Positions 1 through 64,000 of a DNA stretch of 64,000 bases are shown here, one piece after another. This stretch comes from Trichosphaerium sp. ATCC 40318 (taxonomy: Eukaryota; Protista; Tubulinea). A program made the translations under genes and the position numbers. Location of the stretch: the NCBI GenBank assembly GCA_038496445.1, contig JALMLS010000541.1, forward strand, positions 124,001 through 188,000, given 5' to 3'. The notes under the pieces were generated by a model. The model was not told the origin of the DNA and searched no databases. It saw only the letters and a list, made by a program, of their open reading frames with translations. Positions within the stretch are counted from its first letter, which is position 1. Each line of letters opens with the position of its first letter.

Positions 1-1732
1 AACTTGATCCATTAAAGCTAACTGACGTGCCAGTTCAAGAGTATCTATATCATTCAAATCCGTGATAGGTGAAGGAGGTAGACGAGATGCAGGAGGAGTC
101 ATAAACACTTCACGAACTTTAACAGCTTCAGACATCTGCATATTAAGTAAGAAAAGGAAGGAGGCAAGTACAAAAAAATCTAGAACAGAACAAAAAATAA
201 AAGGAAAAACGGAGAATTGTTTTAAAGTCTCGATAAGTACCTTGTTAGCAATGAGCTGTTGTAATGTCGAAGCCGCTAGTGGTAACGCAAGCGATAACGT
301 AGAATTAATAAATTCCTTGACATTTTCTACACCGGAGGCATTGTCAGAAAAATCGTACCAATGCCTTTCCATCCAAATCTTTAAAAATTGAGAAAACCTC
401 ATCTTCATCACTTCAACATCTTTTTCAGGGTACTTGTCAGCAGTAAGCTTAGCCCAAAGATCAACAAGCTTCTCAACAAGCTCTGGTGGATTACAATAAC
501 TCCTGTACGTCAATAGGAATATACGTTGGAATAAAGGCTCATAATCATCTTTTCGGGTCAAACGAATAATAAGTCTATCAAGTGATGCTCCTTTGAGGCT
601 ATTGTCCTTTTGATCAAAGATAACATACTTATCATTAAATTCTGGAATATGTGATAACGGTGTTTCCATGACCAGTGGTGGTTCACCAGTACCTCGCTCT
701 AGAACCGTATTAATAAGCTGAGTGTCAAGAAATTCGAAGGCTTTTTTTTTAAGGGGACTAAGGGAGGCTCGGCAGTTGGCGTACTTTGCGGGCTATCACC
801 CGCCGTTGCAGACGCCACTGGCCGTCTCCAAGACCCGGGCGCCGCTTGCGTGCCCTTTTGGGAGTCCTTCGTTCTATTTGCGATTGTACCAGGAGGCGAA
901 GCTCTATTAGCGTATGCGTGCTCTTTTTTCTGTTAACAAGAAGTTAATTACAAACATTTAGGTTATTCACAACTTGCGCAACGGATTTTTTTTAAAATGC
1001 TTTGTTGCGGATTTAATAAATACTTCAACCTTCGTTCATAAAGTAGATTGTTTGATAAAGCAAGAAAAAAAAAGGCACGTGATTTGGCAACATTCAATCG
1101 AGACAAGTTTTTTTTTTTTGTTTTGGCTTTTTAGAAGATTGGTGTACTTGAAATATTGAAATATACTAGGCACGTACAGAATGTTTTGTGTGTCCTTTGT
1201 TATACGATTTTTTAATTTTTGTAAACTTTGCCTTGAGGTTTGTCTTTGAAGCGAATTTTTTACCCTTAACCAAGTCGTGGGGATGCTGGTGTTCCCTTAA
1301 TTGATCTAGTTCGCGGCGTTGTTGCTCAATAACTTCCTTGTGCTTTTTAAGTGTCTCCTTTAGCACAACAGCCTCGTCTTCTGCTGAATTAGAGTGTCCA
1401 GATGAATCGCCACTTTGAGAAGCAGGCCGAGCGCTTGCGTTTAGTTTTAACTGTGCAATTTCTTCATCTCTGGCGGCCAGAAGTTCCTAAACGCCAATTC
1501 GTTAAAACAATGGTTTAATAAAGCCCAAAACCCAGTGGAGCTATTACAAACCTTTAACGATGCTACCTCTTTCCTTAGCCCGTTTCGCTCTTTGATTACT
1601 TCCGTGAGGATTAACTAGCGCCAATGTTACAAAAAACTAGTTTCCGTGCGTATGGAACTAATTTTCAATATGTACCTTGGCTTTCTTGCGCAGTACGTCT
1701 ATTTTGCGCTCAAGCTCGGGGACTGTACTCAT
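1..1732 (-). CDS. Ras guanine-nucleotide exchange factor (N-terminal coiled coil, REM domain, start of CDC25 domain); runs off the left edge of the window
   Basis: Minus-strand translation gives MSTVPELERKIDVLRKKAK (ATG 1732), coiled-coil exons, REM motif NSLKGASLDRLIIRLT...FLLTYRSYCNPPELVEKL...FLKIWMERHWYDF and CDC25 start IDTLELARQLALMD. Exons join through GT-AG introns, including a 44-nt GTACGC...AAAAG intron near 741-784. Confidence 0.87.
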
Positions 1733-1948
1733 TGCGAATAAATGTTACAGCACAATAACGCCAAAATTACACTAACCAGAATAGCAGGTATTTGACAGTT
1801 TCTGGACAGTTTTTTGTGAAGTGTGTTGACGTCTGTTTTTTACGGGCAATGTAGTTACTGCGATTCTACACCGAAAACGTGCCATCACGATAACAGTATT
1901 TGACACGAAGTAATTTGTTGGCGTAACTGACATTGTTTGCCTTTTTCT

Positions 1949-4720
1949 ATGCAACGCCCGGATATCACCTCTGGGTTAGCCGGAGGGAACTTAGAGACTA
2001 TTGCGAAAGCCTCCAAACGTGTTAGAAACCATATCATAGGAAATCCGTACCAAAAGGAGACGTTGGCGAGCGCCTTGCAGCAACAGTACATACAAACACA
2101 TTTAGGCGTTTATTTTCTCACAAAATCTTACAGCGCTTTAACAATTCTAAAAAACGATGAGTTACGAACTAGCTCTCTTGGTCAAGTCATTCTAGCAGGT
2201 TCAAAACATTTTACAATTTAAATAACGTCAATTCGTTTTAAAAAAAGTTTCTACTAGCGCCACTTTCATTAACGCGCCCTAGATGTAGTAATGATAGTAG
2301 CAAGCATAGCCGATACAAGTTTAAAACTGCAACCAGCTGTTTTTGAGGCTATAACGGAACTCATAGAATGGATTCAATCTTCTATGGACTGTGACACCAC
2401 AGAGGATGATCTTCGCCCTAACCTTCTCAGAGCAACATGTTCTCTTGCTCCTGGTTTTAACGAGAAACAAACCAAGACGATAATTGCGCTATTCTTAAAC
2501 GAGGTAATGCCGTTTGACATCTCGTGATTTTACTTTATTAAAACCACGTGTTCTAGCTCAATACTGTACCTGACATCAGCCTCTTGGGTCATACTTGTGC
2601 TGCCATTGTACGGATGACGACGCATAGGTTCCAGCTAATAAATTAATAAGGCTAGCCTTGGACGAACGCTCAAAGAACCGATTAGTGTTACAACTGAATC
2701 AATATCTAGTATTTTTGGTTCCCTGAACAAAGCCAGCCTGCGAGTGAGTACATCTGTTAATTCGTGTTTAGTGACTACCAAATAGATTCAAGCCAACATA
2801 ATCCCACTACTGGCAGTAGCATCGAGGAACCATGTTACCCAAAAGTCTATCATAGACAACGCACAGTTACCAAGTGGAGAACATTTTCTGGACTGGGTTG
2901 TTTCTTTTTCTAATTTTAAAGGGTTCCAACAAAGACCGTTTATTTTGATTGATGCTGCTGAAATGTACTTGCCCAACTATTTCTAAAATTCAATTGTAGT
3001 TGTGACTCATTAATTTAGATTGATTTCTTGCTCACAATCAAGCCCACAACATGCAAATACAGGTATCACAATACTGACTAGATTGCTTGACAAGAAAACA
3101 CTTAACAAAAGTCACTACGAGCGCATTGTACCAATTCTCCTTCGGTACTTGGAAGAATCAGTTCCCGAAAATTTTCCTGGACGTAGTGTAGCTATTCTTG
3201 GCCTTATAGAGCTTATTGCTACAGTATTGATTAATGCAACAAAATCACTTACAATATCTACTAAACAAGTACGTTTGACATAAACATTTTAATCTCTTTA
3301 AACCTCACTCACTTTTTAGGATATATTTATACTAATAACGAAAGCTATCCCTGGTGTTGCAAAGAGCAAGAAGAAACTTAGAATTCCAAAAGTTCTTATT
3401 TCAGCATCTTGTGAAGAATTGTTGCATGGCACTGATCTTTCTCTACGCTTGGTAGCAGGTTCGTAATTTGTGTAATATAGAATGTAGTTGATAGAAAATT
3501 AGGTCATGCAGCGCTCACATTGTCGCGCTCTAATGAGAGGGTGCACTTTGCAAGTTATCCTTTAACTGAATTGGTAAACCCTTTTTGCGTCGCAAATTTT
3601 TTTTCACTTTGCACGTGTGAAAGAAAGGTCTTACAGGTTTTTGTAGATTCAAAAAGAAGAAGCGAATGAAGAGCTATGCCTAGTTGTATTAAAAACACTT
3701 GCAAATGTTATAATAGATTCAGACGTAAACACAAAGCAACAACTGCTTTTCTTTTCTTCATTATTACTATCATTTTCTAATAAGTGCATAGAAACTCACG
3801 CTGGACATTTTGAAATCAAAAGAAACTTTGACAGGTCCGTTGAAAAATCTACATCAAACGTGTACAAGTTTGAAACTTGTTATGATTGACTTTGTGTTGT
3901 AGAGATTGTTAAACAATCATTGACGCACTCTAACATTAAAATTCGTGTTGCTGCATTGCACGTTATAAAGAACGTGGCTCACTTTGGTTCTACAACAAGC
4001 GATAATAAAGAAATTGTCACATGTTTCCCAATAGAAGATATCGTCAAGTTATTGGGTAGCACGGATGAAGAAATAGTATTCGTCACACTTGGTATTTTAA
4101 GAAACCTTCATCATAGAGTTAAATTGGTACTGCCTCACCTCATACCGTTACGTTCTTATGATAAAAAGGTGATTAGTGATGAAATTGTTGATTGGGGACA
4201 ACCAGAGCCAATTCAGTGCGTTGTCAATGGTATTCTACCAATCTTGGCGAATGCCAAGCCTCAACTGAGGAGGCAGGCGTTTTTTGTAGCAGCGAATATT
4301 GCCACCTATGCTCCTGGGTTAACAGATAAAACTCTGTTTTCAAAGGTTTTACAACTCACATTAAAGGAACTAGAGGCACGCTTTTCGTGATTGCGTGAAC
4401 TTTTATTTACATGCCACAGAGCTCAAATGATGACACAGACAAAGTAAAGGTGGCTGCTGCCTGGTTTATAATTAATAGCACTTGGCAAGCTGATAATGGC
4501 CCAGATCAACGTCCTCGAGTTCAGCAATTTGTAAACTCGGGTACTCCGAACATAGTACAAAAACTACTTGCTTCTAGCATCTCAATAGATCTACGGTGAG
4601 TAATTCAACCACACTAAGAAGTTAACGTTCTAAAAATTTTATTGTAGAGATCGTTGCTACTCTATACTCGATAGTCTCGCTTTGAAACCGGTTGTTGAGC
4701 AGCCAACTTCACCTTCGTGA
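1949..4720 (+). CDS. ARMC8: Armadillo-repeat protein ARMC8/Gid5 (GID/CTLH E3 ligase subunit)
   Basis: N-terminal KRVRNHIIGNPYQKETL resembles ARMC8 KNAVIGNNKQK. C-terminal VKVAAAWFIINSTWQ...RVQQFVNSG...KLL...DLRDRC resembles the ARMC8 C-terminus. ARM/HEAT-like helices lie between, over many short exons. Confidence 0.78.
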
Positions 4721-4780
4721 GTAGCTACAAACTAGCCAAACATAGAGTTGACCACATTGTAAATATTACGTAAACGTTCT

Positions 4781-5166
4781 TCAAGGGATGCTCGTTCCTG
4801 CATCTCCTATTGCGGTTTGGTTAGGCCGTCTACACTTTTTCGTAATCCGTGCCTCGTTTATTAAACCCTGAAGAGCATCCGTGAACTGCTTCATTTCATC
4901 GTCTATTTGACTACAAACTAAGTTTAAGGATGTGAGATTTGTACACACCTTAAATCTTCCGTCAACTTCGAAAACAAATCCACCAGGCCGTCCTTAGAGT
5001 TCGGAACTTGCTCTGATATGCTACTGTGTAGTTGACTGGCTGGCACATCGTAAGTAGCCGACTCCTCTTGCATCTCAATCGACATTTTAAGAACTTTGCT
5101 GACTTTGCTAATAATTTCGTCGGTGAATTTTTGCTGCGCATATTCACAACACTCTAGAAAGGCCAT
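4781..5166 (-). CDS. Small helical hypothetical protein (2 exons, ~115 aa)
   Basis: ORF 4924-5166 splices (AG|GTGTGT ... TTGTAG|T) in frame to QIDDEMKQFTDALQGLINEARITKKCRRPN...SIP*. No recognisable motif. Confidence 0.5.
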
Positions 5167-5172
5167 AACACA

Positions 5173-6684
5173 ATGCTTTCAAGCACTAAATACATCGCGC
5201 GTACGGCCCAGAGGTCTGTAAACGCTACTCGTGTCTCTACGATCAAAACGAAGAGATTCTACAGTATACCAACAGAAGCAAATGTTTGCCGCTACACTGA
5301 ACACGGTGAACCTCTCAAAGTACTAAAGTATGTTAATGATAGTTAAAACAATTATACACTAAAATGTCCAGGCGAGTGCGAGAAAAATTGCCTGCTGTTG
5401 GCAAACATGACGTTGTAGTGAAAATGCACTTTGCACCAATCAACCCATCCGACTTCAACATGATTGAAGGTAGCTACGCTATTTTACCAAAACTACCAGC
5501 CATTGGTGGAAATGAAGGCGTTGGCGAGGTTGTAGCAGTAGGTGACCTCGTTCGTGATCTAAAACCGAAAGACTTGGTACTCCCAGCAACTCCAGGCTTC
5601 GGTACGTCATTTACAGGCGATAACAAAAAAACCGCTCGTTTTCTTTCTATCATTATTTGTACGCGCCTCTCACTTGCCCTGAAGGTACATGGCGCGACTA
5701 TGCGGTATGTCCTAGCACAGAGGTGCTCAAACTCCCTGAAAGTGCCAAAGACGTGAAAAAAGAATATCTCGCTTCTTTGTCTGTAAATCCTTGCACAGCT
5801 TTGCGTCTATTGAAAGATTTTGAACACCTAAAGGAAGGTGCGTAGAAAACAACAAAAAAAAAAACCATCAATGGATTTCTGTTTACTCTGTACTAAGGTG
5901 ACGTTATTGTACAAAATGGTGCTAGCTCACAAGTAGGTATGTGCGTTGTCCAACTCGCACATGCTAGAGGCATCAAGACGATTAACATTTTGAGAGAAAA
6001 CGGGTACACAAGACAGTTTTTTTTATTTGTTTTATTTTTTTGCGTTTTTAAAGCTTCAATTTACTAACTGCAATCAAAGTCTCAACTACAACGAGCATGT
6101 AGAACATCTTAAAGCTTATGGCGCAGATATTGTACTTGATTCAGCTTTCTACCGTAAACCAGAGTTCAAGCGTTTAGTAACAGATTTACCAAAACCAAAA
6201 CTTGCTCTTAACTGTGTTGGTGGTAGCAATGCTACTGAAATGGTCAGAAAATTAGCGTACGTTAACACTTTATACCGCTTCTTTTCCGTTTAGTGGAGTT
6301 GTAGTTTATTTTTTACTGTTTTTTTTAAATTGTTTATTTATTTATTGTTTTATTAGCACTGGTGGTACCATGGTTACATATGGTAACATGTCAAGACGTC
6401 CTGTTACTGTACCAACGTCTCAGTTTATTTTCAAGGACGTTACTCTCAAAGGCTTCTGGCTCTCAAAATGGATTAAAGAGCACAGCGTAGACGAGCGAAT
6501 GAACATGTATTCTGAGCTTATCGATCTAATGAAGGTCCAAAAGCCAGGCGAAGGTCTCCGCATTTGGACTGAAACTCAGAAATTTTCTAAATTCGAAGAC
6601 GCCATCCAAGCACCTGAAAACGAGCTAAAGAGACGCGCTGGTGGTGGTTTTAGACGCAAGATTCAAATGAACTTGCAACTGTAG
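5173..6684 (+). CDS. MECR: Mitochondrial trans-2-enoyl-CoA/ACP reductase (MDR family, mtFAS)
   Basis: Arg/Ser/Thr-rich presequence, then [69 protein letters not shown] and [12 protein letters not shown]...[12 protein letters not shown]: diagnostic Etr1/MECR motifs. Confidence 0.93.
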
Positions 6685-6991
6685 ACTATATATTTTCCAA
6701 GATTTTTAAGGGGAACCGAAAACACATTTAACTTTGTGTTTTTTGTTTTCTTTTGTCGTTCTGTCACGTTATTCATTTGTAACAGCTAGTAAATAATAAG
6801 CCTGTTGATCGCAAGTGTTTGTATTTTTTATTACATGACAATACCGTAAACCCTTTTTGAGCGTGATGACGTGTGACATCGAAAACTCTTAAAAAGAATT
6901 GTGACACATTTTTTTTTCAAAATTATGAGTTTTCTGTTTAGCTCGTCATTTTTCGTTTCACTGTTTAAACGTCAAAGCAAAGTACAAAACA

Positions 6992-9990
6992 ATGGCGGAG
7001 ACACACGACAATGAACATGAGGGAGAGGTACGCTTTTTATTTGGCGTACAAGCTGTTAATAACTAACAACGCTTTAGATTGAGGACGTCATAAAAAGAAT
7101 ACAAGACCCAAAAACTGGCTTGGAGATTAAAGGTAGTTATTGCCACTCTCCTGGTTATCTAATACAATTATAGATCGTAAGTGGCTTCTCAAAACGTACA
7201 AGCATTGCTTTGTAGGGCGTGACATGGTTAATTGGCTCCTTACCGAAAAAGTTGGTGCGTTGGCGACTACGCACACTCCGATCAGCCTGTTACTCACGTT
7301 AGATGATTTTAGCCGCAACACGAGGAGATGCAGTAACGTTTGGTCAGGAACTACTAGAAGCGGGCATGATACAGCACGTTACACGCGATCACGCCTTCAA
7401 AGACGAGCCTCTATACTACAAAGTCGTTCCTAAAGATAAACGCTCTAAAACAGTACGTGAAATACTGCTGATACTGTTTTATACGCCAAACAAGCTCCAA
7501 TTGGCATACAATGAGCAAACGGAGAATCTAACTATAAAATTTTACTACCTTGACAAAAAACTGAACGCTAATCGCTTAAAACGCAGGGAGGAAACTGGAA
7601 AAACTACGTAGCAAAACTATTACAAGAAGATAGTGTATCAGAGGGAGGAGATCATGTACAACCTTCTATTCCAAGACGAGATGGCGACTCTGATCAATCA
7701 CCTGATCCAACCAAGCTAGAAGTGTTCCCACTTGATAAATGGCACGTTTTACGCCCGTAAAAAATAGTTTTACTGTTTTTCCAGAGTTATGGAAAAATGT
7801 CCTGACATTTTTCTGTCTGTTCTCAAGTTTTTTTTTTGAAAATTCTTTTTGGCTTATACGAGCTTATAGGAATGTCGAACTTCTTAATAACGTTCATCCT
7901 CCAATGTGGGAAGATCCAGACCCACGTGATGTATACAATATGGTTGTTATTGGTGCTGGTACTGCAGGTCTTGTTACAGCTGCTGGAACTGCTGGTATGT
8001 TCGCTTAAAAAACTATCAACGCCTTTCGTTACTCATTTTTTTTCTCAAGGTCTTGGTGGTAGAGTAGCACTCATTGAAAAGCACTTAATGGGTGGAGATT
8101 GTTTGAATGTTGGTTGTGTACCTTCAAAAGCTCTAATTCGTTGTGCTACTGCTATTCATGAAGCTAGAAGCGGTGACAAGTTCGGATTTAAAGTTAAGGG
8201 TGAGATCGAAGTTGATTTCCCAGCTATAATGGAAAGGTATGCGTTTTTTTTCTGTATTTTAATTGCTTAATCTGGCATGTAGAATGAGAAGACTTCGTTC
8301 TAGTATCTCACATGTTGATGGAGCAAAGAGATTCTCCAAAGATTTGGGCATTGATGTATTTATTGGTGAGGGTAAATTTACAAGCAAAAGCACTGTTATG
8401 GTTAATGGAAAGACTCTTAAATTCGCAAAAGCGTGTATTGCTACGGGTAGCAAAGCTTCTATTCCACCAATGTACGTTGGTTTTAATTATGTCCTTTTTT
8501 TGGTTTTTTGTTCTTTTGCTTACAACGCTGTTATAGTACTGGTCTTGACAAAGTTCCATTCCTTACAAATGCTACTTTATTTAACTTAACAGAGCTACCT
8601 AAAACTCTTGCAGTTATTGGTACTGGTGCAATTGGTTGTGAGATGGCACAAAGTTTTGTAAGGTAAGTATCTCAATGGAGTGTTGTTTGTTGAAGAAGCA
8701 AGTCTAATTGATGTTTTTGCTTAGATTCGGCTCAGAAGTTCATATGTTTGCTCGATCTCCTCATATACTATCAAGAGAAGATCCTGAAGCTGCGTTAGTA
8801 ATAGAAAAACAACTGATCAGTGATGGTATTATTTTCCATCCAAGTGTCACATATTCAAATATTGAGAAGACTAAAGATGATAAAATTGTACGCTTCGCCG
8901 GAACTTTTTGGAAAAAAAACAGCTTGTGAGAAGCTCATTCTTCTATACTTTCACTTTACCATTATTCGGAGCTCACATGAGTGTTTAGGAAATCACTGTT
9001 GTTAAAAACGGAATAACGGAAAAAATCGTAGTTACACATTTGTTAGTCTCTACTGGTAGGACACCTAACCTTAAGTGTACGTGTATTGACTTAAGCAAGT
9101 TTTTTGACTTATCGTTTTTTATATAGCTCTTGATCTTGAGAGTGCTGGAGTAAAATACACTAAACGTGGTGTTAAAGTGAGCGATCAGTTGGTTACTTCG
9201 AACCCAAATATTTTCGCTGCTGGTGACTGTTGCAGCCAATACAAGTTTACACATATGGCTGATTTCCTTGCACGTATTGTTATTAGAAACGCTCTTTTCT
9301 TTGGATCATCGAAAGTAAGCGATTTGGTAGTACCATGGTACGTAAAGAAAAATCAGCAGTTTTTTTTTGTTTTTTGAAAAAAAGTAGTTGATTCTTTTGT
9401 AGACTTTGTCTCTTTTTTATATGTGTCCATAGTGTTCCTAGTTACTTACTTTTATTATAGGGCTACCTTTACAGAGCCAGAAATAGCTCATGTTGGCGCA
9501 TACGAGCGTGATTTAACTGCTAAGAAGATTAAGTATAGAGAGTTTAAAATTAGTATGGATGACATTGATAGAGCTATTCTAGAAGATGAAACTGAAGGTT
9601 TCGTTAAAGTATATGTCAAAGAAGGTATGTGACCTTTAATACTCTGTTGAGCAAGATTTCTTGTGCTTACGTTGCTCTCCAGGCACAGACAAGATCCTTG
9701 GTGCTACTATTGTTGCTGGCAATGCCGGTGATATGATTTCTGAGATTACTCTGGCTATGGTTAATAAAATCGGTTTATTAGCTATTGCACCTGTCATTCA
9801 TCCTTATCCAACTCAAGCTGAAGCTATACGCAAGTTGGGAGATCAGTACAATAAGTACGTTTTGTTGCTTAGTTTTTTTTCTTGTTTTTTCGATAAAAAC
9901 TTCTTTACTGATTTTTTCTCTTCTACTAGGACACGTTTGACTACTTTTAATAAAGTATTCTTGCGTAAAATCTTGGCTGTAAGAAGATAG
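6992..9990 (+). CDS. DEP domain fused to a MerA-like/dihydrolipoamide-dehydrogenase-family pyridine nucleotide-disulfide oxidoreductase
   Basis: DEP: GLEIKDRKWLLKTYKHCFVGRDMVNWLL...RGDAVTFGQELLEAGMIQHVTRDHAFKDEPLYY. Reductase: VIGAGTAG, GGDCLNVGCVPSK, IATGS, VIGTGAIGCE, FAAGDC, ATFTEPEIAHVG, ILGATIV, IHPYPTQAE. Contiguous reading frame across splice junctions. Confidence 0.9.
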
Positions 9991-10287
9991 AATAGTCTAT
10001 GTGGCATCATTTTTGATAGCTCCGGAATAGGCGAATCTCTTGTAGCTTTTTTTCTTATAACAAACTTTATTTGGCTTTTAGTCAAATAAATAAAAATCGT
10101 GTTTGTGTTGTACAAGTGTTTTTTGCTGTCGAATTTTTACACTTACTTAAGCTAACATACGTTGTTCATGTGATGTTTTTCTTTCTTAGGCTTAAGCGTC
10201 CCCTAATCTAGTGATGATCTCTTATCGGCTAATTAATGGCTGATAAGCAAATAATAGACCTCATTAGAGAATTTTGCTGAGTTTCTT

Positions 10288-11753
10288 TTATTTATCGAAC
10301 AACAATGTTATGGTACTTGGTCTGGTGTTTTGCTTAAGCGCCCTTTCAACTATTGAGCTACTAGTCAGTGATTTAAGTCCGTAAGGAATATTCAACACAT
10401 AGCGTTGACAGTCTATATTGCATTTGATTACAAACACACCAATGCTTTTTAGCTCGGATACACTACATTTCCATATGAAACCAGCAGCATAACTATATGT
10501 TTCATCGTCTTCTATTCCGATTTTTGCAGATTTTGCAGTCTCCAACCTAAAGCTGTCAGTGTACTCTGGTATTACCGCACTCTGTAAGCGTACACAAATT
10601 GTTTTAACGCTGACGTTTTAAGCCTCCTACAATACTGTTCGTTGTAGTGACCACCAAAAATATCACCCCATATATCCTTCCACCATAGCATGTCACGTGT
10701 ATCAGAAAGGCGCCATAAGTAGCAAGCAAACACACAAGGAAGTTCACTTGTCAATTCCAGTACTAAAGTCCCAGTGTCCTCCAAAGCCTGAAAGAAACAG
10801 AATGTAAATGTGTTATTTGTTTTTACATAAGTGACGCACAAGCAAGCAACCATAAATCTGCAGTTGAGCTGACAAAGTCTGTGTCCTTGATAGATTCTAG
10901 CAATGGAGCTGGTACAAAAGTCTTTTCATTGGTGTCTATGCATTGCTGTATTATTTCTCTAGTGGAATTAAAAGCTAGTGGTAAAATAGTTTGTAAAATT
11001 GGTATACTATTAGGAGTGGACACGTGATTGGACAAGAGTACATAATCGTTATTTTCATATGCGTCAATAAGAGGACTAAATTCATGATACCATACAGGCC
11101 ATAGCTAAACATTGTAAGCGAAAATTCTGTACATGATAATACCTTTTTAAATGTAGTTCTGAGAACAAATTTATCATTGGTGATATAGGTATAGAAACAG
11201 TTTATCCCATGTTCATCATTTCTTGGTTTGTGCAATTCATTCAAACAAATCAAAACCTCATTAACTGTCTCGAATATGTCCATGTGGTAATGCATATTTG
11301 GATCTTTGTCATTACTGAAAGCAACTAAATCACTAAAGTTAAGTTAATATCTGGATATCTTGTGTTTACTACAGCTGTTGTACCCCATTGACCTCATTAT
11401 TATGCACTTTGATACTTTGACATGTGCTACAGGTTGCGAAACGTTCTCTTGTGAAAAGATATACATGGTCACAAAGCATAGGTGTTCAAGCGGTTTTAAA
11501 ACTTCTGTTGTCTTTTTAATAGTAGTGTACGATGTTCCCAAATCTTTATTACTGGTTTTATCATTATTTTGTTGATTGTTGGTCTTTTGGTGTACCATAT
11601 GCTACAAACATCGCTTGAAATACAAGATATCTTCTTATTAGGACCTGAGCAGCGTGGTTCTCGCTTTCTTTTCTTTATCTATTGCTATCATTACAGTTTT
11701 CTGACTGAAGTATTTAAAATGGGTTGTTCTCGTACGTGGGGAGTTGAAGACAT
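10288..11753 (-). CDS. Unknown protein, tandem paralog A (NLS, CxxC, possible divergent BTB/BACK-like core)
   Basis: Spliced translation MSSTPH|IKKRKREPRCSGPNKKISCISSDVCSIC|NKDLG...LWLLAC...LPCVFACYLWRLS...WWKDIWGDIFGG...TITLLFDK*. Collinear with paralog B. The BTB assignment is weak inference. Confidence 0.7.
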
Positions 11754-12070
11754 ACGTAAAGAAAAAAATGTAAGAAAAGTGGCTCCGAACAAAATAGCAC
11801 TTCTTCTATCACAGTACTTAGGTGGTACCAATGACTTAACACCGTATTTCTTCTTGAGCGTAGCCATCGTGTTACAATATAAATAGCTAGTACAGTAGTG
11901 CTTACATTCGCAGATGACAGATAACGAAACACGTGGGTTTTTTTTGGTGCTACTTGTACTAATATTCCGCACGTGTTTCTCTGGCTTGGCTACGCATAGC
12001 GCTATCGTGGCGGATACGTGTCAACACAATCACAGTCATTTTTTTTCTTACTTGAAAGTGTCTCACAATT

Positions 12071-13556
12071 TTATTTATCAAACATCAAAGTTATGTTCCG
12101 TGGGGCACACTTTCGATATGCGCATATTGTTTGGCGAGGTAGATAGTCTGTAGAATAGGACTGTAGCTCATAAGGAATATTCATGATATAGTGCTCACAC
12201 TCTGTGCTACAGTTAATAACATGTGTATAGACAGTATCATTAAGCTCCCAGTGTTCTTCAGAAACCTTACACTTCCACAGGAAACCAGCAACGTAACTAA
12301 GGACTTCACCTACTCCCCAGAGTTTAATCTCCGCGAATTTTGCTTGGTCCCTTTTAAACCTAAAGAATAGAGTTAGCGATTAATACAACACTGAATTTGA
12401 AGTACTCTTGTTGGGCAGAATTAATAAGACACAATCGATGATGGCCATAGCCGTACTGACCACCAAAAATATCACCCCATATATCATGCCACCATAGTTC
12501 CTTTGGGGTTTCAGAAAGGCGCCATAAGTAACAAGCAAACACACAAGGAAGCTGTAGGCTCAAAGACCAAGCAAATTGGTAGTATCCTCCAAACCCTTAG
12601 TTGAAAACATGTAAGTAAATAAATCACTGTGTTTGTTTAGTGCGTACATGCCAGTAGCCAAAGATCTGCATTTGAACTGACAAACTCTTCTCCTTCAATG
12701 GCTTTCAATATATTTAATGGTAAAATAATTTTCTCCTGAAATTCAATGCATTGCTGTATTATTTGTCTGGTTGAGCCGAAGGCATTCTTTAGTACTTCTG
12801 TTGAAACTTTTGTGCTGTTGGATGATGAGTGACGAGAGAGAAAGAGAAAGTCATTAGTGTCATATGCATTTATAAGTGGAACAACTTGTTGATACAAATT
12901 TGGCCTCAGCTATGTCACATGTAAGTTGCTGAGATTGTCAAGAGACTATACCTTTTTCAGTGTTGCTGTAACGTAAAAATAATCATCAGAGATATTATCA
13001 TAAAAAATATCTACCGCCTCCTCACTATCATTTGTTGGTTTATGCATTTCATTTAAACACTTCAATACACTCTCAACTATCTCACCGTCTTCCATATGGT
13101 AGTGCATGGTTGGTTGTTTACCCTTAGTGACTTTGGCCAATTCACTAGTCTGTATTAAGCATACTTTAAGAACTACTTTGGTTGTACCCCATTGACCTCT
13201 TTACAATGCATTTTGAAGCTTGTACAGATGCTACAGGTTCAGTAGCATCTTCATGTGAGAAAATATAGATAGTTAAGAAGCACAGGTGTTCAATTTGTTT
13301 TAATACTTCTGTTGTCTTTTTTTCAGTAGTATACGCTGTTCCCAAATCTTTATTACTGGTTTTATCATTATTTTGTTGATTGTTGGTCTTTTGGTGTACC
13401 ATATGCTACAAACAGCGCTTGAAATACAAGATATCTTCTTATTAGGACCTGAGCAGCATGTTTCCCGCTTTCTTTTCTTTATCTATTGCTACCATTACTG
13501 TTTTCTACCCAAAGCATTTAAAACTGGTTGTTTCGCACGTAGGGCGTTGAAGACAT
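12071..13556 (-). CDS. Unknown protein, tandem paralog B
   Basis: Same exon layout and motifs as 10288-11753 (MHYHM, SSNADLWLLAC, LPCVFACYLWRLS, WWHDIWGDIFGG, ITLMFDK*). Confidence 0.7.
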
Positions 13557-13710
13557 CAAGTAAAGATATAGCAAGCGGCTATCACTAGCAATACTGAAAA
13601 ATATCTTAGCCAAATAAGTGAATTAAATGAAACACTTTTCCAGAGCCCAAAAGTAGTCACACGCCCTGACCTGGTCTTAAACGTAGTCATAAACTAATCT
13701 TTATTCATTC

Positions 13711-13768
13711 ATTCCCAGCCAAGTGATGGCAACTGACATTCCCAGCCAAGTGATGTTATGCAACTGAC
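13711..13768. repeat. Short intergenic tandem duplication (two ~28-bp units)
   Basis: ATTCCCAGCCAAGTGATG-GCAACTGAC is directly followed by ATTCCCAGCCAAGTGATG-TTAT-GCAACTGAC. Confidence 0.8.
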
Positions 13769-13980
13769 CGACTTTGCCGACTCAACTCATTAGTATCAAA
13801 CATCTAAATTACTACATTTTTTTCAGCTTGTCGTTTAGCACAAATTACGTATTTTCGACGTATTCTACTTTTGCCTACACTAGGAGGGCTGTTCAACTTT
13901 CTATTTTTCTACCTGACCTGGTGAATACATTTTGAAACAAAAACTAAATTTATTGTCTTTTTTATTATTTATCATTGGCT

Positions 13981-15961
13981 TTACAATATTGCCCAGATAG
14001 CAATAACAATGGTGGATAAACAAGCAATAAGTAAACTACTTCTACTATTACTTGTATTTTGTGTAGTAGGAGTAATAACTTGTGCAGTAGGACTAACAGT
14101 TGGAGTAGCGGCTTCAAAACTTACCTGAAATAGAACGTAAGAAAAAAAGCAGAAAAGTTCAAAATTGACTTCATGTCAAAGCGTACCACTTGTAGTGTTG
14201 GAATGTTTATCTCATTAGAGAGTACTGTAGTCGACTCAGAGCTTTCAACAAAAGTTATAACTTTTGCTGCATCTTGGGCTCCAAAAATGATGTCATAGAC
14301 AGTTTGTTGCTCAGTACTTTTCTTTACCATACGTTGAACAACAATAGGACGTTCAGTACTACCAGTTACTTTTTGCCAAGCAACAATAATATCTTCAATC
14401 TCAGATGTTGTAAGTGGACGTGACACAACAAACTCGATGGTGAGATTCATCGGAGCAGTAGGTGCTACTGTAGTTGTACCAACTTGAGTAGGTGACTCAG
14501 TAGGAGGAGCAGTCGTAGCTACAGAAGGAGGAGCAGTTGTTGGCGTGTTCGTAGGAGCTGCGGTAGTAGGTGTTTGAGTTGTAGGAGATAGTGTGCTAGG
14601 CGAAGTAGTCGTTGGTGCTTCAGTGGATGGAGCGGCTGTAGAAGGAGGCCTCGTTGTTGGTGGGTTGGTAGTTGGAGGCAGTGTTGTTGGTGGTAGAGTT
14701 GTAGGTGGTAGTGTAGTTGGTGGCAAAGTTGTTGGTGGCAGAGTTGTTGGCGGCAGAGTTGTTGGTGGCAAAGTAGTTGGCGGCAGAGTTGTTGGTGGCA
14801 GTGTAGTTGGTGGCAAAGTAGTTGGCGGCAGAGTTGTCGGTGGCAGTGTAGTTGGTGGCAAAGTTGTTGGTGGAGCCGTCGTCGGTGGTAAAGTAGTCGG
14901 TGGCAATGTGGTTGGCGGAAGTGTTGTAGGGGCAGGTGTTGGTGCTAGAGTTACAGGACCTCCTGTCATTAGAGATGGAACTACAGCAATACCCCAACTA
15001 CCACTTGAAAGTTGTCCCCAAATCTGAGCGGTATTCGATTGGAAAGATGTAAGACTTTGAACTCTTAGAGTTCCATCTGTTGCAAGGAGTAGTATTTGAG
15101 TTGCAGAGAGTGTTGTTGAACCTTTAAAAAAACATAAGATTTTCCAGAAGTGATAGATATTGTTGTGTACCGAAAGCATTTTCTAATACAGCAATGTTTG
15201 TGTTTGTGGAGAATTCGCAAAGATTTGTACTTGGGGAATACTTTAGTAGTCTACTGCCACTCTGTCCAGCATACATGACTCCAGATACCGTCTCTACTAT
15301 ATAGAGGTGTAAGACTTTATTTGTGTTGTTTGTCGATGTATGGGTGGTACGTACGTGTGAACGAAGCTGGAAATGTATTGCAAATTTCGGCACTTGCACA
15401 TGTAGAAACATTGAAAGTAGACAGTATTGTGCCTGCAGCGATAATATACTCACCATCTACGTCTGTTTCTGCTGCTCCAACAGCGACAGTACCACTACAA
15501 CTCTTTACCTAAACAAACGCAAATAAGCAAAAGGCTCAGAGCACTAAAGGAATCATGGCCAAACAATGAACATCGTTGTTGGTTTGTTTTTTTATGATTT
15601 TCTGGATTTGTAGAAAACACGCACATAAGAGCAGGTTTCAGGGTCTAGGACGTGTACTTTGCCTCCCAATTCAAAATAAATGACGTTGTCGCCCCAAGGC
15701 GCCATTGCGCCTGCATTTCTGGTGATCTGGGAGAACCGGCATGCTACAGTGCGTTAAAGGTAATTGGTGTGCGAGAAAAACAATTTAGAACGTACTTCTA
15801 ATGATTACAGAAGGACGAGTTAGGTTTCTTACGTGAATACCGTCTTCTTCTGTTGTTGCGTGTACCAAATAGTTACCATTGATTACAGCGAATGCTGGCG
15901 TACAACAGGCAATAATTACACATACTGCAACTATTAACGATGTATTGTTAGCTCCTTTCAT
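13981..15961 (-). CDS. Secreted or cell-surface mucin-like glycoprotein with (PPTTL)n stalk and hydrophobic C-terminus (probable GPI signal)
   Basis: Signal peptide MKGANNTSLIVAVCVIIACCTPAFA, Cys-containing beta-rich N-terminal exons, long Pro/Thr repeat, globular segment, terminal SSLLIACLSTIVIAIWAIL*. Confidence 0.85.
14653..14930 (-). repeat. Coding minisatellite, 15-bp unit encoding PPTTL
   Basis: About 17-18 tandem degenerate 15-mers with mostly synonymous variation. Confidence 0.9.
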
Positions 15962-16757
15962 ATTTGAAGGTGTACGAAGTCCGAACTTGAAAGACGGAAA
16001 GTCCATATTTGTAAACTTTGGTTTGGTTGTTGCAAACTGTTAAGTGAAAAACACAAACTGCACCCGATAACCCAAAACTTCAGAAAAAAGTTGCCATACT
16101 ATGTACCAAATTGAATAAATAAGAATACACTCGCTTTGAGGGCGCAAGGCGACGGTATTGCAGTACTTTTCTTGTTGTGCTATCGAATGCAATTAAAACG
16201 TTTGCAACATGTTTTGTACGGGCTTTACAGGCGTAGGAGTATTGAATGTGACTATTTGTTTGGTTTGTAGGCACAGAGACTAAAAGTAAACGAGTTTTCT
16301 TTGTGGTGTTATTGCTGAAATAAATGAATGAGAAGGATTCTCGTTTAACACATGCGCGCTTGAGAATCCAGTTATAATTTTGAATAGGTTATACATGTGA
16401 ATTGTAAGTTCTTTCCTGGTTAGAGATATGATCAACGATTACAAGCTCTACCATCAAACTCAAGACAACAATAATGTTATTTTTATAACAAAGAAAAAAG
16501 ACAATCGTTCATATAGAAGTCGAATAAACTGGCATTTAGTTTCGTTGACAAGTTCGTCTAGAAAATTAACCTTGATTTTGGGTGTCTGCAGAATTTGGTA
16601 GGATAACACTTTTCATATCAATTGCTTTAAACCGGCATCAGCTGCGAGCTATACAACCCGCTGGATATGACATTATTGTACTAGGTGTTTAAACCAGAAT
16701 TGCGGTTGACGTGGCACTTTTCAAAAGCATTCGAAAAATTCAATCAAAACTTGATAA

Positions 16758-17883
16758 ATGGGCGTAAGCGCGCATGCTTTAGCATTTTTGCTTCAATGCT
16801 ACTTCATTAGCTTCTTTAATCTTATAGAACCTTCATGGCTATTATCAGTAGTATGTATAGGCGTATTGAACATAATAAGAGTAGTAAGGGCACAGGTACG
16901 CGCAATTTCACTTCAAATTCCACCTATTTATTTAAATCGATCACGGACTGGCTTTTACGATAGTAAAACAATTCCTTGGCGGCGTTTAAACGTCCAAAAA
17001 AAAACAACAACAATTAAACGAACTTTGTTTAGGGATTTGGTGTTCACCTTTTAAACTCCATTTGCTGGCTCGCCATTGGTACGAAATAGTTATTTTTTTC
17101 AAAACAAAGCACGGCCAAGTTACTAACGATTTTGTTTATTACAGCGGTAAATACCTTAGCAGTGATCTATAGTAGTAGTGCAGCTATGAGCACTAACATT
17201 TACTTCCTATTGGGTACAATAAACCGATTTTTTTGTGTTTCTTTTTTTTTGTAAAGAGGTGATGTTTTAACCACGTGCCTTGCAGGTTTTTGGTGCTGGA
17301 TGTTATCTAGAAATAATGGAAAAGCGCGCAAAGAGATGGAGACTATCTCACGTCGACAAGAAAAGGAAGAATTAGAGCAATTAAAGATTTCTCTTCAAAA
17401 TGAAAAAAATAACGTTAAAAAGCTTCAAATAAAAGAACGAAGAGTGAGACACTTGGAGGGCTATGATTTGGATGAATTAAAGTGGAATAATCTTGAAGAA
17501 TTAGATGAGACTCTAGCACGTGCACTACAGAACGTCAGAGATCACAAGGTAAAAAGAAACAGCCTACGTCGTTTTTAGACTCTAAAAAAAGCTGTAACAA
17601 TTTATTGTTATTTTTAGTTTGTAGTCACCTAACTTTTCTTCGTTTTAGGTTAGCGTTATGAATACACAAATAAAAAGAGAACTTATGGAATGTGTTGTAT
17701 GTTTCGATGAAGCTATAACTACATTATTACAACCTTGTAACCACTTGTGTCTATGCGCTGGATGCGCTAGTAGGTATGTCAAAATCATGTGTTTTCGGAA
17801 CTAATTTACAATGCAGAGTTGAAAAGTGTCCAATGTGTAATGGACCTATTGAAGCTAGGACAGCAGTTTTCTTTGCAAAGTAA
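16758..17883 (+). CDS. Membrane-anchored RING (C3HC4, IAP/MGRN-type) E3 ligase with coiled coil
   Basis: N-terminal hydrophobic segments, coiled coil, C-terminal ECVVCFDEAITTLLQPCNHLCLCAGCASRVEKCPMCNGPIEART. Confidence 0.82.
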
Positions 17884-18148
17884 AACATTACATACGTAAC
17901 CTTGAAAACAAAATGTTTATTTGGCTCTAGCTGGCACTCATGTAATCTAAAATGTACTAAAAAAAGATGTAGTTTGGTAAATTAGTCTCGTTGCTTGCAG
18001 CTTGAAAAGTTTTCCATTAAAAAATTTTAAAAGCAAGACAACACGTGTTCACTAGGTAGCGAATGTGCTGTTGACCATACACTTTCGCAAACAATGTAGA
18101 ATTTTGTGGATAAAGTACTAGATAATTTTGTTCTGTTGTAAAATTGTT

Positions 18149-19105
18149 TTATTGCTTCTTTGTTTTTTTTGGTTTCTTCAAGTATTGTTGGATGAAAAAA
18201 TTTGCAAACATCGCAAGGTACACAAGATACCAAAAAGTGGAGTACATCAAAGGTCCAATATCAGTGTCACATTGGAAAGCACCATGTACATAGTATCCAT
18301 ACCAATGAAGTAAACAGTATCCGATAAAGAACAAGAACTGAATAATTTGTCCTGTAGTCAAGAAAATTCTGACAAATCTCAAGTATTTTGGTTGCCAGTA
18401 GTATGCGTACATGAAAAAGTGAATTATGCAGTTAAGAACACCGCCAACAAGGTCAGCACCAACATAACCGTAGAATACAGCGCCTACAACTGAAACAGTG
18501 GACGAGTGATGGAGTTGGTGCAACCAGATGACATTTTTCTTTTTAGCGATCAGAAAAAAGGTGTCAGCCATCTCCCACATCTATAATAGTGATTAATAGC
18601 GACGTAAGGGAGAATAATTGGTTACAAAACTCGTAAAAATTAAAAAACAAAAGAGAAAATTCTGTGTATTTTTTTAAAGTCTCTTAAACGCTTCTTGGGC
18701 GTGTTGTAGTACCTTTGATAGATAGAAGAGATACATTAAGAAGGCAAAATTTTTAGAGCGAAATGGGTTGCAGTGGAAAGTGTGGTGAGACGCAAATCGA
18801 CCGTCAATATATGCTTGGTACGTGAATGCGACTGCCATGGCACCGGAAAAGAGTGACATGAGTACGTTGTGAATGTCAATTATCCATTTTAGTCCTTGCA
18901 TTGGCTTTCGGTCCTTCATGTACTGTGTGAAGAGGTAACAAGCAATATTGTACCCTTGGGAACTGTCAGTTTTGAACTTTTTCGCAAACGCAAAAACGTA
19001 GAGTTACCAAAAAGCCAAACTTTAAAACCTAGCGTGCGTACCAACTGCCTGCATAATGAAGACCTGAAAGTTAATACCAGGATAAAGATCTCGGGCTTCT
19101 GTCAT
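18149..19105 (-). CDS. Fatty-acid elongase (ELO/GNS1/SUR4 family)
   Basis: MKDRKP, HNVLMSLFS, FYLSK|MWEMADTFFL, LHQLHH histidine box, NCIIHFFMYAYY, TTGQIIQF, FANFFIQQY and C-terminal lysine-rich ER signal. Confidence 0.93.
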
Positions 19106-19529
19106 ATGGTTTACCGCCATGTCGGTGGTGCCGTTAATGGTTGCCATGATGCGCTTGTTGTCAACTCTTGCACACTAGTACAGTTAAGTGCGGAACGATT
19201 TTGTTTAGGAAACTGACGAATTCGGCTCTCTTGCGTACTCAACGCGCTCATTAAAGCGTACTGAGGAGCTAATATAGTAAGTTGCCAAGTTTGTAGTTAT
19301 TCCGTCAAAAAAGCGCGTATTATCTGTATTCCATGTAAAGGGAACCCGCATCAGAAAGGTCTTCTCTGTTAAGTCTGGCCTATTACTTTTGGGAACAATA
19401 TTCAACAGAGTTACAAGTCAAAACAATGGCAGTACGAAACAAGAAATGATATGCCTACGCGTAGGGCTATCGCCTTAGACACGAATTCATTGGAACTTCC
19501 AAGTATTTTTTATCTTGAGCAGCTTTTGG

Positions 19530-20009
19530 TTATGCGTCCATTAGTACTTGAATACAGGTAGGTGAAGCTCTTTTTAAGCAGTAACAAGTAGAGTTTATGT
19601 CATTGTCCTCCGCAAATTTGAACATTTGCTCACAAAACTGTGACAGATTCATTTCTTCTCCTTCCTTGCCAATCGTACCCGCGTGAAGAGGCTTTTCTTT
19701 GCCAACACAGCCCTCATAATCGTCTTCTTCTTTTTCTGGGTCAAACTCTAGGTAATGAAGATCTATTGTTCCTACTGCCACAAGCGTATCCATGTATACC
19801 TCTTCTCCTGTTTTGAAGCTGTCAATAACCGTTTCGTAGAACTCGTCTTTCCATTCGTCAACATCCATAATTGTTGGTGCTACATCCCAAAAATTGTATC
19901 TAATGGCTCTATCCATATTTGTTATTGCTGTTTTACCTTTAGCGCTACATTTTTGCTTCTTTTTAGGTTCCTCTTTCTCTGCTTTGGGTCTCTTTCGCTT
20001 AGGTGGCAT
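19530..20009 (-). CDS. Intronless small acidic protein with N-terminal NLS; unknown function
   Basis: MPPKRKRPKAEKEEPKKKQK followed by an acidic globular region; single uninterrupted ORF. Confidence 0.65.
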   Translation of the reverse strand: MPPKRKRPKAEKEEPKKKQKCSAKGKTAITNMDRAIRYNFWDVAPTIMDVDEWKDEFYETVIDSFKTGEEVYMDTLVAVGTIDLHYLEFDPEKEEDDYEGCVGKEKPLHAGTIGKEGEEMNLSQFCEQMFKFAEDNDINSTCYCLKRASPTCIQVLMDA

Positions 20010-20265
20010 GGCTGTATTTGTAAGTGTCGTGATTTTCGTGAACATTGTTCGGTCAACTGTGAAGAATAGTCACAGCTCTAACTTCGTAACGCCTCGGCCT
20101 GCGATTTCCATATTCTACACTGTACTGTACTTTTTAAGCCATGCAAAGGTTACTGTCGACCAAGGCCGTAAGTTGTGTATTCAATCAAAAGTCAATCAAC
20201 TTTTTTGAAGTCATACGCGGTAAATCTCTATTAATAAGGCCTGGTATTAATTATTATACTCCGTA

Positions 20266-23200
20266 ATGCGCTCTTCTTTAAACTCGACAATAAGTTTGTC
20301 GCTCTTCTGCTTGGTGCTCTTCTTCACTCAAACAGTTGAAGGACATAGGAATATAACGATCCGTGCGTTTATAATTCGCGTAGAACTTATTTGATCTGTT
20401 TTCTTGTTCATTTTCGGATTTCGTTTTTGGATTTTGTTTCTCTGCCTGCTAGCCCGTATTGGGTTAGAAATAATTAACGTACTGCTTATTAGAATATATT
20501 GGTGCTTGGGGCTCTTCACCTATAACATTACAATTGGTTGCTCAACTTCGGTACGATGGACTTCCTTTGGCTAAAACTTGGCCAAAACACGTGATTTCTA
20601 GAAAATACTCCGGATATTAACAATCCCCGTAGCAACCTTTTTGACTATCTTGAGGAATGGTCAAGTCTACCGGAGAATCTGTTAACTATAAATGGCGAGA
20701 AACTTGGATTTAAACTTACGTAAATAATGTTCCAGTTTTTGTTTTTTAGTTTACTAGAATTCTCTCTTTTACTTTTTTTACTCAACACAATTTGTTATTG
20801 GATTGAACCTGTTTTAGGTTTGATAACAGTGAATTTAACGAATCAAGGGCTATCGAATTACTAACAAGTGGCATCAGTGATCCTTCGATTTCTTTTCATC
20901 TTGCATACTTAGTGTCACTTCCAGTCAGAGCGTTGCAGTTCATGGAAGAACAACAGAGATTTTTGAGTACGTCTAAACAAATACGGACTCTTGTTGTTGA
21001 AGTGCTAAAATTACACAGTGCTGGCTAGCAGTATTAGTAGAGAAGTAACAAAAAACCTTAAATACACATTAAGTGTTGGACTTGCTGAAGAACGTACTTT
21101 TATTGATGCACTTCCTGATTTACGTGTTGCTGGAGCCAAGAGTGTTGTACTTATCTATGACATTGGACTTAGTGGATTACCAAGAACTGCGTGCGTTAAC
21201 GTTAACATATGTGTTAAAAAAGCACATGTTTCTAAACTATCACGTGATAGTGTATGTTTTAAGTTTCATGAAGGTGCGCGGACCAACAACTAAGGGATGA
21301 ATTGATGCTACAAGGATTCAAAATCAAAGCCGATATCGTTGTTGAAGGTACGGACTATCATTTGAATTGTCGTATTAATGTTGTTGCAGCACCTGATTCA
21401 GGAGGGTTGTCGCACCTATGGGACCCTTATACAACTTTTTCTGAACGTCGCATTGCGAATTATACAGCATCAGCACACATAGCAAGAGAACATGATGCTG
21501 ACGCATGGTGAGTGTACATAAAAGCACAGTTTTTTAAGATTCACATGTCCGTACTTTTGTACTTAATTGTACACTCTTAGGTTTTTCTGTACACAAGCCT
21601 TAGATGTCATTGGAGCATTTATGAATACGTTAAGAGAGGTTGATTATACACCTCGATATGCTGGTTTCGCTTATAAATTTCATGATTTTTCGTTCGTTGA
21701 TAATGACTTGTGGCAGTATGTCAGTGTTATGAATTTTGTACGCAACCTTTCGTTTGAATCTGTAGCTAAAAAAATATTAACTTTTAAATTTTGTTTGCAT
21801 TTTGTACGGCTCAGAGTCATAGGAAATTAGTTTTGTATTTTTTAACTACTTTCTCATTAGGTGTCACCTTACATGAGGTACCCAACTGTTCCGGAGTTTG
21901 GCAACTTCCAAGATTTCAATGGTGAGTTTTCAAAGACAAACGATGGTGCTGATACAAGAAATATTGAGTCTATAGCTTCTTTCGTTACATTTCGAAGAGC
22001 AGTACAAGATGTTGTAGCAGAATATGGTGATAGAATAATAGTAAGTCTTGGTCTTTCTCGCGTTTTCCTTTATTAATCCTCCTTCTCATCATCAAGGTAA
22101 ACGATGATTCTGCCCTTGAGCTTGTTAGCAAGTTCAATGTTTCGAATGGTTGTCCTATTGAGGAGGACACAGTACGTTATGTCTTTTTTCTATTTGTTTT
22201 TAGACAAGTTTGCAACTTTGATCCTAATTTTCCATTCCCTAGCTCCACGATGTTATACGTGAAACCATATTCCGTTTAAAGCTTGACACAATTGGTGGAA
22301 GATATTCGTGGGATGTCGATGGAGCACAGCAAAGGTAGTTTTAGGTCTTTTTATGAAGCGGTAATGTTAACGAAAAAATTACTAGAGATTGGCTTCATAC
22401 TCAAATGCAACAACAAAAAGGCGACTTTGTAATAATTGGTAAGTCACCTACTAACTAAACACCTCATTAACTTATTTAGGGCCTCCTGCAACGAAGAGTG
22501 ACGATTTGATTTATCCAATACCGAAATGGCATGAAAGAGTATTTGACCCTAAATACGGTACTAGTACTTGCTTCTGAGCCTGTGTAATATTTACAATGAT
22601 TCAAAGGTCACTGGACAGAAGTATTTGTGACGATTATAGCAATCTTGTTCTTTGTTATTAGTATCTTCTGGGGAGTATTCTTGATCTTTAGTTTGCACGA
22701 TGCAAAAGTAAAAGTACGTCAAACCTTTCTTCTTTTTTTCTTGTATTCAAGTGAAGATTCTTATTGCTTACAATTAGGCGTCATCACCCTTGTTCATGGG
22801 TATCATGCTCATAGGAAGCATGATACTGTATGTTTCAGTTTTTACAATGCTACCCAATGTGGTGAGCACGTGGACTTGCGTAGCATCGATATGGATAGTT
22901 GACCTTGGATTCGTTCTTCTCTTTGGGTACTGTATCACGTTTTTTGCTCTAATCACTGACACGGTTTTCTACCAAGCCCTTTACTTGGTAAAACTCTTCG
23001 TATTGATAGACTATACCGCATAAAGACAACAGAGATACTAAGAATCAGTGATAAAGTAGTTTTACTTTGGGTTGGTATCCTTGTTGGTTGCCACATCATA
23101 CTACTCACCTTGATGGTTCAGCTTAGGCTTTTCAATTTTGTTTACAGCACGTGGTATTTAGCTTACAACTTAAAATTTAGACTGTTGTTGGAAGCTACAA

Positions 23201-23766
23201 GAAAAACTTGGTGGTTTTAGATGATGTCATAGTGTTAAATAACTACTACAATTGCCAGGCGAACAGAGCATTTACAATAATTTTGTATATTATTGCCGCA
23301 GCCAATGTATGTACTTCAAACAAGTGTTGACTCGTTTACTTTTATAATGTATAGGCGTGTATTAATCAGGTTTTTAGGGTTTCTTGTTGGTTGTATGCAG
23401 TGTATTTGCTTTCAGAGTGCGTTCTATTCCAATCAAGAGATACAATGAGTCAAAGATTATATTCTTTACAGTCTACAATGTCGTATTCTTTTCAATTCTT
23501 GGTGTTGCACTGGCTGCATCAAATATTGATCGTTTCACCAGATACATTCTTGTATCTGTATGTATACTATTTGGAGCAGGTACGAAATACAAAACAGGTA
23601 CGTTAGAGTTATTCATATATGTTTAGCAATCACTGTAAATTGTTTCTTTTTGCATAAAGCAAAATCTTGCTTCACTAGCACAAATACAATAGGATCAACA
23701 ACAAAGACATCATCTTCTTCTATGTCTAATCGCAAGCATGTACGTACTGCATCTTCCAATGCGTAA
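20266..23766 (+). CDS. Family C (GABA-B/Grl-like) GPCR with periplasmic-binding-protein-type ectodomain
   Basis: Signal peptide and long ectodomain, then 7TM region with ASSPLFMGIMLIGSMILY, CVASIWIVDLGFVLLFG, LLGKTLRI and AFRVRSIPIKRYNESKIIFFTVYNV (class C TM5-6 signature). Confidence 0.85.
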
Positions 23767-24042
23767 TGATAAATAAACCTATGTCCTACCAAGATGTGTT
23801 TCGTTACATCTTAACTGCTCTTATTTTGTAACAAATCAGTGAGAACTGTGTAAGTGGCTTCCCACTGATAGTAAAAAAAAACTTGTGAATGTTACAAGCA
23901 GTTAACACTTATACCGGATTAAACCTGTAAACAACGTATAATTTGTATGACTATTACAACCAAACTTCAGAAAGGTCGTAAGGAACTCTCAACTTAAGTG
24001 TCGGAAAGTGTTGAGTTTAAGCTGGCGAACAAATCATTCACT

Positions 24043-24647
24043 ATGTCGCAATTACCATCTCCAATACAATCACCGTGCAAAAGAAAAGGAACCGCTTTGC
24101 AAGACGGAGCACCACCAAAACGCGCGAAGACAAAGTCAAATGATGGAAACCAATTCAGTCTTGCCCTTGACACTGCTTGCTTTGATAGTGAAATCAAAGA
24201 TGAAACAAAGCCAACGCAGGATGCAAGCATGGTTAATGATCGAAGAGATACACTACTGCCTCCTGTGGATGAGACAAAAGGAGAAGAAGTAGTGGAAGGA
24301 TGCTCCGTTGAGACTGAAGCAGAGCGCGTAGCGGAAACACAATGCGATGCACTGAAAGAGGAAAATGAGAAGCTAAAACAACAGGTACTATGCTCTTTGT
24401 TACGTATTTCACACCTTGTAGATAAGCGATATGCAAGATTTGAAGTGCCTAAATCTCATCAATGACGATGCTTCCAGACTTCAGCACGACGCAGGTTTGC
24501 AATGTTATCTTAAAGTGCCTTTTACTCATCTTTAACTATGTAGCGACTATGGCTTTAGATGAACTACGCGTTGACATGCAAGTTCTTAACAACAAACTAC
24601 GCGCTTTCTTGAAGCTTATAAAGATGAGATTTACGTCGTTCACCTAG
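24043..24647 (+). CDS. Hypothetical protein with NLS and C-terminal coiled coil
   Basis: MSQLPSPIQSPCKRKG...PPKRAK, then DALKEENEKLKQQ spliced to further coiled-coil exons. Confidence 0.55.
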
Positions 24648-24795
24648 AACAGCTTTTCAAAAAAACCAAACTCTTAAACAAACTCATTCTACTGTAAAGT
24701 GAGCTTTATACCCCATTTGGTGGTACATTAAAATATACAATACTAAACGCGTAGCGCTTACTATCTACGCGATACCTAAAAAAAACCATGAGGCT

Positions 24796-26126
24796 TTACC
24801 ACTGTAGTTGCATTGGCTTGTTCTCATAAGGCAACCTTTTACTTCCTTTCCATTTGTTCCCATTCGCTTCCCATTCCTTACATCGTAATGTTAGTAGGAC
24901 TCGAGAGAGAAGCATTGTAATACCTGAAGTAGGAGATCTTTTTTCTTCCATTGGTTTACCAACCACTCTCGTAGTTCCTTATCCTTAGTAGGCATATCTT
25001 TAATTGGTATTCTTTGTACATGAATATGGACATCAAAAGGTCTAAATAGTATAACATTTGAGATAGGCTTTACGCTCTGAGATGCAGTACCTTCTTTGTG
25101 TGAAGCCATATAAGAAGTCTTTGGCATGTAGATCGCCTTCATATGCTACTGTTACGTCATATACAGCATCTACAGTTCCCCTATTGTAGATTCTTAGACT
25201 TGAAGATTTTCTGGGTTTTTTTTTCAAAAGATCAACGCACGCTAACGCTTGAACGGTGGCTACAAACCCTTTCAACCTTGGATACAATACTTTTTTGAAT
25301 ACAGGAAGGTCATTCTTCTTACAATACGCAACGCTTTCTGCGTATTTTTTAGGCGACATACGTGTTCCCTCTGGATAGCTTATCATCCATAGAGGTACCT
25401 AAACATTCGTTTATTTGAAACGTCAGCATGACGAATAAACGTTTTGGAATTCTTGCCCTTCGCATTAACTACGAACTACGCAACGTGCCACCAGTTGTGA
25501 CAGGCAGGAATCTGTTTTGACATAAAAAAACAATAATACGCACGTTGAGAGACGTTAATCGGTTAAAGGTTTTATCAATGGATGATCTATCCTATTTTAC
25601 AGTGAGCTTGTGGTTCGTTTCAGGTATGCGTGATGGTGGCGTACCTTAGTCCAGTTTCGAGATAGAAATACTGTGCCAAGAAGGTATAAACCCCACCCGA
25701 AGCCTGGAATATGCTTTATCATGCCTTTGGCAAAAAACTTTAAGCAACCAAGTCTTCCGCACCTCTAACTCATTAGATATTACATAAACGTGCAATACGC
25801 ACCGCTGCGAGAGGAAAACCAGCCAGAAGCCAATCCATGCCTAGTTGGTGGTTGCTAATCATAACCACGCTCTCACGAGGCGGTAGGACATCTCCAGAAA
25901 AGTGCATACGTCCCTTGCCCCATTTTTCCGCCAAGTAGGCCATTGAGCCCCAATAGAAGTATGCCAGCCTAGAATTGACCACAAACACTTCACGCCAGCC
26001 ATAGAAAAGCAATATGAATGGAGCAATAAGCAAAGAAATAAAAACCACCACGAATGGCTCTATTAGGTTTATAATGATCAATGTAAGACCAATTGCAAAC
26101 ACGCCAACCCGCCCTAAGGCTTCCAT
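24796..26126 (-). CDS. Lysophospholipid acyltransferase (LCLAT1/AGPAT, PlsC family)
   Basis: Motif I SNHQLGMD, KFFAKGMIKHIPGFGWG, FLSRNW, YPEGTR, VLYPRLKGF, VYDVTVAY, HIHVQRIPIKDMP...WKKKDLLL. Confidence 0.92.
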
Positions 26127-26261
26127 GTCGGGTTTGGTAGGCAAATTATTGTTAGTTACTTAACGCTGGTAAGATAACTGAATTAACCGCAACCAACACG
26201 TTAAATACCTCATTAGTTAACTTGTCAACCGACACTTTTACTTTCAGTTTTGGTGTCAATA

Positions 26262-29200
26262 ATGGGAAACCAAGCGCCAAACCTCTCATACACAATAGAA
26301 AAAGGCGAAGCTCATACCGATGGCGTATTTGAGCAAGTGACAGGGCTGAATAAACAAGATGCAAAGCCAGCGACTGTACTGGTACATAACAAAAGCGGCG
26401 ATAAGCCTGCCGAGCTCGCTAGTAATGCGCTTGCGTGTTTTAAAATGCTGCGGCATCCAAACATCCTTAAATACATGTACGTTTACCTGTAGATATAAAA
26501 ATAGCGTTCTAAACGTCATTTTTAAGCGAGACAGCGGAAACCCCATCAGAGGTATTCAAACTAGTTCCGTTACGCGTCAAAATACTTACCACAGCGCTAG
26601 CTATATATTGTGCTTGCTAAAAAATTTGTACCGCTACGAAAACTGCTCGACAAGCTTACACCACGCGAAAAGCTTCTAGGCGCATACCAAATAATAGTAT
26701 CCTGAACCAAGTCTGTTTTTAACCACGTCAGCATTTTTTGGAACAAGATTTATTTTTCTTTCACTCAAAACAAAAGACAGCAGTAGAGTTCCTACACGAA
26801 CAAGTACGTTTAAAAAAACATCGATAAAGCGTTTAACCTTATTTCTTTTAGTGCAACATGTGTCACTCTAACTTGAATATTGACTCTATCTATGTGAACC
26901 CAAATGATAATGGTACGCGACAAACATTAAAAAACAGATATACCTCAGTTATTGGAAACTCCTAAATTGGTATTAAACGGCACGTACTGATGATTTCGTT
27001 AGCTGAATGGAAGTTGAGTGGTTTCGAATTCACACGAAAATTCACCAATGGTGTTGAGCTTGGAGAGTACCTGAGCAAGCACACTGTGCGTTAACATAAT
27101 GCTAGTAAATCAAGAAAGTACTAAACCGTCATTTAGGACTTTCAATACGATAAAGCTATCCCACCAGAGTTTGTTAAAGTATGCTAACCTTTGTCTTCGA
27201 ATTCTTCGACTTGAGTGTCTTTTACAACAAAATCGCTCATATTGTATTATACATTACTAATACCTAATAAGAACCTTAAAGAGTCTTTAGAAGAATGTAC
27301 AATTGCATCACGTGACAGTTGGTACAAGCTTTAAAACTGCTATTTTTTGAAAAAAAGCCATTCAACTTTTGTTTATTTTGTTTCTTACCATTACCAGGGC
27401 TATTGGTGTTATGATAGAAGAACTAGGGCTAGCACTTAAAATATCTAAAAATATAAAAGATAAACGCCCAGAACGACGTCCTTCATTGAGAGACATACGC
27501 GAGGCTATGCTAGAAAAAGATGATGTTATTAGCATAGCAGCATTTTTACAGGTAAAACCACACTCTTGTAGTCAATAGAATTTGCAATAGAAAATTAGGT
27601 CAATGACGATATAGAAAAGCTGTATTAACGAATGAGTAGGATGTATTCAAGAAAACACCAGATGAACGAAAAGATTTTTTTGAGTGCGTATTTTTTGTAT
27701 TATCAAGAAATCTGCAACATTTGGCACTTTTTTACATATTAGGCATTTCTTTGTTGTTATTAATTATTACGTGATGTGCTTCAACAAAACAAACCGTAAC
27801 AGTCTTGTCTCTTACGAGACAGAAAAGACATTTCATACTTTTATCTCGGCTTTTTAAAAAATTTTTTTGATGATTTTTTTTGCTTACCTCAACGCAATCT
27901 AGGTCGTTATTTATAAGAACTTATCGTATAGAAAAAACTGCTTTTGAGAATTTGATTGTACCACGACTTCTAAAATTCAATACAATGATACTGGTACGTC
28001 ATAATAACAACTTTACTTTTAACATTTTATTGTTTGCAGCCAGAGATTGCATCATTCCTACCTTATTTATTCACACCACGTGACACAATGCCATCACAAA
28101 CAGGATTATTGGTACCAACTATAACCACGTGATAGTTAAAACATCAAAAAGTTTAACTTGATTTTCAGAGCGAGGAATCATTTATATCACTAGTTTGCCC
28201 TTTTATTACATTTGGATGGACTCAAGTACGATTTTTAAATAATGCTCTCAGTTTGTGGTTTGATACTAATGGTTACTCTACAGCCTTCCATGAAGTTCAA
28301 ACATGTTGTGGTTAGCGTTTTGAAATACCATTGTTTTTTTCTTTATGAAAAACAACCAGAGTTATTAAAGAATGTAATAGTTCCACAAGTACGTGTTGCT
28401 TGTTTTTTTTTTTTTGTGGAACTTTGGAAAAACCTTTTCTTTGACTTCCTTGACAAGTCAGTACAGTTGTATTGATACTTAATTAGGTTGATCGTATGTT
28501 GAGCAATGGTAAACTCTCGCTAGAGATCCGTGAAGCGACTATTAATGCTATTGTTGAAATATCAAACGTTTATCCATTGGTAACTTTGTTTTTTTCTTCT
28601 TTGGTTGTTGACACTTTTGCTCATTTCTCTTTATAGCTTGTAGAGCCAATGTTAGAAAAAATGATGAATCAATTAGACGACACAGTTTACCCTAAAGTAC
28701 TATGTGTCGCCCTGTGTAGGTAAGAAGTAACTACATTTGGGCAAGGAAAAACAATATACCATTTTTTTCGCACGTTTTTTTCTAACTGTCATTCACTAGT
28801 GTAGAAAAAGTTTTAATCTCATTGGATCCTACTATAGTATCCAAAAAATACCTACCAAAATTATGCCAGTATCTAGTACATGAAAGCAGGTAACTTCCTC
28901 ACCACAAACAAAAAAACTACTCCGTAAACTTTTTTGCTTTGAAGCTGATTGGTTTTCTTTAAGTGCTGTCCGTGTACAAACACTTAAAAGTATAAATGTC
29001 ATAATGTCCCATGTGATACAATCACAAGGAGATTCGAGTGACATAATAATGAGTAGCCCAAGGGATACCCCTAAAAGCCCAAGAACAATTTCAAAAGAAA
29101 AGTACAGCCAAAAAACTCCAGTAGAAAAAATAGCACAAGATGAAAGAAGAGTTTCTGGAGGATATACACCACCTATTATCCCGCCACCAACTCCCTCATC

Positions 29201-30255
29201 CCTAACCTCTGTAAAAAAAACAGAACCTCCAACAAAAACTACACCGACTAGTGGTGATAAAGGACCTAGTGCGAGCGACAAAGTAGAAACTTCTTTAGAT
29301 GATAGTATCAACAAAAAGTAAGCGTTGATTCTTTTTATACTTATTGAAATATGTTCTAGAGAAGAGTCATTTCCGGCTGTAACAAAGTTAAGTCAAGCTA
29401 ATAACGCTTGGGATGATTTTTCTGACTTTGAAGATGATCCGTAAGTCCACATTTCTGCTCAGAACAAAAATCAGCTAATGTACATTTTTTAGAGCTTATG
29501 CACCACTCGATGGCTCTGAATCAAAAGGAGCTGAAAGTACCATAAATACAGGTACATCAGCACCTGAATCTAAGAAAGATACAACACCACATGAGACAAA
29601 AAACGAATCAACACCAATAGTCGAAAACAAAAAAGATGAAAGTGACTCGAAACACAATGCAGAAAAGGAAGACTCTGCAAATTATCTCAAAACAGATACA
29701 GAAGGTGATGAAAACCTTGATAAAACTATTACACCTTCAGAGAGTATAGATACTCCAAAAGGTAAAGAAACTAAAACAGAAGAAAAAAATCAGAATGAGA
29801 AAGATCCCTCTGATTCAACGCAACAAGAAAATACAAGTGACACAGTTGATGCAACAACAGAGTCTAGAGATGACGTATCAGCAACAAAATCATCGTCTGT
29901 AGCGTCAAATACAAAGGTAGAGAATGAAGAAAAGCCAGAAGAAGGCGGTGGATTATTTGAAGGATTGAGTACAACGCCCAATGTTTTTCCTGAAGTACCA
30001 CCTCTTACTATAAGTGAGACTACAAAGGAACCTTCAATGACTTCTCCTACTTCTTCTAGATCACCAATAGATCCTTCTAAACCTAAAAAAAAGAAGCGTA
30101 GTGCACGTGGTAGAAGGATAAAGCCACAATCAGCAAGTACGTAAAAAAACCAATCGAAACAGTTTTAGTGCTTCTGTTTCTTTTTTTTTTTTTCTTCGCA
30201 TTTTTCTTATCTCATTATAGCGAGATGGGGAGTGTACAAGGGAGATAAAAAATAA
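26262..30255 (+). CDS. SCY1-like pseudokinase (SCYL family; N-myristoylation start, HEAT repeats, disordered acidic tail)
   Basis: MGNQA start, FKMLRHPNILKY, EFLHEQCNMCHSNLNIDSIYV, EWKLSGFEF, then helical repeats and a low-complexity C-terminus. Canonical catalytic motifs are absent. Confidence 0.82.
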
Positions 30256-30394
30256 TAAAATAGACTATTATAAGCATAAAAATAAAATCTCTTTATTTCG
30301 ATAAGAAACAGAATTGTGGCGTCAAAAGTTAAATTGTTTCCTTTTTTTTCATTCATTTGTAAAACCTTCTGTACTGATACTCAAAGATGTCTTG

Positions 30395-30622
30395 TACACT
30401 AGCTCCATGACGGTAATACATATTGTCTTCAATAGTTGGATGTTGTACAATAAAGCCATTCTGAACAGAAACTAGACCATGTTTAGACAACAAGTAGCCC
30501 ACTTAGCTCAATCGGAAGAGCGTTTGGCTTTTGACCAGATGGTAGCGAGATCAAAACTCGCAGTGGGTAGCACACATTAACACTAAATCTTTGGTGTTAG
30601 TGCGCAAAGTGTTCCAAATAAA
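30395..30622 (+). mobile_element. Dispersed tRNA-headed repeat, copy 1 (other copies at about 40160-40420 minus and 63561-63735 plus)
   Basis: Shared leader ...TGTACAATAAAGCCATTCTGAACAGAAACTAGACCATGTTTAGACAACAAGTA (copies 1 and 2) and shared tail TTAACACTA.ATCTTTGGTGTTAGTG.GCAAAGTGTTCCAAATAA (all three). Mobility is inferred; no TSD identified. Confidence 0.6.
30497..30568 (+). tRNA. Atypical tRNA-Lys(TTT)-like sequence, copy 1 (head of a dispersed repeat; probably pseudo-tRNA/SINE-like)
   Basis: Cloverleaf GCCCACT/AGTGGGT, D-stem GCTC/GAGC, anticodon arm TTTGG-CTTTTGA-CCAGA, T-arm GCGAG-ATCAAAA-CTCGC. Confidence 0.75.
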
Positions 30623-30981
30623 TCCAAAAATATTTCAATGAATACGGCAAGCTTGCAACCTTCAAGATACTTACAGCTAATAATTAAGCTGTTGCAATCT
30701 ATCAAGTACTTACTATCACCAATGTTTGTAGCACTACAAAATACTCCTATACTCACAAGTAAACGCTTCGATAAGCAGTTACAATATATAGTACGGTAAG
30801 CTGAGAAATCAAAAGCACAATTTCTATCAAGGGCATTGAACCCATTTTTGTTCCTGCTACGTCATAGCATGACTACTTTCGTTTTTATCATTTTTTGGAC
30901 AACTCAGTTTGACAAAAGAAACTGAACAAAGTTGTTACGAAGTGTGGTTTATTTCCAAATTAGCCGATCCAAAGTTCTGTT

Positions 30982-31556
30982 TTAGCATACAGCAGTAACT
31001 TCTTGACCCTTTACAAAGAATCTAGCGTTACAGCCACCTAAAATAACGCGAACCACGTGTTAAAAAAAACAAACCAATAAAAAAGTACAACGTACCACAA
31101 TAATCGGCAACACAGCAAGCTTTAGGTACTCCAGGACATACACTGTATTCACACGGGTTTATAAAACATAACCAAGCCACAAGGGCATGAGCAATCAACT
31201 GGAACGCCTAGTACTTCGAACTGAGGAACACCTAGCGCTCGTTAAGATAAAAGATCTCTCCCGTTTTTTAGTTGTCCTTGTTGACAGAAAAAGTGTTTTG
31301 TCGTACATCCTACGGGAGAGCACGGTTTAGAGCAACATTTTGCTTGTCCTTGCATTCTAGGACATGAATTCGGATAAGGACAGCAATCTTGGTCTAAAAA
31401 ACAACCGTCATCAACACAGGTTGGCTCGCAGAACTTGTGAGCTTGTTTAGTTGACGCTAGTTAAATATTAGCTGACGATAAAACGTGACAATAAACACGT
31501 GCGAACGTGCCTAACGCGAAGAAAGTTATGACAAGAACGATAAGACTATACTGCAT
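30982..31556 (-). CDS. Small secreted cysteine-rich protein, possibly frameshifted (pseudogene)
   Basis: Signal MQYSLIVLVITFFAL, then FCEPTCVDDGCFLDQDCCPYPNSCPRMQGQAKCCSKPC and CFINPCEYSVCPGVPKACCVADYCGGCNARFF. Frames do not join cleanly near 31170. Confidence 0.65.
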
Positions 31557-32419
31557 GGTTAACAAAGAAAGGCAGAAGTGATATGGTAGGCAAATTAATG
31601 GTTTAAGCCAGATCGGTTATTGTGATTTGCCAAAATGCATGATGCATCTGGTCAACCTATCATAACAGAAAACCGGAGCATTTTTGTTGTTTTGTACTCT
31701 GTTTAATAAACACTCAGCACTAATGAATTACAGTTACTGCACAATCATCGTCGCAAGTAACTTACCGCAAGTTCGATGTAAATTGTACAGTAATAGAATT
31801 AAATTATGGAAATACTGTTAATCGCGTGCCTTTACAACTACTTCCGCAACAGTCACGCTTTGTTGAGCATAACAATTTTGTAGCTCACATGTTCATGCCA
31901 AGTCTATAAAGCACTACGCCAACGAAATTTGGAAATACAAGCGCTACTAGAGTGAGGTGGAACCTGCCGCGCATTCATGTGGTTTTATGCTCTTTTTAGT
32001 TACCGTTGTATTTGTTTAGATTCTTTGAGTCAATTGAAACAAATTGTCTAATTAGTCTTAGAATGACAACGGAGCCTGTCGTAGACAACAGGTTTAAAAT
32101 TATTATTGCTAAGCGCCACAAGAGCAGTATAGATGATAAAGATAACAACGTTTGTGTAAAGTAATGTAAAGTTTAGCGTCGGTATTACAACTTTACATTT
32201 AGTTACTACAGTACGTTTTATATGACTAGCATTACAAAACCTGTCATAAGTTAATAATCGACCAATCTTATGTATGGGGAAATCCTATTTGTTCTTATAT
32301 ACCAAGTAATCGTGATCCTCATGTCTCATTGTTTCAAAATAACTTGTGTACTTTCAATAATACCCAACGAATCTTGATTTCTGTCTCTTCCTAAAATATT
32401 CTTGTCCCGTTCACAAAAG

Positions 32420-33019
32420 ATTATAGCACAATTCCATTCTTGACATTGTTTTGAATATATGAGCAACCGGATAACGACTATTATAGAGCTGAACCAACTT
32501 TATCTCTGGATACTTCATCAGAAACTGTGAAAAAATACTCAGCTGGTTATCTTGGTCCCGTTGTACTATCATTATTGAAGCACTGCATGTTCTATGTGAT
32601 ACATAAAAGACCACCTAGTGTCTTCTTCGTTGGTTAGATTTTGGTAAATGCTCTGAGACATGATACACATTTCTCTCATAAGTCTTTATTGTGTCGTGAC
32701 ATTTATACGTTGTATTGATAATTGTTGTACCAGGTTCAAAGCATCTTCATCAGTTATGATCTAATATCTATCTTTTTAACGTGTTTAAGAGTTGTCATAT
32801 CAGGAAGAGGGTTCCTTTCAACCAAGCTACCAGCACAATAGTTTTTATTATTCGGTTTAACAACTTGATGTAATGGCATGTTGCTAGCAGACATTTTGTA
32901 GAAACACAGTCAAGGTGTACCAGTATGACTACAAGTATTTCTAAAATAGCATTAGCAATATATATAATTGTAGTATAGGTCCTACCTGGAGGAATATCAA
33001 AAAGGATATCAATTTCCAT
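32420..33019 (-). pseudogene. Decayed F-box/LRR gene
   Basis: MEIDILFDIPP|EILVVILVHLDCVSTKCLLATC is an F-box after removing a GT-AG intron. Downstream LKHVKKIDI and ITDEDALNL LRR-like remnants are interrupted by stops and frameshifts. Confidence 0.6.
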
Positions 33020-33344
33020 TGTTGAGTAGTCAAAGTCAAGTCAGAGACAACCACTGTCAACCAGCTAGAGATCAAGGTTCGTGTCGTAGTGCCTTCGGAA
33101 TAGCTTGTTCAAACAAACTAAATAAAATTTCGGTTTAGGCTTTCGCGACCAGAAATTAATGCGATTTTAATTAAACGGTAAACAAACGTTTCAAAAGCCA
33201 CTTTCAACGAGTTTGCACTACTTTTGGCTACAGCACGTGTTCTATTTCTCAGAAATCACGAGCTTAAGCTAAGCCTTTTTCTGTTTCTAATTTTACAAGT
33301 TTGCATTTTTATGGTTTACATCATTTGGAACTCTCCTTCAGTAC

Positions 33345-33690
33345 CCTTTTAGACCTCGTATATGCTCATCAATGGCAAGCAACATGGCGAACACAAACAA
33401 TGGTATGCAAATGGTCAACTTCAGACACAGTGTATGTGGGTCAGTGGTAAAATCCATGGTGAATGTAGAGGATGGTATGAAAATGGACAGCTTCAGTTTC
33501 AGACAATGTTTATTGATGATAAACAACATGGTGAACACAAAGAATGGCATGAAAATGGACAACTCCTATCACCGTCCGTATGGGTTGATGCTAAACAACA
33601 TGGTGAACATAAAGAATGGCATGAAAATAGTCAACTAAAAATACAGCGCATGTGGATGGTAAACTCCATGGCGAAAGTAGACGATGGTAT
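33345..33690 (+). pseudogene. MORN-variant (MORN_2/YwqK-like) repeat relic
   Basis: Tandem 24-aa units such as GKQHGEHKQWYANGQLQTQCMWVS and GKIHGECRGWYENGQLQFQ. Frameshift near 33655; truncated at the stop codon of the convergent gene. Confidence 0.75.
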
Positions 33691-35389
33691 CAGTTTTGTT
33701 GTGCTGCAGCCGATGGTTTGCTTCTTCTAAAAGGAAAAACATATTCTCTCACTTTTCGAACAGAGAGAGAAATTACAATTATACATAGAACAAATAAACA
33801 CACTAAAACCAATCCAACAATTGCTCCCACACCCAAACCTTTTGCCTAAATAAACGCATTAGTATTCTTGAAATTTTCTTATTCTACGTACCTGTTCAGG
33901 AGTAGTGCTTGATGTACATAATCTCGTAATTATTGAATTTCTTGTTACTTCTAAATCTATACAAGTGGTTTCCCCCGATGTGAGAATAACTTCAGCGTCC
34001 TTAACAGTGACACAAGAACTGTCATCGAAAGTAAACAAAGTAACATTTATCCCCGTTTCATGCTCCAAGAACAGCTTTCCGTTAATTTCAACACATCCAC
34101 TCACAGCCAACTACAACTTGTATCAGTAATTAATAAGGCGTGTTTTGATACTTACAATAACGCCAGGGCGAAAAGTCACTGTACTTGAGGAATCAATAGA
34201 CACGTCGCCACTAATGAGGACTGACTTGATTATAACTATGTCGTCGTTTACCAGGGGTAGATTATACGCTGTCCATGTTCCTCCTTCACAATTTGCCTCG
34301 GGATAAGGCTTTAAATCAGTATCGCATGTCCACATTCCTCCTTTACATATTGCATCAGGAGACAGCTTTTGATCGGCATCACAGGTCCAAGTTTCTCCTT
34401 TACATATTGATCTATTTGAAGGTCGAGGGCTTTGGCAATTGTTCCCGCAGTTAAAGCTGTACTTAATAGCTGCGAGAAGCATATCCTTTCCAGCTTGATT
34501 TAATTCTCTACCAGCTATTGAAAGGAAAAAACCAATCCTACAACTTGGTGCAAGTGTGTTATCAGCAAGTATGTCACCCTAATAACAACTACCTGTAAGT
34601 ACAAAGATACACATTTCGCTCCAGCTTTTATCCAAAAGAGGCTACCTTTTCAAAAACGAAGTAAGAAGGCATTCTGTTACCAAACGTTGCTTTTGCAATC
34701 ACTCTCGCACTACTAGCGAGAATCCCTGTTTTATTGATAGATGATAAATATCCATTGCTATCAAGAACAGTAACAACACCGTTGTAGTTAGCTGCGAGCA
34801 TACTCGTAGGAGCAACTATTTCGATTTCTCCTATAGTTAGCTCCTTCTCTAAACAGTAGTTTTAATCCTCATATGAACACAATATTGTGTACCTCCCCAT
34901 CCGAATGACGAATCTGCTGGTATGTACCGAAAAGTTGCGCGTTCATAAGTCAGTATTGGGACACTCTCTTTAAATATCATGCTAACATGCTGTGACAAAA
35001 CGGATTCAGATACAAGCTAAGGAAATATGAGGTGTTAATAAGAACTAAAACTTTTTAATGAAATAAACGCGCACAATAGCCCCGTAAGCCTTCACTAGTG
35101 CTGGGTTTGCCTGGACGCTCCCATATTCACAGTCGTAGGGTATATTACTCTCTTGGATAAACATTTGTATTGCGTTGTCGTGAATACTACCATCGCCACC
35201 TCCGTTACAATGGGCTGACTATTTGTCTTTAGCAAACAACGCTAGTTCGGCAGAATGTAATAGCGAAAACTAGAATCAGAAACGTACAATAAATAAAAGT
35301 TTGCTGGCCTTTGACACTGGCGGTTCCTGACAATACACGTATCTCGCAGTAATAGAAGCAAAAAGTATGAAAAATATCACGTGATTCAT
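33690..35389 (-). CDS. Type I membrane protein: GATase/ThuA-like bacterial-type ectodomain, Cys repeats, single TM
   Basis: Signal MNHVIFFILFASITA, AYGAILVSESVLSQHV...ESVPILTYE, GDILADNTLAPSCRIGFF...LNQAGKDMLLAAIKY, three C.G..WT repeats, TM GVGAIVGLVLVCLFVLCIIVISL, short basic tail. Confidence 0.75.
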
Positions 35390-35726
35390 TGTTATACCCT
35401 TTTGTTTAAAAAGGTGCGTAGTACGAAAATGAATTGCGAATACTAAATTAATGTGTACAGACTTAGACTGACTACATCATACAACCACATAATTTTAGTG
35501 TGGTGTAGATTTATACGTATAACAATTTAATAAGCTGGTGGCCGTAGGTTGTAGGAGCACGAACAATTAAGTTGATCATGTTTGGTTACAACGTTTTCAA
35601 AAAAGGCGTGCTAGTTACCAAACACTACAGCTTCTTTCTAAGGCATAAATGTTGGTTTATTAGTAGTTTACAAGATGAATCGCTTTTTTTTAAATCAAAA
35701 GATAAGTGGTGTAGAAAGGATGATAG

Positions 35727-36500
35727 CTACGCAAACTCGTCAGGGCTTGGTAGAGGTCTTTTTCGTGGCTGAAAAGGACACCAGCGCGTGTTTAGCACAG
35801 GAAGTAAGTGGTAAAGTGATATTAAAGAGCGTAAGTAGTTAGAAACGACTCCAGATTTTAGTGTCAGTTCTATGGTGAGACCAATTACAGAGTGTGTTAT
35901 TGCTTTATTAGCATCACCAGCATGGCAGGATACTGCAATATGGCCTTGCTTAGAACTGAATCTGAACAAATAAGATCCTATCAGCGATTTAAGCACGTAG
36001 ATGGGAAAATAAAATACTTCAGCTTGTTGACTGTTTTATGCGTTGTACGTACCCACATGTATCTTGATGAGTTTCTTTTCTGCATCCACAGATGTTAAAT
36101 ACCCGTGAAAGTATCGTGATAATCTAATAAGGATCAGTGAGGAGTAAAGAACGAAAGGAAAGTCCAAACAATGCATGACTTGTGGTTCTAGTTTTTGACA
36201 TACACTTGATTTTCTAATAAACTGATCGTAGTGCATTATTGCACCCTCCATATTGCAAACAGCCAAGGCAGCGTAGGTGCGTTTACCTTGAGATAGCCGG
36301 ACAATAAAGAACCGTCCAAATCTGAATATTTTTTTAGCATAGTTTTGCGTCCCAGTTTTTTTTGAATTTCTTGCTTAGTTCCTATTTAAATACAGATTGA
36401 AATGCGTACCACACACCCAGTCAGAATTTTGTTGCAGTCTACATGTGATCTTTCGAACGTGTTCGAAAAAATCAGTCAGAATTGCTGTTTGTACCTTTAG
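35727..36500 (-). CDS. Tandem SH2-domain protein (Shk/STAT-type); 5' structure unresolved, may be degenerate
   Basis: YFHGYLTSVDAEKKL...|GSYLFRFSSKQGHIAVS...ITHSVI is a clear SH2. Upstream GRFFIVRLSQGKRTYAALAV...IMHY is a second SH2-like core. Confidence 0.7.
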
Positions 36501-36676
36501 TTTACTACTACAATTTATTTTTACAAGATTGGGTAGGAACTGTTTTAGCTAAAAAATTTGGTACATTTTAGTGTACACATCTCGTCATCTATCACTTCAA
36601 TAACCTCCAAACTACACCAACAACAACTCCTGAAAAAGGTGTAATAGAGGCTTACCACAACTAACTAAAACAAAGT

Positions 36677-37672
36677 ATGACCAGCTTCCTAATACAACAA
36701 CCTGGATACCCAACAAATACATCAGACTCCAATACAAACTCTACAGAAAGCTCTTCACTAGCGCTCAACACTTCTTGTAAGTTTTTCTTTCACTCCACAA
36801 ATCTCCAACAGCCAACAAAAGCCGCATGTGTCATAACACTTGGCGAAATGTTAATTTTATCACATGCATCGCATTTTCTTTCAAGTATTCCAACAGAAAA
36901 CTGAAAAAAGTCTTCCAGCTACTTTTATTCAATTCTAAGATGTGTAGGTAACGTGAACGCTCAGTATAAAGGTTCCTCAACTTGGAAGGCTCAAGCAATC
37001 GTTAGAAAAGATGTTAATGGTATCAAGCTTGCACGGTTTGTAGGCAATAGAGGAACCAATGAAAGGGGCTTTAAACTTACTCAACAAGTACTTAAACAAA
37101 GCCTTACTTTAAAGATGAGCTTTAACAATGATTCTGGCGAATTGGTGAAGCACAAGTACGCTAGAAACTTATCTACAAAGATGTGGCTAACAACAAAAAG
37201 TTCTATCGTAATATCTCGCAGCAACAACGTTGTAGAGTTCGAGTCCATTGAAAAATCGTGGCGTATTGTCATGGAGACCACGCCTTGTTGTGATAATAGA
37301 TTTGTTGAAGTCATGCTTAAAGGAAGATTTAACTGTAAAGCAAAAGGAAGGCAAGCACGGCATCTCAAAGCCAAACTATTTCTTTCTAACATGTTTTGTC
37401 AGTCACGTTTTGGAGCTGAAAAATTATAAAACGGGGAAAACTGTTCTCAGGTGTGATATTACGGTAATTCACAGAGGAAAACATGCGAGAACTGAAGCCC
37501 GAAAAAAGAGGAACGAGGAATATCTGGAAATCCACAACATGAACGTAAGACCCGCTGAAAATTACTTATTCTTTTTAATGCACTTATTGTTTTACAGGAC
37601 ATAGAGTATTCAGCAATAACAGATGCAGCTTATACATGGTATTTAGAAAATTCAAAGTTGGACTTGCAATAG
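36677..37672 (+). CDS. Hypothetical basic beta-rich protein with NLS-like segment (4 exons)
   Basis: Exons join via GTAAGT...TAG, GCAAGC...CAG (37351-37402) and GTAAGA...CAG; ends HRGKHARTEARKKR...LDLQ*. Confidence 0.6.
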
Positions 37673-37916
37673 TGTCAACGTCAAAAAATAACTGTAATAA
37701 AAGTTTAAATTATGGGTATTTCTAGCTGTTGTTTTTGTTTGAAAAACTATTCGAAAAAATGTTCGAAAACAAAAAGACCATTGCATCAGTTTTCTTTTGC
37801 AGCTTCAAAAGTAGCTAGGCTTTCAGCAAGCTAACGATAACAGAAATAAAAAAAGAATAACCTTCAACGCATCTTCAAAAAAAGCATAATTTGGCACGTG
37901 ACAACATAGGTCAGAT

Positions 37917-39657
37917 CACCAACTTTTTGTCTTTATCGAATCTCTTTTCTGATTTGTCGCCTTTTCACTTTGGAGCTGCGGAAATCGGGAATTCCCGTAA
38001 AATTTTTTCACAAGGACAGCACGCTTTCGCTTTGATCGTCGGAATAAAAAAGAATTGGCAGTCAGATTATTCTTTATTATTTAGAAATGATTACTTTGTG
38101 ATGTTCTTTGTCTTCTAATGTTTGTGGACATGCTTCTCTTGTACGAACAAATACCTAACGGAATTAATAAAGTCATAAACAATAGAAAAACATACACTTG
38201 GTTTAGCAATGTCGGAATTATCAACGATCGCATTTTCCAAACCTATACAGCGGTTAACTAAGAATACTAGGTATAAAACAGTCTAAAAAAATACCTGAAT
38301 AGCGAGGATCACACGCTAGAGTAAGTTCTGAAATCTCACCGAGGTCTCCTCCTTATGAAAAGTTAATAATAAAAACTAATCAATAGAAATCAAGTCAACT
38401 GCACCTGTAAAGGTAAATGTCACTCCCGAGGATGTCAAATGTTCTGATATTGTCACAGAAGGTCTTGTGTACTTTCCTTCGCAAATGACAAAGCTTGGAT
38501 CATGCCAATGTCCTTCAAAAGCTGAACAAACAGCACATGTGTCCGCTTAAGAAAAGTTATATTCTGATGTTAAAAAAATCCGTACTAGCAGTTCCACATG
38601 TTTGACCCTGATCTCCACATACAAACCATTTGTATTCGTAATAGTACGCTGTTGAAGAGCCTCTGGTCTGTTGTACTCCAAGCGATTGTAGTTTGGAGAG
38701 ATCATACTTGCGATTGGCAACTAATCAAAGAAAAGAAATGTTTAGGACTTAATATGAACAAGTGCATTTAACAGAGTTTCGTTGTTGACTACGTACAGAT
38801 AATATCAGAGCAATCTGGTGGAAATGGGTACTGAGACGGTGGATTTGGTGCTAGCGATGGTACTTCAGACCGAGGACAAGCATCCTTAGTCCTCACTGTA
38901 ATCTACGAATAAGATTTTAAGTTACAAATCAACTATTCAAACTAGAACAATTTCGTACAATAGGATTGTAGATTGCAGAATTATCAACAACTACACTCTC
39001 GAAACCTCAAAAAAAATAATCAAACAAAACCATTATTGACTACAAAAGGTCAATGTACCATTGTAATTGGGATCGCAAATAAGGTCCATGTTTGAAATTG
39101 ATCCTCCATTACCTCCTACGCTTTTCATTAGTGATATATTTAATTCCTTAACATACCTGCATAGGTAATTGAAACACCAACGTCATCTCCGTCCTGGTAC
39201 TCCTTGATCTCTGTGGCAGAGTCAGTATATAACCCTTCACAGTAAGTGTAAGGTGGATCATTCCAGTGTCCATCCCATGCACTACAAACACCGCACTCGT
39301 CTGTATTGTATGAATTAGTACCAGAGCTATATCTTTTGCTTTCGTGCCGTTGGTAGTAGTTCCACAACTCTGCGCTTTATCGCCACATACAAAGAATCTG
39401 TAGTGATAGCTTCTAGTATGCTCTCCTTGTTTTTCCTGGATACCAAGAGCCTTGTAACAGTTAAACAGAAGACGGAAGCTAAAAACACGTACAGTCAATG
39501 CAGATAGATCGTAGGTGTTACTACCGTCTTAATAGTAGAATATAAGCTTTCATATCACGTGTTAGGTACGTACAAGATAGGTTTGAGCAGTCTGGCGGGA
39601 AACCAACGTTAAAGCTATGATACAAGCTAAAACAAAGTACAAGCTACGAGAGGTCAT
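37917..39657 (-). CDS. Secreted protein with two mannose-6-phosphate-receptor-homology (MRH/CIMR)-like domains; 3' end uncertain
   Basis: Signal peptide, then YDLSAL...YHYRFFVCG...C...GVSITYAGGNGG..SNMDLICDP and a second repeat YDLSKL...YEYKWFVCG...GVTFTFTGG...SELTLACDP, each closing on a T/S..ACP motif. Confidence 0.75.
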
Positions 39658-40238
39658 AGAAGCTTCGTAATTGAAAAGTGACTATACAATTTCAATGAAC
39701 TAGACGGCCTCAATGGCAATGCCTCATATTTTTGAGAATGTCATCACGTGGATTAACTTCTTTACGTATTTAAGACTCGTTTTAGATATCTAGCGCACCA
39801 AGCAATAGCTCGTGAATTTTATGCACAGAAAACAAAAACCCAAAAAAATTGTCACAAAGTTGCTGACAATTGAAGTCCAAGAAACGTACCAACAGTTGAA
39901 AGGGAGGTTAGCCAATAACAGATTTTGTTTCTGAGTTTCGTACGCTGACCACGACCTCTATGCTTGGTCAACAGTTACGCCCAAGAAATTCATCTTGTGT
40001 GCACAGTATTTAAATGATGTGCTTTATTCCAGAAATGACAGCTTATCAAAGGCCTTTGAAGTAATTAATTAATCTGCTCCAGTCAACATTATACGTACTA
40101 GCAATGTATGTTGCAAAAGGTGATTTCACGGCGAGGTAATCATTACTATCAAGTTTTCCATTTTCAATGAATTAGGGTTTGTTTGCTTTGTTTTTATTTG
40201 GAACACTTTGCACACTAACACCAAAGATATAGTGTTAA

Positions 40239-40310
40239 GCCCACTGTGAGTTTTGATCTCGCTACCATCTGGTCAAAAGCCAAACGCTCTTCCGATTGAG
40301 CTAAGTGGGC
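40239..40310 (-). tRNA. Atypical tRNA-Lys(TTT)-like sequence, copy 2
   Basis: Reverse complement of the same cloverleaf, with a T-stem mismatch (CTCAC instead of CTCGC). Confidence 0.7.
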
Positions 40311-40314
40311 TACT

Positions 40315-40515
40315 TGTTGTCTAAACATGGTCTAGTTTCTGTTCAGAATGGCTTTATTGTACAATATCCAACTATTACAGACAAGATGTGCATACAGTTA
40401 ATGGAGCTAGTATACAATACACCTTGGAGTATGCTACGAAGGTGTTGAAGAACTAACGGGCGTCCATACCATTAACCTTGAAGGTTGTATGCACATTACA
40501 GACGGTATTACAAAT
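40315..40515 (+). pseudogene. LRR relic of the same family as the F-box/LRR gene at 54854-55999
   Basis: Translates YPTITDK (gene: YATITDK, sharing the 17-mer CAACTATTACAGACAAG) and, after a frameshift, GVEELTGVHTINLEGCMHITDGI (gene: GVRSLAGVHCINLNCCKQLTDGI). Confidence 0.75.
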
Positions 40516-40731
40516 GACGCGTTATTCCTTGCTAGTCTATCTACGCACATGACCAATATAAGTTGTTATCCAAGACACAGATGAAGAATTCGCAACCAGC
40601 AGAATTGGAGCTTATAAGATAGGTTTGTTGTTATTGTACCTGCACGTGTCATTAAAAAAAAACCAAACTTTGATTTTTAAGGTGCTTAACAAGTTAAGCC
40701 AATTCAATTGTACTGGTACCTTTTGCAATAA

Positions 40732-41127
40732 ATGGGGTGTTGTACATCAAAGTCAAATTCAGAAAAGAAACTTCTGATAACAAAACCTGAGGAGGCTAGA
40801 AACAAAGAATACATCATTTTTGTCAAAACACTCATTGGTGGGACTATTACAATGACTGTAAATAAGAGGACTACCATTGAAGAGCTTAATAAGATGCTAG
40901 AAGAAAAAACAGGTACGTCTACAAACCGTCACTACAAAGCCGTTGAAAGCGTTGTAACGCGAGTACTTACTGATGCAGGCGTACAACCTCATCAACAGAG
41001 CCTCTTGCAGAGGATGGGAAGTGCTGAAGTAATGTTAGAGGCTAACCACAATAGAACACTTGAAGATTACAATATATTAAAAGAATCTACAATCTCCATG
41101 GTACTACCAATGGGTCGCCGACAGTAG
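40732..41127 (+). CDS. Ubiquitin-like protein with N-terminal myristoylation/palmitoylation motif and no C-terminal Gly-Gly
   Basis: MGCCTS start, IFVKTLIGGTITMTV...TIEELNKMLEEKTG|VQPHQQSL...RTLEDYNILKESTISMVL, ends PMGRRQ. In-frame 66-nt intron at about 40913-40978. Confidence 0.82.
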   Translation: MGCCTSKSNSEKKLLITKPEEARNKEYIIFVKTLIGGTITMTVNKRTTIEELNKMLEEKTGTSTNRHYKAVESVVTRVLTDAGVQPHQQSLLQRMGSAEVMLEANHNRTLEDYNILKESTISMVLPMGRRQ

Positions 41128-41383
41128 AGGAGAATGTATGAAGATTATAAACAATAAAGGAACTCAGTTCCGTTTTTTAGTGGTTTGAAGTTACGCACGT
41201 GATACTTTATGTCCGCCTGAGATACCTTAATAAAACATTTAAATACATTGCTAATTACGTCACACCACCTTATCACACTTGGAATACTATGCACTTACCT
41301 CCATACGTAAGAAAAAGGAAGCTTTGAAGAAAGCTCATCTAAGTCTAGTTTTATTTTACATTGTCACTTAACTTTTTTACTAT

Positions 41384-42952
41384 TTATGTCTCTTCTACAA
41401 ACAATAAAACTTGATTACAAAGAGTGCCAAGAGCATCTGAAATACATAAACCATCCTGAAACTTAATAATTCGTTTTGGAAAATGTGTTGCGATTATCAG
41501 CGGTTCAAGTGAACTAACATGTGCTATACTATGTTAAATTACTTTAAATCATACCGTAGTACCTTCTATGAACCATAAGACATGTATAGAAGTATCTGTA
41601 GTCTTGAATCTTCGCTTAATCTGACCTGGTTAAGCCAAATTTAAGGTGTTCTAAAACGTACGCGTTGACCGTCCAACAATCTAACACTAATTGATACAAC
41701 GCTTGATGACGCTTCTGGTTCCTCTGGTAGTTTATCTAGACGCTTTCTACGCTCTTCCATTTCAATTCTAATGCTTTCTTCTTTTGCTTGCTTAATACGC
41801 TCTTCTTGCTCTTTTTCCTCATCCTCAACATGTAGTTAGTACGTAAACTAGGTTTTAATGGCAACACCTTTTGCCTATCTGCATCTAGAGACTCTTGAAA
41901 AGCTCTGTTTTGCAATTCTCGGATTTTTCTATCTTGATCTATCTTTCTTTGTTCTTCTGTAATATACTGCCCTGCATTAACCTCTCTAACGTGTTAGTAC
42001 TACCAAGTTATGTTTTATTTGATGTCGTCATACCGGAAGCTTACTGAGTCGTTCATTCTCGTCTCTCATTGCTTTTAACTTAATCTGGGCTTGCAACCGT
42101 TTTTCGGCCTTTATCATCTCATCACGCTGTTTTATATCAGCCAAACCTTTGGAAAAAGCTTTAGATAACGTAATGACATCATTATGCATTACCTTGCACC
42201 GATTCTTCTTTGATCTTTGCCTAATAAACCATGAGATTTCCGCAACAAAAATACTTGAAAGAAATTATACCTGCTGCTTTTCTACGTAGCTTTTACGCTT
42301 TTGAACGTGATCCACTGTACTACTTGTTTTAAATTTAATCTAAACGGTCATTACTAGGTAAAAAGCAAAGTCTTAAAGCACCTTTTTTACACTTTCACTT
42401 GCACGTGGCTCAACAGGCGTTGAATATGATCGAACTTCTTCCTGTTTAGTCGTTTTGACGCTTTCCTCTGCTTTTATTGTAGGTTCATTCGTTTTGCTTG
42501 CACGTGGCTCAACAGGCGTTGGATTTGATTGAACCTCTTGCTGTTTAGTCGTTTTAATGCGTTCCTCGGTCTTTTTAGTCGTTTGTAACAGTGTTGGCCG
42601 TTTAGAACTCAAAATCTCGCTCTGGGATTTAGTGGGCGTCTGAGATGGCGATGGGGTCGTTTTTTGAGTGTTTGGCGGTTTTATGTTACTTTTGCGAACA
42701 GTTGGAGCTTTGACACGTATAGGCGCATTGCGGGAGGGTAAATTATGCCTGAGGCCAGTATTCTTGCGTGACTAGGGGCGTTACTTTGGTTCTTGATGTA
42801 AAACATTATACCTCTGGTGGAGTAGAGCGTGTAGATGCATTTTTGCGAGTATTTAGCGCTTTTTCATCTACAACGTTAAATTACGACAAGATATTTATGT
42901 AACCAGCGTGAACAATAATACCTGATCTAGATGCCACCTTACGCCTACCCAT
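41384..42952 (-). CDS. UBX-domain protein (p97/Cdc48 adaptor) with coiled coil
   Basis: Coiled coil, LDKLPEEPE...CIQLVLDCWT|GQIKRRFKTTDT...IATHFPKR...LLFVEET*. The N-terminal region has a 99-bp internal duplication (units start 42398 and 42497). Confidence 0.8.
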
Positions 42953-43229
42953 GCACGATGCTACCATCCATAGCGTTAACGACGCTAGTAGAGAAGTGCA
43001 GACTAAACCAACAAAAATGGCGCCATCAGAGCTGTCCATCTCTACACGTCCAAGATTATGATAAGTCAGTGCGTTTATGCATCACAAATACTACTCACAA
43101 AAGGAGCGGAGTCTGCTTCAAAAGGAGAAATTTACTATAACGAGAACGAACATGATGTAAAGGAAGTATGTTACAAGGTTTATTATTATCGTACAGTAAC
43201 GGTTTTGTTATTTTTTTTCTAGTCTAGTA

Positions 43230-44156
43230 TTACAAAAGATTGCAAACCTTATTTAGCTTGCGTTTCTTTGACTTTTTTGAAGGATGGTCTGGAATGATTG
43301 TATTTTTTCTGGACTGCCTTATACGTCTAACAATTTGGAAAAACGTCTCATCAATATTTGTTCGCTTTAGCGCAGAGCCTTCAAAAAAATCGGCATTCAT
43401 TGACTGCGCCAAGTCTTGTCCTTGCCCAGTAGATACTTCTCGTAGCATTTCTAGATCACATTTGTTTCCTACGCAGTTCCATAAGCAAACAACCAAAAAA
43501 CAATCTTTTTCTTTAAAATACGTACCCAAAAGCACTATTGGTACATTACTAAGCTCGTTTGCGTCGATATCACGAACTTGGCATAATTGTTTTGTAAAAG
43601 CATTCAATTCGCTAAAAGAACGCTCTGATGTAATAGAATATATCATAATGAAACCTTCTCCATGCTCAAGAAATTGTTCACGTAGTGCACTGCAAGAGAA
43701 TTTAGATTATTTTCGAACAATGTTAGTTTGTTGTATTTACCTGTATTCTTCTTGTCCCGCAGTATCTAATATTTCAAGTACAGCTGGTTCTCTATCAATG
43801 TGTACTTGTTTTGTGTAACTGCAAGGAGTTAGTGAAAATAGTTTGCAGCAAAAAAGTTTTTATCGGGTGTTTGCAATTATCGTTGGTGTAGACGCTGAGA
43901 TTACAATAAAGGAGTTTTTTAAAGTGTTTGGCATTAAGCGGAAAGGAATTATAAAAAAAAGAGGACGTGTTGAGTTAGTTTAGTGTTGTTTCGTCTTTAA
44001 AGTTGTTGGGAGTGTTTAAATAACGTACGAGTCTTCAATGGTAGGGTCGTAGAACTCTACAAAGTGGTTCATGATGAACATTACCGAAACACAACTTTTT
44101 CCTACGCCTCCAGCGCCTACAACTGCTATCTTGTAATGGTGTTGAGCTGATGTCAT
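43230..44156 (-). CDS. Ras-family small GTPase
   Basis: [37 protein letters not shown], polybasic tail and CNLL CaaX box. Confidence 0.95.
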
Positions 44157-44683
44157 TTTTTTTGTAGTACTAGCAGAGGTGTTGCTTGTGTTTTGAAACT
44201 TATTTTTGTTTGCTACTTCTTAATTTGGAAGTTGAAAGCTTAGTTTATTTTTGTAGAACGGGAACATTAATGGTTAAAACGTTATAAAAAAGCAATTAAA
44301 CTCTGAAGAAGTCTTTGTACCGTTTTCCTACGTAGATTTTTTTAAACTTTGTATTCTCTAGAGTTTTATTTCGCTTAATTTTATTGTACAAGCGCTATTA
44401 TAACGAATAAAAGGTGATAGAAGATATGAATTAAAAGAAAACTAAAATAGCTCTGAAGTTCTTGTTCGTGCAGTTAACCAACGGAAATTCTTTAAACAAC
44501 GTTGAAATATAGTTTATACATAGCCTGATGTATCATTCCTACAACTTGTAGAATGAATGGGAACAAAAAGTGGGGAGAAATAAAACGTTACTTAGCGAAT
44601 TTTTTTTTATTCATTGTACAATTACAAGACAAATTATATGCTAACGGGTCACTTATGTTATAATTATAAGCACTTGATGCATT

Positions 44684-47600
44684 TTAAAGAGAAAACAAGA
44701 AACATAATAGCATTGTAATAAAGAACAATACTAAACTTCCTTTAGGAGTATTAGCTCCTGAAATATTACCCGATGATAATACTTCTACTGTAAAGTCACT
44801 ATTGTGGCTGATAGCAAGAGACCTAGAAATGTCCGAATTTAGCAAGAGACTTTTGGAAGTGGCAATTCAATTTCATTCTTCTCTTTCTTTTCTCAAATAG
44901 TTTGTGTCAAAAATCTCCAAAACGTACATTTCTTTAGCGTCCAAAGGGACTGTTACAGTGGCGATGAGTGTATAAGTATCTCTCATCGCTACCAATGTAG
45001 CACATAGGTTTGTTGTTGGCATAGATAAGCAGAAAGGGTCCTACAAAGAGAAGGAATTTAGCGAAAATGTCCCGCCTTGCCTTTTTTAGAAAAAGATCAA
45101 AAAACCGACCCGATAAGAACATTGAGGTTTTCACAATATCTCTGAATACAAAAAAAAACGTTCCAAGCCAAACGAGAAATAAAGACTTTCATTGAGGCAT
45201 TAAAACTGCGTGGGAAGAAAAACATTCGGAAATTTTTTTGAAAGACATCGTACCCCAGAAGTTACGTTGATACGCGCTTGGCTACTCATACCAGTTACAT
45301 TCAGTTGATAATTCTGCAGGTTCGAGGTTATAAAATAGTAATGGTCGTAAGAGAATGAAAAGGAGTAATCCACGTGGTTGGAAAATCATCCAATTTGGCA
45401 AATTCTCTCCATTTAGAAAATTGTAAATTTCAGATACTAAAAAATAGCAACCCAAATTTTTTTGTTACGAACTACGAACCGTTATAAGGCTACCCTCATA
45501 GTTGACCTTTTTACCAGGTGATACAGTTGTAGAGAGAAATTGAACAGAAGCGAAAAACTCTTCCTGCACGTTGCTCAGCTCCCGTTCTGGAAGGTCAAGG
45601 AGAATATCTTCCACACCTTGCTCTAGACCTCTAACTCCGCGTTTACGAGAGCAAGTGTCATAAACTAAAAGCAAGAGAAACGCGTGAGCTTAGGTAGAAG
45701 AAAATAGAAAAAAAAAAGCGCAAAAACGTATTTTGCCTGAAAATGTTGTTTTAATCGCTGTTCGAAGGTTTCTACGCACAAGGTTGGCATTCTGTGCTAA
45801 ATTCAGTAGCTAAAGCGCCAAAATTACCAAGAACCCAAATTAAAGAGTTTTCAAAAGGCACAGAAACGACGTATCGTACTCGACCTATGAAGCAATTAAT
45901 AAATCATTGAAGGTATGACGCTATAGCGAGTGATCTAAGCGCAATGCAGTAATTTAACTTTTGAAAAACTGAAAATGTTTTTGGCATTTACTATGTAGTG
46001 TTAGATCATTCTAGTGTACCTGGATCATTTTGAGGTCCTTTTGGTTCGAAAATAGTTGGTTGAAACGCGTCTTGACTCGTGACTCCTTGGGCGTTTTTAT
46101 AGCCAACCATGTAATTATTTATGCCATCAATAGAGCCAGGGATGGGAATATTCACTACAAAGCGTACATTAACGTTATTTTAACAAAAACTCGAATGACT
46201 TACGTTTACCCGGTAGAGGCGTAGCGCCATTTAAACAAGAGATTCTGTATCCAAACCACGCATATCTGTGGCCTGTGCCACTACTCTCGTTGAAATTGGT
46301 ATTATCTACACATTCGAGTTTTGCTGTAATCGAGCAGGTGCAATCGGCACCGGTGAAACTAGGCGTACAACGCTCGCACGTATTGTTTGCGGTTAAGCCA
46401 AAACCCTTTTTGAAACTATAAACAAGCAACGTTCTAAAATGACAATAAACGCACCTGCTCGCACTTGCAAATCGCTTTGGCATCGTTGCCAACAGTTTGT
46501 ATACATTCAGAGTTTGCTGTGCAGTTTGCTGTAGCGCATTGATCAGCTTCGCCATCACAAGGCGTGTTCTCGACTAACAGCTCGTTAGATAATATCCCAA
46601 GGCGCAATGCACGTACCTTGACAAGCCTCAACTACAAACAGCCAATCACTATGGATTAAGTGCTCCCTACATTTTTCTTCAGAGTCACTTTCGTTCTGAG
46701 GACAGTGGTTCATCCATCCAAATCCTGTAACAAGCTCGCCTCTATGATCTATAAAGATAATGGTTAGTTATAATCCAACTAAGAGAAGAAAAAAATGATT
46801 ACCGCGCTGAACAAAGAAGACATCTGTCGGATCTCCGTCTTTGCCTTTAGAAAGGAGATCCCAAGTTTTATTAGTTAACCTGTGCCTTATAAAGCCTCTC
46901 CCTTGTTCTCCCATATTTTCGTCTACTGCAAGATTATCCCCATCATCAGCCTATCCAAACGTACATTAGAATACACTCTTAGTTAAAGCACAAAAAAAAC
47001 TGCCGATTACGTACAACTTTGACGCTTCCAGTGTATTCAAACTCAATATCAAATAAATCACCGTTATCCCATAGATCAGAGTCTTGGTTTGCAGCTGCAA
47101 CACCAAATATTTGTATTGTCCCTTCGTCTCTGTCAAACGACATTCTCATGTCTGCTCCATCAGATGGGTCAAAGCTGAAGGTAATTAAAGTCTTAGCCTT
47201 AAAATCAGCTAAACCATCCAATCTCAAGCCTTAAAACAACAAAATGTAAGAAAACATCTCATGTAGTCTACAGAAAAATTATACTGTACCATAGATACCA
47301 TCTTGTCTAACTTGACCAAAACGGTGGTTACGAAGTACAAATGTACGTGGTTCTGTTGAGATATGGTCTTCGCTCCAATCAAGATTACAATGTGCTGTAT
47401 TACAGAATATTAATTTTCTTTCGAGACAAGAGGTTCAAGAGGTTGATGATTGTTAAAGTTAAAAAAGGTCAAAGATTAATACCTCCATTGTAACCGTAAT
47501 GAGCTCTTGCTTTTTCATAAAACCAAGCGAACGTGTCTCCTAAGGGAAGCGCGTTAAGAACAAAGCTCTAAAGATTTTCACTCACTTTGATCAGCGTAAG

Positions 47601-48491
47601 CCCAGTCAGATGCTACAGGAAGCCTAGGGCTATCTGTAACGTATGGAGCATTCGGATTTGTAAAAAAGGTAAAATGCTCGAACTCTAGCTCGCCCTAAAG
47701 AGAAAATATGAGCCATGCGTCTCAGACGTGTGGTAACCTCCAAAGAAGTGAAAATGACTTACGTTAGGATTGTCAAAACAAATTAGCGCTACTGCAACTG
47801 TGTCCGGCTTATCTTGTAAGACAATGCGTGCAACATAACAATAATCCCGTTGGTTTAGATCAGTAGCGTTTAGGTCGAGTTCAACAAATTCTAGCGATAA
47901 TAAGCGTTAAAACAAGTTTGGAGTTGATTCAATAGCGTAAAAGTTAATTGTACGGGCTTTTTTGACTTTTGGAAAGCGTTTTGTTTAACCTACCTTCTCT
48001 GTCGGGGAACCAAAACTTCGCTGTCTGTACATTCCATGCGTACAGAGACAATATAGTTGATGTATTTGACTGTGGAGGGTTCTTTTAAAACACATTAGAA
48101 ACACGGAATAAAGTGTACTGACTCCGTACAGTAACGTTAACGATCGCGCTAGCGTTATCCGCCCACGATATTTCCCAGTTTAGCGATACTAGTCGTTCCT
48201 CCTCGCCACTTTGGTCACAAGCAAGCTTTTTTTCGAAAAAGCGACCATTACCTTGCGCTGTTTAGTCGTTGATGAATCTATAGTTTGCTATTCGGCTTTT
48301 TTTGAAAATCCAATTTAAACTATCCATTGTAGTGTACCTGTTACACAGCCACCGTATGTTGTATGTACAAGTGCAAGAATACAAACAAGCGACAATAACG
48401 CACTGTAAATAAAAATAAGTACTCATATTGGTGTGGTTGTTAGCAAGGAAATGACAAAAGAGCGTTTTTGTTGGTACACGGCCTTTTTCAT
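44684..48491 (-). CDS. Large multi-domain surface protein (signal peptide, beta-rich domains, EGF-like repeat, probable GPI signal)
   Basis: Signal ALLSLVCILALVHTTYG, domain LRNHRFG...YGLRLDGL...TFSFD...HRG...GFGWMNH...SDWLF, EGF-like CATANCTANSEC...CKCEQGF, LECVD...YAWFGY...QPTIFEP, hydrophobic terminus SLVLFFITMLLCFLFSL*. Confidence 0.75.
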
Positions 48492-48740
48492 TCTTTTTGT
48501 ACAGATCTGAACAAGTTGCCGAAAACTTGTTATAATGCAGCCTTTTATACAGAGTGCTGGCTGAATGGAAGATTTTAAACTATTTGTACCTGAAGTTGGT
48601 CATTTATTGCGTTCTATTGTAGAAAAAGCGCGACAAACTTAATAGTGGAGTACACGCCGTTGGTTTTGTTTGTGCCGAAAATTGAAGCAAATGAAGTCAA
48701 ATATTGTCATTAATTGTTCTGTTATGTGGCTGTAGTACAA

Positions 48741-51700
48741 ATGGCGGAGCCAAAAGCGTCTACCTTAGTTGTAGTACAAAAAGGTTCAATAGTTTGACAT
48801 GTTGAGGTTTTCACACTAAATGTAATAACAGACGGTGATAAACACGGATGGCTAACGGCGGAAGCTTTGTTGGAGGCGAATGATTTTGTTGAACTTGACG
48901 CGCGTTTAATTGGTGGTTTTTTAATCCCTTTGCACTGGACATTAACTGGGGAACCTAGAGTGCTTGTCTCAAGGCGATTTTAAAGCAACACCTAGTCAAA
49001 TTACATTAGGAATAGATTTGAAGTCTGATTTCAAGTACGTACCTTCTTTAAACGCATAACTGATGTGTCATTTTAGACTAGCACGCATAGCAACATCAAA
49101 TCAACCAAAACGTACGTGGGTGTACTCACCACAAGCGCAGAAGCTATTGGTAGACTTTATTAGCAAGTTTCGTCCATGCTGTCAACAAATAAGGTAAACT
49201 AAATTTAACAGGGTATCCACAGCTTGTTTACGTTCTTGTATAGCACCTTTACACGCAATGGACGTATACCAAAGATAATAGCAATAGATACGTCAACTGC
49301 CGTACTGATTGGGCGCTGGCGTTTAGAGAATCTTCCCTCTCACATATTTTACGTACTGGCCAAGTTACTTTTCTTTGAATTAACAAGTTTTGGTTTAGAA
49401 TTCTTCCTCTCCGCTCTACACTGTTCCTAAACCTAAAGTAGCACCTAAAAAAATACCTAGAAAGAGTATTCAGCAACCTAAAAAGAGTACACGTTTAAAA
49501 CAAGGCGCAAACGGAGCGAAGAAAGCGACTAGTAATCGCTCAGCTACAACCTCGGCACCTTTAAAGGTTTTGAAGTCTCCACGAACACCACAACCTACAA
49601 CGGCTAAGAAACAAGTTGCCACGACTTTTTCTTATGCCAACGCACTGCAAGGGAAGAAAAAGCCACCAGCACGTGTTGGCAAACAGCAAAAAGATGTTGT
49701 ATTTTATCAAGCACGAAAGAGTAATTCTCCGAAGAATCAGAAGCCAAAAAGAGCTAGTCCTAAGAAAACGTCGTCATCAACATTTTCTTATGCAAGTGCT
49801 GTTCAATACAAGGAAAAACCCAAGGCTTCTAAACCAAAGAAACAAGCTGTTACAAAGAAACAAAGCGCGCAAGCTAGGAAACAACAACAGCAACATTTAG
49901 AAAATGTGAGAAATGGATTAACATCAAAGAAAAAACGTGATGCTGAACAGTTTTCTCTTGATCAACTTATGCGATCTAGCAATAAATATAACGTACGTTA
50001 CCTCGTCCAGGGCGTAATATATTTTTGAAAACACAAGACACGTTGGAGTGTAACTAAGAGTAAAACTTCAACTAATTTTTTTGTACAGGACAACTCCAAC
50101 AAACGATTAGAACAGCTTTCTGGGTCAGAATTGAACACCTACTTGATGGCCCAAGGAAATACAATAACATTCAAGCACGTTGATTAATACTAGACAATAT
50201 TGTTGTTTGTTGAGGTGAAGCTAATGCTTTAACAAAAGAGGAAAGCAAAGAGAAAAGCCTAAGTTTAAGAAACCTACAAAACTGAAACTAGCGATTCTTG
50301 AGAATCGTAAAGAACAGTTCTTGGAGTTGCTTAAACAGCGTGGTGTTGATGTTGATAACTTACCAGAAGATGAGCTTGTAGCTATCATTGAAAAAGCCCT
50401 AGAAGAATTTCCTGTAAGTCTACAATTTTTTTCTTGTTTTTTTCTGATGTTGGAAAATGCTTGAACGCTCACTGGATTTTAGACAAAAAAAGATACAAAG
50501 GATACAACGATAAATAGCGATAATCAACGTAGACTTAAAGTAATAAAACAAATACCAGTACTAAATGCACTACCATCAAGACGAAGGTACCAAAAACCTC
50601 AAAAAATGATTTGACCGCTAACTTTTTTTACATCTAGTTTTTGTGATCAATTGTTGACCAAAGACCTTGATGGACTGATCACAGCTTACTTGCAAAAACT
50701 TGGTACTATAAACCAACGGCTTCGTGCAGATCCTAAGAAGGTATGTAATATATTTTGTTCGCTATATTAACCAGCTGTTGTTAAGTACCGTGACAGAAAA
50801 CGGTTCGTTGCAGGTTTCAGAGAAGTTTCAAGAAGAGTAAAATCTGGTCGTGTTTTTTTAGTTTTTATGGCTCCTAGTGTAGAACAGAGTGGTCAAGGTG
50901 AGTAAAGAATATTGCATACATGTATCATATTTAAGCGATACATTAGGCGGTTTGGATGAGGCTATAACGCGGTTAAAGTCTCTTTGTATAGAGTTTAAAG
51001 TTCCATTGATTTTTGGATTATCAAAAAAGAAGCTTGGACAGGTAACATTTTTTGAGATGCTGCAAGACGAGATCTAACGTTTCTTTTTTGTAGTGTATAG
51101 GAAAGAAAACACCTTTTAGTATTATAGGCATTTTAGCTGTAGAGGGTATGCCTAAAAGTGAAACCGACGATATTGTGAAATTGGCAAATAGGAACAAGTA
51201 TGTACAGCTTTTTTTTTAAGTCCTTTCCTTTTCTTGGCTACCTTTGTTTTTGTTCGCGATTTCTTACTCTGAATATTTACCCACTACACTAGGATTTTAT
51301 TTTGTTTACAACAGAGGTTCATAGAAAGGCGTGAAGGCATTGACTATGCGTTTAAAAACCCAGAAATTGTACGTGTTTTTTGTGATTGGTTTTTTTTGGT
51401 TTCGCTTTTTCTTTATCGAAACTTATTATTACGGATGACTAAGTGCTGATATATTTCCTTAGCTTGTTGAAGAACGTGTACCTTTCTTTGGTAAAGTATT
51501 AAATCACTTTGAATCACGGAAGGAAATAGAACTATACCATGAGTTAAACGATGAACAACTGACGGAGGCTCTACAAAATCATTTGAGTTCCAAAGAAAGT
51601 GATAAGTCATGGACAGTCTTTATCTCGCTTTCTCCTTTCAAATGTCCATTGACTGTTGTAATAAGTGTAGACCCATCAAAAACAGTTAGTGTCATAAAGG

Positions 51701-52157
51701 TATGAACTTAACTGCTTGATTTTTTGTTGATTTTTTCAAATAGGAAAAACTTGAAGGTACTTTTAAGTGGTTGAGCATTGCTGCAGAAAAAGTAGTCTTA
51801 GTAATGATGAGTCGTATCTTAAGAGATGATTTACAAATATCACTTTGTATACCAGGTGAATATTGTACTATAAATGTATATGGAAGTCTCAAACATGCTC
51901 AAAAGGTAAGTGTTTTTTTTTTCAAAAGTTTTTATCAAACCGGACCATCTCATAGTTCTCAGTGCGATATACTTATCTACTAGTATACTGAGGGAACTTT
52001 GAATATATGGCTACCAGTTCGAGAGACTATGGTGTTAATTAAGGATCTGTTTAGGCCTTTGTACAAACAACTTGATCAACGTTTTTTCACGAAGAGGAAA
52101 CAAAAGGATGCATGGAGTCAAAGAAAACACTACCCAAAACGCAAAAAATATGCGTAG
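48741..52157 (+). CDS. SECISBP2: SECIS-binding protein 2 (selenocysteine insertion factor) with N- and C-terminal extensions
   Basis: K-rich SID motif KRGKQREKPKFKKPTKLKLAILENR, then FCDQLLTKDLDGLI...KRFVAGFREV...APSVEQ...GGLDEAI...VPLIFGLSKKKLG...FSIIGI, the SBP2-type L7Ae domain. Confidence 0.85.
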
Positions 52158-52352
52158 AAACGCATATGTTCAAACTTGTATTTATTGTAAAAAGAAAATA
52201 CTACTGGAATCATTCTCGTTCTTGGTGTTACTCATAAAACTAAAACCTGAGGAATTGACACAGATTATCGATAAAAAACTATTAAAGATAATTGATTTTT
52301 GATTTCAGTTTTTTGGTTTTATTCATCACTGTGAAAATGTAGTTTTCTTTGA

Positions 52353-54392
52353 CTAGCATAAACTGTTGTAATTACATGCTGGAATCCATAATCCAACCTA
52401 TGAGGATGAAAAAAGTGTGAATTGTACAAACCAGTATTTGCTAGCTGCCCGACTTTGAGAGCTACACAAACATGTTTTAAGGGCTGTTGACTGTCATATG
52501 GGTATCCAGTAATGGAAAATTCTAGAAGTGACAGAAATCTTGGATTTCAACAAGGTTACACTTGATAGTACATGCATTTATAGAATACAGCTTTAAGTCT
52601 CTTTTCATTCTGTAGCACATGTTGTTTATTTAAATACTAAGCTTGCAAGATAGGTCCACTTGTTTTCAAGGTACATACGGTTTTAAACACCCAGACATTG
52701 CATGTTCACTAAGTTTTTGGCACATAGACGCTTGGCTATTCTTAGAAAACCGTTCTTGTCGTGGATCACTACAAAGGAAAAATTAATATTAAACAAAAAA
52801 GTACATTTGTTGTACGTTGTATGCCACACTCCTTGTTCCAAAATGCCATCATCATCGTTTGGAGCACCGCCTATTCTCCCAATAGTCCACCCAAGATGTC
52901 GTCTAGTATATGTAGGAGTGCGATAGTTAATAATTGTTGCTGGCTATAAAAACACAATTGTTAATAAGTATTCCTCCGAAATAATATCGTCAAGATACTT
53001 ACCGTAGACTTGCAAAATTGTCCACCCGATACAACAAAATCTTTACAATTATGAAACAACACAGCTATTGTTGAGGTGCCACAACATTGAGGTATTGCGT
53101 TTGGATCAGCAAAAAACTGCCAAGGATTTGTATTGCATTCTGGGGAGTCACGCTCATTGTTCCATAGCACATGGCCTATGTGGTGTGTTAAGTTAAAAAT
53201 AACCTTGCTATATACCTGTTGTTGTGTAGATTATAGCGTTTTCTATTGTCACGTGAGCATTCTAAAATAAACAAATGAGTCAATCTAATTTTGTTGTAGT
53301 TCAAAAATGTTTACCACGTCAGATTCGTAGAACACATTGATACCCATCACCACTAAGTAACAATCAATTAGTTCAAGAAGCTTCAGTGTATAGTAAGAAT
53401 ACCTTCTGCGACGTAACCTGCAGCTTTTTCAACACTTGCTCCAGTAGCTCTGTAGTATGCTACGGTTATAGCTAAACTCTTAACAGAATGTGATGAGTTA
53501 ATACTCAAGTATAGTACGCACAATAGTAATCTCTTGCATTTCTGAGGGACAAGTTTCTGGTGGAGGTGACACAGGAAGTGTAGCCCCTTGAGGATAGCCT
53601 CTTTTTTGATTTTTAGGGTTTCTACGAAGAATGAGGAGTCAAAAAATAATATGTTTTACTCAAACAACGTACTTGAACACCAAGTGATCACCAGGTCCAA
53701 TCAAAGACTTGTGATGAGGACGCATGAACGAGACATGTCTAGTTTTGTTCATTAAAAGACTTAGTATGATATCGAATTTGGTACCTATCCAGCGCATCGA
53801 AGAAGTGCCAATCACCATGTTTAGATTGCCAGAAGCCAGAGAAAGTACCATCAGAATATTGAGTAACTCGAAAATGTTGATGGTTCTCTCCAATTGCTTT
53901 GAACGTATTTGAAGGTGCATCCATAACTGTCACGTTGTTTTCGTTTTGAATGGTAATCTAAAATTGGGTTAATACAGCGCACGTGATTTTTTTCAGTTTT
54001 GTATCGTCATTATCTTCCAAACGTGATTATACCTTTGTATTCCTTGCGAAAGGGGAGTGTTTAATACACTTGAAGCTCAAAGTCTTGTTTGTTTTGAAAT
54101 ACAGTACGACATTATGTTTTTTTGATTCTACAGGCTGGTTTGCATCCACGTGCGTCAGGGATACTGTTTAATGCGTAAATATCAACGAATCAAAGGGCAA
54201 CTTACTTTTCGAAATAACATCAAATTCGTCCATATTGTCCCAAAACTCTTGGTTATATCCCCACGTGAATGTGGTAAATATAAAGATACCTAATTAACCC
54301 ATTTATTTTAGTATTCCATTTCATACAGTAAAGGTAACGGCTACCCAGTCAGTTGGAAATTACGTACCCAAAGTTACGAGAAGCTTCCACAT
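52353..54392 (-). CDS. Secreted reprolysin/ADAM-like (M12B) protein with degenerate zinc-binding motif
   Basis: Signal peptide, prodomain-like region (DGTFSGFW), ITISLAITVAYY...VVMGINVFYESDV as in the M12B catalytic N-terminus, LFHN, then LGWTIGRIGGAPND where AHELGHxFGxxHD is expected; Cys-rich tail. Confidence 0.6.
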
Positions 54393-54853
54393 GTTTGTTA
54401 GTTTGTTAGTGATGTGCGAAAAAGTATTTCCAGATTTTCAAACCTAAAAGTTTTTTGTGGTCTTGTAGGTTTTCGCAACACTCTCATACAAAGGGGCGTT
54501 CAAACCGTATTTATTTTCGCTTACCACGATTGCTTACACAAAAACGGTTAGATACCTATCGTCATTGGCTCCTACATACAACACCTCACATTGTTGTTTT
54601 ATTCAAAGTCACAGACATACAATAAAACCCGAACCAAAAAAAACTGTCGAGTTCTATTAGAAGCTTGATTTCGCCAATTACACCCGCCACGCCATTTGAG
54701 TTCAGTTTTATTCATCAATGTAATATGTAGTTTGCTTTAACAAGCATAAAATGTTTTAATTATATACTGGTATCCATATTCCAAGCTGTGTGGATGAAAA
54801 AGGTGTGGGTTTATGAGTAATGACGAACTAAAAATTGGCCATTTCTAGAGTTG

Positions 54854-55999
54854 CTACAGGAAAGGACCCCAATCCCACCACTCTGTACACCACCTTTCTA
54901 TTTTGGGGTAGCACTCAGGTTCATTGACTATAGTAATATGTGAACCTAGCGCAAGAAGACCTTCATCCGTTACTGAAGTATAAGTCACATCGATGGAATG
55001 TAATCCAACAAGTGACTTGATGCCTTTATCTGTTATAGCTTCACAACAACGAAGACTAATAGTGTGAACGCCAGCAAGTGATTTAATTCCTTCATCTGTC
55101 ACTCTTCTACAGCCATTAAGGCATATCTCATGAACGCCCTTCAATGCCATGAGACCATCATCAGATACTGAAGTTCCTCTAAGTTTAATAGTATGAACTC
55201 CAGCAAGTGCCGAAATACCATCTGTCAATTGTTTACAACAATTCAAGTTGATACAATGTACCCCAGCCAATGATCTAACACCCTCATCAGTGACGTTTGT
55301 GCGTTCAAGCTCAATGCTATAGACTCCAGCTAAACACTTTATCCCATTATCTGTAATCTTAGTATAGCTAATGTTGATAGTGTGGACCCCTGCAAGTGCT
55401 TGTAGTGAACTGTCAGTTATACTCGTCCTTTCAAGCCCAATAGTGTGAACGCCAGCCAATGGTATCACACCTCTGTCTGTAACTCTAGTGAAGCTCAAGT
55501 CAATTGTATGTACGCCTGCAAGACTCTGTATACTATCATCAGTAATATTACACCCTGCTAAGTTAACAGTGTGTATACCTGATAATAGAAGAACAGTAGC
55601 GTCTGAAATCCATTTGCAAAAGCTTAAGTTTATCCGCTTAACACCATCTAGAAGCCTCATTTCCTTGTCTGTAATAGTTGCGTAAGGTATAAGATATGTG
55701 GATCGTAGGGTCCCAGGCCATTTAGATATTTTTTCCAACATGATGATGTCCTTAATTTTGATCCTTGTGTAGCCTACAAGACAGCGAACAACATTTGATA
55801 AAAAATGACATGTTTGGGCAACAGCAAAGCGATCTCTGTCGATTAATCTTTTTAAAATCGTGTATGCTATTTCTGATGGGCAGTCTAGTAAGCAGTAAGG
55901 TTGGTCTATAGCCGTGGTAGGTCTATTTAACGTTAATACAGTATTATGTACATTATTAGTTCCCCTATACCTTTTTTTATTTGAATACGGCACTGACAT
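54854..55999 (-). CDS. Intronless F-box/leucine-rich-repeat protein
   Basis: F-box LLDCPSEIAYTILKRL...AQTC followed by about 11 repeats of ITDxGIxxLAGVHTIxL. Confidence 0.9.
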   Translation of the reverse strand: MSVPYSNKKRYRGTNNVHNTVLTLNRPTTAIDQPYCLLDCPSEIAYTILKRLIDRDRFAVAQTCHFLSNVVRCLVGYTRIKIKDIIMLEKISKWPGTLRSTYLIPYATITDKEMRLLDGVKRINLSFCKWISDATVLLLSGIHTVNLAGCNITDDSIQSLAGVHTIDLSFTRVTDRGVIPLAGVHTIGLERTSITDSSLQALAGVHTINISYTKITDNGIKCLAGVYSIELERTNVTDEGVRSLAGVHCINLNCCKQLTDGISALAGVHTIKLRGTSVSDDGLMALKGVHEICLNGCRRVTDEGIKSLAGVHTISLRCCEAITDKGIKSLVGLHSIDVTYTSVTDEGLLALGSHITIVNEPECYPKIERWCTEWWDWGPFL

Positions 56000-56419
56000 G
56001 CAGTGTCTGTTGAAAGCTAGAAGTTTGGCTACTTTGACATCTCTATGCTTTTGTTATTAAGTTGGGTATATTACGCACTAGCGAAATGGAGTATACTCTT
56101 GGTCATGCGGTTTGATGACTATCTAGTAGTTATGTTATCCTGTCATATTGTCCATCGCAAGCGAGTGTGAAAAAATCTAGAACCACCAAATGATGTTTTC
56201 GATTAAATGTCAAGAGTTTATTGGTTGGAAACCACGTCTCAAAACGCGGGTATTTTTGGCGCGATGGGTAGGGTTACACAGTGGCTTTTTGAGCTGATGT
56301 GAAGTATTTTTTCGATTCCACCACCAAGTTGAGAAAATGGAATGTAACTGGTGATTTATCAGGGCAAAGTCTACGACCAAACATAAATTTTAGTATTAAC
56401 AACCTAAAACACGTGATTC

Positions 56420-58247
56420 ATGGCAGAACCTCAAACTTCAGAGGTTAATTTACAACATGTTAACCGTTTGGCCGCTGGTGTACAACATTCAATGGTAATC
56501 GCAGATGATGGCTTTATTTACACGTGGGGACGAAACAATGAGCGCCAATTGGGTAATACGGACGAAAATTCGAGTTCTATCGCCAGACCAATAAAGACAC
56601 TCATAAACATCGTCTGTATCGCTGCTGGATGCTTGCATAGCCTTGCAGTTGATTCAAATGGTATCGTTTATTCGTGGGGCCACAATAAGCATGGCGAATT
56701 AGGTGTCGGTCACTTTTCTTCACCTGTGTCGTCACCAACACGTGTTCCAAATCTCCCACAAATCACTCAAGTCACAACCTATTATGCTAGTATGGCGTTA
56801 TCACAAACAGGTCATATCTACTCTTGGGGAAACAACACAAATCATGGATTGGGTCATTCGTTCAACATGGAGAAAGTAAAGTCACCAAAACGTATTCCAA
56901 GTCTAGATCACGTCAAGAAATTTCAAACTAATCGCTATGTAAGTGGAGCAATTACATCAACAGGTCGTGTCTTTCTTTGGGGGGCAACAGAGGATGAAGC
57001 AGGAGATAGATCATTATTCTTGAATCCAAACACGATTTCACTTGTTCCGAACATCTCAGATGCCACTGATCTTTCCATCGGTGATGAGCATGTACTTGTT
57101 CTCCTCAAGTCAGCACAAGTATTTTCTTTTGGACACAACTATGTTGGGCAGCTTGGGTTGGGTACTGACGACAAGTATGGCCAAGGTATCATCACAGGAC
57201 TCAATAACATCATATCTCTCCATGCTGGTCTTAAGTCAGCATTTGCAATTGATGATGACGGTTGCTTGTTTGGTTGGGGTCAAGGCAAATGGTTTGGTGT
57301 GTTTGAATCAAACAAACCAGTAAAATTACATGGAAAATATCTTGAGTTTTCTAATAAACACTTTCATTACTTGGCAATATCTCATGACTTTCACTTGGTT
57401 ACAGATGGTTTTCACTTTATTGATTGCGACAAATCAGAAGCAAAAAAATTGACATTCGGCAAACGCAAAAAGGTAATTTTATCACTTGATATTAGCTTGT
57501 TGTTTAAGGATTTGTTTGGGTATTCAAAACTGAAATGGACACTTTAGAAGAGATGCGTAAAGAGTTGAAACAAGACCCAAATCGCAAATACTTGTCAATT
57601 GATGGCGGTAGAGAGACCAAGTTTGGCCGAGAATACACCAAGTTTGGAGATGTTCCAGAGCACCTTGATATGATCAAAGATGCCCTTGAAGCCTTTGAAA
57701 TACAACAAAATGAAGAAAACTACTTTAATGTACGTTACAACCAAAAACAAAGAGAAAAGTACATATTCCTTAATGAGTCTTAATAGCCTCACAATGATCC
57801 AAGTGACGGCATTTTATCATCGCCCGACAAATCTAAAATAACTCCATCACATCTTGATGTTCATGTGGTATTACCTGACGAGTCATGGATTGACAAACCC
57901 AATGTTTCAGTTGTTGTTGACACCAAGGTATTTACTTTAAATGCGCTGTGTGGGTTTGGTTCGTATGAAATAACTTTATTTAGCCAACATTCCTTCAACC
58001 ATGTGATACCAAATCAGCTGCTACTTCAACTGCTCCAACACAAATACTCCAAAACCTCGAACCTGATTGGGTACAAGTTTTGGTGAGCTTGGGTATCACA
58101 AGTGAAAGAGCCCAAGAGCTTGGATCATTGATGAATGAGCTTGGTATTCAACTGAATGAAATTGATCAAAATGTGTTGAAAGAACTTGAATTCAGCTTGA
58201 TGGAACGTATCAAGATAACAAAAGCAAAGCGAAATAACCTTTTTTAG
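56420..58247 (+). CDS. RCC1-repeat protein with C-terminal SAM-like domain
   Basis: RCC1 blades (AAGVQHSM, YTWGRNNERQLG, AAGCLHSLA, SWGHNKHGELG). Later exons end WVQVLVSLGI...LMNELGIQLNEIDQNVLKELEFSLMERIKI. Phase of the first intron is not fully resolved. Confidence 0.8.
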
Positions 58248-58315
58248 TGGTAGTGAATATGTTTGCAATTCCAGAATAGAAATGAACATTAGAAATATTC
58301 AGTTTGATTTATTGT

Positions 58316-60265
58316 TTAAAATGATACTGTTTTAGTGTACACGACGTCAGTTCCTTTATGTATCTTGACTTCTATTGTTTGAGGTGTAGATGCAGTTGTA
58401 GCGTTTACAGTACCAAAGAAGTTACCTGATCTATCAAGGAACAATTGCTTTGAAAAAAGTGAGATTATCGACAGTCGGTAAAATACTTAATACCTTTGTG
58501 CCATCACCAGGATCTGCTGGAGCTTTGTCTCCAAAGTCTCCAAATATAACATCCACTGGAGATGTTGAAAATTCAAAAAGACCAGGTCTGAGTTCCCAGA
58601 CAGCTGCAAAATGTCTGTCCGCTGAGAACAACACAACTGAAATATTATTATTTGAAATGAAGTCTAAAATCTCATTAAGCTCTGTTCTGTAAGCTCCCCA
58701 TGTATCACCAGCATTCCAAGGACTGAAAGGAGGTCCTGACATCAAAATCTAGAAGATTGTATTAGAAGTAGAACCAAGAAAAAGAGTTTATGCAAACAAT
58801 ATGACAGTGCGTAGTAACAGCTACCTTGATCGATGAAGGATCATTTTCAAGCCAATTGAATAGCGCTGCTTTTTGTACTGATCCAATCATTGTTTTACCA
58901 GGACCATCGCTATCTTTAACAGGGCTTCGGTATCTTTTAGTATCCAGTACAAAGAATCCTACTTCTGAAACTTGATACGTGAAATAGTAAACATCGCCTA
59001 TTGTTCGAATTAAAAAAAAGTAGTCATATTATAAAACGTACTTGATACAGGTTGTGGGTTACCGTTTCCAACATATTCAGTCCATGCTTTCATTGCATCA
59101 GGATATGGAGCCTCTTCTTTGTTATCCCAGTTATTTTTAATCTCGTGATCGTCGTCTAAATATCAGAGTCAATATTGTTGATAAAGTTCTAAAGCGTACA
59201 AATGTGAAACATTGGTATGTTTTCTGCAAGAGACCGAACTACGTCATTGTTCAGGTATCGTCTATACATGCGTCTGTAATCATCAACATCTTCTCCTTGT
59301 TTAGGTGTTAAATAGGTGTTTGTGATAGTTTATAAAAAGGTGAAAACAGTTACCCAAGAGAAGTGGTACATCAGCATAGATGTAGTCTCCAAGATGAACA
59401 TGGAACTCAGGCTTTACATTAACGAGGTCTGTCACACTTGAATACTGTTAGCAACATGAATGCAATTATATAGTCTTACCTGTCTGGGCTCGAGTATGGA
59501 GCTATGAAGAGACAAGAAGCAACTGTGAAGGTAAAGGTGCCTTGTTGGGTTGGAGCAAGAAGTGTTGTGAATGTACGAGAAGAGCTGTTCTTTATTCCAT
59601 TGTCATAAACGAAGGTGTAAGTGTACTGAGTGTTTGGTGAGAGTCCATCGATTTTGACTGTAGCTGTGAAATCGTTTGATTCAAGAATGGATACAGGAGA
59701 TGTCGTGTTGAGACCATAGTTGATTTGCTGCGAAAAAAATGAGAACTGTGCTTTGACGTTTTTGCTCTTTGAGTACTTACCACAGTTGAAAAGTCTCTAT
59801 TTCTAATGACGAACGAAGCTTCTGATGAAGAAATTGCTGGCAACACAATAAGCATTTTATAAAATATCACGTGCCAATCACATGGCGAACGAAAAGTACA
59901 ACTTGAGAAGAAAAAGCCGAAAAAAAAACTGAGTTTGCCAAAAAACTGTGCGTACAACCACGAACTTCGAAAGATAAGTCATCGTTTGGGTATAGACTCG
60001 CATGATAAGTGTACGTAATAGTCACCAAAAAACATATGAGAACTGTTATAAACAAGACGCTCAATACAGAAATAACAGCTGTAACGATTCCTACATCTAC
60101 ACAACAGTTTATACCAGGTTTAGTAGTGGAAGGAAAAAACGGCCTACTTTTTCCACTACACGCGGCTATTGATCCTAATACGCATGCTACAATAAGTAGG
60201 AAAAGTAGTATTCCCCAAATGACAAATATGCCAATTGCTATTTGCCCAAAAGGCAGCGCCACCAT
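58316..60265 (-). CDS. Alkaline phosphatase D (PhoD) family with two N-terminal TM segments
   Basis: TFTVASC, HLGDYIYAD, DDHEIKNNWD, FFVLDTKRYRS, MIGSVQK, DTWGAYRTE, FSADRH. Confidence 0.9.
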
Positions 60266-60913
60266 GAATACAATTGTTCTTAAATTATCCAGTAAGCGAG
60301 AACTAAAAAAACCAACTTTGGAGAAAACGTACAATATCCATACAGCAATAGATGATAGTATGTATAATATGCTTATACCATAAAGCGAATTTGTTAAACA
60401 CGAGCTAAATAAAATAAGCACGCGACGCCCAGTTTGGAAGAAAAATCCATAAACCCGGAACAACAACCAAACGTGTATTTTGATTGTTCTTAAGGGTTTC
60501 TATCGAATTTACAACTGAAAAAGATCATGGTATGTTTTATGCTTTTAAAAGATGACCCGAGTGTATAGTTAGGCCAACTAGTACTATGCCTTACCTGTCA
60601 CACATGTTGTCTGGGCCAAGAAAATAAAGTTTGTTTAAAAGTGACACGCGCCAATCAACAAATGTCCACTATAGTCCGACTGTTAAACAACTTTAATTTG
60701 GCTTGGTGTAAAAAAGCCCACAGCCACTACAGGTAGCGTGTTCGTACAATAGAGAAATAAGGATGTTTTAATACTCCACGCTTACTAAATATTTGAGTAT
60801 CCCAGTGGATAAGCGGTCAAATACAAATCCCGTTGTTGGAAAATTATATTCCGGAAATCCTTTGTCTTTACATGGATAAGCATTACGGTTTTTTTACATC
60901 ACCTGCTTTGAGA

Positions 60914-61540
60914 ATGGAATCGGGGCCAGCAAAAATACAAGCTATAAATAAAAATGACTAGTCCATAAAGTTCAAACAGTCGTCTTCGAATCTAACTACA
61001 AGAGGTTCAGCCTGTCCTCGATGGGACTCTCGTGGTCTTTACTCTTCATTTGCTGTTGCATTAGCAGCGTTTGGTATGTCCTTGTTAGCCTATTTGTTTC
61101 CGTACAACAGACCAATATTTATTCTTAGTAAGAAAAAAGCAAGAAACTAATGCAATTAAAAATCATTCTAGGTTAATTTATGAAGCCCAAACGATAACAA
61201 GAGTGCTTGTATGTAAGTAGTGCCTATCTATTGTACTGAAACTATAGCGCTGATTGTGGTATATCTTGGACTCATGCCGTACCCGTTGTGTCTCGGGTTA
61301 TACCCTAAATATCTTCAATTCATCAATATTCGGGCGATGGACGACAAAGAGTAATTAATACTTGATGTACACAATTACACCTTCCTAAAACCCAAGGGAT
61401 TATTTTTCCGTTTTGTATACACTCCTTGTTTCGCTTAGGTTGGGTAAATATACCCTAACTGTTTTCGGGTCCGATCGCCTTTCAACAAAAAAATTGCAAC
61501 ATGCATAAACCCACTTTGCTATTTACTACTTATTGAGTAA
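60914..61540 (+). pseudogene. Degraded hydrophobic (membrane-protein-like) coding remnant
   Basis: ATG 60914 meets an in-frame TAG at about 60959, then RGLYSSFAVALAAFGMSLLAYLFPYNRPIFIL and further TM-like fragments that cannot be spliced in phase. Confidence 0.35.
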
Positions 61541-61576
61541 AGTGCACCTATTCTATTGATATAATAATAAAACCAC

Positions 61577-63289
61577 ATGAAAGCATTGACTAATCTCTCC
61601 GAACGGGACTCGCTCCTATTGAACGCTTGCATTGCAGTAGTGCTTTTACCGATAGCTATTGGAGGAGCTGTAGCTCTTTCAAGCATCCGCGAACCTCAAG
61701 GCCCGGCTTTTGGTGTTTCAGTGGTATGTTTTGTTTAAACATGTTCCTATCGATACCAAGCGCTCTATAGGTTGCTTATTAAGCGTCGTTTAATTATTTT
61801 GATGATCACAAATTTATTTTGGAATAGGTTTTGTTTCTGGCAATCTTAGCAACTCTTTTGGGCGGAGGGATGTTCATGGCTCTCGTTTCATTAGGACAGG
61901 TGACAAAGAAACACCTTCATGTAGTATTTTTCTTCGGAGCGCTTTTACTAGCCATAACGACTATGATAATGCTTGGGTGGCTAATGGGCTCCTTCACAAG
62001 AACGTATTGGCTGAGTACTTTTGAAGGTAAGTGAAAAACGCGAAAAAACCAGAATTTTTGTTTTTTCGTTTTAGCACGTGCAGCAAATCATGATCTTATT
62101 TTTTGGTTGTAGGATCAGTAATAGTGGATGACGTAATCAAAAACCAAATACAGAATAACGAAAAGTTCAAGACAGGGTTTGATTATACGTTTGAGACGCC
62201 TAGTGAAATTGTCACTAACCCAACATTGTACGTACATCTTGACATTATCAAGCTGTTTCAACAAGGCGGTAATATTACTGTTGTGGATTTACATCAGTAA
62301 CAACATAATTCTTCTAATGGACAAAGCTGTAACAGTGAAGGCAATGTAGTGTTTTTTCAACTCTGAAATTTTAGTGTATTGTAGTTTTTTCTTAAAACTT
62401 GCATAGTTGGGGATACAGCTCAACATTTAGATGTTCCTCTGGGAAAACAAGAAGGTGTACAACAAGATTGCATTGCATGGCTCCAGTGACATTGAATCCA
62501 GGAACATCATTTATGAATAACACTGTACATACCGTTACATAGTGTGTCATGCTTAATAGCTTTTTAGGAGCTTGTTGGATTTTTTGTAACTTGTGAGATT
62601 ATACTTCCAGGTTCTTTGACAGCTAATAACAACACATGTTTTAAACACAAGGATGACGTATGTATACAAAAATGGTTTGATGGCAATACAGACAGCACCA
62701 GGCTTTTTGGTAGTTCGTCATTGATACGACCAACAAGATTACTAGACAGCACTGAAGAGGTACAAACTCTTTTGATACAAATATTACAGTTTTCATATTG
62801 TTTATGCTCGTTCTAAACCAATTCAACACCTTTCTCTTTAATGCCTCTGCTAATGTTTTTACTAAGGCTTTAAGTCATATTAAGAGAATTAAAGGAATCA
62901 CGGTGAGCAAGAACCATGTTCTTTTGTTCAATCAAGATAGTGAAAGTATTGTGAAGAAACATAAAATTACTGCTATTGTGTTTATTACTGTAAGTACAAC
63001 TGTTTTTACATTTGGAAGCTGTTAGGTCTATAATCTTTTTCAACATTGTTGACATTTTGCCTAGGTTTTTTGTATCTTGTATGTGGCAGTTATAGGTGTA
63101 TGTCTTTTTTATAATCATCCAGAGATATCTAGGAAGATTGTTTCCAAATACGGATGTACACCTGCCTCTTTTGGTCTTCTTGGAGGTCCCGAAAATAACG
63201 TTGTGGCCACCCCATCTGATAACCCTTCATCTACTTCAGATGATAAAAGCGTGTCGATACAAATGGATAGTCCATACGTTGAAAACTGA
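61577..63289 (+). pseudogene. Tetraspanin-like four-TM gene with enlarged loop; CCG exon disrupted
   Basis: Three N-terminal TMs, long loop, fourth TM (ITAIVFITVFCILYVAVIGVCLFY) and tail. YYCCGF (CCG codons at 62279-62287) is preceded by an in-frame TAA (62270-62272) and followed by a frameshift. Confidence 0.6.
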
Positions 63290-63574
63290 AACTATGTAGA
63301 TAAGACAAATTGTACAAAAAAAAATAAAACACAAAATTACCAAAGATCAGATTGTGAAAAAGAACAGTCCTCCATTGAATATGGAGTATGCTCTATGAAT
63401 TGTTTACTTCAAGTCCACTGGATGCTGCTTAGAAAGAGGCCATCAAATGCAGCATTTGTATGTACAATGTTTAGACATCAAGTAGCTAATGTACATAACA
63501 AGACTACGAGTAGTAGAAAATGTTTCTGTAAATACAATACCAGGTTGAAACACTTTACCTGTAGACAACAAGTA

Positions 63575-63646
63575 GCCCACTTAGCTCAATCGGAAGAGCG
63601 TTTGGCTTTTGACCAGATGGTAGCGAGATCAAAACTCGCAGTGGGC
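63575..63646 (+). tRNA. Atypical tRNA-Lys(TTT)-like sequence, copy 3
   Basis: Same cloverleaf with a fully paired acceptor stem GCCCACT/AGTGGGC, followed by the shared hairpin tail. Confidence 0.75.
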
Positions 63647-64000
63647 TTAACACTATATCTTTGGTGTTAGTGTGCAAAGTGTTCCAAATAATTTCGAAAC
63701 AACCAACCTGAATTCATTGAATATGGAAAACTTATGAGTGCTCTATGTTAGCCAACAGATCATCTTGTAATCAATTACTTCAATCATTGAAAAATACCGA
63801 CTCTAAATGAAGGTAAAAACTGAACTATTGAAACCACAACAAACTTGTTAGAACCAACTTTGTTTATTCATAACTGTTGCGAATGGAGCCCTTATTCAAC
63901 AACTTGATATTCTATAAAACAAACTCGTAATACTATAGCGAGCTTAATTGAAGACGTACATGCGCCAAAAGAGAAGCAGACAAAAAGGTACTGCTGTCAC

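Follow-up and report, generated by a model that had tools for sequence, protein, structure and literature searches.

A local cluster of variant tRNA-Lys(UUU) genes, with giant-virus relatives, in Trichosphaerium

Eight copies of an atypical tRNA-Lys(UUU) gene are present in the genome of Trichosphaerium sp. ATCC 40318, all of them within 140 kb of a single contig. Probably, if only by a modest degree of confidence, these can be viewed as a locally amplified, constrained family of isodecoder genes, i.e., as genes that are intact though atypical and that would specify a virus-related, t6A-free tRNA-Lys(UUU) with a purine-purine ‘elbow’, as judged from comparison of sequences. The main rival to that reading is a family that is a relic and is kept by gene conversion, which is unlikely but deserves serious consideration. 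On either reading these loci should best be annotated as a cluster of variant tRNA genes rather than as a repeat element.

The eight copies and their setting

The window, meaning the whole 64,000-nucleotide stretch of DNA that was analysed, corresponds to positions 124001–188000 of contig C76 (JALMLS010000541.1), as found within a eukaryotic assembly of 70 Mb and 642 contigs. Its GC content is about 37% and its long open reading frames (ORFs) are few, as expected for an intron-rich genome. Three tRNA-Lys(UUU) genes are called within it by ARAGORN and also by Rfam model RF00005. These are designated here as copy A (30497–30569, + strand), copy B (40238–40310, − strand) and copy C (63575–63647, + strand), with Rfam scores of 60.0, 54.3 and 60.4 bits, respectively, versus a gathering score of 29. 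The three cloverleafs described by a first-pass annotation of this DNA thus are real, as too are the unusual features which it had ascribed to them, namely a G37 (anticodon loop CTTTTGA) along with A54 and A60 (T-loop ATCAAAA), both loops being the same in all three copies. Its claim of homology extending into both flanks holds as well, with about 14 nt upstream and about 45–100 nt downstream common to copies A, B and C.

Copy C, with U73, is the intact reference form, and is preceded by a conserved 5' leader (63561–63574, +) and followed by a 3' trailer (63648–63747, +). Copy B carries a G64>A change, giving rise to a flagged C-A mismatch in the T stem. Its trailer is at 40138–40237 (−) and its 5' flank, at 40311–40430 (−), is homologous for about 120 nt with the corresponding flank of copy A, at about 87–89% identity. 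The conserved leader of copy A (30483–30496, +) is CAA-rich and of the GTTTAGACAACAAGTA type, which is common to six of the eight copies and resembles the CAA-rich 5' flanks of other tRNA genes of this genome. Copy A itself ends with a G1-U72 wobble and A73, i.e., as associated with a C72>T change plus an 8-nt insertion (30569–30576) between positions 72 and 73, an insertion which parts the tRNA body from its usual trailer. That shared trailer (30577–30670, +) lacks a T4 run, i.e., four consecutive Ts, and contains a weak hairpin (30578–30599, +) as well as a highly conserved block, GCAAAGTGTTCCAAATAAA (30604–30622, +), beyond which conservation is looser on to about +100. Among the ORFs adjoining the three window copies, the sole result was a ubiquitin-like match.

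Eight copies are recovered when the whole genome is searched with a 140-nt unit. They lie on C76, all between positions 72,989 and 211,904, and a pattern search of the genome finds the same eight. ARAGORN calls a tRNA in each of these, with anticodon UUU throughout. The copies had been described previously as a dispersed family, a description which fails given eight copies, one contig and 140 kb. They are solitary, lie kilobases apart and vary in terms of their protein neighbours. The exception, as considered below, consists of TPR/Sel1 exons, which are found head-to-head with the tRNA only at the duplicate pair 205509/211895 (contig positions), i.e., at two of the eight copies. A HEPN domain was not found by Pfam on the pieces of that gene, as searched exon by exon and unjoined.

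The unit that is common to the copies runs from about −14 or −19 to about +100, for about 190 nt in total, and is found in four or more distinct sequence contexts. Longer shared flanks are limited to three pairs or groups of copies. Copies 154497 and 164310, i.e., copies A and B, have about 120 nt upstream in common, 193687 and 210479 have about 1.15 kb in common at 87.5% identity, and 205509 and 211895 have about 4–4.6 kb in common at 78% identity. Upstream of copy C, an empty-site comparison finds that paralogues on contig C25 stop 246 nt before the tRNA and so do not reach the site. The copies, that is, are a local gene cluster that was built via segmental duplication rather than a dispersed retroposon family.

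Nor is the variant the standard tRNA-Lys(UUU) of this organism, a possibility that is ruled out by canonical genes elsewhere in the genome and a distinction on which the first-pass annotation was correct. At least five such canonical copies, found on contigs C36, C104 and C389, score 75.9 bits and possess A37, a TTCGA T-loop, U73 and a T5 run 2 nt past the gene; the variant is identical to these at 54 of 73 positions. Additional A37 tRNA-Lys(UUU) families are present in the genome as well. Individually, however, the oddities of the variant are less odd within this genome, as each is seen in other tRNA genes: U73, found in seven of the eight copies, is the discriminator of the canonical gene, the A54/A60 T-loop is found with the genome’s tRNA-Lys(CUU) genes (n = 9) and G37 is found with a single-copy tRNA-Ile(UAU) on contig C31, one with a normal T9 terminator.

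Conservation, elbow and viral relatives

Conservation among the eight copies is concentrated on the tRNA body, with a mean pairwise identity of 97.5%. Downstream, it is 85% over +1 to +23, rises to 92% over +24 to +45, and drops to 60% over +46 to +100; upstream, it is 72% over −19 to −1. Beyond these limits the copies are essentially unalignable. For the duplicated pairs, flanks are 78–88% identical over 1.1–4.6 kb, as against about two differences in the tRNA. As flanks have diverged while the tRNA has been kept, either selection, gene conversion or both must have been at work, and the ‘simple youth’ that had been offered as one explanation for the preserved stems is excluded. Some gene conversion is suggested particularly by position 57, which is A in copies at 154–194 kb and G at 73 kb and at 205–212 kb, with even the flank-homologous pair 193687/210479 differing there. 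The state of this position thus tracks physical location rather than flank kinship.

Not all copies are in equally good repair. Five of the eight, including copy C, are clean, and likely lesions are seen in three: a double mutation of the D stem (GAGC>GGGG) in copy 211895, the T-stem mismatch of copy B (164310), and the C72>T change and insertion before the trailer of copy A (154497). This pattern looks like birth-and-death evolution.

As judged by sequence, the variant is a member of a rare type of tRNA-Lys(UUU), one which is found in giant-virus arrays, in actinophages and in a few bacteria. Scanning with the D arm only, i.e., with a Lys anticodon required but position 54 left free, recovered five viral matches, from a giant-virus MAG (GVMAG; contig L206), actinophages and other viral contigs, all five of which possess an A54 loop. 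The equivalent scan of 185,579 prokaryotes, one genome per species, recovered 11 matches, ten of them with an A54 T-loop. A looser pattern, based on the variable loop and T-loop, gave mostly chance matches within the Trichosphaerium genome. Aligned without gaps, 20 distinct sequences (alignment A2) are paired in 99.3% of stem cells, and both partners have changed in 14 of the 21 pairs; none of 500 shuffles scored as high and slides did not come close. Loop positions A15, A20, A21, A48, A54, U55, C56 and A58/59 are invariant in that alignment, and A60 is mostly so. The same elbow is seen also on a phage tRNA-Asn(GUU).

A20 is present as well in initiator tRNAs, as in the yeast initiator structure. 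The variant’s T-loop, with A54 and A60 in all copies, departs from a canonical T54 and pyrimidine 60, and it was these bases that had led to its description as ‘initiator-like’. Its elbow nevertheless is coherent: A54/A58 marks eukaryotic initiator tRNA, and R15/A48, A54/A58 and purine 60 co-occur in eukaryotic tRNA-Ala(AGC), with purine-purine pairs reported as missing from bacterial and archaeal tRNA-Ala (Westhof 2020, PMC7566577). The T-loop thus is one half of an alternative elbow rather than a sign of decay.

Public collections were scanned for a Lys-type D arm together with CTTTTGA and with the T-loop free at position 54, which returned seven viral contigs, five of them giant-virus MAGs, along with at least 120 metagenome contigs. 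Among the matches listed, the closest relative is a tRNA on metagenome contig L151 (MDTB01235510.1; 32% GC), with 64 of 73 positions identical to those of the variant. Identity there is complete for the D arm, variable loop, T arm, all loop bases, G37 and U73; of the nine differences, six make up three compensated stem pairs, one is a U-G to C-G change and two are at unpaired positions. Within an array of tRNAs on L151 are found an A37 twin of this tRNA and also a G37 tRNA-Lys(CUU), with a 25-nt trailer motif after each tRNA of the array. As that motif recurs in two GVMAG contigs, and as the nearest protein-atlas clusters to an adjacent 489-aa ORF are all Nucleocytoviricota, L151 can be identified as giant-virus DNA. 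Relatives of the 489-aa ORF were not found in the viral collection, and scanning that collection with a 16-nt trailer motif returned mostly chance matches. The tRNA of L206, a GVMAG contig as noted, is identical to the variant at 58 of 73 positions and has the same elbow.

This tRNA type probably has been exchanged between giant viruses and the amoeba lineage, in either direction, and would now be resident and host-adapted. Consistent with the latter, the leader of the variant, ACAACAAGTA, resembles the CAA-rich flanks of host tRNA genes rather than the AT-rich leaders that are seen with the viral ones. Comparison by tblastx of ten giant-virus contigs with about 124 kb of C76 gave the tRNAs as sole matches. 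The NCLDV capsid domain (PF04451) was not found in the genome, where control genomes gave no signal either.

There is, next, the relic alternative. By this account a tRNA gene from giant-virus DNA, or else a stray duplicate, was amplified locally, homogenised by gene conversion, and now is non-functional and decaying. A family with a viral closest relative (among the matches listed), with stem or 3'-end lesions in three of eight members and with no RNA polymerase III terminator could be that, particularly as the distribution of A57 and G57 suggests conversion, and as conversion on its own could keep the bodies alike without function. Five copies nevertheless have retained perfect cloverleafs despite 12–22% flank divergence, and conversion without selection should have spread lesions as well. 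Conversion tracts by themselves also leave unexplained the match between variant leader and host tRNA 5' flanks, and no viral protein genes are seen nearby by tblastx, with the capsid result adding little, as control genomes were equally silent. On balance this relic reading is doubtful, though it is the best of the alternatives to a constrained family of tRNA genes.

Position 37, the trailer and less likely readings

Decoding by tRNA-Lys(UUU) depends heavily on t6A37, indeed is the textbook case, so a G37 form of this tRNA might decode poorly. All eight copies read U36-G37-A38, which departs from 36-UAA-38, and t6A strictly requires that determinant (PMC13276492), hence the variant cannot carry t6A37. 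Its position 37 instead likely is m1G37, by analogy with the human mitochondrial tRNA-Ile mutation m.4295A>G, where A37G in an ANN decoder results in m1G37 by TRMT5, with the mutant being defective (PMC7826259).

Within the viral collection, the A37 version of the pattern is found on at least 116 contigs, with nine of the 80 listed being GVMAGs, versus five of the seven contigs for the G37 version. G37 lysine tRNAs, that is, are a small viral minority, one that is concentrated in viruses of eukaryotes. ARAGORN was run as well on 94 pattern-scan contigs, which had been selected for possession of G37 Lys tRNAs. A37 is kept on these contigs in Arg, Asn, Ile-GAU, Ser, most Thr and Met tRNAs (with one Met having T at 37), and G37 is seen in Lys(UUU), Lys(CUU), one Ile(UAU) and one Thr(UGU).

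Phage tRNAs are reported to evade anticodon nucleases via changes to their anticodon loops, and tRNA-Lys(UUU) is a classic target, as of PrrC (van den Berg et al. 2023, PMC10264068). One may ask whether the variant is a specialised tRNA, one whose loop, lacking t6A37, and whose elbow render it insensitive to some agent, for example an anticodon nuclease or toxin of virus-host conflict, that attacks normal tRNA-Lys(UUU) or otherwise depends on it. The phage precedent is in its favour, as also are the over-representation of giant-virus MAGs among the G37 matches, the co-occurrence on L151 of A37 and G37 versions of the same tRNA together with a G37 Lys(CUU), and the retention of A37 by other ANN decoders, bar the one Ile(UAU) and one Thr(UGU), on contigs that had been selected for G37 Lys. 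But no nuclease or toxin was found, the TPR/Sel1 gene adjoins just two of the eight copies, and Pfam found no HEPN domain on its exon pieces. Furthermore, because the ordinary tRNA-Ile(UAU) of this genome likewise has G37, a G after U36 may simply be tolerated in this lineage. Such specialisation is rather improbable.

About equally improbable is a broader version of the same idea, in which t6A-free G37 lysine tRNAs that have a purine-purine elbow form a distinct functional class, one maintained by giant viruses and by at least one amoeba. The cluster in that case would be a virus-type tRNA, domesticated or shared, that sustains AAA and AAG decoding when the normal tRNA-Lys(UUU), or its t6A or wobble modification, is attacked in the course of virus-host conflict. 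If true, this would be a eukaryotic parallel to the phage tRNAs that escape anticodon nucleases.

As to signals for transcription, an A box, TAGCTCAATCGG, is intact and is accompanied by a B box, GATCRAAAC, that is of initiator type as based on sequence resemblance. The first T4 run is found at +120 to +600 in variant copies, which bears out the earlier statement that no such run lies close downstream (none within 120–600 nt of any copy), whereas T4 occurs within 10 nt at 30 of 37 other tRNA loci of the genome. T4 is missing as well from a second tRNA-Lys(UUU) family of this genome, one with a conserved trailer of its own, so terminator-less tRNA genes are not unique to the cluster. The 92%-conserved block at +24 to +45 holds GTTCCAAAT from +34. 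For 66% of Dictyostelium tRNA genes, an external B box (GTTCRAnYC) is found downstream, at about 41 bp (PMC3159450), and a role for the conserved block as an external B box-like promoter element is, by that analogy, a lead. The 3' hairpin that had been pointed out previously is present in some copies but is weak (−2.6 kcal/mol) and without covariation, and it has been set aside as a conserved structure.

The first-pass annotation had suggested as well a tRNA-like ncRNA family, which is a vaguer possibility; an actual tRNA is the simpler reading. A more specific proposal along such lines is that the tRNA serves not in translation but as a processing module of a longer transcript, with cutting by RNase P or RNase Z freeing or defining the end of the conserved downstream RNA, as seen with tRNA-snoRNA and tRNA-miRNA units and with 3' ends of the mascRNA type. 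In its favour are more than 120 nt without terminator and 92% conservation at +24 to +45, with looser conservation to +100. That trailer, however, is without conserved secondary structure and without an Rfam match, homology is over by about +100 with contexts beyond that point differing, and the conserved block sits where Dictyostelium has its external B box (PMC3159450), making for the simpler promoter reading. Full lysine identity features, needless for a processing handle, also are kept. A processing module is slightly less credible than even the specialised tRNA.

There remains the suggestion, made originally, of a tRNA-derived SINE-like element, i.e., of a Pol III-promoter head plus body plus tail that is copied via RNA. 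Consistent target-site duplications (TSDs) were not found, with seven of the eight copies no better than shuffles. The tail by itself has no match in the genome beyond the tRNA-linked copies, hence no LINE partner and no tail-only copies, and the copies bear no poly(A), A-rich or simple-repeat tail. So, notwithstanding A and B boxes in a tRNA-like head, recurrence of the roughly 190-nt unit in at least four contexts and a missing terminator directly after the tRNA, a SINE or other retroposon already is largely refuted and has only the slightest of chances, given just eight copies in 70 Mb and these within 140 kb of one contig, the missing TSDs, a tail that is unique to these loci, and a head that is conserved far above its flanks and which covaries with real tRNAs elsewhere. 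Service as a primer tRNA for a retroelement was rejected too, as a search of the genome for sequence complementary to the tRNA 3' end with its CCA matched the genes themselves and chance near-matches only.

Proposed expression and comparison with known systems

Returning to the preferred reading, of a constrained family of variant tRNA genes, its steps can be inferred as follows. Copies would have arisen by local duplication in one chromosome region, with purifying selection, gene conversion or both preserving the 73 nt of the tRNA plus a short stretch of functional flank (about −14 to +45) as the rest diverged. RNA polymerase III would transcribe from the A box and initiator-like B box, which follow a CAA-rich leader of host type. 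Lacking a downstream oligo-T, the transcript presumably would be cut by RNase Z after U73 to form its 3' end, to which CCA would be added, and charging by lysyl-tRNA synthetase then would go via the UUU anticodon and U73. Within the folded tRNA, A15/A48 and A54/A58, together with A20 and A60, would replace G15/C48 and T54/A58, and position 37 probably would be m1G37, as from Trm5, without t6A.

A conserved, multi-copy G37 tRNA-Lys(UUU) in a eukaryote suggests that t6A-independent lysine decoding may occur in nature, and the viral kinship of this tRNA points to transfer of tRNA genes between giant viruses and host genomes. If expressed and charged, then the variant would supply a handle on the role of an A15/A48–A54/A58 elbow and of G37 in an elongator tRNA. 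It would do so also on whether tRNA-Lys is contested between eukaryotic viruses and their hosts, as it is between phages and bacteria. If silent, then the cluster instead would illustrate neatly how tRNA genes are born and die with gene conversion at work.

The nearest comparison is with the canonical tRNA-Lys(UUU) of the same genome. Variant and canonical genes share an anticodon, a 7-nt loop with C32 and A38, U73, a length of 73 nt, lack of an intron and a CAA-rich 5' flank. They differ in that the canonical gene has A37, G15/C48, T54, pyrimidine 60, a score of 75.9 versus 60 bits, and a T5 terminator. With eukaryotic initiator tRNA-Met and tRNA-Ala(AGC) the variant shares A54/A58, R15/A48 and purine 60, but here that elbow is found on a lysine elongator, as also in phage and in a few bacterial Lys (and Asn) tRNAs. 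Like the human mitochondrial tRNA-Ile with m.4295A>G, the variant is of the ANN-decoding kind and has G37 in place of A37. There, though, G37 is a pathogenic point mutation, whereas here it is fixed in all eight copies and is found also in a viral homologue.

Similarity to tRNA-derived SINEs consists of a tRNA-related head, internal promoter boxes and a shared unit that is longer than the tRNA. In contrast with SINEs, the variant is undispersed, of low copy number, without TSDs, has a tail that is unshared, and has a head that is under tRNA-like constraint. Giant-virus tRNA genes (L151, L206) are tightly arrayed, with AT-rich leaders and, for L151, a 25-nt trailer motif of their own, whereas each amoeba copy stands alone, with a host-like leader and a trailer of another kind, and is without viral protein genes.

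Among phage systems, tRNAs that evade anticodon nucleases and the tRNA-Lys(UUU) of actinophages, the latter used in tRNA-dependent lysogeny (PMC10865867), are both virus-associated, and the actinophage version, like the variant, is a tRNA-Lys(UUU) that is unlike that of its host. Indeed, actinophage tRNA-Lys genes have the same D arm and A54 T-loop as the variant, but have kept A37. These phage systems are bacterial and are supported experimentally, whereas the variant resides in a eukaryotic chromosome.

Genes about the variant copies

Upstream of copy C of the variant tRNA-Lys(UUU), i.e., of the C76 family with G37 and an A54/A60 T-loop, is a 1.6-kb segment (window 61724-63328) that has two inverted paralogues of about 80% identity on another contig of the assembly (C25: 93601-95123, minus strand, and 97672-99210, plus strand), with that homology stopping 246 nt short of the tRNA itself. 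On the upstream side of copy B, at a distance of about 420 nt, is an ORF of 131 aa with a ubiquitin-like domain (40732-41127, plus strand). Two intronless ORFs of the window, one of 381 aa with LRR_6 repeats (54854-55999, minus strand) and one of 375 aa with RCC1 repeats (56420-57547, plus strand), are arranged head to head. So too are the variant copies at C76 positions 205509 and 211895 with the exons of a duplicated gene, which encode TPR and Sel1 repeats (extracted loci L042:4887-6090 and L041:9206-9723, both plus strand; C76 ~207.2-214.1 kb). Pfam did not detect a HEPN domain on the upstream exon pieces of this gene.

Other lysine and isoleucine tRNA genes of the genome

The variant's closest relative within the genome is the single-copy tRNA-Ile(UAU) (C31:255866-255940, i.e., L009:1494-1568, minus strand), at 53-54 of 73 positions. 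That gene also carries G37 (loop CTTATGA), and its terminator is normal, T9. In the metagenome contig L127, a G37 tRNA-Ile(UAU) adjoins a G37 tRNA-Lys(UUU).

A second tRNA-Lys(UUU) family, with acceptor GCCTATG.., A37, a normal T-loop, and a D-loop that is longer by one or two bases, is present at loci L059-L067 (contigs C1, C142, C216, C317, and C358). At six distinct loci of this family a T4 run is absent over 100-450 nt, and five of these six have in common a leader ending in ACATCAA or CCATCAA and the trailer AACTTTATTATTACAC, in exact or slightly altered form. Adjoining this family are ordinary tRNA-Lys(CUU) genes (the same nine loci; on C1 at 793774), which end in an immediate T6 terminator and which possess an A54/A60 T-loop (ATCGAGA) along with the normal G15/C48 pair. 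On C104, the altered D arm GCTCAGTCGACTGAGC precedes two tRNA-Lys(UUU) anticodon arms of the canonical type (183626-183654, plus strand, and 184964-184992, minus strand), and these may represent rearranged or permuted tRNA-Lys units.

The array and the elbow in viruses and prokaryotes

A giant-virus tRNA array (metagenome contig MDTB01235510.1; L151:4100-5320, minus strand) contains an A37/G37 twin pair of one tRNA-Lys(UUU), a G37 tRNA-Lys(CUU), and a tRNA-like gene bearing a long insert. After each of its tRNAs comes the 25-nt motif GTCGTTGGGTCAGACGTTAAATGAC, which recurs in two GVMAG contigs.

Among 185,579 prokaryotic species genomes, only 11 (L210-L220) carry a tRNA-Lys(UUU) with the lysine-type D arm, ten of these with an A54 T-loop; carriers are Pseudoclavibacter spp., other Actinomycetes, and one Parcubacteria MAG. 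The purine-purine elbow (A15/A48 plus A54/A58) extends beyond lysine tRNAs, since phage tRNA-Asn(GUU) genes (L221-L226; IMG/VR contigs of 46-52% GC) have the D-loop of the lysine type (AATCGGAA or AATTGGAA) and agree with it in their T arm (GCGAG-ATCGAAA-CTCGC) and in the variable loop, GGTA.
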